Source: Laetmonice hystrix
Lineage: Eukaryota
Direction of reading: 5' to 3'
Assembly (NCBI GenBank): GCA_965235115.1
Contig: OZ249441.1
Span: forward strand, 13,888,001-13,952,000
DNA: 64,000 nt
The translations under genes and the position numbers were made by a program. Shown here piece after piece: positions 1 to 64,000 of the stretch; position 1 is the stretch's first letter, and every line of letters starts with the position of its first letter. The notes below the pieces were generated by a model that ran no database searches, was not told where the DNA came from, and saw only the letters and a program-made list of their open reading frames with translations.

Positions 1-2
1 CT

Positions 3-3000
3 CTGGGTGTAAATCACAACGAAGTGCAATGCCACTATATCAAGTTGGAGGAGCAGGTTGAGAATTTGTGGAATATGGATCGCATAGACAGTGAGGTCCA
101 AGGGTTGTCTGTTAATGACAGAAAGGTCCTAGAATTGTGGAATAATGAAACCAGATACGAAGAAGGTCACTATGTCATGCCCATACCATGGAAGGATGGG
201 GAACCCTGTTTACCCGATAATAAGTATGTTGCACTACATCGTTTAAATGGTTTGAAGAGTCGTTTGGACAAGTCCGGTATGTTGGAGAGATATTCCAAGG
301 AAGTCGATAAGTTGTTGGAGGCGGGTTATGCTGAATCGGTTCCTAATGATCGGTCTGACGTCCCTAGCAATTATGTGTGGTATCTCCCGCACCATGGAGT
401 GGTTAGCGAGTCTAAGCCGGGAAAGGTGCGAGTTGTGTTTGATTGTGCGGCTACTAGGTATGGAGTAAGTTTGAACAATCAATGTCTACAGGGCCCAGAC
501 TTAGCTAACAAATTGATCAGTGTGTTATTGAGGTTTCGGCAATACAGGTATGCCATTATGGCTGACGTAGAATGCATGTACATGCAAGTAAAAATCCCAG
601 AGAAGGATAGAGACGCTCTCAGGTTCTTGTGGTATGACAGGGGTGAGGTGCAGGAGTATCGGATGACCTCACACCTATTCGGGGGAGTTTGGTGTGCAAG
701 CAGCAGCACGTACGCGCTTCGGCGCACAGTAGAAGACTTTGTATGTAGTGATCTTGCCGTAGATACAGTTCAGCGTTCCTTCTATGTAGACGACATGCTC
801 AAGTCCGTGCCACAGTACAGCCAAGCATGTGAAGTAATACATGACACTAAGTTAGCGCTTAGTTACGGTGGGTTCAACCTAACAAAATTTGTCGTCAACG
901 ACCCATCCTTATTAGATCAAATAAGGTTGGATGACCGGGCCAAGGAGGTGAAGGAACTGATGCCAGAGATTAAGAGTAAAGTTTTGGGCATTAAATGGGA
1001 TGTCCTAGACGACTGTTTCTACTATGTCAGCAAAGTAGTTAGTGTGGAGTATTCCAATGTCACACGTCGTAGAATATTGAGTGAGGTATCTTCAATGTAT
1101 GACCCGCTGGGTCTTATTGCACCAGTTGTTCATTGTGGGAAGGTATTGTTCCAGGAAGCCACACGTCTTCAATTAGATTGGGACAAATCGGTACCCCCAG
1201 CCCTTGCTGAGAAATGGTTCAATTGGCGAGCTTCGCTGAGTGACCTGGACAAACTGAAGTTTCCTAGATGCTTGATACCAGAACAGTTTGTAGATGGGTC
1301 CATTGAACTCCACCATTTCTGTGACGCAAGTCGAGTCGGTTACGGGGCTTGCTGTTATCTCCGAGTTATCAATCAGTGGGGTGAAATTCATGTACGGCTC
1401 CTAATGAGTAAGGGGCGTCTAGCCCCACTAAAACAAGTGACTATACCCCGGCTTGAGTTATCTGCGGCGGTCGTGGCCACCGAGATTGACTCACTGATCA
1501 GGCGTGATCTAGATGTAGTCATTACGAAGTCCGAGTTTTGGTCTGATAGTCAGATCGTGCTAGCCTACATCAAAAATGAGAACCGACGATACAAGGTATT
1601 TGTTGCCAACCGCGTGTCCATGATACGGCAGCGGTCCACCCCTGACCAATGGCGGTATATCAGTGGCAGTCTAAACCCTGCCGACCTTCTGTCTCGAGGT
1701 AGTACGGTTAGCGAAGTACCGGGTACATGGATTGCTGGACCCGCTTTTCTTTACCAGTACAAATCCCAGTGGCAGAGTAAGGAGACAGAACTTGCGCATC
1801 AGTTAGATGAGGATCCAGAGGTGTGTCATACAACCTCACAATCTATGCCAACCGTGTGTGTTGTCAAACAAGCATCTGAACTCAAGGTTCATCCTCTTGA
1901 AACTCTTGCCCAACACTACTCAAGCTTCTATCGCTTTAAAAAGGCAGTCACTTGGTTAAATAGGGTAAAATCTTACCTACGGGGTAAGAAAATTGTTGAC
2001 GGGCCGATTAAAGTTCCAGAGCTAGAGAATGCTGAGAGCATTATTATCAAATTTGTGCAACGACAAGAATACGCGGAGGAGATAGCGTCCTTAAGTCAGG
2101 CAGGTCAAGTGTCCAAATCTAGTAATTTATGTAAGCTGACACCGTCGCTTGATAATGATCTCTTGGTAGTTGGCGGTCGGCTCACTCATTCAAGTCTACC
2201 GCATCGTGTTAAGCATCCCGTCATATTACCACGTGGGCACAAGGTGTCACGAATGATTGTTTCAGATTATCACTCTGGCGCTCATTTGGGCACAGAGTGG
2301 ACACTCTCAAAGCTCCGTAACAAATACTGGATTGTGGGTGCAAGGAGCCTTATTAAGGGGATTAAACGTCAATGTGTTGTATGCAAACGTCTGTATGCTA
2401 GGCCACTGCTGCAGAAAATGGCAGATCTTCCTCCGGAAAGATGTGTCCCTGGTAGCCCACCTTTCACAAACGTAGGTGTCGACCTGTTCGGACCCTTCTA
2501 TGTCAAGTGGGGCAGGGCGGAAGCAAAACGTTATGGGTGCCTCTACACTTGTTTCACTACGCGCGCCATACATATGGAGAAGCTAGAATCGCTCGAGACT
2601 GACACGTTCATTAACGGGTTTATTCGGTTTGTGGCTCGCAGGGGGTATCCATCTAAGGTCTGGTCGGATAATGGTAGTAACTTGGTAGGCGCGCGTTCTG
2701 AGATTAGTCGAGAGTTACATCGTTTGAGTCGGGACAAAGTAGTGATTGCTGCTCGGCGGCACAATGTTGACTGGGTGTTTAACCCCCCATACGCTTCGCA
2801 TCAGGGTGGTATATGGGAAAGACAAATCCGCACTGTAAGAAAAGTCTTAGTAGCGTTGTTAGTTTCTCAACCTCGCATGAATGACGATGTTGCCCATACA
2901 ATCTTGTGTGAAGTCGAAAATATCGTAAACAGTCGCCCGATCACCAAAGTGAGTGATGATGTTAATGATGGGGATGCCTTAACCCCAAACCACCTTCTTG

Positions 3001-3374
3001 TAATGGTAGGTAATGAGTCTCTCCCATGGACTGTGAATGGTCGTATAGGTGATACATATCGTAAGCGGTGGAAATATGTACAACATGTTGTTAACATGTT
3101 CTGGAAGAGGTGGGTAAAACAATACCTCATTGAGCTTCAGAGGCGGTCTAAATGGCTTGAAGTCCAAAGAAATGTCAAGGTAGGGGATCTTGTACTGGTC
3201 GTAGATGAAAATACCCCACGTGGATTATGGCCTTTAGGTGTCGTCCAAGAGACCAGATATGGCCGAGATGAATTGGTCAGAAGTGCGAAAATTCTTACAA
3301 GGTCGACGACCATGGTTAGGCCAATTACCAAATTAGTTTTGTTGGAAGGTAATGATGAGAGGTATGAAACTTAA
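3..3374 (+). CDS. BEL/Pao LTR retrotransposon Pol polyprotein, 5'-truncated by window edge (RT, RNase H, integrase, DUF5641-like tail)
   Basis: Frame is open from base 3, so the GTG at 24 is not a real start. RT motifs PHHGV..KPGKVRVVFDCA and FYVDDML; RNase H LHHFCDAS..YG, WSDSQIVL, NPADLLSRG; integrase HHCC (YHSGAH..CVVC) and DDE core GVDLFGP / SDNGSNL / GGIWERQIR; C-terminal WKRWVKQYL..QRRSKW typical of BEL/Pao. Confidence 0.97.
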   Translation: MGVNHNEVQCHYIKLEEQVENLWNMDRIDSEVQGLSVNDRKVLELWNNETRYEEGHYVMPIPWKDGEPCLPDNKYVALHRLNGLKSRLDKSGMLERYSKEVDKLLEAGYAESVPNDRSDVPSNYVWYLPHHGVVSESKPGKVRVVFDCAATRYGVSLNNQCLQGPDLANKLISVLLRFRQYRYAIMADVECMYMQVKIPEKDRDALRFLWYDRGEVQEYRMTSHLFGGVWCASSSTYALRRTVEDFVCSDLAVDTVQRSFYVDDMLKSVPQYSQACEVIHDTKLALSYGGFNLTKFVVNDPSLLDQIRLDDRAKEVKELMPEIKSKVLGIKWDVLDDCFYYVSKVVSVEYSNVTRRRILSEVSSMYDPLGLIAPVVHCGKVLFQEATRLQLDWDKSVPPALAEKWFNWRASLSDLDKLKFPRCLIPEQFVDGSIELHHFCDASRVGYGACCYLRVINQWGEIHVRLLMSKGRLAPLKQVTIPRLELSAAVVATEIDSLIRRDLDVVITKSEFWSDSQIVLAYIKNENRRYKVFVANRVSMIRQRSTPDQWRYISGSLNPADLLSRGSTVSEVPGTWIAGPAFLYQYKSQWQSKETELAHQLDEDPEVCHTTSQSMPTVCVVKQASELKVHPLETLAQHYSSFYRFKKAVTWLNRVKSYLRGKKIVDGPIKVPELENAESIIIKFVQRQEYAEEIASLSQAGQVSKSSNLCKLTPSLDNDLLVVGGRLTHSSLPHRVKHPVILPRGHKVSRMIVSDYHSGAHLGTEWTLSKLRNKYWIVGARSLIKGIKRQCVVCKRLYARPLLQKMADLPPERCVPGSPPFTNVGVDLFGPFYVKWGRAEAKRYGCLYTCFTTRAIHMEKLESLETDTFINGFIRFVARRGYPSKVWSDNGSNLVGARSEISRELHRLSRDKVVIAARRHNVDWVFNPPYASHQGGIWERQIRTVRKVLVALLVSQPRMNDDVAHTILCEVENIVNSRPITKVSDDVNDGDALTPNHLLVMVGNESLPWTVNGRIGDTYRKRWKYVQHVVNMFWKRWVKQYLIELQRRSKWLEVQRNVKVGDLVLVVDENTPRGLWPLGVVQETRYGRDELVRSAKILTRSTTMVRPITKLVLLEGNDERYET

Positions 3375-3426
3375 TGTTGTAGGTGCTTTCTTTAAATGCC
3401 CTCTATGAGTCTACGTGGGCGGAGTA

Positions 3427-4356
3427 TGAATTCGTGCAGTACAGCACCTGGGAAAATTGAAGTGTTAACAATTCTATCTCTATTGTATTTCTTATGGCTT
3501 GTATGTATATTAAATAATATGTGAATACACGTATATTAAATAGCGGCGGAAAGTATTTAAGTGGGCGGAGTGTTACCGCCATTCCCAGGCAGTAATTAAG
3601 GTACCTTCAGGAGGTGTCCGTCCCAGTTAGCGTTTTATATTTAACCATATATATTTAAACTCATGTCACCGTTCCGTTTCCCCGTCGGTCAACTTTGTAT
3701 ATTATCAAGTACATGTAGTGGTCACGGTCGAACGGTCGTACTGCCCATTCCACCGGCAGCCAGCGTATTGGTCGGACACTGACCAGCAGTGGACTTACAT
3801 GTAGTCCAACAGTCGCGCCATGCACCCCATATGAAATCAGGTACTGTCGAACGTTGCAAGTATTTTATTTACCGTGCCGCTCTGTGTAATTCCGTAGCGA
3901 TTTGCAATTGATAATGCATTCCAATATACGCTAGTCTGTTGTTTCAATTTGGTTATAGCAGAATTTATCGGATATCTATCCTTCTACGTTTTTTTTTCTT
4001 GTCACAGTTGTGTCACGTCACCCAGGATGGCAATTAAGCGACGACCAAATGTATAAAGAGTTGCTTGAATCTGTGAGTGTTAGATTATATCCAAATATCA
4101 TGTCAAATTATGTCGTCATTTTACGGTACATGCGATTTAATGGCATTTCTCATGGAGTTGTCGTAGTATTATGCGCTCATAATGTGCCAATACTTCTGTG
4201 ATGTATTTCTTTTCTTTAGTTTTCACCATGTCTCCATGTCACGTCACTTACCACCAAGTCGCCGAATACATGCGTGAAATGCGGGCAATAAAGCAACAAT
4301 CCAACATCTAGTTGTCACCCTTTTTGGTCGTGCGCTACACCAATACTATAAAATCA
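3427..4356 (+). mobile_element. Probable 3' LTR of the BEL/Pao element (boundaries uncertain)
   Basis: PPT-like GTGGGCGGAGTA at 3415-3426 followed by TG; AATAAA at 4287-4292; possible end ..AAATCA at 4356. A second GTGGGCGGAG + TGTTA at 3561-3575 is an alternative start. The 5' LTR lies outside the window, so the ends cannot be confirmed. Confidence 0.45.
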
Positions 4357-4822
4357 AATGAACATTTGTAATGTGTCGTGTTTAAATTCTGGTTGGTGGT
4401 TCATGTTGAGCTCTATGTTACCGTATTATAATGATTCGAGTAAAGATTCAACCACTGGAGGTTCCCGTCCTCAAGGCCGGCCGGTTATTTTACCTATCTC
4501 CAGACGAAGAAATAATCCAGTACAAATTGGTGAGACCATCGAGAGCGCACCTTCATATAAATTAAACTTTCCTCAACGATATCGAATTATTAAAACAACG
4601 TTCGGAAGAATATTAACAGCCCGAAAGGTGTATGTAATGTACAGATTGTGATGAAATATCTCTAAATAACATGATTAAAGACCATGGGCCAGAGGACGGA
4701 TGGCTTCATCTCACACATTTATAGGGGCGCACCAATCATACATTGTCGCCGGAATATAATACTCATCCAACAACTGCTCATTATTTACGAAACGTTTTCT
4801 CCACACGCAGTTTTTCTCTTCA

Positions 4823-4880
4823 CTCTTGTCTGACTGTGTTTATACTTTGGCTCTTGTCTGACAGTGTTTATACTTTGGCT
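4823..4880. repeat. Tandem duplication, 2 x 28 bp
   Basis: CTCTTGTCTGAC(T/A)GTGTTTATACTTTGG repeated with one mismatch. Confidence 0.9.
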
Positions 4881-6102
4881 CATACACAAGGGAAACGGTA
4901 TTATTAGGCCCCATGGGAGATAAGACGATGATATTAATTATTTTATTTCGTGCTGCCGATTGCTTAAATTGAAATATAAATACATCAAGCACAAAGATCA
5001 CCACAAGGTTGGGTTGACGGTGGGACACGACTTTACTTCCTAATGATCACGGTTTATCAACTGAAACAGCACTAACTGAAACAACACCACATCCTTTTCA
5101 TTTGTTTATGCCACAAAGTTCTCAAAATTTTTGGGTTGAATTTGGTTACATCCGTATCCGTATTTAATTGATATTGCACATGCAGAAACTATGCTTTCAT
5201 GTCAATTTCTGCCGACACACTTTTTCCTGTCTTTTTTGTGTTTTGTAAAGAAGAGGCTTCAAATGAAATATTTCTGTAAAGTGCATGGGTGGGTGTATAG
5301 ATGGAGCAGTTGTGGATGTAGCACACTGAGAGAAGCATGGGAAGAATTCACTCTTTTCCTGGCCCCAGGACACATACCACTGTGTCTATGTACGTATGGC
5401 TTCGGGGGGCAGTTTCTATCAATTAATAAAGCCGCAGTCGTTTTCCACTGTACATACAGTGTTTATGTTCTACAGACGACTACAGGATGCTCCCGCAAGC
5501 TCTGACGACCAATTAATGACAGGTTAATGAACAATTGAATTTAAATAATAGCTTCTTGATTCCAGCGAACAATTACAATTATTTTTGGGATCTCTTTTTC
5601 TGCCGAGTCGCGTATCTTCCCAGAAAAGCTACGCGTTAATATATTATAATGGTCCCCGTCGGGGAAATAGAAAGTTACAGGGCAATGTCGAACAATTTAT
5701 ATCCCCATTTTATAATTTTCCTTTGATCTTACAAAGATTGCAAACAATGGAGAAGTCAAGTGAGAAGTTTCGTTCTAAATGCCATGGACCATCACATTTT
5801 GTCAAAGGGAAAATTAATCGCACTTTTAATTGTGAACGTTTAAAAAATTATAATGCGAATCAAACCAGCCTCCGGTATAGAACCATATTATTTTCCCTGT
5901 ATGCCGCACATGTATGCCTATACAAGGACACTATGATGGAAACCCGTACAACAAGTGGGTCCCGGTAAACTCGTTAAGCTAAATGCATTTATTTTAATCA
6001 GGACTGGTCAATTAGGTGAAGCCACGAAGGTACCTGGTGGAAAGGGTAAGTGATTACTTTCTCACCGGGTTATCTGTGCGGTGTCCAGCGCATGAACCTC
6101 TA

Positions 6103-6241
6103 CCTCTGTACTCTGTATCTCTCTGTATCTCTCTATATGTCGCTCTCTGTGTATCTCTCTATATCCCTATCTCGCGCTCTCTCTCTATCTCTCTATCTCC
6201 ATATATCTCTGTCTATTTCCCTCTATCTCTGTACTCTGTAT
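6103..6241. repeat. Degenerate CT/CTAT-rich microsatellite
   Basis: Run of CTCTAT/CTCTGT variants; it explains the low-complexity ORFs at 6016 and 6050. Confidence 0.9.
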
Positions 6242-6298
6242 CCCAGCAGTGAGTTAGGGTGTGCGTGGTTATTTCTTAGGGCAGTTATAGGACTGTAT

Positions 6299-6586
6299 CA
6301 GGGCCGGATCCAGGATTCTTAGAAAGGGGGGGGGGGCGTAGCCCCTGGAGAAGATTGCGAGCGCCGAAGGCGCAAAGCCCCAGGGGGGGGGGGGTCTGGG
6401 GGACCTCCCCCCGAAAAATTTGAAAATTCATGTTTGTCAGATGCATTTTCCCGGCATCTGAGAAAAGAACTGTTCCTTTTTTTCAGGGGGCAAAGTACTG
6501 GTAAAATTCCAGTCTAAAAAATCATTACTCTGCCAAAAATAGGGGGGCGTACGCCCCCACGCCCCCCCCCCCTGGATCCGGCCCTG
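6299..6586. mobile_element. MITE with perfect 16-bp TIR CAGGGCCGGATCCAGG
   Basis: Left 6299-6314 CAGGGCCGGATCCAGG; right 6571-6586 CCTGGATCCGGCCCTG; internal G/C tracts. CAGGG ends suggest hAT derivation (inference); no clean 8-bp TSD. Confidence 0.85.
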
Positions 6587-7058
6587 AGTATACGTACATG
6601 TGTTTACCAGTCAAACGGCGGGAGCATCCGTATAGAAGTCAAGCAACCTTTCAGTCACGCCAAGAATATCCTTGGTCATGTGGTCAAGAGACTGCAACAG
6701 TGGATTATAGGCCTATATACCGCACGATATATAACGGCAATGCTGCTCAGCCCAACGCAGGGGCCCTATATAGGCCTACTAAAATAAAACAATTGAATAG
6801 ATTCTAGATAATTTGCTGCATGCATTCAGTCTAACATCGCTTATAGCGCTGGGAAATATATTTCGTCGAAGAATATGGACGTGCAAAGAATTCTTTTATA
6901 TATTTATATATTATAAGCATCGTTGATCCAGAGTGGGCCAACCAACCAATGTCCATACCGCAGGGAGACTCTATGCAAGCGCCATCTATCGGCACAGGTT
7001 GTGAGGTTCCCTCACAAAGGGATCGAGGGGCCATATAATATTCGCCATTCGCTATTCA

Positions 7059-7272
7059 GTTACCTGGTTCTTCCCCCATGATAACTTTCCACGAAATGTT
7101 TGGGCAAGGGTTAGGGTTAAGGTCAAGGATAGGGATAGGGATAGGATAGGGATATGTTTTTGGGAGGTGTAGGGACTGGGGTTAGGGGTTAGGGATAAGG
7201 TCAGGGCCATGGATCTTTACTTTCCACCAAATTTCGTGGGGTTTAAGTTATCATGGGCGATATACCAGTTAC
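7059..7272. mobile_element. Foldback element with ~40-bp imperfect inverted ends and telomere-like (TTAGGG/ATAGGG) core
   Basis: GTTACCTGG..CCCATGATAACTT..CCACGAAAT at left pairs with ATTTCGTGG..AAGTTATCATGGG..CCAGTTAC at right; GGGTTAGGG and GGGATAGGG units between them. Confidence 0.65.
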
Positions 7273-8689
7273 CTATCCTATGAAATAATATTAGGGGCCT
7301 AATGTTAAGAGTAATTATGCGTTATAGACATTGATCGATGACAAAATTCTTCATAGAATATGACGCTCACAATGTAAGGCCCTATAGGCCATAGATCGGG
7401 TAAGTTTGTAGACTCGGCCCCTATAGATCTACTAAACATTATTAAAAGGGTTTGCTACTTGGATGCATTACGTAATATTATTGTTTACAATCCATTATAG
7501 CTCTACATAAGATAAACTCGTCCCATAAGGACTTCATGCCTTTCCCTTATGTGATTGATGTGATTTCCTTATGCCGCTCGATGTTTAAAAATACAATTTT
7601 AAAGTAGTCACCAGAGGGCAGTATAGCTGTAGGCCTAGATGGAGTCAAGCCTCGACCAATGCATCGATCAGAGGCGACCAACGAACTATTATCAACCGCC
7701 AATTTACTCTTCACGTCATAACCTTCCAACAAAAAAGGCATGGGATCGAGAATAGGCCCTATCCTAAATTGTTAAATCAGTCGAATACCGTGTCAATGTA
7801 GGCTAATTGCAGCCGCATTATCTCACAAAACTATCAACTGAGACCTGGCTGCTTCCCGATCAGCTGATGACTGTTCAAGATGATTTTGTTAACTTTCGAT
7901 GTATCCGGCAGGTGTCGCACTAGGGTGTGCTTGGGCATTCTCACACTCGAGTCCTTTCGGCAATCTTCGGCAATCTTCGTTCGTGCGGATTTCAGCAAAT
8001 GGGCGCGAATGCGAGCGTGGTGCTTCGGTTGCCTACATCACGTCCAGGGCTGTCCAAAGTTGCGGCTGTTTGGTGCGCAGCACATCCAAATCTGCGCACC
8101 AGAACTATCAACCCTAGCAAATTAGAAGCCAGGCGTACGAGCCACCCCCAATTCGGGCAAAACAGTGGGGATAATTCAGGCAAAGCAACCAGAACAAAAA
8201 TCGGACAGAGAAATTTCGAGCAAATCAACTCCTCGGCCCCCCTTAACCAAAGAGTCCCCACACGCCCATTTTAGCAGCTATTTTACAAGGAAGGGGATGG
8301 GTGTAGGCGGCAAAGGCGTTGGGAAACAGACGGCCAAGTATAACCTTTTCAAATTAAAGTCAAATCTGCTCAACTTTGCCCCCAAAAAAGGCACTAGGCC
8401 TATCTCCGTCACGCTTACTCCTGTGAGATTAAATGCGTGGTTACAGTGCTTTGACTAGACTATGGGTCACTGGGGGACCACCAAATCAAATGCGTCACCT
8501 AGGCCTGGTTCCCAAATCAATCTGTCGCTCAGTTTTTTCCTTGTCGCATTTGCGTTGTTGTTGTCGCTCCAATATGCGACATAGCGACAAATGGACAGCC
8601 CTGACGTCTGTTACTGTTAGACAGGGGACCAGGCTATGTTTGGGTAGGGTGGCGCTCCGCCCTGTTTACAATGGTCAAGGCTGTACCTC

Positions 8690-9064
8690 CAGATGGCGGT
8701 AACGTCGGCGTTGACCTGCAGAGGCGGCGTCTATCGCCACGACTGCTCTCTCCCAGCTCTCGCTGAAATCCCTCCGGCGGAGCACTCTTGGCCTCAGTGC
8801 CTTGTAGCTCAGGAGCATTATTCGTCAACAGACCTCGGCGGTCTGCACTGGTTCGTTACATGAAGCGTTGAGCTCCGACCTGGCATCGCGGTATCTCCTC
8901 GCCATCCTCCCACTCCTCCTCCATCCTCCTCCGCATCGGGAGAAACGCTGCGTCTGTGATTGTTGGTCGAGAGTGTTCATGGCTCGGCCAGTCGTCTGTA
9001 GATAATATCTCCGGTAGCAGTTAGGTGGCTAGATCGTATCTACGGCAATATTTGACAGGTGAGT
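8690..9064 (+). promoter_or_regulatory. CpG-rich candidate promoter / non-coding first exon ending in a strong donor
   Basis: CpG-dense segment with no credible ORF; ACAG|GTGAGT donor at 9058/9059. May splice to the acceptor at 16751 upstream of the prohormone ATG (inference). Confidence 0.4.
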
Positions 9065-10476
9065 GGCGCTGTGTGAGCTGCAGCCTGCTATGGCCGCTTG
9101 ACGTTTGAGATGATAGACCTACCTGAGCATGAACCTGAGCCTTAGCGCCATTTTCCACTACTACTCATGGCTTCCCTGACAGTTCGTTTGATTCTGCCGC
9201 AGAAGTAAATGTCACAACATTCGGTGTGTAGTTTGAGTGCAGCTCCTGTTCCATGTCGCCCGTACTGTCATTATCGTCATTTTGTTTTTATTAAATTAAC
9301 AAAAAAAGATGTGATTGTTAAGGTTACACCAGTGTCGACACTGATAATCTGTGCGCATTTATGGTTATTAACAAGCGGAGGTCTGGTCCTATGTCTATGA
9401 TCACACACCTTTTATGTCAATCTTGTTAACCCCCTCCAACCCACCAACGCAGTAGACTGTGGCCTACATTAATTACAATCACAATACTATGCAGTGATAT
9501 AAATAGCATCCTCATGCCCAAAGGTACGACCCAGCGTTATTGTAGGGCCCGATGCCCCCTGTCTCATATATGTAACTCGACGACCCTTTCTAATGGCTAT
9601 TGGATTAGTTACCTGTGAGCTACAACTACCTAGTTGACTATAGTGACTTTTAGATCATTATAATATAATGGCCTAATCACACTCCGTGATCCCCGGTCAC
9701 TATAATGTTCACTATTCAAGCACGGGGATATACTGTAACGTGTGACGTTGAGCTATAGGGCCTATATATGATACTGTAAACTGTCAACGAGTGTTAATTA
9801 CTGTCTTCAATCGATCTGCATGCAGCAGGACGGCCCACTTGGTGTAGCGCATCATGTCTCTCACTATACACTACCATCAACAGCGTGCCCTTTGGTCAAA
9901 TAGACCTCAACAACCATGTTACCGTTGACATTAGAGTCTGCTCAAATAGGCCGAGTTAGTCACGCCGCAAGAATAGCCTGGGTCCTTTTATTCCGAGAAA
10001 CATGCCTGTGTTGTTTTCAACCCCTACCGCCAATCCACACCCCCAGTAAAACATAAGAGTGTACCCGGTAATCCTAATGGTGCGTAGGGGTAGATCTATG
10101 GGGGTGGGGGTGGTTAGGGGCGTGTTTATGTAGGGGTAGGGTGTTCGATCGCCGTGCAGCCATGTGTCCCGCTGCCACTGCTTCGATTTCTGCCCCGAGC
10201 GAAATCTTCCGTTTTCTGACGGTGCTCCTTCAGGGACACCATGTAAAACGTTAACATTGATACAAGGGCAGTTGGGCCGGTCCTCAGATGCCCACAACCC
10301 CCTCCCCCACCCCGATAACCGATCCATGAAGACTATAGAGAAGATATCCTCGAGTAGATGGCTCCCATTCTGGGTCCTCTTATCGCCATTAAAACGAATA
10401 TAAAATACTGCATGATCGAGATATGGAAATGGATGATATTATGGCGACATGATTCTGTCGGCGTGTATGAAGCTTC

Positions 10477-10920
10477 AAGCCTTGTTCCCACTTTCACAAT
10501 TTATACGTCGATTTACACCGATGTACAAAGACCTATAAATCGTAGCCGGTGAGTAGTGCTCCGTCCGCCTGCATGTCGAGCGCAGAATTCCGTCACGGCC
10601 ACGATTGTGTTACGACGCTATGACGACGCTACGAAACTATACTCTAACTACATCTTCCACAGTCGTGGCCATTTTCCACAACACGATTGCATACGAATGT
10701 TCACGAACCATCACGACAGTTACACGACGTTTCACGACAGCACTACGACACCACTATAGGCCTACGATATCGCTATGACGTGACGAGACCGAGAAGCGCC
10801 ACGTTTTTTGTGTGTTTGTTTTGAACATTTTGAAATTTGCGCCACGTCGAAAACTAGACGACGACTTGCATGTAGCGGCGTGAATCGGCGTAAAATTCAT
10901 GAAAGGGGGGGGGGGGGCTT
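10477..10920. mobile_element. Degenerate Harbinger-type MITE
   Basis: Imperfect inverted ends (AAGCC..CTTTCACAATTTATACGTCGATTTACACCG vs CGGCGTGAATCGGCGTAAAATTCATGAAAG..GGCTT) with internal (CT)ACGAC subrepeats. Confidence 0.5.
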
Positions 10921-13900
10921 TAGTCCCCACCTTAAATGGTGGAACTGTTCATCAAAATGCTTAGCCACTTGTAATCAGGTAGGTTTTCTGTCACATATCG
11001 TCATAATATGTTTGACTACATGGATTGCACGAGAGATAGGCCTATAGAAGGAGAAGTTATTAGATGAGCCTCTCTAACATGCACACCTACATACCCTAAC
11101 GTCAGTGCGTGCTTTCCAGCAACACCCACGCCTCCCAAACCAGCAATGTAGCAGTATTTCCCTAACGTATCAAACATTACAACTGCCGACACCATCGCCT
11201 CCCACACCAAAACATGCGCTGCCGGATCCCAGCCGAAAATATTCAGTAGGCTGCGACGACAGTATTGACGCGTTTCCCACTGGGAATCGATATAATAAAG
11301 ATTCTGAATAAAAGTGGGGGAGACAGAGTGGATTAGGCCTGGGTGATCTAAGTGTAGAGTGGCCCCTTGTAGGCCCTGTATGCATATTGACAAAACCCAG
11401 GCGTATAAAATATAAACAAAATATAAACAATTCATTCTGGTATTTCTGAAGGATAATCACAACAGCCCAATACCCCCTTTGCAAAAGTTGGATCGGCCTT
11501 CTCGAGACGTAATATAGGCCCTGCCCTAATAATCGAGAGTATATATAATATATATACCAGACCTTGTGTTAGTGTTATAGTAGATGAGGTCAGCAATACC
11601 AACCCATCGATGTGCCTACATAATTTTTATATGTGGTGAAAATACCACACCCTCAAAGAAAATTGAAAGTTGAATATTTATTCCATTTGTTTGTTTCTTT
11701 TTGGAGGGGGCAATGTTGAATTTCGGAATTACAACTAACCTTAATTTGTGGGAGTATTCCAGTCCCGAATTTCTATTTCCACAATCCCATCCAATCAAAT
11801 CTGCATCCATCAGTAGACTTAAATTACCATTCATATAGCCTACTGGCTTGGCTTTCACTGTCTGCATGCGCGTCACTATTGGGGACTATAACATTATTGG
11901 TCAAAATTCTTGAAAATCATTTATATGGTGAGTACAATGAAATACCTTCCATATATATCCAACACAAAGACCTATTGTGTGTGGTCAGCTCAGAGGTATC
12001 ATGCAGACACCACCTTATTGCTTACGACGCTCACGGCAATGGGGTGGCCTCGTTCCCAATTACATCCGCTATACACGGCATTCAACAGCAGGTAGCACCG
12101 CCTTCTAGTTCACGGCTTATGATGAAGCAATTTATTATTCATCGCCCCCGCTAACCGGCCAGGCGAAGGATGTCCACAACCTGCCATCTTATCAACATTT
12201 AGGGACAGATGGGAACCACTATAATATCAGCGTCACAGCAAGGTTAAGGAGAGATAGATATCACAGTTTAATGGACTGAATAACATTATCTTTATTAGTG
12301 TAGATGTATTTTTAAAAACGAATTATACGCTAATCGTTTATTTTGATTATCTAGTTATTTCTAATTTCTCTAGTTAACATTTAGTTGAAATACCAGAGAA
12401 TAAAGGAACACAGGAAGCGTGCGCTCCCGCCCCCACTCTCTACACAGTTCGTTAGAATGCTTTCACGTGCAATCGAAAAATACAATGATCTCCCATTGCA
12501 GTGGTATTTCTAAGTCGATATCATTATCGTGATAGTGTCAGTATGTTATTTAAAAATTGATATTTCATTGCATTCGACAGTCACGTCCTGAACATGGGCG
12601 TTCACATGTGGTTATTATACTCTATATGTCGGCACTTCGCCTATTCAAGGACTGGATGTTATAACAGTCTGTTGTGTGAATAGAAAATGATCTCTAATCT
12701 GTTACGTGCATTGGGCATATCGTGTATATCTATACTCTTTTATACTCAATCGTTGCCAAAGGTAATATGGCAGATTGTAAATGACCGAGTTTAAAAACCC
12801 CTCCTCACTGATGTAGATCGCACGACATTCTGTACGTCAGATTGCGTCTATACTATAAGTGATAGGATTGATAATGTTTAATGGACAGGTTACATATACA
12901 TGTATTGCATGGGAATGTACCATGCAGCCCATTATAGACCTATTATGTGTTGATACAACGGAGACGTCATTATTATTAAGTCCTTAAAGGGAAGTGGGCG
13001 TATGATGTCGGTGGACGAGCAGGAGGAGGCTGAAGTTATACACTTCTGCTACTAGCCCAAGGGGGCGTCGGAAAGGGTGCAGTAAAACTAATAGCCTCTA
13101 TAGGACAGACAAAGACACATTGTTCGCAATAAATCCCAATGCACCTGCTTCGAAAATAGCTGGTAGATACGTCGATACTTCATGCAGCAGGTGTACGTCT
13201 CATATACTTGGAAATATCTTATCCAAGTAATATGGGCCTACCGTCTGAGTACTGCATGAAATAGGTAATATCTTGATGTTTGACGAGTGGAAGAAATCAA
13301 ATGAGACGGTTTAAACGTATGGCCTACTGACATTTAACTTCCAACGCTAAAACATGACGCTGGAACGGCATCACATTAAAATTTCATTAGAAACAATTTT
13401 ATTAAAAGAGCGACTCCGATGTTGATACCCGCCACACCTGCTCTACATTAACCACATAAACTCTACATCTGAACTATTATCTTAAACCGCCTCGGACCTA
13501 CATTCTGAGACTTTATATAAAGGGCACTAGTACAGGGCATGAATATAAGACATGGTTCGCATCGCTTTATTAACGGAGATGTAGGCCCTATAAAGCACTG
13601 AGGACGAATTCAAGTGACAGATGTGTAGGTGATAACCGTACTGAATTCCAATCAGAGTTAGAGAAACTTGAGAACCACTAAAACCTCTGCTGCAAACGTG
13701 TCGGGAAGAAGAAGAAAATGCAATTACGGAGAGGGCAAGGAGGGCATACATCTTGCAACAACATCGACTCAAGTATTGGCGAACGTTTCGAAAGCGAGGT
13801 TTCGAGGGCAAATCATCCAAGTCATGGAATTGGAATCGCCTACTCTGACCTGTGTCTGTAACAGGCCTACTAATTTGATATCACCTCAAATTGAACCCAG

Positions 13901-16764
13901 AATAAGCTGCTTTTGCCTCAAGCTTATGAGTATATCATATTTAAGGCTTATGGGTAACAAAATAACAAAAATTATATTTGTTCTGGCTCTGTTGAGATCA
14001 TCAAACGTCAATAATTTCTGTGCACATAAAAGTCTGGAGGATGATTGCATGCCTTTGTGAAGTTCGGCAGGTCAAATGGTAGTGCATGGCCATATGCCAT
14101 CCTGCCTGTTTGCCATTGCATTGGATGGAATATCTGCTGTGTATAGCTCAGCCCACTTATACAGAAACACACACGCAACCCCCATCCACATGAACATTCA
14201 ACACGACTGGCGGCTGCATCTACAAGTATAACCCATGTTGGCCATACACAAGCACTGCCATACCCTTGAGATATGGTGACGTAGGAGATCGGTAATAGAA
14301 AATTCCCCTGCAACCTACAGCCGTACCCGGCGGTACAGACAGACTCTGCCCTCGTGGTCTCCCATCCCGTCGGAGCCGTTTCTGTCTGAAACATGACGTG
14401 CCACCAAGACGTGCTCGTTCCCTTCATCTCGCGCACTGCTTGTCTAACAATCGAACCCGGAGGCTTCGGCTGGTTCGTCCTTGACAGTGTCAGATTATGT
14501 AGGCATACAACAATCAATCAGTACGTGCCATCCAATTCCATTTTTGTGCTTCGTTGACCCCCCCCCCCCCCACCGGGTTGGTGTGGAAAGGGAGTGAGCG
14601 CTCGTTGGCACTAGAAACATTATGTGATTGTATATCTTATTATATGTGATTGTATATCTTATTTCACATGACTGGGTGTCATATCATAGCATCATTACAT
14701 TAGAGGATACTATTTGTACGTGTAACTATTATTTATAGCCATCGATATCTGCAAACGACCACTATCAGTACAATAGATATGGCATCAATTTCATTTAAAT
14801 TGCATGTGAGGTTACCACATTTTCCACGGACAATACGTTCCATGCCGTTTAATTTGGTATAAGCGATGATAATTGTTCAGAATTATTCCCACAAATAACA
14901 AGATTGAGAACATCAGGAACATTGTAATTTCCTTGGATTTACATGGTTTGAAGCAGAACTTGTTACGTTCAAGTCAGACTATACTGCATATCAGATGTCT
15001 TCCTGACGGCCGTCCTACTTATACCTGCTGGTGTAACCCACCCCCCTGTGGTATCAGGTATATACTTACCTGTCCCTCTGGTGTCACGGATACTATACTT
15101 GCCGAACGGATGTGATCTCGGCGAGTGTGTTATAGAAATGGCTATGGTCAGAATGACGGCCCGATGTATGAGGGCCAGCAAATGGTCGTCTCTGTCAGCA
15201 GGAAGCCACCCCGTGCGTCGTCAGGCGGCTCGCCGGCTTAGTTCCCATTCGATATACCCCGCCTCCGTCTTTATATACAAAACACAGCTCGCACAGGTGT
15301 TCTGCCGGAAATACTATCTAAAAGGTGGAAGCTGTCGAATGAAGCAAATAAAGTGCTGACACATTCTCTGTATGGACACATAGCGCGGCCAGTCATGTTT
15401 TTGGTTCCCGTAAAATGATCGCCTCCTATAGGACCGACGTCTATAACGATAGAAACCGAAATATGCACATGAATGTGTTGCTAGGTATAGTATGCATTCA
15501 TGTAAGTAGGCCTAGGCCTACATGACTGTATAGTATGTATAGGCTTACATATTCCTTTACGTGGTAAATAAATAGCTAAATTTAAAAAATGAAGTCGAGT
15601 ACATTTCCTGAAAATACGGTTACACAGATATATAGAAGGTCTAATATTGATCAAGGAAGGTTCATTTACACAAGATAATGCGCAAATGTTTTGATCACCA
15701 CGGATTCAGTGACATTGCTTATTTGGACTCCTCTCATCTCTGCCTCGGCGCCTGGTTCTCCTTCATCATACGGCGGCGCAAACGACGCCACATGACAACT
15801 CCTTCAATATGGTCACAAACCTCGGACGAGAGCCGCACTCACTGGCGTCGTCAACTTCGGTGGCGCCAGATATGTAGTAATGACCACCACCCAACGCTCC
15901 TTGAGGCTCCGACTCGTATCAACTTCCAAGTCATTGGTGCACATTTCCAGTAATCAATGTATTTGTAGCAGTAACTTTCCCTTCAGGTATAAACTTTATA
16001 GCGTTACATGACATACTCTTGCACCTCTTCGAGGAGGATTCATATCCTCCTCGAATTACATATACTGCCGCCGGACCGTCATTATCACCAGTGGAAGCAA
16101 TAAAACCAGGAGTAAAGAAACTCGAGAGAATTTTTTATCGGTTACAATCAATTATCTCTGCCTTCCTGTGGTAATTCGATTTTTAAATGAGGTGTGCACG
16201 GTATATTTATACAAAGGCAAACGCGAGGTAAATATAGGGATCCTAGCGGATGATAATAATGATTTTAATGAGGTGACTGTTTAAGATAAAAACAGCCAGC
16301 CTACTCTGTCTATACATGTTCCGTTCAGGGGGATCCCGCCTACAGGGAATGAGTTATTTTTATAGCCGAATTTGCGCTTATACAAAACGATATATCAATT
16401 CGTATAGGCCGTACGCAGGGGAGGGGGGGGGGGTCCGGGGTGTCTGTAACACCCCCCTTCCCACCAAAGTCGATTGGGCTTGCATTATAAGGTAATTTTC
16501 CGGCATGCCCCCGGACCCCCCTGGCATGACTATACCCCCAGAGCGTATTACCCCCCCCCCCCCACTCAAAAAACCTGCGCACCTGAGTTTGCATATCATC
16601 CGATGTGTTTTTTTTACATACCTGTTATTAGAAATAGTTTTTTTAAACTTCTTTCGGCACAAAGTCTAGCTCCAATTATATCGCCGAAGTATAAAGTAAG
16701 CAAGGGTTTGCTTTGGGAAACAATAAATGAATAATATTCTATACTTTTCAGGGCGCCAGGTCCG

Positions 16765-18730
16765 ATGCACACAACCATGCTACACCAAGTAGTGCTTGCC
16801 ACCTTCCTAGTGGTCGTATCTTCAGCGCCGCTCACTCCTCTTAAAGCCCCGGACGATGTCGGGAAGTCAGTGGCACTCCGAAGTGTGTATTAATTATTAT
16901 AATGCTAAACGGTAAAAAGGTGTCCCACGAGGGTTAAGGTGGAAACGAAGGAAAAACCTGCCCCTCACAGGGACTGAGAAGTCATTACATATATACAACA
17001 GATTTGAAATGTGAACACCTTCGTTTGTATTATTTTTGTTCATACTGAAACAATAAATTAATGAACACAACAGGGATGAGACTTTCCGCCGATCGGACGA
17101 CTTGCGTCGTTTTGTCGGTTTCTATAGCGGCCTATTAATATCTGACCCTCGTTTTCATCATCGCTCTGTCTCATCAGTGTTTATAATTAAATATATTTTT
17201 CAGATAAACGTTCAGAGGAAGCTATTATCTATGGCAACCACCAAAACATGGCCCGCATCAAAAAAGGAGATCCGCACCCAAGACCGTTCCAATTGACCCC
17301 ACAAAGTTCCGAGCAAGACATTGACGATGATACTGTGAAACCAGCCGGTTCTGCTCCAGACGAAGTCAGCCTCCCGGTGCCCAAAGAACCAGTCAGCGAA
17401 CAGCAAGAGGACGACGTGGTGGCTGGCATTAATAACTTGGTCTCACCTCATGACGACAAAACCCCCGACCAGGACATGACGGAAGACGAGGAGAAAGAGA
17501 TTGAAAAGCTTTTGCAGCCGGATGACGCAGATAACATTGACGTCGAGGAGAAGAATCTAGAGCGTCTACTCGAGGCGGAGCAAAGCAGTGAGAAAATTGA
17601 TGAGGAAACTTTAAATGAACTCAGAAACGAAGAATTCAGTGTGGACAATCCAGGCACTGTAGTCGACGAGTACCCGAATGATGACGATGAGTCGTCGGGA
17701 GACGGGGAACTTGGGCTTCCTGAGAATGATATTTTTAGAGGCAAGTATAATATATATAGAGAGAGCTAAACGTTTTTAAGCAGAAATGCTGGTAGATTTA
17801 TAATTAGTCTATAATTTATTTATTTTGTTATGAACAGGTGATTATTACGACGATGATGGGTACGTCGACGAGTCCTATCCAGATTTTACCGGTACTTATG
17901 ATGGGCAACAACAGTCTGGACTCCTTAAGGCGTTTCGAGAAAAGAGAAGCACGGCCAAGAACAAAAAGGCACGCAGCATACCCAAAATTATCAACGCGGA
18001 AGACATGAGCATGATGAGCGATGTTACTGGAAAACTAGGAGGTCGAGTGAAACGCGACCTGGCGCTCTCCCCCGAGGAACTTCAAGCGTTCCTCGACAGT
18101 GAATACGGCGGCAATGATGAACCATATGATGACATTGACAGGAGGACTGCTCCCTCTGAAAACTGGTCCAGCGATGACATGGAGGACTTGCTAAAAGACG
18201 AAATAGCACGGTACGATATCGACCCCAGGTCTTACGACATGCCGGATTATATGCCGGACGAGAGCGAGGGAGCTCCGGTGGAATACGGCAACCAGGAGGC
18301 AGACCTTGCTCTCCTCAGGTACCTGTACGGCGAGGGCGGCGACGGGCCCGTGCTTGATTACCCTAATGAGGTGGAGGAGACTTGGGAGGACCTAGGGCCA
18401 GCGCAAGAGATCCGCTACGAACCTCCATTCTATAATCCCGAGCCTGAATCTGAGCCGCCCAGGAAAAGGCAGTATATGAGCTTTGTGCCTGGTGTACGTA
18501 AAAGGGAACCGGACTTTTACCCCTACCAGTACGGACCGGATAGTCGGTGGGGGGCCTTTGTTCTACAGCCCGAGCTGGAGAAACGAAGCGAAGTCAAGGA
18601 GTACGAGAAACTGTTCGAGTTGGCGCAGGCACTAAACGGGCCTGAATCGGAGACAGACATGGAACAACGACGAGAGAGTAATTCCCCCCAGGAGGAAGAA
18701 TCTGATTACTGGACGGAGAGGAGAAAATAA
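16765..18730 (+). CDS. Secreted acidic prohormone / neuropeptide precursor, 515 aa, granin-like, resembling NVP-like/prohormone-2
   Basis: Exons 16765-16882, 17204-17740, 17838-18730 total 1548 nt with matching phases (1,1). Signal-peptide-like MHTTMLHQVVLATFLVVVSS|APL; many D/E residues; basic cleavage sites NKR, IKK, EKR, VKR, RKR x2, EKR, QRR. Confidence 0.85.
17741..17837 (+). other. GC-AG intron in the prohormone gene
   Basis: AG|GCAAGT donor and AACAG| acceptor; joins two acidic open frames in phase; without splicing the frame stops at 17769. Confidence 0.8.
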
Positions 18731-19597
18731 GAGATCGACGGGAATGAGACTTCGCCCCAAATCTAACTGGTAGGTTGGCGACTCCAGTTTGAAGATGGTG
18801 TCGAGGGAGTACTTTTGGAAAAATGTCGAGGATGTCGATTTAAACTAAACTGCTGTCGTGAAACCTTTCTTTAAAGAAAATGTTTTTTTTTCATAAATCT
18901 TGTGTTCATCAAAACAGTCGTGTGTTGCAGGATTCACCGCCCACGTTGCCATTCCACGTGAGCCACCTAGCGAAACAAGCTCTCGACAACCGGACGTGCC
19001 CATCTCTTCATCACCAATGGGAATCTATGACATTGGCCTATCGCACGCAGCTCACGGCACATCTTTGTCACAATGCACGAACGAACTTAAAGTTTTCTTT
19101 TTCGCGAGTTATTTTGATATGTTAACATATGTAAGGCATGATAAATCACCCGATTAATGTGAACCCGGCCACAAAGAGTATGTTAGGGAGTGTTTATAAA
19201 TGCCAGATATTTCAAAAACCGAATGGAAATTATTAAAAAGCATATAAGAAGACAGTGGGTATAACATCGTCATAATGCTGCGCCGCGGGCACGGCGAATA
19301 TTATCTATAGGTTCGGACCTACTGTATTTCCTCCTCGAGATACAAATAGAACTCAGTTATGTTGCAAATGCAAGGCTGTGTATTATTTTTCGAAGCATTG
19401 CCTATACTTAGCCAACAGTTACCTGCCTATCATTGTGAACCTGCCAGGGACGTTGTTCGGTGTGAAGGAGTCAGTTAAAGATTATAATTATAAGCATTAC
19501 CTTTACCATTACCTTCGTGATGCATGACCAGCGTCCGTGATTCAGTTATAAAGACAGTTTACTGATGCAGGTCGCTGATGTACTATACTGTATGTGA

Positions 19598-19792
19598 NNN
19601 NNNNNNNNNNNNNNNNNNNNNNNNNNNNNNNNNNNNNNNNNNNNNNNNNNNNNNNNNNNNNNNNNNNNNNNNNNNNNNNNNNNNNNNNNNNNNNNNNNNN
19701 NNNNNNNNNNNNNNNNNNNNNNNNNNNNNNNNNNNNNNNNNNNNNNNNNNNNNNNNNNNNNNNNNNNNNNNNNNNNNNNNNNNNNNNNNNNN
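19598..19792. other. Assembly gap (195 N)
   Basis: Run of N. Confidence 1.
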
Positions 19793-19978
19793 AGGCAGGC
19801 AGGGAGGGGGCAGGGGGGGCAGGCAGGGAGGCAGGCAGGGGCAGGGGGAGGCAGACAGGCAGGGAGGGGGCAGGGGGAGGCAGGCAGGGGCAGGGGGGAG
19901 GCAGGCAGGCAGGCAGGCAGGGAGGGGGCAGGGGGGAGGCAGGCAGCGAGGCAGGCAGCGAGGCAGGGAGGGAGGGAC
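19793..19978. repeat. G-rich (AGGC/AGGG/GGGGC) tandem repeat abutting the gap
   Basis: Visible AGGCAGGG(A/G)GGGGGC units; many G-runs. Confidence 0.9.
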
Positions 19979-20157
19979 TGTCGTGTGTGTGAGAGTGATT
20001 TATTATCAGATCGAGGACGACCACGCCCATGATTAGAGTTGACACCATCATACTTTTTCGCTAGCGTTTATGTATCATCACCATAACACCATGATAATAT
20101 GAGTAATATATATGAGTATCATATTATACATAATATTCAATGAGTAATATACCGAGA

Positions 20158-20235
20158 TAAGAAGAGAAAAAAGAAGCAGAAGAAGAAGAAGAAGAAGACG
20201 AATGAGGAGAAGAAGGAGAAGAAGAAGGAGAAGAC
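20158..20235. repeat. (GAA/GGA)n microsatellite
   Basis: AGAAGAAGA.. run. Confidence 0.9.
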
Positions 20236-20583
20236 AACAAATGTACACTAACAACAACAAATGCTTCGAACAGGTATCGATCAAGTGGCACCTCTGTATA
20301 TCCTCTATATACATTTACACAAGTCCTGTATATCTTTCCCCTTATGGCACTTTTGATTTCCTTTATAGGGTAAACTGGTTTCCTCCAGAAGTCAAATTGA
20401 CTGGTTATGAATCTGGCTGTTACTGTTCAAAGAACTCCAATCCTTCTGGTAGTCTGCAATGCTATCTGGGCGTATATCTTCAAGTAGTATACACAAAATG
20501 GCGTTTGTGTCAGGTCTGTATTTTGTACAAAACGCTTTCTTTCTGGCACACGTATAGTCATTTCCCCAGTAGGGCCGTATAGC

Positions 20584-20622
20584 GGGGTGGGGGTGGGGGT
20601 GGGGGTGGGGGTGGGGGTGGGG
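20584..20622. repeat. (GGGGGT)n microsatellite
   Basis: About six consecutive GGGG(G)T units. Confidence 0.9.
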
Positions 20623-21249
20623 TTACAGTTAACCCCTCTCACAAATTCCGAAAAGTGGCTTTGTTGATAGGCGCCGATCGGTTGGTGGAAGCGGGGCTGG
20701 CGGCACACTGTATACATGCACAGATGTTTAAAAAAGGCTAGTACATGGAAAAAGGGACCAACATGGAAAAATGGACCAACAAATAACGATAACGATTCAT
20801 GAATATTAAAATCACAGTATCATTTAATCTACAGTCGGTATACAAAAAGGCAGGCCTAATTACTAACTCTCAGGGAAGAGTAAATTATGCCATAATATCT
20901 GATATTGTCTGAATCGGTTTATTCTACTAAAAAATACGGACGATACGAGGTGTCTACTGTAACCAAAGCACGAGGTATGACAAAGGTTGCATACATTTGC
21001 TAACCTACCCGACCTCAACGCTGAACCAAGCTGCTATAACAGTGGCGTCATCGTTCGCCATGCTGCCAGCAGGTGCGCGTGCGAATGCGCGTGCACCCCG
21101 GCGCATCTAGCTCTCCGTGAGCGAATACATAATTTCTGTGATGAATTCAAGATGTCTGCGCCTACGCCACCATCGTGATTGCGAACAAAATCACAATATC
21201 GTATCTGTCCGCCGCAGCTGGCCTCTGGTGCAGCGTTAACTCCATCACC

Positions 21250-24200
21250 ATGGACCCACTCGGCTACGCCTTCCAGACACCCACTTGGACTCTCCGTCTG
21301 CGTTCTTTTCTCTCTCAGTTCCTGGATCTGTTCAGCGAATTCGGCGGCTACAACACACCGACCTACCGCCATGACCGATGCGAGAGGTAAGCGCGTTAAC
21401 TATGGACATCTTACACTACAATCCATTGTCAGCCTAACCATGCTTGGCCTATGCTATAGCCTATCTCGTCATACCAAACAAATGAGTAAGGCCTATAGAT
21501 TACCTTCATCAGACCGTATGATATAGGCCTATTGCCGGTTATAACCTATTATTTAGAAACCGCTCAATGGAGACATGCAAGAGACCTGCAAAATATGTGA
21601 CTCCAATAGCCTATAGATACTCAATGTCGGTGACATAATCTTGGTACAGGCCGATATAATAATAGGGGTCTATAGGCTACTATACTAGTACCATATAGGT
21701 AGTTCATAAATTGAGAATAGACCTAAAGTTATGCGGATTCCAAGGCTTTTTACCTGCATGGCTTTGCTTTAGAATTCGATTCCCTGTAAAGTCCCTTTAA
21801 CAACGATACCATATGGTAGGTTGGCCTAGGCTTACTACGCAATTGACATTGGCTAGCCGGCGCCAATAATTACCTTTAGGCCTATCAAGTAGCCTTTCCA
21901 GGGCCGGATCCATGATTTTTTCTTCTAGGGGGGGGGGGGGGGGGGTCCGAAATTATTATTTTATGAAAAATAGCCTATAACGTTTGTATACTTATCGCTT
22001 TAGATTCTAGATTCACACTGCATGTGGTTCCTGGGCTGGAGGACGAACATTTGACACCTTTGTTCCTTTTCTTTTCTTTTCTTTTTATTTCTAAGGGGGG
22101 GGGGGGGGTGCACCCCCCCCCCCTGGATTCGGCCCTGTTATCATGGCCAGGCAGGCTGTCAAAATACCCGGTAGTCGATTTTGAGAACCTTCAAATCGAG
22201 GTTGTAAAATAGGCCAACGGCTACACACACTGTCACTGACTTGGCGATCATGCAGTGCAAAAATTTTCCTAGTCCTAACGTTCTACACACGTAGGCCTAC
22301 GCCTATAGTATACGTAGCATGTCCAGGGTGCAGCCATAAGATTATTAAGAAATCAACAAGAATAAAATTAAGGGCTCGACGCGCAGGAGCGTGTCGGGGG
22401 GGGGGGGGGGGCAGTGGCGGATCCAGGATTTCAGAAGGGCGGGGGGCAACTTTTGTTGGATAAAAAGTGGCCCATTTTTGGGGGGTCTGGGGGCCCTCCA
22501 CCAGATCTTTTTTTTCAAGAATGTCGAAAACATGTTTTCTGAACATGTAGGCCTAGAGTAGAAATTTCTCCCAAATTCTTTAACGAAATTCCATTATTTT
22601 TAAGCATGAAACATAGAAAATAGGCAAGATTTTGGAAAATAGGGGGCGGGCCGGGTGCCCCCCTGCATCCGTCACTGGGGGCCGGGGGGGGGGGGGGGTC
22701 AGGGGTCGAACCCCCTTGGCTTGGATTGAGCTGGATAATGTGGATTGACGCGCGCCTTCGGCGCCTGTGCTTTTGTTTGACCACCACGGACAACGCGACC
22801 CCCTTGCGAGATAAAACAGCTCACACTGCATCAATCAATCTAGGACACTGCATAGGCATAGATCTAAACTCAGAAGTGACACAGACGTTATACGGGTGGC
22901 CTTCACATCAACAACACACAAGATATAGGCCTAACCGTGATTTGTGGCTTGCACACCCTGTCACATTGGTGACAGCTGTCATGATGTAAACGGATGTAAA
23001 CAAATGAACTTCCGCTGAGGCATGCGCAATGCACTCACCTTCTGCCAAACAGGAAACACGAAAGTACAGGGGTGTGGTGTCGAGGGTGTCAGGCCTAATG
23101 ATGCAGGAAGCCAGGCTATACGAAATTGAACCGTAAGTTAACTGTGAACATACCCATGTCAGTGCCTCACGTACCACAGAGGAAATAAAAGAGAGACTGC
23201 GGAGTCTTCGCGCCCTGGTCATTGATAATGAGCAAACTTGTAAAGTTGTAGGCCTAGTTCTCGACCCTCAGCCTCAGGCTCACTGCAGTCAGAGTTGACC
23301 GTGACCGTGCCCGAACGTGATCAGCGGCCGGTCGACCGGCCTCGGGACCGCGTATCTGGGCCGGGGTGGAGAGATACAGGCATGCCACCATTCATTATAA
23401 TAACCTGCCAACACACCCTGCACCTGCACAGTCAGGCCCTGACCTGCCAACAAAACCAACACACCCTGCCACATGTTAACAAGTCCTGTCTTGTGTGAGC
23501 CACATAATCCAAGTGTAAAGTGACATATATTGCTAAATCAAATATGTCAATGTAAAAAAAAAAATGTCAATGTAATACAAAAGAAACAACCAAACACAGG
23601 TCAGGAGATAAAGATTGTCATTGTCATTTATATATAATATGTGCCGTACTGTCGCGAAGCTAAATCATGTTTGGGAATTGGCATTTCAAATCAATATTAT
23701 ACTAGTACATGTATTTGTACTATTGTAGTATCAGGGACAGGGTAGCATGACCATGAGTCGCGCACCCAATTTAACACTGCATTGGTTTAGGCCAATCCCT
23801 TACAACTGATGTAATCTGAAAGCCCATTTTTTACTCTTTCTTGTGGTTCTTGAATTATCCACCAGAGGCCAGAACGGTTTTTATTTAGGGTGAGTGGATG
23901 ACTCAAGGTACGTGGGCAATGCTACTCTATAGTATAAGTAATTCAAGTAGGCCTAATTTGTAAAAACTGAGCAAAAGTAGGCCTACTGATTTGTCATTGT
24001 TTTATTTCAGGTCTGTACAGATGCGCCTGTACACGCTGAACAAGCGTCAGTTTGTTCTTGTCTTTGTTACTTTCTTCGTCTCGTTTGGCATCACTCTCCT
24101 GGTTGGGCTGACAGGTAATATGATGTTAATTGGAAATGGTATCTGCCTTGCAGCAGTAACATGATATGTCTAGTGAATGAAAGAAAGAAGAAAAAAATGG

Positions 24201-27200
24201 GGAAAAAGTATTTTAAAACCCCTAAAAACGGGTAATTTTGATGAGAGTTTGGTTGAAGCAAAAATTAAAAATACTTCCTTTAGATTATACACCTATGTTC
24301 TTAAACCAGTTCTTATTCTAAAATATGATGAAGTGTCTTTTTTCCCCCCAAGGCCCTCCCATAACTGAGACAACCCAGCGCAATGCTACCATGCTGATCC
24401 CAGCCCCTCCAGATTTTAAGGTGAGAAATTCAATAGAGATAGGGGCACAGGTACACTACTGTGTATTATGTTGTTTCCTTACCATTAAAAATATAATTTA
24501 GGAAATGACATCCCATATAAGTCAGTCATAGGTAAGATATCATCCTTATTATACAAACTGACAGAGTCAGTATTGCTAGCATACCGTTAAGATGATACCG
24601 GTATAATTGTATAGAATGTGAGATTGATCAGAACTATTGTGGTAGTGTATGTGTCACTGTCAGATTGTGGAGGGTACTCTATCTTTCAGACTGGCCCATT
24701 CCTGTTGAAGACACCTCCTGTCTCGACATTTCACCAACAGCTGTGGCTTTTTGCTGAGATCATAACTGACAACGATGAAGGTATTTTCCTGAGAAGAAAC
24801 CCCAAATGGCTCAAAAGCAAATATGAGCTTGCCTTTCAGTGCATCTGTTAACTGTCGTTAGCAGCATCTTTAAAATTTACTGATTGGGATATCATACATG
24901 CAGTGCATTGTTTTTGCCTCTGAGTGGGTTAATTAGAAACCTTGTGGAGTAGATCATAGAATGCCACAAATTGGTGCACGTGCCCTGCAAGTTTTTCCAG
25001 TTGTGATTTATAATCTGTTTTCCCTCTCTAGAGGGAAGTTTCCAGTACACTTTTCAGGTTGGGGTACAGATAAGTGCTCAGTTAGAGGAGAACCGCTCGC
25101 ATCTTGTTTACAGTGGCACTATCCATAACAGATCTCGCAGCCTCCATTGTTCAAAGGTCGGTTCCCTTGCTTTCTCCCTGACGTCTTTGTGGATTGTTTT
25201 TATTCAATTCATGGACCTGTTTAATAATAGAAAAGGGACTTCTAAAGAGGTTCACCCTGTTTTCGTAGTCAGTCTTTTCACTACTGCTAAAAATAGATCT
25301 AGTACAGTAGTTCACTTGGTCGTCATCAGAAAATGAATTGTGTTGTGAAGTGGTTTGACAATTTTTTTTTAAAGTATTATATTCAGGGATGAAAGTTTTC
25401 AGGAAATTTCCTGAAATCAGGAAATTTGAAAAAATCCCCCCCCCCCCAAGAAATAACACCCAAAAAAGGAAATAGGCCTAGATCTATAGGCAAAAGAGGT
25501 AGGCCTAAGCCAAGGCTAAGTATTGCCCTGGACTGTGTGGTGGGCAATTAATATCAAATGAAACAATATCCCCTTCCAGGACGTTTTTTAACACCATGCA
25601 GCTCAATATATCTCTACCTGCCAAAGTTCGTTTATAGATGGGGATATTAGAGTGTCTCAAACCCGTCCAGTGTCACGGGTGCCACCGTGCATAGGCCGGT
25701 CTGCCAGGGGTGCTGGTCCCTGTAGCTGTGGTGACATCGCTTACATAGACCGGCCCGCGTGGGCTGACTTCTACCGGCACGCGGTGGCGTCTGTCCCGTC
25801 TGGCAGGCACGGCCCCGTGTCGCTGTGGTGAGAGCGACTGACCTCAGGTAATGACTTCAGGCAAAATTGATGGTCAGGCAGCTGCAAAGCCCGTTGATTC
25901 AGGCTTGCCATTATGCCATATCCATGCGCGAGTTTTGCCTGAGCGCTCACTTAGTGATAGCAACGAGACTATAGACAGACCGGTCTGTCTAGTCCCGGTG
26001 ATAGTGATTAGGCTGACGAACTACGCACCATCACAATGTCACTCCTTGCAGGAAACTGGGTCAATTTAGTTCTATGAATCTGCCTAGTATATATGTCAGT
26101 AAGTTCTCATAATGTGTTCTTGCATATAAATTTGAGGATAGTGGCATTACGTAAGTGGTTTTCACTGAAGTTTTGGGGTTGTCAGGACTTTTCATTACAT
26201 TTGTCGATCAGTGCAGGTGTCCTGATAAGACCGGAAGTGACAATTTTCACAACAACATGAGTGGCACATGGACACACGGGCTGAACCACTCGACTCAGCG
26301 AAGCCTGTGTTGCTTGGCTGAGAGCCGCTGAGGGTCGTGACTGCTGAGGGTCAAGACTGATAGACAGCCTGTGTGGTCAGTCTAACGTACATGGAAGCTG
26401 TTTGACAACGTAATCGGTTGCATTTTGGACGCTAAAAGCCGACTGGATTCCAATGTTGGAGAGAGACGGCAGAGCCAGGCAGAGGTTGACACTGACTGTG
26501 ACTGAGTGACAGGCAAGCAACAGCCTTGAACAGGGGCATGGACTGATGAGTGATGGAGTCTATCCAGCAAATTTGCAGGGGTGGGGGGTTGAGGGGGGGT
26601 GGGGGGGTGGCGACTAAATACTGAGGGCTAGGCCCTATAATATATAATAGCTAGGAGGCCTTATCGGATCATGATTGTCTGCTGTTCCTAGCCTGACTTT
26701 TTTTAAGGGGGGGGGGGGTAAGCCTTGGATGTGCGCATGAACAAATATTAATTATGGACATTGGCCCCCGCCGCTCCCCCCCCCCCCCCCCCCCCCCCCC
26801 CCGGTCAGAATTTCAGGAAATTTTACAGCTGGCCACTTTCATCCCTGTATATTGATACACACGTAACTATTTTGATGATATAGGTTGTACACTGATGTTA
26901 AAAAAGTATGCCTTTTTAACCGAAGTCTCATTTATTCTTGAAAAGAAAGAAAATTGTTTTCTTCTCCAGGAATGTGATAAGGTGATTCTTCTTCATCTGG
27001 GTTACCTAGACTACACAAACTATGTTATCACTATATATTTCTATGGTTTGGAGCACATCAAATTCAACATCAAGGATATCAAGTTCAGTGTGAGTATGGA
27101 GCTCAAGAACATTGCTTTGGTGTCAGAAAAGTTACACATGTACACGTAAAGAAATTGATAAAGAAAGACTTAATAATAACCTAAAGACTGTTTTTCTAAA

Positions 27201-30200
27201 AAATGTCCATTGAAGTTTTTTGTCTGTTTAGACTTGGAGAATTATGTAATGTTTGCAATGTCTGGTTTATATTTAGTTTAAGAGTTACAACCCAACCTTT
27301 ACTCAACTGGAAATCTGGTTCAGATTCGTCTTCCTGGTACTAACGTTTATTGCTACGGTGAGTGTAGTCTAAGGGTTTTCATCTTTCTTTCCATTAATCT
27401 TGATGGAAGCTGCCATACCACAGAAAGAATCTGCACTGAAGGCTCTGAATCATGATGTAATGAAGAGTGTCATAGTTAACTCTTTCTCATATGTATAGAC
27501 ATTTATCTTTGAAAAATAATTTCCACCTCTTTATACAAACCATTTAATGAAAATAGAATGAAATTATATAAACTACATTTGTATAAACTTGTGTGTCTGT
27601 TTTAGTGTCTGTTTGCCCATGGCCTTCGTAAGTTCTCCATGCGTGACTGGTCAATTGAACAGAAGTGGATGTCAGTGTTGCTGCCTCTTCTTCTTTTGTA
27701 TAACAGTAAGTTGCTGGTACTCAACCCAAATTATGAACGTCTAATCAAATCTAGCCCCACAGCATGAGCATTTTGTTTTTGACAAATTTATGTTAAAAGG
27801 AATATTTTTTTTCTTCTCATCATGTAAAGGAAGCTAGGGTGTCATTCTTGGATACAGTTGTATGTGATAGAAGGGCTTCTTCCAGATCCTGTCCTACACC
27901 TCACTCTCCTGCCAAACATGTTTGTTGTCATGTTTCATGAAAGTTTACTTGATCTTTGCAGATCCTGTCTTCCCCCTCACCTTCTTGGTAAACAGTTGGG
28001 TTCCCAGTATGTTCGATGCCATGTTCCAGGCGACATTCCTGTGTGCACTGCTACTCTTCTGGGTGTGTCTCTACCATGGCGTCAGACAGGTGGGTATTTC
28101 CTCCTGACCTCATTACTGGGCTTCAGGTGTAGGCCGAGGTCATACATGTACCTTCAATATGTCATCGTCTGTCTCATACAGCAGTTCTTGTGTTGTTAAC
28201 GTCTGTATGTCGGGATACTGTGGAAGGAGTAGGTTTGGATCATTTGTGTCAGAAATATATGAAAGCTCCACTTTGTCTATGTTTACAAGACACCTTTCAA
28301 AAGAGAGTGTCTGAGGTGATTATAAAGTTCATAGACTAAAGAGAAAATCATGTTTTGGTGTGAGTGCGTATGGAGAACTCTGTTATTTCATGATTGACAT
28401 TGGGGTTCTTAGAGAATGTGAAGAAAGTATTTGTTGGACTGCCTGCAGGGTACTCAGTGTAAATTAAATTGTTTGAAAGGTGCTGCATCTTAGATTCTCT
28501 TATATCTAATTGTTATGGCACTAATTTGGTATTTGCATTAGCTCAGTGAATTAGTTGATGTATTCTTTGTTGGTTGTTTTCCTGCCAGCCCAGTAAGAGT
28601 GTCTACACTATAGGCCACACTGATCTTACACAGGTGAAGGTAGAGTTTCTCTCTAACTTACTCTGTTTTGGATCTAAGATTAGCTAGACATTCCACAGGT
28701 TAGACTAGGATAAGAAGGCCATATATGACACAGGATAATTGGTTGAAAAACTTCCCAACCTCTAGCAGTCATGCTGAGATGCATTTAGCTATATGATTTG
28801 CAACAAGCAAGGCAGAAAGGGACTGCCATGGTCGGCCATGTGTGACAACACTTAACTCCCCTGCCGACATACAATTATTGGTAGCAGGTCAGCTGGCCTG
28901 GCGCTCATTATGTCGGGCAGTCAAATGTTTTAGCCAGTCTAGTGATTTCTAATTCTAATGGAAACCTAGACAACTTCTTCCAATTTTTTTCATTAGTTTG
29001 CGGATTTATTTGCAACTGGCAAGTAGATCAAGGGTAATCCTAACATCAGGGATCTAGATTTGAAAACTGTAAGAGCCTTATTTGAGCTGAACTTCTTCAT
29101 AGATGTTGCTCATCTTGTTTATATTGCCAACCAATTGCAGCTTAAATACTAATCTGACAATGTTTTTAGAAACCAGGTCATGAGCAGTGTAGTTTCAGTG
29201 TCACGACTCTTGGTGGCACCAAATTCATCTATACCTCGCATGCTTCCATTATTTAAAGACCTCACAAAGATAAGTTATGGCCTCACGATATTTCTTTGGG
29301 AATCATGCTATAGTTCCCTACAGTCCCAGAATGTTGGTGACGTTTTTGTGTGTGATGTTTTTGGTCTATTGTGTGATGTTATATAATTAAGGCGTCAATC
29401 TAAAATCCAGTTGGCTAATGTCTGTGTTCCAGTGGAATTGTTTTGCAAGAGCTTTATCACTGTGTATCATTTCATGATAAAAAGGATAACTAAACCTTCT
29501 TATTTTATATTATATTTGCAGAACAAGCGTTTATTTTTGACATTTTATGCACCCAAGTTAGTCATTGTGGGGCTCATCTGGATCGCTGCAGTTATACTGT
29601 CATCATGGCAGGAATATAATGAACTTAATGACCCCACATACAACTACAGACTGGATGCTGGCAACTTCTTGGTGAGTGTGGTTACCTGTAATTTCATTGC
29701 GAGGAACCCCCGTATTGTATATGTTGACTTGAGGAGAAATATCTTTCTTAGATTACTAATTGTGGTAAGCCAGGTAATGTTGTAGTCAGAGATATCTCTA
29801 ACCACATCTCTATTTCATGGAAAAGGTCTCGGTCTTGCAAGAGGATTTTATTGTAATTTAATAGAAACATTTTATCAATGTTGCAGGCATTTAAAGTGTT
29901 TTTCTTCACTGTGGGTGGAATCTATGTCCTTTATTTGATATATCTGCTGGTGCGAGCATATGCTGAACTGCGCTCTATGCCATATTTTGGTAAGTGTCAG
30001 TTTCCTTTTCATAGTGTATGAATATAAAAGGTAGAAATTATGTGAAACATTCTCATTAAAAATGATTTTCACTGCATACTTATTTGATTTGGCTAGCTGT
30101 TAGCTTCATATAAAATACATATAGTAAGTTTAATTAGTTTTGGCATCATACATTTATATGTCTGACTTTGCTGTTTCCAGATCTACGACTTAAATTTATG

Positions 30201-31192
30201 ACCTTCCTAATGGTGATTGTATTGGCCATTTCAATCGCCATTATGGTACTGCGGTTTGGTAGCACAGCACTACATGACAACTTCGTAGCTGAACTTTCTA
30301 CACATTATCAAAACTCAGCCGAGTTTCTGTCTTTCTATGGCCTCCTTAATTTCTATCTATATACAATGGCATTTGTCTATTCTCCGTCTAAAAATGCTGT
30401 GTTTGGTAAGTTAATACATTATGGTTGAAAAATATAAGCAAATGCATAAAAAAGAAGGAAAATAAAATTGTGATGTGTATATTTAAAGTACTTGATAAGA
30501 ACAAAGACATTATTCACTTCAAGGAATGTCCTGTGTTTTACACGTTTACAGATATTGTCTCTTTATTAATAGTTCTGGTACAGGATGATCAATCAGTATT
30601 GTTTACTTATAGTAGTATCACTATATAGTAAATTTTGGTAATCCCTTTTTAATCAGTGGCATCTGGATAGTTCGTATTATTAGTACAGTACCAGAGGAAA
30701 TAATATGTACGTATTGCTTAAGAGAGACTTGCATTCTGTTGTACAAATGTATTGTAATTTGTACCATCAGCACTTGAAGTATTTGACAGAATAATGGACG
30801 TCAGACCAATAAACTATTTCTGTTTTGGTCTTTCAGAATCCCACTTTAAAGATAATCCAGCACTGTCCATGCTGAATGATTCAGATGATGAAGTCGTTTA
30901 CGGGTAAGTCAATAGAACTGTCAAAGTCAAGTGTTTGATCCAGTTATGTCATCAGGTTCTAACAAATTACAGTTTGCTATATATTCCTCTACTTTGAATG
31001 TATAACAACGCTCTCAGTGCATGTATGCATTTATACATAAGTATCGGTATGTTATAGGTAGGTGTGTAAGTTAGCAGTTTCTAAAAATGTTTCGAAATGA
31101 TTCTTGTCAAATTCAGATCCGATCATGAGGAGACTGCATTGACGCGGAAATCATCACGACCTTACGACAGTGATGAGGAAGCATTTAACTAG
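21250..31192 (+). CDS. TMEM181: Transmembrane protein 181 (Wntless-related), 524 aa, 14 coding exons
   Basis: Exons 21250-21386, 24011-24114, 24353-24420, 24690-24780, 25032-25156, 26970-27089, 27277-27357, 27606-27705, 27962-28089, 29522-29671, 29887-29989, 30181-30405, 30837-30903, 31117-31192; all GT-AG, phases consistent, 1575 nt. Diagnostic SVQMRLYTLNKRQF, NPTFTQLEIWFRF, RDWSIEQKW, AEFLSFYGLLNFYLYTMAFVYSPS. Confidence 0.96.
21899..22137. mobile_element. MITE, same family as 6299-6586
   Basis: CAGGGCCGGATCCA..TGGATTCGGCCCTG (one mismatch); in TMEM181 intron 1. Confidence 0.8.
22412..22677. mobile_element. MITE with CAGTGGCGGATCCAGG-type TIR inserted into a poly-G tract
   Basis: CAGTGGCGGATCCAGG..CCTGCATCCGTCACTG (2 mismatches in 16); G-runs on both flanks. 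Confidence 0.75.
23029..23132 (+). CDS. TMEM181: Candidate alternative first coding exon of TMEM181
   Basis: ATG..MMQEARLYEIE-CC|GTAAGT; phase 2, identical to exon 1, giving ..EIEP-SVQMRLY with exon 24011. CTTCCG and GCATGCGCA motifs immediately upstream. Confidence 0.6.
25384..26847. mobile_element. 1.46-kb non-autonomous hAT-like element in TMEM181 intron 5
   Basis: Perfect 12-bp TIR CAGGGATGAAAG / CTTTCATCCCTG, subterminal CAGGAAATT motifs at both ends, flanked by direct repeat TATATT; no transposase ORF. Confidence 0.8.
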
Positions 31193-33071
31193 GGATAGGT
31201 ATACACTTCAGATGTCTGGCGCCTGCCAGAAAAATTTGAAAAGTTGTATGATCCATAGGTTACTTCTGTATAAAACGGTTAAAGTGATGGCAGGAAACAA
31301 AATCTAGTCAGAATGTATACGATATCAAGCTATGTTACAGCATGTTAAATGAATGGATGAGTGAAATGAATTACGGTTACTGTTAGTACATGTACTGGGT
31401 TAGCATTTCATGGTTATTATTCATGCAATACAATCCACACTGACATAGGACTTGTGTCTGCTCAAGAATAATATTGCACATGCACAGGACTCTGTTGTAT
31501 GCAGTATGTGTAGGCTCAGTAAACTAACATGCCAGTGTGTAACATTCTTATGCCATGATGATCAAAGTTATTTGAAATGCTAATATACATGTACAGTTCC
31601 TTATTATTCCATTATGCTATATGTATACTGTAGAATACCCAATTATTTTTACCATAATCTAGAAATGTCAATAAGCAGTTCCTGTGCACATTGCAGGACA
31701 TTACTGTAACGGTGTGAGGTCTGGAATTTTCTCTTTTGGAGGTGTCCTAAAGAACTTCAATTTTAGCAAAGCATATTATGGTACCAGGGAATTAGGAATG
31801 ATTATAAGAGTCCTTTGAGAAACAGTGTCGTCCATCGTTTGGAACTCAATACATTAACTGTTGCCATATTAGTGTCAGTACCCATCAGTTATCGTAGAAG
31901 GTTTCAGGATCCACTGCCAAAGTGAGTGTAGAATGTTATTGTAGTGCACATGAATGACATAGGATTATGCATGTGTATGCCACAGCTCTATATTAAAAGC
32001 ATACATATCATTGGCCTCAATCATTAAACCATGTATTTTGGTGTTAACTTAATTGGGTTGGGATACAGACCGTGCTCTACTGCATTCAAGGAATGTGGAT
32101 GTAAGCCTTTGGCCTTATCAATTTAAGAAGATTGGTTACTAGTAGACCCAGGGAGGCTGTGCCCTTATTTCCCGTGTGAAGGAAAATGAGCGAGTATTGA
32201 AACGGAATAACTTTGATGCATCCCAGTGCCAGAAATCCTAAACCAATGTGTAGACTGAAAACTGCTTGGTTTATGTTGGCCTGACCAAGATCAGTTCAGG
32301 AAGAAGCTAAAATCACAAAGACTATCGTATCTCAATCATATACATATATACCCTGTTGAATGAATATACCTGTGTCGGATGTGTGTGTGATCTGCTCTGC
32401 GAGTGTGTACTGTATACAGAGTATGAAGATAAAAAGTTTTCACAAATTAATTCAATAAGTTGCTAGGTACCGTCCACTATAGTACCAGTGGGATGGTCCA
32501 ATCACTGTTGATAAGGAGATCTTCTTGGGTTGTTTGGACCAATGAGGTTTATCTAGTGTCCCACTTCGGACAAGGAATTACGACCGTGGCTTGTCATTTA
32601 TTGTTTCTTGTCAAAATTGTTTGTACTGGTATGTGGATGAAGTGTAGAACATGTGAAGACTAGATGACGATGATACGTATAATAGAATAATATATTGTCG
32701 GTATTACACATTAAGAAATAATGGAAACAAACCCATTTGGTAATATACTCAGTGAACAAAGAGTAAGACTAGTTGGGAAAAAGCTTTATCAGCATTTCCT
32801 GATTTTTATCCTCTTTATGGGAAATAACATTTCCTGTTTGCTTGAATGTCATTGTTCTCAGGAAAAAAAAGAATCCCCTGAGGAATATTCTGTTGTGACC
32901 GGCGTGATGGGAAGTACTTGATCTGGTAAAATGGTTTTAATAGATGGATTTAGTGATTCTTAGGAGTCTTTTGTAAGATACTCGCAATACCTCAGTAGAG
33001 GTCTAAAATTCAGGCGACAGAATTTTTAAAAAAGTTTCTTTTCTAAAGCCCTAAAGTCACATTTATGGTTC

Positions 33072-33527
33072 AACTTTATGATAATGTATTTAATTGTTTT
33101 GTTTATTGATTTGGAACGTGTTGGTGATGTTTTTGTTGAATCTCAGCCATCTTAAGTAGGTCTCCATATGTGTACCCTAACACTGCAGAACTGTCGTCAC
33201 TTTAGTTGCTGTCAGACAGAAGTTACCCAGTAAATGTACGAGTCATGATGGAAGACTTGGCAAGTCTTCTAGGCCAAATAATGCAAATAACCGATAGAAC
33301 TTTATGATAATGTATTTAATTAAAATATTTTTAATTACCTATGTTTATTTGGAACGTGTTGGTGATGTTTTTGTTGAATCTCCGCAATCTTAAGTAGGTT
33401 TCCATATGTGTACCCTAACACTGCAGAACTGTCGTCACTTTTGTGAAGTTTAGTGAACAGTCATGAAGGAAGAAGACTTGGCAAGTCTTCTAGCCCAAAT
33501 ACCGTAATGCAAATAACCATTAGAAGC
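33072..33527. repeat. Tandem duplication, 2 x ~226 bp
   Basis: Both copies share TTTGGAACGTGTTGGTGATGTTTTTGTTGAATCTC, CCATATGTGTACCCTAACACTGCAGAACTGTCGTCACTTT and GAAGACTTGGCAAGTCTTCTAG. Confidence 0.9.
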
Positions 33528-33584
33528 ATACCTAGAACGTCCAAAATTTTGTTTCAGATCTTGTTTACTTGTATAAGAGACCTG

Positions 33585-33762
33585 GCCCCGGTTTTTAGTT
33601 GGCAAACCAAGTCTTAAGATTCAAATCTTAAGACTGAACTCTTGTTTCAGAGCTTCTTATTGGTCCTTTAAATGAAGTCAGCCAATGAGGGACCATAACA
33701 CAAGTCAGTCTTAAAATTCCAGTCTTAAGACTAAAGTAAAATGATGAACTAAAAACCGAGCC
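33585..33762. mobile_element. Harbinger-like MITE
   Basis: TIR GCCCCGGTTTTTAGTT / AACTAAAAACCGAGCC, flanked by CTG on both sides; internal AGTCTTAAGA repeats. Confidence 0.75.
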
Positions 33763-35824
33763 CTGCTGTGGTACTTTCTTCTCTCCAACCCTCATCTAAA
33801 ACCGGTAGTGCCTATGATCACAACCGGTTGTCCCTGACCAATTATATGATGCCCATGTGTGATTTATGGTTGTCATGGACTTGGTATGGTCACCATAGGT
33901 CATGAATAAACATTTTATTAGCAGCTCCTGTCCTGTTATGTTTATCCCAGAGTAGACAGTCAGGTTCGGAAGACTGGGCAAATCCTTGCCTCAGAGTCTC
34001 AGCTGATTTTCACTGGTATTTACTCTAGTCTTAGTAAGCTCTAAACGTGACAAGTTAGACATGCCCAATACGTGTACATATATTTAGAAATACAGTAAAC
34101 TTACTAGCAGATACTCACTGGTACCTCTCAGATTTTATTTCAAGGAACTCTTAAAACGTGTGAAATCAATTAATTGCAATGACAAAGTACCGTCATTGTT
34201 CCAATATTTTCTGTTGAGTTTGAAAGACCATGGGGCTAGGGGAATTATTTCCATTAAATAATTGGGTAGTCTAGAGGTAATTAGGTCTTCCTCTCTCCCC
34301 TTCCAAGACCCAAGGGGCAAAACTAAGGCAACACCAATTTCAAAGAGAAAAATCAAATTTAATTGTCAGATGTCATACTTATCCATCACTCGAAGGCAGC
34401 ACCTTACTAGTGGTCGGTGGGGTAAGTGTGAAGTCTAATCTCAAGAATCTATCATTTTTCCACCATTTTTAAACCACTTGAAAGTGTACATATCATAAGA
34501 CAAAATGAATACATTCATCAATCAGATATTAAAGTAGTAAATGTTGCACAACATTTAAAATTAAATTACCAGTTACATAATCAACCTGACCAATAGCCGA
34601 CTGGTGTAATATGTCGTAGGAGAGCTTGTCATTGACCAAAATTATTGGGGATCTCCCTATCTGTTCACTGACAGCTTGCAAGGGCATCAGAATTCTGGCA
34701 TTTTATGTTTTCACATGTGAAGTGACATAAAAGATTTATTCCCACAGAAGACCAGGTACAATGAGGCAAATTTCCTTTTAAACATGGGTGGGCTGATGAA
34801 AGACTTCATGGAAGACTAGCTTCAAACGTATTCAGAAAGCAATTTCAAAATGTCAACGACTAATTTATTGCAGTATTGTGGAGGGGGGGGGGGGGGGATC
34901 TGTGCTCTGAGCATACCGGTATATACAAGAAAAGTACCTTACTAAATGAGGCAGTATATTTTTACATGCTGAAATGACAAACATATTGTATGGCAAACTA
35001 CTTGTGGTACATTGTACTGTCAAAAGTCCAACTACCACTGTTGTTACTATGGACACCTTAATAACGTGACTTTACATAATATATGCTGTTATTGGGTCTA
35101 CACTCTTCCTTGCCATGGTTGCAAGGTTTATGGATGTGCTTTGAGATTGAAAAGCACCAGTAAGACATCCTATATACATGTACATGTACTACCTTCGACC
35201 TTAGCAAAGGCAGACAATTGAAACGTGTAGGCATGAATGATCCTTAGAATTATTTGCTAAATTCAAAAACATTCTAGATACCAAATCTAGCACTCTTTCA
35301 ATCCAGGGCACTTAATTTTTTTATTTCATTATTTTTTACTCAACAAAATATGGGCGAAAAATGTCACAACACTCATCAGCCACACAGAACAGAAAAGTGT
35401 GAACTTCTTTGACTGATCCCTCTGGGACTGAATCCAGACCAGTTTTCCCCAAATCTCCAAGTACCGGGGATACATTTTGTTTTGTATTCAAATAAATTAG
35501 CAATTTTTTTTAGACAATTCAAGGTAAAAAGTGTGATACATGTGCTGCTAAAGACAAAGAAGAATTGTCCATTGACCTCGCCACGTTCATGTTACTTGTA
35601 TCTACTGTTACAACAGCTGCTACAACAACATGAGAGATATGCCGCCACTGGTACCCAGCTTCATAAGATGGATGTTCTGGTACATATCACTTATTAGCCA
35701 TGTGGCACCATCATGGATCTCCATAGTACTTCCATCATGAAACCAGACTAGTGCTCATGGTGCCTACCTACACCGTGACAGAGTCATCAAGCATAACAGT
35801 CCTCTGAATAAGAACCATTTTGCT

Positions 35825-38800
35825 TTAAGTTCCTTCCTTAGGTACAGTCCCCACTTCATCCATTTTCTTCTGTAACTCTCTCTGTATGATCTTTTGACGA
35901 TCACAGAAACCAAGACGGCCCTTACCAAAAGAGTTTGGCCCAGCAGCAGTGGGCGTTTCCCTACAATAGAAAATAAAATCAATTCACGTATTTACCAAGA
36001 AGAGTGTTACACTAAAACCAAATAAAAAGCACACCAATGGAAAAAACATGGTTGCCAAACTAAATCACAACTAATAATATAATGACAACTTTTATTCTTA
36101 TTCAAATCTGAGGTTAATTGTAATACGGATTCTTTTCAAACGTGCCTGATCTACTCAAGATAAACCAAGCATGACTCCTAAATTATCATAAATATTTAGA
36201 TTAGAATAAAGAAAGTTTGTCAGATTTCAAAAATACTGAAGTCTTATTAAAGACATCACACCTGCCAAGATTCCGCATTCTCATCTTGGCTTCTGCAGGC
36301 ATTTCATCCTCGTCACTCTGTTTAAAAGTAAGTCAGTTTTTCTTATTCCCTCAAGTAATAAATCTGGCGGTATCAAAAACTATGAAAACTATGCATATAG
36401 TGATATATCTGGTAGTTAATAATGTATTTTACCATGATCTTTATCAAATCAGTAAAACTGCACCAGGGGCCGGTTTTACTAAAGATCGATAATAACGACG
36501 TCGATAATTTAACATAGAAGTGAATGGTTGCTACTGCTAGGTCTTTGTTTTCGACCTAGCAACCCATTCACTTTTATGTTAAATTATTGACATCGGTATT
36601 TTCGACTCTTTAGTAAAATGGGCCTCTGGTACAATATGTATATAAATATGCGAGGATAGGCACTTGAAATCTAAGCACGAAGCAGACACACCAAAGTGAA
36701 ATAAGACAAGAATATCTTACATCATCCGATTCATTGAATACATTAGCCAATGCTGCAGGCTTCTTTAGACTTTGGGGAGCCTTTTGCTTCTGGAAACACC
36801 AATTAAAAGTATATTGTTATGGACTGAAAAGTGACTGGAAAGGATATTCTCCTCAGTCATCAGTCTCTATGATCGAGAGCTAAAATATGATGACTTAATC
36901 AAAAGGTAAACATTTGATACTAAATTACAGACAAAAAATGTAAGCATACCCTAAAGTAAAGTAAAGTAAAGTAAAGTACAGACAGATTTCTGTACAAAAA
37001 CTTATTCATTACACAGTAAATTTATCAAGAAATTACAACCACCTTTACAATGGAGCATTTGGATGCTGCAACTAATGATAAAATAATGTATCCATAATAA
37101 TCATTTGTCCTTTTTAAAAGACGCTCACCTGGACACCTAAGGACATCTTGATGGGAGCCACAGGTTTTTTACTTATGTTGGCTGGAGCTAGAGCAGAACC
37201 TGAGACTTTATGACCGGCCGTTTTATTCAGTGCCATGGAGAACCCTATTGCCTTCATGGGCTGTGGTGCTGCCACCTGTGCAGAGCTACGTCCCATTGTC
37301 ATCGCGAAGCCTGCTGCCTTTTTTGGTGATGGCTCTGAGCTGGGCTCAGAGGGTGGGTTGTCTGCATCACTGTCATCAGAGTCAGAGTGGTGGCCATATG
37401 TTGCTGCAAATGCTTCAGTGAATTTCCTCTTTTGAGCTTCTTCACTGTCACTGAATCGCCTCACTGCTATGGGCTGCCCATCCAGGTTGTCATGGGACTG
37501 ATATCTCCTCTCATCTTGGTGATCACCTCGATCATCCTGGACATCCGATCTGCCAGACACACTCGGAGATAGGCTTGTATCACTGCCTTCAGCCCCTTGG
37601 TAGCTGCCATGTTTCTGATTACCACCAGAGGGTCCACCAGAGCGGTCACTGACTGCTTGGTGGCCACCTTGACCCCAGACTGTACCGCTGGCCTGAACTG
37701 TCCTTGGTCCTGTTGCAAGGTCATGGCTTGATGGAGTTCTCCACTGGTCAGCATATTCAGTGGTATCCCCATAGTTGTACTGACCAAGCTTACTGTATGA
37801 CCTATCACTTTCTCTAGGGTAATGCCCTTGCTGTAACTGTGAATATAAATCTTTGTCCTTAGGCTGATGAGGTGGAGGATCTGCCTTGTCTGATGGCCGG
37901 TCCCACCGACTTCTCCTAGATGGCTGGCTTGGAGCATTGCCTGTGTGGTAAAGACTGGGAACGATGAGATACAATAATGAGCAGGATGTTCAAACACATT
38001 TTGTTCACTTTTATTCTTTTAAAAAAGATCTATAATGCATTTAAAATAATCTATAATATTAAACGATGCCAAGAAAATTTAAGATATATTGGTATTTTTG
38101 ATATAGGTACAAACGTATAAGGTATAGGCATAAGTTGTGTCCGAGGAGAAATCTAGGCACCACCATGTAGGTAGGGCTGTGAATCCTGTGATCAAAATGT
38201 GGGCCAACATAACATCCAATGAGACTGTCAGGGATCAAATTTCATTGGTCAGGGGGCACTGCAATTATTCTCGTTTGCGAGGTCAGTTCTTTCGGTCCTG
38301 AGTAGCCTGACGACCGGTGAAAACAAGGGTATGAAGAAGCGTTGCCCCCCGTGACAGTTTAATTATAGGAAAGTGTGATGACCAAACCCAAGCCAGTAAC
38401 ACCTATATTTAGTTCCGTTGCGTTGCTAGACTTTTGTTTGCAAAGATAGCAGCGCCACCTAGAAATGCCCGGATTATCGGAAACGAGAATTGCCTTGGAA
38501 ATCCTTTGGATCATGAGGAGACCACAGCAATTCCAATGATTGGTGAGGTATATCAAGGCAAATTTTAAAACTTTTAAAATGGGCAACACGGCAAACTATG
38601 CATAAAGTGCCTACTACTACTAGTAGTAGTACTAGACTAGTACTAGTACTAGCAGCCTAGGCCTAGCCCTAGTATATGGTTTTAGTCTATTAACAGACAT
38701 CACATTGGGCTTAGCTAAGCCTTAGAGTTAGACTATACTCCTAGATCTATCATCTATAATAGGCCTAATTGGCCGCCTAGGCTAAGTCAGTAACTTGACT

Positions 38801-39079
38801 CATTGACTTGAATAAGCATGGCCATGGTGGTGCCTTGGTCCGTTGGTGGGTGGTATGTTCAGACAGTAACGAAACGAGTCAGAGCAAGGCTGAGTTAGCA
38901 GAGAAAACTGCTCTAGGAAGAGATACTACAATCTCCAACGTGCAGAGCCACATTTCTTAGGTACCACCTCATCTAGTCGTCATTACATAGACTGCCAATA
39001 GACTTAAAATATACTGTATAATTCAGTAAGTCCAACCTTCTTCTCTCGGGTATGTGTTGTTCCACTTGGAGTCCGCCAT
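35825..39079 (-). CDS. PCNP: PEST proteolytic signal-containing nuclear protein homolog, 371 aa, 5 exons
   Basis: Minus-strand exons 39079-39037, 37940-37129, 36789-36721, 36317-36262, 35960-35825; phases 1,0,0,2; 1116 nt. C-terminus [40 protein letters not shown] matches the PCNP signature. First exon is less certain (GTTGGA donor). Confidence 0.92.
36467..36625. mobile_element. Fully palindromic Harbinger-like MITE in a PCNP intron
   Basis: Arms GGGCCGGTTTTACTAAAG..CTAGGTC and GACCTAG..CTTTAGTAAAATGGGCCT around a 9-nt loop; CAG/CTG flanks. Confidence 0.8.
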
Positions 39080-39432
39080 GTTGACGTTCTGGTCAGTTGG
39101 TGTATCGGCGGATATTAGCCTAATGGTGAACACAGACGCCCAGTGCTTTGGGAAGACGCTAGAACTTGTAACTTATTTTTGACAATTTTGCGCCCTGAAG
39201 ATTATTCAAAAATATTTCCCATTTTAATGGACACTAAAGCAAAGCCAAAGTCAAAGAGCATAAGGCAGGTAGATGGCATTGATTGGTACTGTGGCGCCAC
39301 CTTGTGTTTCGATGTGTAGTCGGGGTCCGCCGCGACACTACCCCTTCCGCCATGGACGGCCCATGGACCACGTTCGTCCTCCCGAGTGTAAATATAGCAG
39401 CGGGGGAGATGACAAGATAACCCTGGGAAAAG
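39073..39432. promoter_or_regulatory. Bidirectional promoter region PCNP / TMEM242
   Basis: Divergent ATGs at 39079 (-) and 39433 (+), 353 bp apart; CpG-rich; YY1-type CCGCCATGTT at 39073-39082 and CTTCCGCCATGG near 39344-39355. Confidence 0.8.
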
Positions 39433-41636
39433 ATGGAACCAACTGATTCAGTAAGGGATAGCCAGAAAAAGAAAACAGCAGCAGGTATAACACTAGTACT
39501 AGTAGGCCTATATAACTCAAGTGACAAGTCACCTAGCATGATTGATAGTGATAGGCGTAGCCGTAACGTTAGGCCCGGTAGGGCCGGCGTAGGAACCGGG
39601 GGGTGGGGGCGGGGGGCTTGGGCGTCAGCCCCCCCCCCCCCCACTATCAAAACTGTGTGTGTGTATGGGGGGGGGGGGGTCCATGGGGGGGGGGCTGTTC
39701 GTTTCAGACCCCCCCCCCCCAACATTTGGGTGCTTTCTTGGTCGAGATGGGTTTCATGCCGATTTTTTATAAAAATTATGAAATTTTTTAAATAGATTTG
39801 AGAGAGATTTTTGTATGATATGCTCAGAAAATGCGTCTCCGGCATTCCTGAAAAAAAAATTCTGGGGGCGGGCGGTGGCCATGGATTATCGCCTGTAACC
39901 TTCACCCCCCCCACCCCCCACCCCCCCCCCACCCCCCCACTAAAAAGAGCTTCCTATGCTGATGAGTCAAGTAATGGTTTTTTAGTATTTTTTAGTGTTA
40001 CCCAGGCCACTCTCTATCATATCTGCCTATTCAAAAAGTACACACCTTTCATGATGGTAGTTGTTAGGTCTACGAGTGATTCAGCCCCTTGTCAAGACAC
40101 AGTGCTTGCCGTTTGACAGGAGCGATCGCTCCCGCGCCCATCCGCTCCCATAAAATCAGGTTTACGAGTGCTATCAATCGCTCCCGCCGGCCAAAAGAAT
40201 GTTAACAACAGATAAGTGCGATTCCTTCGCGCAGACCACTTAAAAGTTTCAGTCTGAGTATTTTATGAGCATCAAAAATGCATAGATAAAGTATAATGCA
40301 GCGCTGCCAGCTGCCAGGCCTCCACATGTACTGGTTTTGTTGAGCTCATTCCATTTCACATTAAAGTGACTGTTTCCATTTTCCAGGAGAGCTAATAGCT
40401 CCTGTACAATAAAGTGCGAGAGCAATGAAACGCTCTCCTGGTTGCATATTTCAGAGGGCAAGCACTGAAGACATGTTTGTTGTTTTCACAGCAAAGAATA
40501 TACGGAATGATTGTTGTGTTCACACAGGTTGGCTCTTTCTCAGTGGGATTGCAGGATTGTCCTTAACAAGTGGATTTGGTTTCACCATTGCTCTGGCCAA
40601 AAAGAAGGACCCTGCAATGTTTAACAAGGTATGAAAGGTCAAAGGCCCTTGTAAATTTGGCCTACCTAGATTTAGGGGGAAAGGTCAAACTGGTTTATTT
40701 GATTCCACTGCAGTCTAAATTATAATAGAAATAAAGTTTTGAAAAGATTTTCTTAAAGAAGTAATTTTTTTAATGATGTATGCATCTAGAGTGAGTGAAT
40801 TAGGGTCCTTCATAATGATCCTGTTAATGTGATTTCCAGGGTTTAATTGGAGCTACTGCAGAGAGTGGAGGAACACTCGCAATGAGAGCCCTTGGATGGG
40901 GAACACTGTATGCTGTCTCTGGCTTTGGACTGTTTTGTTTAGGAGTATGGAAGATTCTTGGTGTACATAGTGTAAGTATTGGTAGTTCTGTAAGGAATAA
41001 GTTGTCAACAGCTAAGTTGTGACTTTACACTACAGATCGAGTTAATCTCAATTCAATTTATGGGCAAAGAAAATACTAATTACATAGATTTCTCTAGCTT
41101 TAAATTAGTGTATTCTGCATCACTGTTTATTGCAGAAAAAAGTTTAAGTGTTAATGAAGAAATACATACATAGTACACATTTGATTTCCCATACAGTTAG
41201 TTTGTAGATATTCTTCCCTGATAAACAATGCCAAAACTCACAATGCTGATTCAGTTCGTCAAAATGTTCAGTGTAATCGGCTCCACCCTGTCGGTTCATT
41301 TTTGGCTGTTGACATGTCCGTTACTCTACCCAAGAAGGTCACAACAAGAGCAATATCGCAAAGAATAAAGAATGTGTGGAAGAAGGTAGGGCCAGTTCAA
41401 AAAATACATCTGGGCCTGTTAATTTTTTTTACGCATTTCGGACACTGTGAACACATTGAAAAATCATTAACATTATTATATTTCGTTTTCAGATGGAAGA
41501 ATTTACTGCAAAGATGCAATGTGCAATGCCACAGGTGCCCAAAAATGAACCTCAGGGCCGTAATGACTTCAAAACAGTTCGCGACGTCTTTGACTATATT
41601 ATTTCTGAAGATGAGAATAAAAAGAAGAAATCATAA
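39433..41636 (+). CDS. TMEM242: Transmembrane protein 242 (mitochondrial ATP synthase assembly factor family), 142 aa, 4 exons
   Basis: Exons 39433-39484, 40528-40628, 40840-40971, 41493-41636; 429 nt; signature LAKKKDP..FNKG..ESGGTLAMRALGWGTLYA..VWKILGVHSM. Confidence 0.93.
40105..40425 (-). mobile_element. Helitron-like non-autonomous repeat, copy 1
   Basis: Both ends shared with 49590-49897 (CTTGCCGTTTGAC.GGAGCGATCGC..AAAATCAGGTTT and TTTCCATTTTCCAGGAGAG.TAATAGCTCCTGTACAATAAAGTGCGAGAGC). Confidence 0.6.
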
Positions 41637-41715
41637 CTGATGATGCACATCTTGTTTTGTGAATAAATAATAAATTATGTAATTATAACCTCGATCTGGT
41701 CAGTTATTACATCTG

Positions 41716-41886
41716 GGGTCCGTTCCACTAACGAAAGACGTCTTTAGCAAAGACGTCTTTGGAAAGACGTCTTTGCGGGGCCAATGTTAAAGAATAGGAG
41801 CTTAGTGGAACACCCGTCGCCGCAAAGACCTCTTTGGGCTCAGCGACCATTTCAAAGACGTCTTTCGGGCTTAGTGGAACGGACCC
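41716..41886. mobile_element. Harbinger-like MITE
   Basis: Perfect 16-bp TIR GGGTCCGTTCCACTAA / TTAGTGGAACGGACCC, CTG target duplication, internal AAAGACGTCTTT palindromes. Confidence 0.88.
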
Positions 41887-43320
41887 CTGGCCCTCTGGCA
41901 GCGCGTTCGATGAGCGGTGACCCAGTCACGCGGTGCGCCACAGATGGCTGACGGAGCTACGGGCCCGACTTGCTCGTAAACAACCGGACCGTGTGGATGT
42001 TATATTTGTCTAATAATCATAATCAAGGTCGGATTAGAAATTTAATTACCGTTGCTCTCTGAAAATATCGATTTCATTTCAGTGGAAGAAGTTTAGTATT
42101 AAAACGAAGGCCACAAAGTTGCGATAACAGACCCCTTCGCAGAGCGTCACCAGGCCAGAGTCACTACAGCTGGGGTGGTTTCTGATGTTTCCGAAGATCC
42201 ATTCCTTATACACAGCTTCTTGGGAATTTCTGTAAATTTTTCCCTCCTCACTTTCTCTGATTGCTTTATAAACCTTCCTTTATGCTTCGCAGGCATATTC
42301 AATCGTATGGTAGCACTCTTGATTATAAGGTCGAAGGAGGCCGCCAAACAAAAATACCGCGCAATGATGATGCGCATTTAAACAAATGTAACATTGAACT
42401 CAATGAAACCTGTTTTTTGCATTGACGATTTTCCACTCTACATCAAAAATTAGAACGGTGACCTACCGTTTTCTCTCGTTTACAATGATCAATATTGTCC
42501 TAAGATGGATATATGGAAAATTTGGAAGAATGTTATTAGCAGAAGTAGTTCAGCGGAAGTAAAAACGTCCCAGAAGGTCTATATCCCCATTGAATCCTGT
42601 ATTAAATTGATAAATCTTTACCCGTCATTTTCTCGAAAATTAGCACGGTGACCTATCATTGTAATGCTTTATCTTGAAGCTTATACTATGACTATGCTAT
42701 ACACCAAAAAATTAGAACTTTGGTATTGTTTTTAATTTTTGGCCTATGACGCCGGTTTATCTTTACTATTTCTGACTTTCGTCTTCATACCTCTTACCCA
42801 AAATTGAAAAAAAAAATTTGAAAATCTGGGAACAAAATCCAAGGTTTCCTGGGGGGAGGGGGGCAGCTGCCCCCTGCCCCAGCTAGTGTAGGCAGAAATA
42901 ACGGAGATAATTAAGGGGCGGGGTTGCAACTAAAGTGGGGGTTCCCAATTTGGAAGGGAGGTCCAGGCAACCCGGAACCCCCTGGCTACACCCTTGATTT
43001 GAACAAAATGACCCTGTGTACCACCAACGGCATGGGCCACACGGTCGAAATGCGGCAGCGCCTGCTGGCGGAAATTTTGATAACTATGGCAGTATGGGAT
43101 GGGCACGGCTGGCATGCTTACAATCTGTAATTACGCTACTAAAATATTATGATCATTTCAGACTTTATGCCTTATCTCTTTTTGATATATGATACTAGTT
43201 ATGTTTCTGTTCGTCGTTATTGATGTTTGAAGTGCCAAAGCGCAGTGCAAGACGGTCCGCCAAAATAATTATTGATTAGCCTACGCTTTGACAGCCGACT
43301 GTAGTGCCACAGGCGGCCAC

Positions 43321-43442
43321 TGATTAGTTCCAGCATTCCCGCTTGATGGCACTGAATAGGGTGCTGCCATCTGTTCCAAGTCAAAAGGATAGATGGCAGC
43401 ACCCTTTTTCGTGCCATCTAGCGGGAATTATGGAACTAATCA
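43321..43442. repeat. 122-bp inverted repeat (57-bp arms, 8-nt loop)
   Basis: TGATTAGTTCC..GGGTGCTGCCATCTGTTCC / AGGATAGATGGCAGCACCC..GGAACTAATCA; 48 of 57 positions complementary by hand count. Confidence 0.9.
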
Positions 43443-44401
43443 CGATTCATCGGCAGCGGTCGAACTTCGCTTCGGTTCGGCACTTCAAAGGTTCATAGCG
43501 ACGAACGAAATAATGCTTATCGCGTGTGAAGAGGGAGTTAACAAGTCAAAGGTTGAAATGATGATTGGATTTCCTACGGATTCTAAGTGAATTGTCAAAG
43601 GAAACGTAACGAACGTGTGTTGTTGATGTAAAATCATTTCAGCTTCCAAGGTTTCATAAAAGTGCCGCCAGTAGGCGCTGGTGTATACAATATCCAATCA
43701 GTTAGTTCCACTTAACCCGAACTTTTGGGGAAATCGGAAAAAGTTTGGGTTAACCGAAAATTCGGGTTAGCCTAACCGAAATAGCCCCATTTAGGCTCAT
43801 AACCATTAGACCTATGTCAAAGTCAAACCGCTGTATATGTATTTTAATATGTTGTAGGCCCTAGGCCTATATTTTATAATAGTAGGCTACATAGGGAGAG
43901 TGAATAGATAGAGGAAAAACATTTTATTGGTTCAGCTTAACATAAATATCGATATATAAAAGGGCTTCTTCAATGTCGGGGTAGGCTGACTGGCGGATTT
44001 TCTTACGCCACGGGTGACCAAAAGGTACAACCTTGCCCAGGCTATCCCCCATAGGCCTATATTTCATCATGAATCCCTGTTGCATGCGACAAACAAAATG
44101 GACGAAAATGAACTTAAAATGTATATAACTTCTTCATTGGCCTACGATAGGCTATAACTTATAGCTTAGTCTTAGAGTTAGATCTAGAAATCTATCTGCG
44201 TGTCTGGCATCAAGCCTATATCAGACAACAACAAAATGGGGTTTAAAATACATTTATCGGCCATATATTACAAACTTAAACTGCATTATTAGCTTTGTGT
44301 AATAAAACCAAGAATGAACCCAAAGGGGGTGGGGGTTGGCTGGCCGGTCGTCGACCGCAGAGCCCCCTAGCGAGTGAGCCGAGAACCAGCTTAGGTTGCA
44401 A

Positions 44402-44430
44402 GCGGAAGTCCTCTCGATTGCGCATGCGCA
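44402..44430. promoter_or_regulatory. ETS-like and NRF1 motifs upstream of ZDHHC14-like gene
   Basis: GCGGAAGT at 44402-44409; perfect TGCGCATGCGCA at 44419-44430, about 220 bp upstream of the ATG. Confidence 0.7.
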
Positions 44431-44647
44431 TAGCCACATGTCTTCTTCTAGAGGTGGAACGTTTGAGGAAATATACCAAAACACCGTTTGTTTTCTCCAA
44501 TGCCCTTAATCGGATAGATTAGTAACGACGCTTACAATGAAAATGACATGTTATGACATCGTTCTGCCAATTGTGTGAATGTGATTCCACGTTTGGATCA
44601 GGCTGTGTACCCCAGACCGGAGAAGGCGACGCTACCCTCCCTATGCT

Positions 44648-47600
44648 ATGGTGAATCGGTCGCCGTACAGCGCGTACACTCCGGTTTCAACAGAATCGCC
44701 AACCAAGCTGTCGGAAGAAGAGGAAGAAGACGCCGACGAAGTGCTCACGGTTGGTGCCTTCTCCACCATGCCAAGGCCGACGCGCAGGTGGGAGGTGTTC
44801 CCGGGTAGAAACAAGTTCTGTTGTGATGGCCGTATCATGATGGCCAAACAATCCGGAATATTCTATTTTACAGTCGTGCTTATCGTCGTTACGTCGGGAC
44901 TTTTCTTCGGATTCGAGTGAGTAAAGTTATCTTAAAAATACCACGTGAGCTACTGAGGTCACATTTATTTACTGTTTGTACGACCCTGTCAACGATGGTT
45001 CTAGGCTTCACTCTACTGCAGATGATCTTGTAGTTGTAGCCTATTCCAGAGTCAGAGACTAACCCAATCAACTAAACTGAAGCCCCAACCCCAGTTCAAT
45101 CACCAGTGTTTACATTACAATGTTGTTTACTTACAATACATTACTACACTAACACTAGACTCTTTGACTTTGGACACTTGGTCTCCCTAGTAATCCTGCT
45201 GGGGCCTCATGATGTACCCAATTGCAGTGTTTGGTTAGGCCAGACTTAAAAGATTGTTTGTTCCAAAGCCAGAGAGGAAAGATTTATTTAAAAAGGTATT
45301 TTTTCCCCTTCTGGAAGAGATGGCAGTGTGTGAAATTGTGTCTGATAACAATTGAAAATTGAAGACGTTTACTAAAGTTTGCCAAACACATGGTTTCAGG
45401 GGTGGCCGATTTTTTAAATTAATCACTTGCAACAGGACAAGTGGACTACAAAATTGCACTTGCCCAGCTCTGGGGTGCGTTGCATAAAAAATCCCCGTCC
45501 GTTAAATCCCCCGCTAACGGTCAGTTAACGGGATGTTGCGTTGCATAATAAATTCCCACCCGCTACAGGTCCCGTTAACTGTTGTTTTTTCACGGGCACC
45601 TAAAAGGTGCCCGCTATTTTAACGGGGCATTTTAACGGATCGGGCGGGGATTTTTTTATGCAACGGGCCCCTGACATCCACATGCCCTCTATACTTGTTA
45701 TTAAGTCTATGTTGGGTCAGAGCACTAGCCATCGGGCTATTGTGGTTGGTCTGTTGAACTTGCCCGACCATGCAATCATCTTGCGTCGGGCGGTAGGAAT
45801 CGGCCATCACTGGTTCAACTTCAAGTCATGCAGCTGGATTTTTCAGAACAAACACATATCTCCACGGTAGACATTGGCCTACCCAGAAACTGGACCCAGG
45901 GGGATGCTGGAAATAACCAACGTCGTAGGCGCTGCAAATTGGCAACAAGCGCACCAAAAACAAAACCAAAAATTTGCCGAATTGAGGGGGGTACGCTACT
46001 GGTAGATATGAAAGTAATAGACAGTTAATTCCTGATTGTCCAACTGCTTACTCCAAATAAAAATGAATTGTCCACACAAGCCAAAGCAGGGTCCGCCAAA
46101 TCGAGGGACAGTTGGTCGCCCGTCGGGCTACTACATCAGTACATGTCACTTATCATGTGTGCCTGGCCCTGGTGCTGGGCTGAAGCCTACGTTTTGCTGG
46201 CAGCCAGCATGAGAGTAATGTTGGTGCTGACGGTGTAGAGTCGGCTGACCAAATAACCTTTGCAGTTGATGGGTCAAAGTTTGAGGATTTTGACCCAGAC
46301 ATTGCAATAGACCACTGGCTGACAGATAACCTGGCTATCTTGATGGCCATGAAGTAGGGGTGTGAAAACACTATTCAAGTTTTTGAGGCAAATAAAATTA
46401 TTTTTTGTGAATTAAAGCTTTTCTTTACTATATTTTAACCAAAAAATCCTGCGCAACCAGTTCTATTTGTTGTCGGGCAACCGCTTTTGATTTTGTGGTT
46501 GCCCACTAGGCAACCACATTTCTGGGGGATTTGGCGGACCCCCCACAAACACACTTGAGCTCTGGGCGGACGGATGATGAACTGACAGAATAAAGGGATG
46601 ATCTGGTAGAAGTAGATGATGTTGGCGCCAGGCGGCCAAGTCGATGGCCATTGCAATCCATCGTTGCATGACTATAAATGTTCAGTGCCGTCTGCACTAT
46701 GTAAAAGTTCACTCGTTCTCAGACGAATGGTTCTCCTTGTAGGATATAAATGGTTCAAGCTCAATAGCTTGATATATATGCTAGCTTGATAGCTTATCGA
46801 ACTCCTTGGAGTGTAAATATTATGCTAGTAACTAGTATAGTCAAATTTGGACATATATGTTTGTGCAGCTGAGTTGTGGATGGTTTCCTCGGCTGAATTT
46901 AGGGAACATTTTAAACTTGGGACGTTGGGTGATTATTTAATTGGTCCAATGAAAGTGACATAGCTGGACCTGCTACAGCAAGGTTGCACATCTTTAAGTT
47001 TAATGAGTGGGGCACATGCGGTGAGCGGGTGGTAAGGTGACACAGGGTTCTAGACATACTGGCGGCGAGTGGGCCTAAAGACAATGGGACCCAGCGTGAG
47101 GTAATACAATAACCTTGGGCCAAAGTTAGAAATGGGGTTTTAGGGTTCTAGAGCTAGTCCTATCTCTCAGCATTGGGGAAATACATAGTTTACTGTGCAT
47201 GCCTCAGTTGGCCTCAGAATGTACCATTTGACATTTATTTAGATATATAGGAACATTTTCTGGGGGAGGTCCCCAGACACCAGTTGGCCTCAGAATGCAC
47301 CATTTGACATTTATTTAGATATATAGGAACATTTTCTGGGGGAGGTCCCCAGACACCCTGGATACAGGAGGAGACACCCCTACCAGCACTGGCTGGTGGC
47401 CAGTGCACCAGTGCACTCTGCTCACCACATTGGTTTTCGCTGATTTTCAGTTTCCACTTGCACTTTTGCAGCAACACTACTATTTTGTCCTAGCTAGAAC
47501 CCTGTCAGGACTACAACTTACTCACTTTAAATAGTCACTACTAGTTTGTGACAAATTATCGTGAAGAAATTTTTGCAGACAAAATAACCCTGAAAATAGC

Positions 47601-50600
47601 ATTGACTGGCCTGTAATCAAGGCACAGGCAGCCCCCAAAGTGAACTGAAATTCAGTACAGTTGTAGTTAAGCATAGTTTTTTACTTGTAGAGGGGAGCAT
47701 GGCCCCAAGTGACCCCTTTGGAAGTTATATCATTTCTTGGTCAAGACAAAGGTTTTCACCCAAATTTGTTATGTTTTGCATTTACATGTAATTATATAGA
47801 ATGCCTCACAAAAGATTCAAAGGCCATTGGAAAGTGCGATTCTTCCAATTGTGCCACTTTTGTGCCACATAATTTCAGATTTCTTGTGCCTGTTGGTGTA
47901 AGAATATTGCTGGTGATGGTATGTAGCCGAGTGACTCATACAGGTCTGCTCCAAACAGGTCTACTGGGTGGGGTAAGGGAATCTTGTGACTGAAGTGGGT
48001 TGAAGTCGTCCCACCCAACCTCATGGTAGTGATCAATAAGTGGTGTATAGCCAGAGGCTTGCCAACTGTGCCAACTCCTGCCAGCAGTCACACTGGTGAG
48101 CAACCAGTTGCTGGCATGCTTTGCTTGCTTCCTGGACAGTGTAGTCAGTATAACTATTTCTACTCTGCAAAAAGGAAATACAGTAGAACCTCACAAATAC
48201 GACCACCTGAGGGACTGGCCGAAAGTGGTCGTAATTCTGAGATGGTCGTAATTCTGAAATTTGACCTGGATTAGGAAGAGTTTTGGGTATAGGGGGGCCT
48301 ATCATTTAACCTGGATTAGGGATGCTCATATAGGTATATCAGCATGATATCAGTAAAGGATGCAATAGACAAAGATTCATAGGCCTACATTTATATAATG
48401 TATAGGCCTCCTATATCCTTTTCCAGTGTTTATTTGCATGAAGAGAAAGACCAACTTGAAACACTCTAACTGAAAACTATGACAAGACTGAGTTGGATGA
48501 ACAGGAACAAGTGTGTGGGATACAAAAATCAGTCTCGGTTTATAGTGACTCAAGTAGGGTCTAGGTGGACAGAAACACCTCGGCCCATTAATCCAAGTCG
48601 CACCTCCCATTGTGTTCATAAAGTCTCTACAAACACTGCTGTTATTTAGGGTCAAGGTGGGCAGAAGCACCTCGGCCGGGTCTGTTAATCCAAGTCGCAC
48701 CTCCCATTGTCTTACAACTACATGTACATGTACAAACACTGCCAGCCACTCCATCTGGTCACTGACTGGTCGTTATTGTGAGGTTGAATCCAATTTGGGA
48801 CTGAAATAAGTGGTCGTAAAAGTGAATTCCGAGGTGGTCGTATTTCTGAAACTTAAATGCATTGAAAATATAGGGCTAATTTTGGGACTGCTCAAAAGTG
48901 GTCGTATTTTTGAGGTGGTCTTAATTCTGAGGTGGTCGTTAGGTGAGGTTCTACTGTAATAAGAAGGGGAAAAAAGGAGAAAATTTTAGAGGTAATAAAA
49001 AGGGATTAATTGTATGTTTTTTTAATCATTGCAGACATTGTCAAATCTCATATAGATTTGATGGGTTACTCTGTGAACAAGTGTTTTACTTTAGGTATTT
49101 ACAACCACACAACCACAAATTTTCACCCTGGCTTAGAAATCTTAACATGTATGCAAAGCCGTACTCCATGTAGTACATAACTTGAGTGAGCCTATGATAG
49201 TGCAATGAGTGCATCACAGGTAAAGTGCACGCCCTGACCCAAATTTTGCACACCCTGATCTTTGAATCCTGCCTTAAAGTATGTCCTGAACAAACAAAAG
49301 ATGGGGTTTTAATGTAACAGCAGGTCCAGTGCAGCTGTACACATCTTACCACAAATCTGGAGGTAGCTGAAATCTTGGCCTGTGTAGATTGATTGATCAC
49401 TGGATGTTGTGTAGTAGCCAATAAAAAGTGCCTGTGCCTCTGCCTCTGGTGTCGGGCTGTACAGGAACCACTGGCCGCAGCGTCCCAGTTTGGGCAGTAG
49501 GCAGGTCTGGTGGTGATAAGAAGGGCTGCGTACTGATACTGGCCCTATTGAAGAATGAAGACCTACCTCATGGAGGGAAAAGTCCAGTACTTGCCGTTTG
49601 ACGGGAGCGATCGCCCCGCGCCCGTCCGCTCCCGTAAAATCAGGTTTCAAAGTCTTGGTGTGTATTTTTAGTGACAAGGACTGAGCCATCTTAAAAGGCC
49701 CATGATGCTCATTAAGGGTTTTTCCTGCACAAAGAAAAAATCAAAACACAAGTCCTCTTAAAAGTAAAATATTTTGCATACAGAAAACTACAGATTGGGG
49801 GTGACCTGCTGAGTGTTGAGTGTGATATGACATGTCAGATGATGTTTCCATTTTCCAGGAGAGTTAATAGCTCCTGTACAATAAAGTGCGAGAGCGATCT
49901 TTATCTTTATTTGTGGGTATTTACTTTGATATCTGACAGATAAGTACATCTCGGGCCAAGATACATTGCAAATTTAGATTCTGATTAATTCAATTATAAA
50001 TACTCTTCAAGTTATTGAACTCGTATTAAATTAATGTAAATTTCTTGATTTCCCCTTAAAGACTTATAGGGAGATGAGAGACCTTTCGTGTATGTGGTGT
50101 AGGGATTAGGGCAGCACTGGTGCCGACACTAGATCTAGATGAGGTAGTGAGTCATAGGGTGGCCAGTCAGAGGGATTGCAGAGTCAGGTGGCTGGTAAAG
50201 GCAGTAACTGCCGTAGTCTGGTGGTCTCGTGGCTGACTCATCTCACTCTTATAGTGTCGCACCAGATATGACAAGGGATCAGGGATGTTAGAATATTATC
50301 AACTCCAGTGCCAACTAGTTGCCATTGATCTCAAGAAGTCTGTATACAACTACATGTATCATGTACTGCAGCTAGCAAGCCTGGCATAGCATCATGCCAA
50401 TTTGTTTGGCAGGGATATTTTAATCTGGAAGCTGAGCAGCAAATCTGAAGAAGGAAAATTGAAATTTAGATTTTGAGTATGACGGTCCTCTTTCAAAGAA
50501 TCCCTAAAAATAAATCCAATACACGATGTATACATTGCTTTCTCCTTATAAATATTTGCAAGTGTTTTTGCTGATTATGTCTACTGTATAATTTAGCGAG

Positions 50601-53600
50601 GTATTTAATTTAGCGAATTTAGCGATTTGCCATTTTTGCTAACAATAGTTGCAGCTAAATATAACTATAAAAGCCTTCCATAGTACTTAGTAATTCTCAA
50701 ATCGCCAAAATTTGTACCCGCGTAGGGATGTCCCCACGCTGGGCGGCGATGGGGGGGCCCGACTGGCAGCGATTTCAGCCGCCCAGCACAAAACTAAAAA
50801 GGTTCAAGTGCCGCCTGGCAGGAATTTTTATAAGGCATATTCATCTGAAAAAAATTGCACCCCTTGTCAACTGAAAACCTTGCGCCTTTGGTGCTATTCA
50901 TAGTATTGCAAAACTACCGCCCGGCACTCAGTCAAACTGCCGCCCGGCACTCAGTCAAACTACCGCCCAGCACTCAATTTTTTCTGGGCACATCCCTGCC
51001 ACTAAATAGTCTCTATTGAAAATTCGCTAAATTTTATACTGGCTAAATTAAACTGTTATACAGTATTGTTATCCTGAGGGAAAATTCAGGTATACATGTA
51101 AGATTTATTTTCTTTTTGCTCATATTTTGTGTCTTTCAGTTGCCCATACCTTGCCGTACATCTTACACCTGCCATTCCTGTGGTTGCGGCAGTACTTTTC
51201 ATCTTCGTCATGTCAACCTTGCTCCGTACAAGCTTCAGCGACCCTGGTGTTATACCCCGTGCAACGCCTGATGAGGCCGCAGACATAGAAAAACAGATAG
51301 GTGAGTTTCCCTTAATTTTTTAATTCTGATTAAATTACATGTACTGGGTAATTTTTTGCTCTACTCTTTTTTTTGGTAGGCTGTATTTGAAATGGTGGAT
51401 CCATGGGTCATTCCGTGTCAAATCACCCCAAAAAAACAGACATTTTAAACCCGACCCTCTCCGATTTTGATTAAACTTGGTATACTTGTTGATTGGGATC
51501 CCTCAGCACCAAATCTCAAATTTTAGGTCAGTCGGGCCAGTGGTTTGGGAGATACGGACCCCCAAACTTTGAGATTTTCTGCCAAAATGGGCTTGACCGC
51601 CAACATTTGAACCCCCATATCTCAGGAACTACTGGACCAATCTTCATAAAATTGATAGTGGTGGAAAGGGAATTTGACAAGGATTCCAAATCTGTCATTA
51701 TTTTTCCAGATTGGAGTATGTTAGGGTACATTGACCATTTGACCTTTTTCTATGACCTTGAAATTGACCTTGTGGATCACGTGACCTTGAGATGACCTTT
51801 CCTGGAATTTAATCTCCCACATGTTAACTAAAACATATTTCAGAGTCCCTGTGTAAATCTGTAATATTCTTTGTTTAGCAGCAATATACATTCAAAAGTT
51901 GCATGTCCATGAAAATACCGACGAATGTAGGCCAGATACGAATGTCTGTTTACAACTGAGCGGTGAGCACATGTTGGGGAATCTCCTTGTGGCCTAACCA
52001 CTTGGAGTATCATGCTTGCCGAAAGCATGCTACTGACGTCACAGTTGGGGTGTCCTAGAGGTACATAGAGAGTGAAGGAAATAAATATTTGATTAGTGGG
52101 TCATGTGACTTTGCAGAGATTCCAAGCTCTGAGTCTCCAAATACCTACCGACCTCCTCCACGGACAAAGGAGGTTGTTATTAAGGGTCAGGTGATGAAAC
52201 TCAAGTACTGCTTCACCTGCAAGATATTCCGGCCTCCCCGTGCCTCACACTGCAGCCTCTGTGACAACTGTGTAGGTCAGTACCATTACTGCGCAAACTT
52301 TTGTGGCTAACAATATTATGAAAGAAATGCAGTTTGGTGTAATCTACTAATTATATTGTTAGTATAAAAAAATCCCAATTTATGATATTTAACCATTTTA
52401 GGAGATTGAACCAAGTAGATGCAGCACAATATGACATTCATGAATTTTTCTTAGCTTTTTAATTTTTGTTTTTCAGATCGATTTGACCATCATTGCCCTT
52501 GGGTTGGCAACTGTGTTGGTCGACGAAACTACCGTTACTTCTACTTATTTATAGTGTCATTATCATTCCTCTGTGTTTTTATATTTGCCTGCGTCATCAC
52601 ACACTTAATACTAAGTAAGTACAAACTACATTTTTAGGAGATTTCCTTCAGTATAGGTATGATTTTAATGGAATGTGGCAGAAGATGAGTCCAGAAGAGT
52701 TCAGCTGAAGTTGTACTGGTAGTTCTGACATTGGGCAGATATTTTCTTTTATGAAACATTTGAAAAGTATATCCTGGAATGTGTTCACATGGTTTTGGTT
52801 TATCCAGAATGATGCTGATGCAAGCTGCTCTCACCTAATTTATCTAAAGGCCACACGTAATGTCTTGGCCTGTATAGTATGCGTCTACGTCACAGATTTC
52901 AGTCACGTCTGGTTGGCGGGAAGAAAAGAGTTATTGTCACATTTACCTTCCCATCAGATGACGCCTGATTTGGCAGTTTGTCATTTACACGCCAGAGTAT
53001 GTCTGGCACATGGCTCTCCAGCTAGCTGTGCCTGACGTAAGAGGTCACCACTGAGTACATTCCTTGGCTGTTTTATTTTATTTTTTGGCGGCTCCCACAC
53101 TTATTTTGGTGGAGAGAAGTTTATGTGTTAGTAATCATAGATAATATTCTTACAGCATGTTAGTAGCCTCAAAGAACTAGGTATGGAAATAGAAGTCGTA
53201 ACAAACTTTTTTTAGACTCTTTAGGAAGCAGATGCAGCTAATTTTGTCAGAAATACATTTACTGTATTATTTGTGAGTTGATTATACACCAGTGATGGCC
53301 GATTCTGGGCAAGTCCAAGAAACCAAATTGTGTAGTCCATTTGTCCTGTGGCAAATGATCAATTTAAACCACCTCTGTAGACAGATTGTTGGTATGTAGT
53401 ATGGCTGTTCTCTCTAATTATCTTATGGATTCAACATGCATGGAAGCACAACATGCTCATAACAATTAGGGAGGTTTTTAAATGTTCACAGTCATATTGT
53501 AATTTATGATACAAGTCTTGCTCAGATTTCTTTGAAAGATCTCATAATGTGCAGGTTGCCCAGCACTCCTGTATTTTCTATAAATTCTTATATTTTTCTG

Positions 53601-56600
53601 GCCATCCTATAATTCCTATATTTAGACAATTAGAGATTCCTATATTTGAAAATCTCTGTAGTGTGTATAAGAGACGTTCATTGCAGAAACATAGATTCAA
53701 CCTGCATTTTGGCTGTTTGTATCTAATACTCGTTTATAAAATCGACTTTATGTATATTAAAAGTTGTGGTGAGGCAAGGCTGTAGGGTTGATGGAGGCCT
53801 TCGTGAATAGATACAGATGTGTTTATTTACCATTTTAGAAGCTACCATGTACCTCGATCTTGCTATACGGTAATTTCTATTAAGAAATTAATAGAATGAC
53901 CCAAATTGCCCCTAAATATATTCCTAAAATTCCTATATTCTGATATGTTTGTGTAAACTGCTGGGCACCATAAAAGTGATGCAGTCTTACTCAGGGCAAG
54001 CATTGCAATACAGATGTAAAATGGTCGGTGTCACGTGTACACATGCGTGCTCCGTGTATACAGGTGTGTAGATCTGGGAGTAGGGGATGTGGGCGGGCAG
54101 TGGTCAGCTCTGACAGCTGCTCCACTAGCCATCATGTGGTCAGGCAGAGATAATGGAGGATTAACTGTAATGATTGTAGGTGGGGGCCCAGCATCCATCT
54201 GTCTCCCTTCTCCAGTCATGGGCCACAGAATGGACTAGACATGTGGCGCCCGCCAGTCTGACCAGTCCAGATTTTTACTCTGATGGATCCAGAGAACTGA
54301 TACAAAAGTTTTTTAAGATTTGTTGAGATTACGGTAAAGGCTAGCAAATCTTACATAGACATTGATAGAAGATGAGGATATTTATGTTGACGATATATCA
54401 TCCAGCTCAGTAATGGCTCACTGACTGTGGTGGTTGTTTGGTAGAGTCAGTATGGTTGTGAGTCTGAGTTTCAAGGACAGTCCATTTGGTAGTCAAAGAT
54501 TAATATTTGAAACATCTGATATACCGGTACTTAGACGAGAAAAAAGACTAACATCAATTTTGTTATGTCATTTCATGCTTTGTGCTTGTAACTTTTTTGA
54601 AGACTACATCCAATACTTTGTAGTGGAAAAGAAAAACAGGTTGTAGCAAAGAGCAAGAGGTAAAAGGACCGATAGTAACATTGATTGTGAAGGGTTCATT
54701 AAGTTTTGTAATGGTAAGTGTTGTCATGAAATAGATTGGAATATTGTCCTTTGGGTTGTCATCCTGGCCGGGGGGGGGGGGGGGGGGACTAATAGTTGAC
54801 CTATGGCAATAATGGTTATGAAGTTCATGACCTGTGTATGCTGCCATGATAGATGAACTGATGCTGGCATTTAAATATGTCGTCCCGATGTGATTGCTGC
54901 TATAATGAATGATACCATGTACAAATGTACTAAGTTAATGTTTTACTGTTGGGATTCTTGTTTCAGGAGCACAACAGAGCGACTTCCTTGTCGCCATGAA
55001 AGATTCACCAGCCAGATATCCTTGTTATTATCACAATATCAGACATGAAATGCCAGCCCCAAGTAGTTGTAAGTTGGTGGTATAGTAATTATACAATGGC
55101 TATAGCGGGGTATAAATATGCAAAGTTGATATATGCACTGATTTCACTGAATTGTATTTATCATGTCATATTGCCTTAACCTTGTCCACCATATTGGAAG
55201 CCATTGTATGCTTCTTCTCTGTTTGGTCCATTATTGGGCTTGCTGGATTCCACACATATCTCACCTCTTCTAACCAAACGACCAATGAAGATGTAAGTCG
55301 TTTCCATTCGTCTATCAACAACTCGTGCAGATACAGAAAAGAACATTAGAAGACAGAAAAAAAGTAGAAAAGTTAACTTTGCTGAAATGGTTTACATAGG
55401 TTTATAAGTAGAGAGTACCAGTAGGCCGAAGAGCATGTTTTAGGAATATGATTTTTTTATAATACTGATACTGAAGATAACATTTAGTATCCCTTCTTCA
55501 GATCAAAGGATCGTTTTCATCACGACGTGGTCAGGAGAATTTCAATCCATTCAGCAGAGGAGGGATACTCAAGAATTGTTTACAGGTCATTTGTGGACCC
55601 GTTCCCCCAAGGTAAGAGAGGTTATCATGGAGCTACACTTGGTGGGCTTTAGCTTTACACTGGTATGAGAAACATGTAGGACCAGGCTAATATTGAAATA
55701 AAATTTGAAACGGCACTTAAAATAAGAACCAGTTAGAAGGTTCATTCTCTCTTTAGTTACTTAGTGTTACTTCTAAGAAGACAAGTAAATAAGAGGTCTT
55801 CACCCTAGTTCTTTAATTAATGATACTTGCACACCAAAATTGAAAACCAGAGTATATATAAATCTCCTTTAAAGTCCCTCTGTATTTTATCTGAGTTTGG
55901 GTCAGCTAGATAACCAGGCACTAATCTGAACAAGATGCTTTTGTTAACAAGATGTTTTTGTGGCTAAACAATTCTTATTGAGATCTTGGCCGTGTTAGCA
56001 GAGTATCTGTATGAAGTATTGGAGCTACAAACAATGTGTAACACATGATTAAAGCATGGATCAACAGAAATAGTTGTGGAATCCATTACCATTGAGTTAC
56101 TGTTTTCTTTTTACCAGCCTCATTGACCGGCGAGGGTTTGTAGTGCCTGATCTGAGCCAGCAGACTGTTCCACCTTCAAACATTGTGCAGAATGGTGGTG
56201 AAAACAATGCTGTAAACAAAGTATGGCATGAAAGTTATGGGGCAACTACCACCACACAACCCAAGGTTGGTAGTGCTCTTTCTTGGTCTTATTTGAAATA
56301 TAATTTTATACCGCTGCTATTTGATATACATGTATTGATAGGTCCTGCAGGGATATTGCAGAGATGCCATTCCTCCACTTTTTAATGGAATTCCACTTTT
56401 TCTCTCCTCCCCTCAAAAATTGTTTTTTCCCCTATAAATATTACTAATAAAACTTACCAGGACATGCAGATATGGTCCTATGTGTAACTTATAACAATAG
56501 GCCTATATCTCTTACATACTACTGGTTCCCATCCCAACGGATGGCATCTGGATCTACCCAGCCTCTCCCCGGAGTGCCTGCCCCTGGGTGCCGGTAGGAC

Positions 56601-59600
56601 GGGCTATCGAGCGCTGCCACGCCCTTCAGCCTGTAGACCTGTTCCATTTTTTAGTGGAATGCAGCCTAGCAAAATAGTGAAATACGGGCAAAACGGCTGC
56701 TTGTTGCTGATTAGTTCAAAATCATTTGGATCGTTGAACCAGAGATAGGAATCCAAGCTCTCTTTAATCGTGAATGAAGACGCAATCAGCGATCAGGTGT
56801 TCGGGTGATGACACTTGTAGGTGTTATCGGGATTCAGAGTGGCAACAAATCAGAAGGACTTATAGCCATCCCCAATAGGTTTATGGCGCAAGGAGAGGGC
56901 CCATGTTGGCAGAAATATATATTTTTTATTTTCCACTTTTTTTTCAAAGTGGGAGTGGCAACTTTGATATTGTTTACAATAGAGAAGTTGTATCTTTAGA
57001 TCACAGACATGTATCCAGCCTGGGAATTCGTTCTCTATACCCTCTGTAATTTTTTTTGCCACAGGGGGGAAGTGTGGTTGCCAATAACAAGGCGGTGTCA
57101 CCGGTAGGATCAGGGCCGACACTACAGGCAGGTACTCCTGTTACACCGCTAGGTTCGGGCGTCGATGACCCACATTATGCGCTTGATGAGCGGCCACTAA
57201 CAGGTGAGTTGATGGTTGGATTGATCTCTGAATTCTCGTAATGAAACCATAGAGTAATTGGGTTACTTCATTTTGAGTTGTCATATAATGAAACACTAGA
57301 GTACTCGGGTTACCTCATTTTGAGTAATTAGAGGCTGAATGTGTACGTGTAGTTCACTTAGGGCCATAGGAAGTCCAATGTTGTACAGGTAAATACCATG
57401 ATCTGTTCTTACCGGCTTTCAAACATAAGCTAAAGAAAGTAGGCCCTTTTTTTTTGAAGGTAATTCATTAGTCTAAGTCTTTCAGACCGGTGCACACAGC
57501 TGATCCCTGTATTGGGAATCACCAAGTTTTTATTTGTTACTGGAAATGACTGGATTCTCTCGTATACGGTACGGTAGTGACAGTCATAACACCATGATAC
57601 AATCTCGGTATTCATAAAAATGTGGAAAACTCTCCAAACTTTAGAAGTGAGAGTTTATCCTTAACGCTAAAAAACATTCAAAAAGTTAGTGGTGATTACA
57701 AGGTGCTATAGTTGTTGTATTCAAAATTTAATTTCAGTTGTATCCACTATATATATTGGTAGGTTCATGATTACAGGGTTATTTGGTATGAATCACAGAA
57801 ATGGGAACCCCACTAAGTAGGTAGCACATTAACAAAATACCAATACACTGAAGGCCTCACAGTGTTTCTCATCAGTGTCAGTCACTTGTTATTGGTTGTG
57901 ACACATGTCTGCTACAATGATGAGTTTAATCCACTCCTGACAAGGTTTAATCAGAATAATTGAACAGTCTGATGGGAGGGCAGGAGAGAGAAAAAGGAAG
58001 AATACTACTTTTATCTTGTTCTGAGAAAGGGGGATAGAAACCTAAACCATTCACATATCTGCTTTAGATTTGCTAAAGTTTGCTTTCTTTTAATTTTATT
58101 TCTTTCTTAGCCTTGGTCTGTTAGAATAGCGTGAGCTTTGTCGGTATAATTGTTTTTTTCATATGAATAAGAACTAGAATGCAGTGTTGCAAGAATGCAG
58201 TGAAGAAATTATCCTTTACGAATGTATGGCTACTGTTCTGCAGACCTTGGTTGTGTCTGAGAGGATGGGTGGGAGATGAATGAAATAACCAAATACTACA
58301 CATACACATGATATCACTCACATCTGCCCCCACTTTGTAGGAATGATCTTATGTTAGGTTTTAGGTTTTAGTTTCTTGTAGTGGTTGCCCAGTAAAGAAG
58401 TATCTTTATGCAGTCAAACTCGGAGAACGGGAATGCTTGCTGTAGGTTACATTTTATTCATATACATGTAGTAACCCGTCGATCACCCCATGCAATGGGG
58501 GACTCAACATCATTATAATATGGTAAATGATAAATCCATATAACGTGTAACTGATATATGTAGCATAACATAACAATACCATAGTCATAATACCATAACT
58601 GATAATACATTATATAGAAATACATAGTCCAAAATACACGGATATAGGTATAGTATGCCTTATTAGGTGGAGACAATGCCCATCCAGGAACCCAAATACA
58701 CACCCATCCAACCAAACTGAGAAAAGAACTCGAGCAGCCATGCTGACCCCGAGCCAAACCCAGCAGGCCTACATAAAAACATAAGTGAACCTAGACAAAG
58801 GCGTTGAGACAGAATATTCCCCCAAGTCGACATGAAACATGGAGGAGTCGGGGCGGAGGTGGGCCGTCTGATTGCCACGATGCTTCCAAAGGTAGAGAAC
58901 TCGACTCTGTCTGCTCGGTTGTATTTATACCCTCCGAATCGTCTCCCAAGTCGCCTTCGTCACTTCCGACCCAGAACGCGCGAGAGGTGAGAACCAAGAT
59001 GGTGGTTAACGGGAGTACAGCTATTGTTTACATTTCCTTGACAATACATACTGAGCACACGACATGGGTCCTAGATACATATTATGTGAGAGTACCTATA
59101 CTAATCTCATACCTACGCAAACTCCTCGTTTCTCCTCCATAAATGATCCCGGCTCTTTGGCGCCGAGCTCGGATTTTCCCAATAATGATGCGTGGATCGA
59201 GTGATTTCACTCGAAACTGTTCTCTTATTTGGATAAATAATGTCAAATTCTCATCTTTGAAATTTCCAGAAAACAACCCTACTGAACGTAAGAGTTGTTT
59301 TGTATGCTCCCAACTCTTTCAAACTTCATATGTCTGGCCTACAACAAGGTGTCATACATATGTATCAAAGTCTCGTTACAAATCAAGTCAGTTCATCTGT
59401 TCATTTGTTAACATGTATGTGATGAACAACAGCATCAAAGCTATCACAATATGATCCACCTGCACTTGAGAAACAAACATCCGTTTCAGTTTATACAAAA
59501 TTGAAATTTCATATAATATACACACTATAGAAATGTCACTGCTTGCATTGAATAATAAAAACGTAAATTTAGAGAAACATAACTAATATCATGTAGAGCT

Positions 59601-62600
59601 TTAAGTAGAACAGGTAATTATGATGGTAAATTGTGCTGCTCATACATGCAAGGGTCCATGTCTTACTGTCAGCAGCCAGTCGTATCCACATCATGTATAA
59701 TTTATGCTGAGTCGGAAAAGATGTGTGATAATTCATAAATGTTCTTTACGATTCCATATTGGGTATACTAAATAAAGAATGAAAGCATCACTTAACAGGA
59801 ACCCCAGCACGAAGCCTGTGATTGAACCTAGAAATTTTCGTTGAATGTATCTTCATTTTCATGGTTTGCATTCATTTCGGGTATACTGGTACCTTTTGTT
59901 CACGTGGTGTCCTTGCTATGTTCAGGCTCGGTGGCGCCACCTGCTGGCGAGGTTTACCCCTCTTAAACTGTTTTCCGGGGACCGTTGCCCCCAAATGCAT
60001 CAAGTGCAGGTAAGTTGTGCCATCCAGGAGGATATCCCCCACCACTGCCTCCTGTATGCAGCCTGCACGCACCTGTCTCCCGGGACTACACTAGTCGGCT
60101 TCTCCCAGCCCCCTGGCGGGCCAACTTTGTTCACTCACTTCAACATCCACTCCATGTGAACGGAGCACCATGGGGCACTGCTTGGAATGTGTGCTTCAGT
60201 GTGGGCAGTGTCGGTACCAGTCTGTGTATGCCACCTGGTGGTACGCCGTGGTACTACATGTGTTGAGGACAGGGTCGTCACTGCCTGATTGCACAAGCCA
60301 CTTGTTTAGAGCTGGGACATCGTGAACCCCCCCCCCCCCCCCCCCTTATGAAAATGAAAAGGCCGCGTTATCTAAAAGAGCACAGGTTTTCTTCCAGATG
60401 TGGAGTGAACTTTGAGTGCAGTTTTGACAAATGTTGCATATTGAGCTCAGAGAGACAATAATCATGGGTCCACTGGGACTGGTAACTTTATATGGCCCAG
60501 ACTGACATCCCTAGTTTGGTAAAACAGACGTTTGTAACTACTACAGGGTAACGGTGGCAGGATCAGGCAGGTACGTATAACCCTTGGCACCTCAGTGGCC
60601 TGAGAAACTCTAATCATATAACATGGCAGCACTAGTCAGGGCTTGAGTCAGGCGTTGAGGGCAGTTGGTGCTGGGACATGGGGCAGAACCCGGTGGTGTC
60701 TATGGGGCAGAACCCGGTGGTGTCTAACCCATAGCATGTTCAGTCAGGGTTTGTTAAATCTTGATGCCAGCCACTGACCGCATTTAATCACCGGTTCTCT
60801 TCCTCAAGTTGATGCAGATTTGATTGATTAGTGTGTGTCTATCTTGGGAAGAGATGTAATGGATGAACAGAGACAGAATGTCGCCTGGGATTGAGCTCTA
60901 GTGTACCTGTGTGGTGGTCCTGAGTCGCTCTGCCCAAAGGGACAGGCTATGACAACAGGGCCCAGATAGCTCTGAAGTAAACTCACTGCCTCTTTATTGG
61001 CTGGTCGAGGCCCAGGAGAACTTATCTTTAATGCCATTATTCTGTTTGTTTCCGGGTACACTGGTTTCTTCGACCAGTTATGCAGACCGCCTCGTTATAA
61101 TCCTGATTGTAGACAAGGTATCAAGTACAAAAGCACACACCATTACCAATCAAGTTTACCACACCACACACCATTACCAATCAAGTTTACCACACACCGA
61201 CATATATCGGAGGAATGCAGCCTTTTATTTATTTTTCAGGCGGGGAGTCTGAGCCATGTGAGGTGTAGACAAGAAACAGGTACTAGGCGTGGCACTTTGC
61301 CACTGACCTCCACTAGGCTTAAGAGTTTTGACTCTGCTAGACTGACATCGTTGTGTGATAATTAGATTAACATGTAGTTTGGAGGCAGGGTAACATTTTC
61401 TTTGTTTCTTGTGTGTTTTATGTGACTGTCCTGATTTCAGACTCCGTGACCCGTCTCTAGTTGGTCGAGGGTACACGAGAGGGTTGGTGTCTTGAGCTTT
61501 TGTGTGTTCTGGTTGTGGGCTGTGCAGGAACCTTGGGATTAAAGCATGAAGGGAATCCAGGTGGTGGTTTGCTCGATCTCAGAAATATGAGAAGTCATCA
61601 AGTGAAATTCGTAGATCTGGTTAAAATCTTTAGATGAAGACAGAAGAAAAACGTGCGGACGGGAATTGTGTTTTGGTCTAGGATACGGTTCTCCCAGTTT
61701 TGTGTGAGTGACCTGCGCAATGCTTTCTAAGTCACCAAATTAAAATATTCTGAAGATCCCAAAGATCAGGAATTGACGTATTGCTTGCTTGTACGACAGA
61801 CCGATTTGTCCGGTGTTTTTACATGTTTTGTCGTGGCTTATTGGTTTTCAGTTTTGGAAAGAAATGGAGTTGAAGTTTGAATGAAAATCACAAAATATTA
61901 TTACTATTGTGGCATGCCCAGTCGCGTATTAGAACTTTTGAAACATAGTCTTTGAATGCTGATGGTACCTTTTGAACGCTGGGCAGGTTCTGTATTGGAG
62001 TATCATGTTTCAGTGTAAAAGGTGAAAAGGTATAAAGGTTTGGACAAAACGTGTTAAAAGTAATGGGGTTTCTGGCCTAATCTCTTGGATCCCCTTTTCC
62101 AATCTCCCTCACCCATAGTCCCACATACTCTTCTGTAAGGCTTGTGAAATCTCTACTTGCTTTCCACCTACCCGCTTTGCTAATCTTTTACGTAAAGGTA
62201 GACTAAAAATGGTTCTACACAAATTAAACATTTTCTTTTTGTGTGCGTGTGAATATGTGTGTGAAGTATAAAACTGTATATGGTCACTTTATGGTAAACA
62301 GAATTATGGGCATATTTGTTTATAGGTTCTATCCTTTATTACCTTATTGCAGTTCATATCATTTTAAATATATATAATGTGATTATTGATGCCATCCAAA
62401 GTGTGCATACTGTACGATTTAAAGGTTACTGTTTACTATGTTATGCAGACTTTAGTTTTAGGAAAGACAAAACAATATGTCACATGAATGTGTTTTGTGC
62501 TTTTTCAGATGAGACATCTTCCACGTCGTCTAGCACCACTTTGACGTCGGCAGCAGTGCCTCCCAATCGGCTGCCCCCGCTGATTCCACCTCCCCCACCA

Positions 62601-62897
62601 TCCTCCTCATCCACGTCCACTTACTTCACGGACGCCCCTACGCCTTCTCCCCAACCACTTGCTGACTCTCTCAACTCGCCCAGTCAGCTTCCACCGGTCA
62701 ATATCAGCCTGATGGCCATGCCACCACCACCGCCACCCCCTGTCGGACACTACCACCACGGCCAGGGCCAAGGTGGGCCGTACCAGGACCACGGCTTGCC
62801 GGCCGGCGCCTACCACACGGCCGGTCAGAACAAAGCCTACCGCGACCGTGGCTCACCGCCGCCCACCACCGCCTTTCACAAGCAGAGTTCAGTATGA
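44648..62897 (+). CDS. ZDHHC14: DHHC palmitoyltransferase, ZDHHC14/18/9 (approximated) subfamily, most like ZDHHC14; 554 aa, 10 exons
   Basis: Exons 44648-44916, 51140-51300, 52117-52275, 52477-52614, 54967-55015, 55190-55292, 55502-55611, 56118-56265, 57065-57203, 62509-62897; 1665 nt. [56 protein letters not shown]-terminal SSV. The last two exons are less certain than the core. Confidence 0.9.
45473..45670. mobile_element. Harbinger-like MITE
   Basis: TIR GGGTGCGTTGCATAAAAAATCCCCG / CGGGGATTTTTTTATGCAACGGGCCC; CTG on both flanks. Confidence 0.82.
46087..46543 (+). mobile_element. Internally deleted hAT element retaining a transposase C-terminal remnant
   Basis: 13-bp TIR GGGTCCGCCAAAT / ATTTGGCGGACCC; 46199-46327 translates as [43 protein letters not shown], like the tail of ZNF862-type hAT transposases (recalled resemblance). 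Confidence 0.6.
47205..47356. repeat. Tandem duplication, 2 x 76 bp
   Basis: CAGTTGGCCTCAGAATG(T/C)ACCATTTGAC..GGTCCCCAGACAC twice, one mismatch. Confidence 0.92.
48181..48956. mobile_element. Tc1/mariner (Tigger/pogo-like) MITE, 776 bp
   Basis: TA|CAGTAGAACCTCAC..GTGAGGTTCTACTG|TA: perfect 14-bp TIR, TA TSD, subterminal GTGGTCGT repeats. Confidence 0.9.
49590..49897 (-). mobile_element. Helitron-like non-autonomous repeat, copy 2
   Basis: On the minus strand: A|TC start, GC-rich hairpin ACGGGAGCG..CGCTCCCGT near the end, CAAG|T terminus; no TSD. Confidence 0.6.
50582..51065. mobile_element. TACTGTA..TACAGTA MITE interrupted by a nested CAGGG element (50723-50998)
   Basis: Outer TACTGTATAATTTAGC / GCTAAATTAAACTGTTATACAGTA; inner (T/C)AGGGATGT(C/G)CCC TIR with an internal ~23-bp tandem (CGCCC.GCACTCA x3). 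Confidence 0.65.
55016..55189 (+). other. U12-type AT-AC intron in ZDHHC14-like gene
   Basis: 5' site ATATCCTT, branch site TGCCTTAAC at 55172-55180, 3' CCAC at 55186-55189; splicing restores [16 protein letters not shown]. Confidence 0.93.
59926..60009 (+). other. Candidate 84-nt cassette exon with in-frame TAA in ZDHHC14-like intron 9
   Basis: TTCAG| acceptor, CAG|GTAAGT donor; symmetric phase 1; reads [27 protein letters not shown]. Confidence 0.45.
60682..60726. repeat. Tandem duplication, 2 x ~24 bp
   Basis: GGGGCAGAACCCGGTGGTGTCT twice. Confidence 0.85.
61135..61197. repeat. Tandem duplication, 2 x ~31 bp
   Basis: ACACACCATTACCAATCAAGTTTACCACAC twice. Confidence 0.85.
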
Positions 62898-64000
62898 CCC
62901 ACGGCCCCCAGGTGTGCATCCAAGGCCGCCATGCAGTACGAGGAAATACCAAACCGCCCCTCCAAAACACACTGCCTATCCAAGCCGACAGAGGAGGGTA
63001 CTGATATCTATAAATACACCTGACAAGGCTCTGTGATAGCCATACTTTGTACTGCCAGAAACACAATGAACTATGAAGTTGTCCAAAGAACATGAGTCTC
63101 TTCTCTGGAAAACCATACAGTGAAGGGAACCAACACAAAGGGGGGACTTCTGCTATTCCTGATAATGCGGCTCCACTGACTGTTGTCGCAGTTTCTGGCA
63201 CATAATGTACATGTACATGTACAGGTATTTCAACGTGATGTTAACATACTGCAGAATCATCTTGTTGGAACATTCTGATTCATAGCTTCATGGCATTTCC
63301 TGAAGATCATATTTCAGCCAAACTGACAGTGCAATAGTAGAAATTAGGGAATGATTATTGATTTCACTTAACTATCATTTTTCACCAGAATGCAGACAAA
63401 CATTTCTGTCAAACAAGGCTGTTAACTTAATACTTAATTCTCAAACAAAATGACAGTGAACATGTCATCATTGTTAACAGTTATGATGACATACCTGGTA
63501 GAACTTTGAACAAGAGGTATGAAGTATTGTATACTCCTCAGGAGATGATTTATCATGTATCATAATTAAATCACACGTCTAGGGAGTTGATGGGAACCTC
63601 AGACTTATGATAACTATATACACAATGTAAATACAACATGATAACCATGTACGGTTGTATACTGCCTGGAGACTTATATTTTAAAAAAAACCCCAGTATC
63701 TTTAAGGACAGGACCAGCATCACACTTCATTTGAGAATTCCTCTATCACTTACCATGTAAATTTATTTTGACGTGAATCCGTAGAAATACAGTGTCGTGA
63801 TATGGTTTCCAAAGCCTTTTCTCACCGTTGCCCCCAGAGGCATTTATCAAGTCGCAGTATAGGGGTAATTTTGTACACCTCATCCCAACATAGCTTTTTA
63901 TGGTGATTTGGAGATGGTATAAAGGACATATAATTCAGTCTCATGCGTATAATATCTTCCATTCGGCTGCTGTATGTTTGTGTTCTGATTACCGTACTTA

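What the first reader, a model, noticed from the sequence alone, without database searches (positions are those of the whole stretch)
16765..18730. Spliced 515-aa granin-like prohormone resembling insect NVP-like/prohormone-2
Seen: three phase-matched exons give a signal peptide, a strongly acidic body and many basic sites flanking short islands: SEEAIIYGNHQNMARI (17212-17259), DLALSPEELQAFLDSEY, QYMSFVPGV (18470-18496, between RKR and RKR), EPDFYPYQYGPDSRWGAFVLQPELE and SEVKEYEKLFELAQALNG. No G-K/R amidation site is evident. Recalled, not computed: KR-SEEAIIYGNHQN and KR-DLALSPEEL resemble the KR-AQEMLMFGNQQN and KR-ELDIDPED motifs of honey-bee prohormone-2, in the same order. Inference: a possibly uncharacterised member of this family with novel peptides. 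The ORF track splits it into two fragments and misses the signal exon.
Basis: partly seen in the sequence, partly recalled or inferred. Interest (0 to 1): 0.75.

Follow-up and report, generated by a model that had tools for sequence, protein, structure and literature searches.

The report
Annelid GNXQN / prohormone-2 neuropeptide precursor gene
This is a real three-exon worm gene for a secreted, acidic neuropeptide precursor, but it belongs to the GNXQN/prohormone-2 family already described in annelids, molluscs and insects, so it is an ordinary new member rather than a new kind of hormone.

Summary
Exons 16765-16882, 17204-17740 and 17838-18730 join in frame, with both introns in phase 1, to give a 515-aa protein. 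It has a hydrophobic N-terminus, pI 4.2, no cysteine, eleven di- or multibasic sites and no Gly-basic amidation site.

A profile of exon 3 alone retrieved 35 proteins from 1.84 billion. The full-length hits, except two (a nemertean protein and P0048), also carry KR-xxExx[FY]GN[HQ]QN near the N-terminus, a motif that was not in the query. Two of them contain the exact peptide AAEQVIFGNHQNNARV, which was detected by mass spectrometry in Platynereis and defines the published "GNXQN" precursor (Conzelmann 2013). De Oliveira 2019 links GNXQN to insect prohormone-2 (also called NVP-like or the baratin precursor).

A related annelid contig has the same three coding exons and the same intron phases. 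Intron 2 of the window uses a GC donor (GAG|GCAAGT).

I could not test transcription, processing or the receptor. The link to insects rests on published clustering and on my own reading of four motifs that occur in the same order, not on a statistical test.

Verdict: new member of a known family, low interest.

The parts
16765..16882 (+). Coding exon 1. It holds the start codon (a second ATG at 16777 is an alternative start), a signal peptide of about 20 residues (core VVLATFLVVV, likely cut VSS|APL), and the start of a short propeptide. It ends 1 nt into a codon, before a GT donor.
   Evidence: The S/A-AP-L/V motif after the hydrophobic core is shared with L001 and with P0004, P0007, P0009, P0015, P0027 and P0032.
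16883..17203 (+). Intron 1, GT..AG, phase 1.
   Evidence: L001 has an intron with the same phase at the same place.
17204..17740 (+). Coding exon 2. It encodes the NKR site, the GNXQN peptide, a KK site, then a long acidic spacer (residues 61-218).
   Evidence: The first 25 residues are 76% identical to P0021, and the L001 ORF 3316..4035 is 32% identical across the whole exon.
17212..17259 (+). Predicted 16-residue non-amidated peptide SEEAIIYGNHQNMARI (residues 43-58), flanked by KR and KK. This is the name-giving GNXQN peptide.
   Evidence: It aligns residue for residue with AAEQVIFGNHQNNARV, which was MS-detected in Platynereis and is present verbatim in P0004 and P0047. It also aligns with oyster AQEVMMFGNQQNKPRI, which was MS-detected. 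See the alignment.
17741..17837 (+). Intron 2, GC..AG (donor GAG|GCAAGT), phase 1, 97 nt.
   Evidence: The L001 intron at the same place and phase uses GT.
17838..18730 (+). Coding exon 3, carrying the Tyr/Asp-rich stretch, the REKR, KK, RVKR, RR, RKR, RKR, KR and RR sites, the terminal RRK, and the TAA stop at 18728-18730.
   Evidence: It matches P0001-P0003 at E 5e-101 to 1e-49. Its profile finds 35 family members. BLASTP against P0047 gives 1e-23.
18044..18106 (+). RVKR site followed by DLALSPEELQAFLDSEY (residues 288-308).
   Evidence: R.KR-DL is invariant in A1 and nearly so in A2. Insect precursors show R.KR-[DE]L.[LI]DPEDV at the matching place.
18470..18496 (+). Predicted nonapeptide QYMSFVPGV between RKR and RKR (residues 430-438).
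   Evidence: KRQ[YM][LM]S.[VL]PG.[RK]KR is the best-conserved block of the family. I found no MS record of it.
18506..18580 (+). Predicted peptide EPDFYPYQYGPDSRWGAFVLQPELE (residues 442-466), ending before KR.
   Evidence: FYP...RWGAF is conserved across the hits. The oyster homologue SSYFYPYSEEPETHFGAFVPEK was MS-detected. The RWG[AG]F core resembles insect baratin (DNSQWGGFA) and Tribolium GRWGGFA.
18587..18667 (+). Predicted peptide SEVKEYEKLFELAQALNGPESETDMEQ (residues 469-495).
   Evidence: Y..L..LA.AL is conserved. The oyster homologue EYLDTYSRLVQLARELSK... was MS-detected. Insect precursors end with ..TLAQLL...
18674..18727 (+). C-terminal peptide ESNSPQEEESDYWTE followed by RRK.
   Evidence: The C-terminal peptide of the Platynereis precursor (DELEAQRFYAEDFPE, followed by KK) was MS-detected. 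Most family members end in a basic K/KK.

Best explanation
The locus is the single-copy orthologue, in this annelid genome, of the GNXQN / prohormone-2 proneuropeptide gene. Three coding exons give a roughly 515-aa preproprotein.

Inferred mechanism, from what is established for proneuropeptides: the signal peptide takes it into the secretory pathway, and in dense-core vesicles of neurosecretory cells prohormone convertases cut at the conserved basic sites. These sites are NKR, KK, REKR, RVKR, RKR, RKR, KR and RR. Carboxypeptidase then trims the basic residues.

This would release a set of non-amidated peptides: the 16-mer SEEAIIYGNHQNMARI, a DL...PEEL peptide, the 9-mer QYMSFVPGV, a FYPY...RWGAFV peptide, a Y..L..LAQAL peptide and a C-terminal peptide. 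The acidic spacer would be released as by-products.

Shown here: the gene structure, the family membership and the conservation of the sites. Inferred: expression, actual cleavage and signalling function. The receptor is unknown for the whole family.
For: The in-frame three-exon model holds. The same exon/intron plan and phases occur in a related annelid contig.

A profile of exon 3 alone finds 35 proteins at E<=1e-3 among 1.84 billion. All those inspected share the same ordered blocks. The full-length hits P0004, P0047, P0009, P0015, P0021, P0027 (Mytilus) and P0032 (Patella) also carry KR..E..[FY]G[ND][HQ]QN at residues 27-49, a motif absent from the query.

P0004 and P0047 contain verbatim the MS-verified Platynereis GNXQN peptide. 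BLASTP gives 2e-10 for exon 2 and 1e-23 for exon 3.

Literature:
- PMC3890597 defines GNXQN in annelids and molluscs with MS support.
- PMC6425005 and PMC8557429 equate it with prohormone-2.
- PMC8398477 lists MS peptides of the oyster precursor.
- PMC5913682 reports GNXQN expression in Platynereis neurosecretory cells together with PC2.

No other copy lies in the window.
Against: There is no transcript, junction read or peptide evidence for this species. The signal peptide was judged only from hydrophobicity and a conserved motif, not with SignalP. Intron 2 needs a rare GC donor. No Pfam model exists for the family, so membership rests on pairwise and profile similarity plus the literature. 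Two word-indexed searches found only three or four relatives, which reflects that tool's candidate step.
Confidence: 0.92

Rival explanations
1. It is a granin-like helper protein. The acidic protein would serve mainly in dense-core granule formation or sorting, or as a convertase chaperone in the way 7B2 and proSAAS do. The conserved islands would then be interaction motifs rather than released signalling peptides.
For: The composition is very acidic, with pI 4.2 and no Cys. No receptor is known for any peptide of the family (PMC8557429). Expression in Platynereis neurosecretory cells is broad. ProSAAS appears among the distant feature look-alikes.
Against: No granin, 7B2 or proSAAS domain is found. 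The conserved islands are exactly bounded by conserved dibasic sites. Their homologues are recovered as discrete peptides by MS in Platynereis and oyster. Insect baratin, from the homologous precursor, is reported as neurostimulating (PMC4237046 and PMC13478068).
Confidence: 0.06
2. The locus is a non-functional or mis-modelled gene. The GC-donor junction would be wrong, or the gene would be a decaying copy, so that no 515-aa protein is made.
For: The GC donor is unusual, and other in-frame junctions exist. There are no expression data. A retrotransposon lies 13 kb upstream.
Against: All three exons have open frames, with conserved motifs and basic sites intact. The junction positions and phases match L001. 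GAG|GCAAGT is the standard form of GC donors (established knowledge). Any of the alternative junctions would alter only the variable spacer.
Confidence: 0.03
3. The annelid/mollusc GNXQN family and insect prohormone-2 are not homologous, and the shared GNxQN motif is convergent.
For: The oyster paper states that bee prohormone-2 shows only limited similarity and no conserved cleavage sites. No protein among the 35 profile hits could be identified as arthropod, though only three of them carried a source name. Feature similarity to the arthropod 'prohormone-2-like' cluster is 0.80-0.87, below the 0.9 reliability mark.
Against: Published clustering links the two through molluscs (PMC6425005). In Veenstra's printed alignment, non-bee insects show four islands in the same order as the window protein: KR..E..[FY]GNQQN, R.KR-[DE]L..PE[DE], RWG[GA]F, and LAQ[AL]L.
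Confidence: 0.15

Closest known systems
Platynereis dumerilii GNXQN proneuropeptide (GenBank KF515928 / AHB62367; Conzelmann et al. 2013, PMC3890597)
   Same: The architecture is the same from end to end: signal peptide ending in S-APL, a KR-flanked 16-mer with GNHQN followed by KK, an acidic spacer, R.KR, NAEDM, R.KR-DL, DLAL..YLY, W.D.GPA, KRQY[LM]SFVPG.RKR, FYPY.YGPD.RW.A, EKR..Y..L..LA.AL, and a basic C-terminus. None of the peptides is amidated.
   Different: Identity to nereidid relatives over exon 3 is only about 35%. The window clade (window, P0001, L001, L002) has its own extra conserved pieces: DRR..PSE.W, DPRSYD, ALNGPE and a DYW..RRK tail. The spacer is unalignable.
Crassostrea gigas Cragi-GNQQN precursor (PMC8398477) and other mollusc GNQQN precursors (Mytilus P0027, Patella P0032)
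   Same: The block order and the basic sites are the same. Oyster MS peptides correspond to the window's GNXQN 16-mer, to the peptide starting right after KK, to the FYP...GAFV peptide and to the Y..L..LA..L peptide.
   Different: Molluscs have GNQQN rather than GNHQN. The middle region is shorter. The oyster paper reports a large amidated peptide in bivalve precursors, whereas the window protein has no amidation site.
Insect prohormone-2 = NVP-like = baratin precursor (Hummon 2006; Veenstra 2014, PMC4237046; PMC12604039)
   Same: Both have a signal peptide, KR-AQE..[LM]FGNQQN near the N-terminus, R.KR-[DE]L.[LI]DPEDV in the middle, then an RWGGF/QWGGF (baratin) peptide, then ..LAQLL.. near the C-terminus. 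This is the order seen in the window at residues 41, 288, 455 and 474.
   Different: Similarity outside these islands is too weak for my searches to pick up. Insects have KRFMVSRKR after the baratin peptide and lack KRQYMSFVPG.RKR before it. NVPIYQEPRF itself has no counterpart in the window protein. Homology was not statistically tested here.
Vertebrate granins, 7B2 and proSAAS
   Same: All are acidic, Cys-poor secretory-pathway proteins with dibasic sites.
   Different: No sequence or domain match was found. The resemblance is in composition only.

Membership tests
GNXQN / prohormone-2 proneuropeptide family | N-terminal signal peptide | tested here: met
   The only hydrophobic segment is at residues 8-19. 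It is followed by a small-residue site, SS|APL, that is conserved in relatives. This is a heuristic judgement; SignalP was not available.
GNXQN / prohormone-2 proneuropeptide family | A GN[QHR]QN motif towards the N-terminus (De Oliveira 2019), within a peptide bounded by basic sites | tested here: met
   KR-SEEAIIYGNHQNMARI-KK lies at residues 41-60. The strict motif arose in 0 of 20000 shuffles. It aligns with the motif in P0004, P0047, P0015, P0021, P0027 and P0032.
GNXQN / prohormone-2 proneuropeptide family | Sequence similarity of the rest of the precursor to established members | tested here: met
   The exon-3 profile hits P0004 at 2.6e-27. P0004 carries the exact MS-verified Platynereis peptide. 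The profile also hits Mytilus and Patella proteins. BLASTP against P0047 gives 1e-23.
GNXQN / prohormone-2 proneuropeptide family | Conserved basic cleavage sites bounding the conserved islands | tested here: met
   KR/KK around the 16-mer, R.KR-DL, KR-Q...PG.-RKR and EKR are all aligned across annelids and molluscs.
GNXQN / prohormone-2 proneuropeptide family | Neural or neurosecretory expression, and release of the peptides | not testable with these tools
   This is known only for relatives: MS in Platynereis and oyster and single-cell data in Platynereis.
Insect prohormone-2 / NVP-like / baratin precursor (as the same family) | Detectable homology to insect precursors beyond the GNxQN motif | tested here: inconclusive
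   Four islands in the same order are seen by eye against Veenstra's printed alignment. No insect sequence was available as a tool object, so no statistic was obtained. No arthropod was recognised among the profile hits. Atlas scores are 0.80-0.87.
Granins (chromogranin/secretogranin) | Granin domain or signature motifs | tested here: not met
   A Pfam scan of both large exons at E<=10 gives no granin, 7B2 or proSAAS match, only a sub-threshold DUF7438.

The most novel reading that the evidence does not exclude
The whole multi-peptide layout, and not just the GNxQN motif, may date back to the protostome ancestor. On this reading the annelid FYPY...RWGAFV peptide (18506-18580) is the counterpart of insect baratin (DNSQWGGFA / GRWGGFA), the DL..PEEL peptide matches the insect [DE]L..DPEDV peptide, and the ..LAQAL peptide matches insect ..LAQLL. 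The C-terminal blocks would then be the more deeply conserved, and perhaps the more important, products. They persist in a nemertean protein and in P0048 (unnamed), both of which have lost GNxQN. The papers I read credit only the GNxQN region as shared with insects.
Probability: 0.5. Interest if true: 0.35.

Novelty: new member of a known kind. Interest (0 to 1): 0.15.

Why it matters
It adds one more annelid orthologue, with a resolved gene structure (three coding exons, two phase-1 introns, one GC donor), to an orphan but widespread protostome neuropeptide family. Its practical value is in annotation. ORF-based gene calling splits the gene, and public pipelines mislabel family members: Patella's as 'CWC22 homolog' and a Mytilus one as 'ARID4B'. 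The order-preserving comparison with insect baratin precursors gives a modest lead for choosing which peptides to use in receptor deorphanisation.

Tried and rejected
- Pfam and PDB sequence searches of both large exons found nothing usable.
- The word-indexed protein search with exon 3, with its four-sequence alignment and with the eight-sequence full-length alignment gave only three or four relatives. Acid-rich words swamped the candidate step.
- The Atlas feature search of exon 2 returned only bacterial low-complexity look-alikes.
- Atlas searches of exon 3 and of P0015 put arthropod 'prohormone-2-like' clusters at ranks 2-3, but below the 0.9 reliability mark, so I treat them as leads only.
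- I tried to obtain an insect precursor as text from the supplements of PMC6425005 and PMC12604039 and failed. Veenstra's figure gave the sequences only as a printed alignment, which I compared by eye rather than retyping.
- I looked for an MS record of the QYMSFVPGV homologue in the oyster tables and found none.
- The P0001 contig could not be fetched because the file was too large.
- I did not run structure prediction, because the protein is a low-complexity precursor and a fold would not bear on the question.
- I considered granin, 7B2 and proSAAS membership and rejected it.

Full report
**The observation**

Joining 16765-16882, 17204-17740 and 17838-18730 gives 1548 nt in frame and a 515-aa protein that ends at a TAA stop. 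Intron 1 is GT..AG. Intron 2 is GC..AG, with the donor GAG|GCAAGT, the usual form of the rare GC class. Both introns are phase 1. Other in-frame donor/acceptor pairs exist, but they have poorer consensus and would change only the variable spacer.

The protein has a single hydrophobic segment, at residues 8-19, followed by SS|APL. It has 125 Asp+Glu, pI 4.2 and no Cys. It has eleven di- or multibasic sites and no Gly-basic amidation site. The quoted peptide coordinates are exact. The mechanical ORF list does split the gene. The gene is single-copy in the window.

**What it is**

Notes from earlier work on this genome call it a marine annelid. Exon 3 alone matched three unnamed ORFs at 71%, 45% and 48% identity.

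One of them lies on a 5.4-Mb contig that I could read (L001). That contig holds an exon-2 homologue starting KRSEEAIIFGNHQNFARVKKANPHP, and a signal-peptide exon upstream. The two introns sit at the same places and in the same phase 1, both with GT donors. This is the main support for the splice model, because no RNA data were available.

A profile of the four exon-3 sequences (A1) was scored against 1.84 billion representative proteins. It gave 35 hits at E<=1e-3 and 19 at E<=1e-10. Every hit I inspected shows the same ordered blocks:
- R.KR-DL
- KRQ[YM][LM]S.[VL]PG.[RK]KR
- FYP...RWGAF
- EKR...Y..L..LA.AL

The full-length hits are P0004, P0047, P0009, P0015 and P0021, plus Mytilus P0027 and Patella P0032. 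They also carry KR..E..[FY]G[ND][HQ]QN at residues 27-49, followed by KK (P0007 has the same peptide one residue shorter). That motif lies in the window's exon 2 and was not part of the query, so it is independent confirmation. Exon 2 against P0021 gives 19 of 25 identities (E 2e-10). Exon 3 against P0047 gives E 1e-23.

**Comparison with the literature**

Conzelmann et al. 2013 (PMC3890597) described a "GNXQN" proneuropeptide in Platynereis, Capitella, Lottia, Crassostrea and Mytilus. The printed Platynereis sequence has the same layout from end to end. Two of its peptides were found by mass spectrometry: AAEQVIFGNHQNNARV and DELEAQRFYAEDFPE. P0004 and P0047 contain that 16-mer verbatim.

De Oliveira et al. 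2019 (PMC6425005) clustered GNXQN with insect prohormone-2 through a shared GN[QHR]QN region. Thiel et al. 2021 (PMC8557429) list "prohormone 2/GNxQN" in nemerteans and brachiopods, with MS confirmation in a nemertean.

The oyster study (PMC8398477) detected several peptides by MS:
- AQEVMMFGNQQNKPRI
- SDPEVPALPDL..., which starts right after KK, as GDPHP... does in the window
- SSYFYPYSEEPETHFGAFVPEK
- EYLDTYSRLVQLARELSK...

These correspond to the window's GNXQN 16-mer, the start of its spacer, its FYPY...RWGAFV peptide and its SEVKEYEKLFELAQAL... peptide.

In Platynereis, GNXQN is expressed in apical neurosecretory cells together with PC2. The exception is QYMSFVPGV, for which I found no MS record.

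**How it most likely works**

Shown here: gene structure, family membership, and conservation of the basic sites that bound each conserved island.

Inferred from general proneuropeptide biology: entry into the secretory pathway through the signal peptide, cleavage by prohormone convertases at the basic sites, carboxypeptidase trimming, and release of several non-amidated peptides.

No receptor is known for the family, so the downstream signalling is unknown.

**The insect link**

Veenstra 2014 (PMC4237046) prints an alignment of "baratin precursors", which are the NVPIYQEPRF / NVP-like / prohormone-2 precursors. It shows:
- in termite, cockroach, locust, stick insect and beetle, R.KR-DL.[LV]DPEDV
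- then a [RQ]WGGF peptide (baratin, DNSQWGGFA; Tribolium GRWGGFA)
- then ..TLAQLL.. near the end

The window protein has RVKR-DLALSPEEL..SRWGAFV.. and ..ELAQAL.. in that same order.

This comparison is by eye. I had no insect sequence as a tool object, no arthropod was recognisable among the profile hits, and Atlas similarity to the arthropod "prohormone-2-like" cluster is only 0.80-0.87. The oyster authors found only limited similarity to the bee protein. Apis is visibly the most divergent insect in Veenstra's alignment, which may explain their finding.

**Rivals**

- A granin- or chaperone-type role cannot be excluded for the acidic spacer. No granin, 7B2 or proSAAS domain is present, and homologous islands are recovered as discrete peptides by MS.
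- A dead or mis-modelled gene is unlikely, given intact frames, motifs and conserved intron positions.

**Verdict**

This is a new member of a known kind and of low interest. A modest residual lead is that the C-terminal peptides, including a baratin-like one, may be the deeply conserved part of the precursor.

Noticed in passing
window 24-3374 (+): A 1116-aa open frame carries Pao retrotransposon peptidase, the integrase zinc-binding domain and DUF5641. This is a BEL/Pao retrotransposon pol that runs to the window edge.
   Followed up: partly
window 16740-16751; L001 2001-2011: A pyrimidine tract plus CAG sits 13 nt upstream of the ATG in the window (ctatacttttcag|GG) and about 36 nt upstream in the relative (tgtttttcag|AA). 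This suggests a further non-coding 5' exon in both species. A TATAAA at 16690 is immediately followed by GTAAGC, which looks like a donor.
   Followed up: no
P0022/P0036/P0037 (Tubulanus polymorphus XP_074654518 and isoforms); P0048: These family members keep every C-terminal block but have no GNxQN motif at the N-terminal position. The C-terminal peptides are therefore more widely conserved than the peptide that names the family.
   Followed up: partly
P0032 (Patella vulgata XP_050394176.2); P0039 (Mytilus edulis CAG2225485.1): Public names for these clear GNQQN precursors are 'pre-mRNA-splicing factor CWC22 homolog' and 'ARID4B'. These are probably artefacts of acid-rich low-complexity matches. 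Most other members are labelled 'uncharacterized'.
   Followed up: no
window 18506-18580 compared with insect baratin: The core ..SRWGAFV.. of the penultimate large peptide resembles cockroach baratin DNSQWGGFA and Tribolium/Zophobas GRWGGFA, and it occupies the same relative position in the precursor. The papers I read do not state this correspondence.
   Followed up: partly
window 19598-19792: A run of 195 N lies about 870 nt downstream of the stop codon. The only poly(A)-signal-like hexamer between the stop and this run is ATTAAA at 19232. I left the N run as it is.
   Followed up: no
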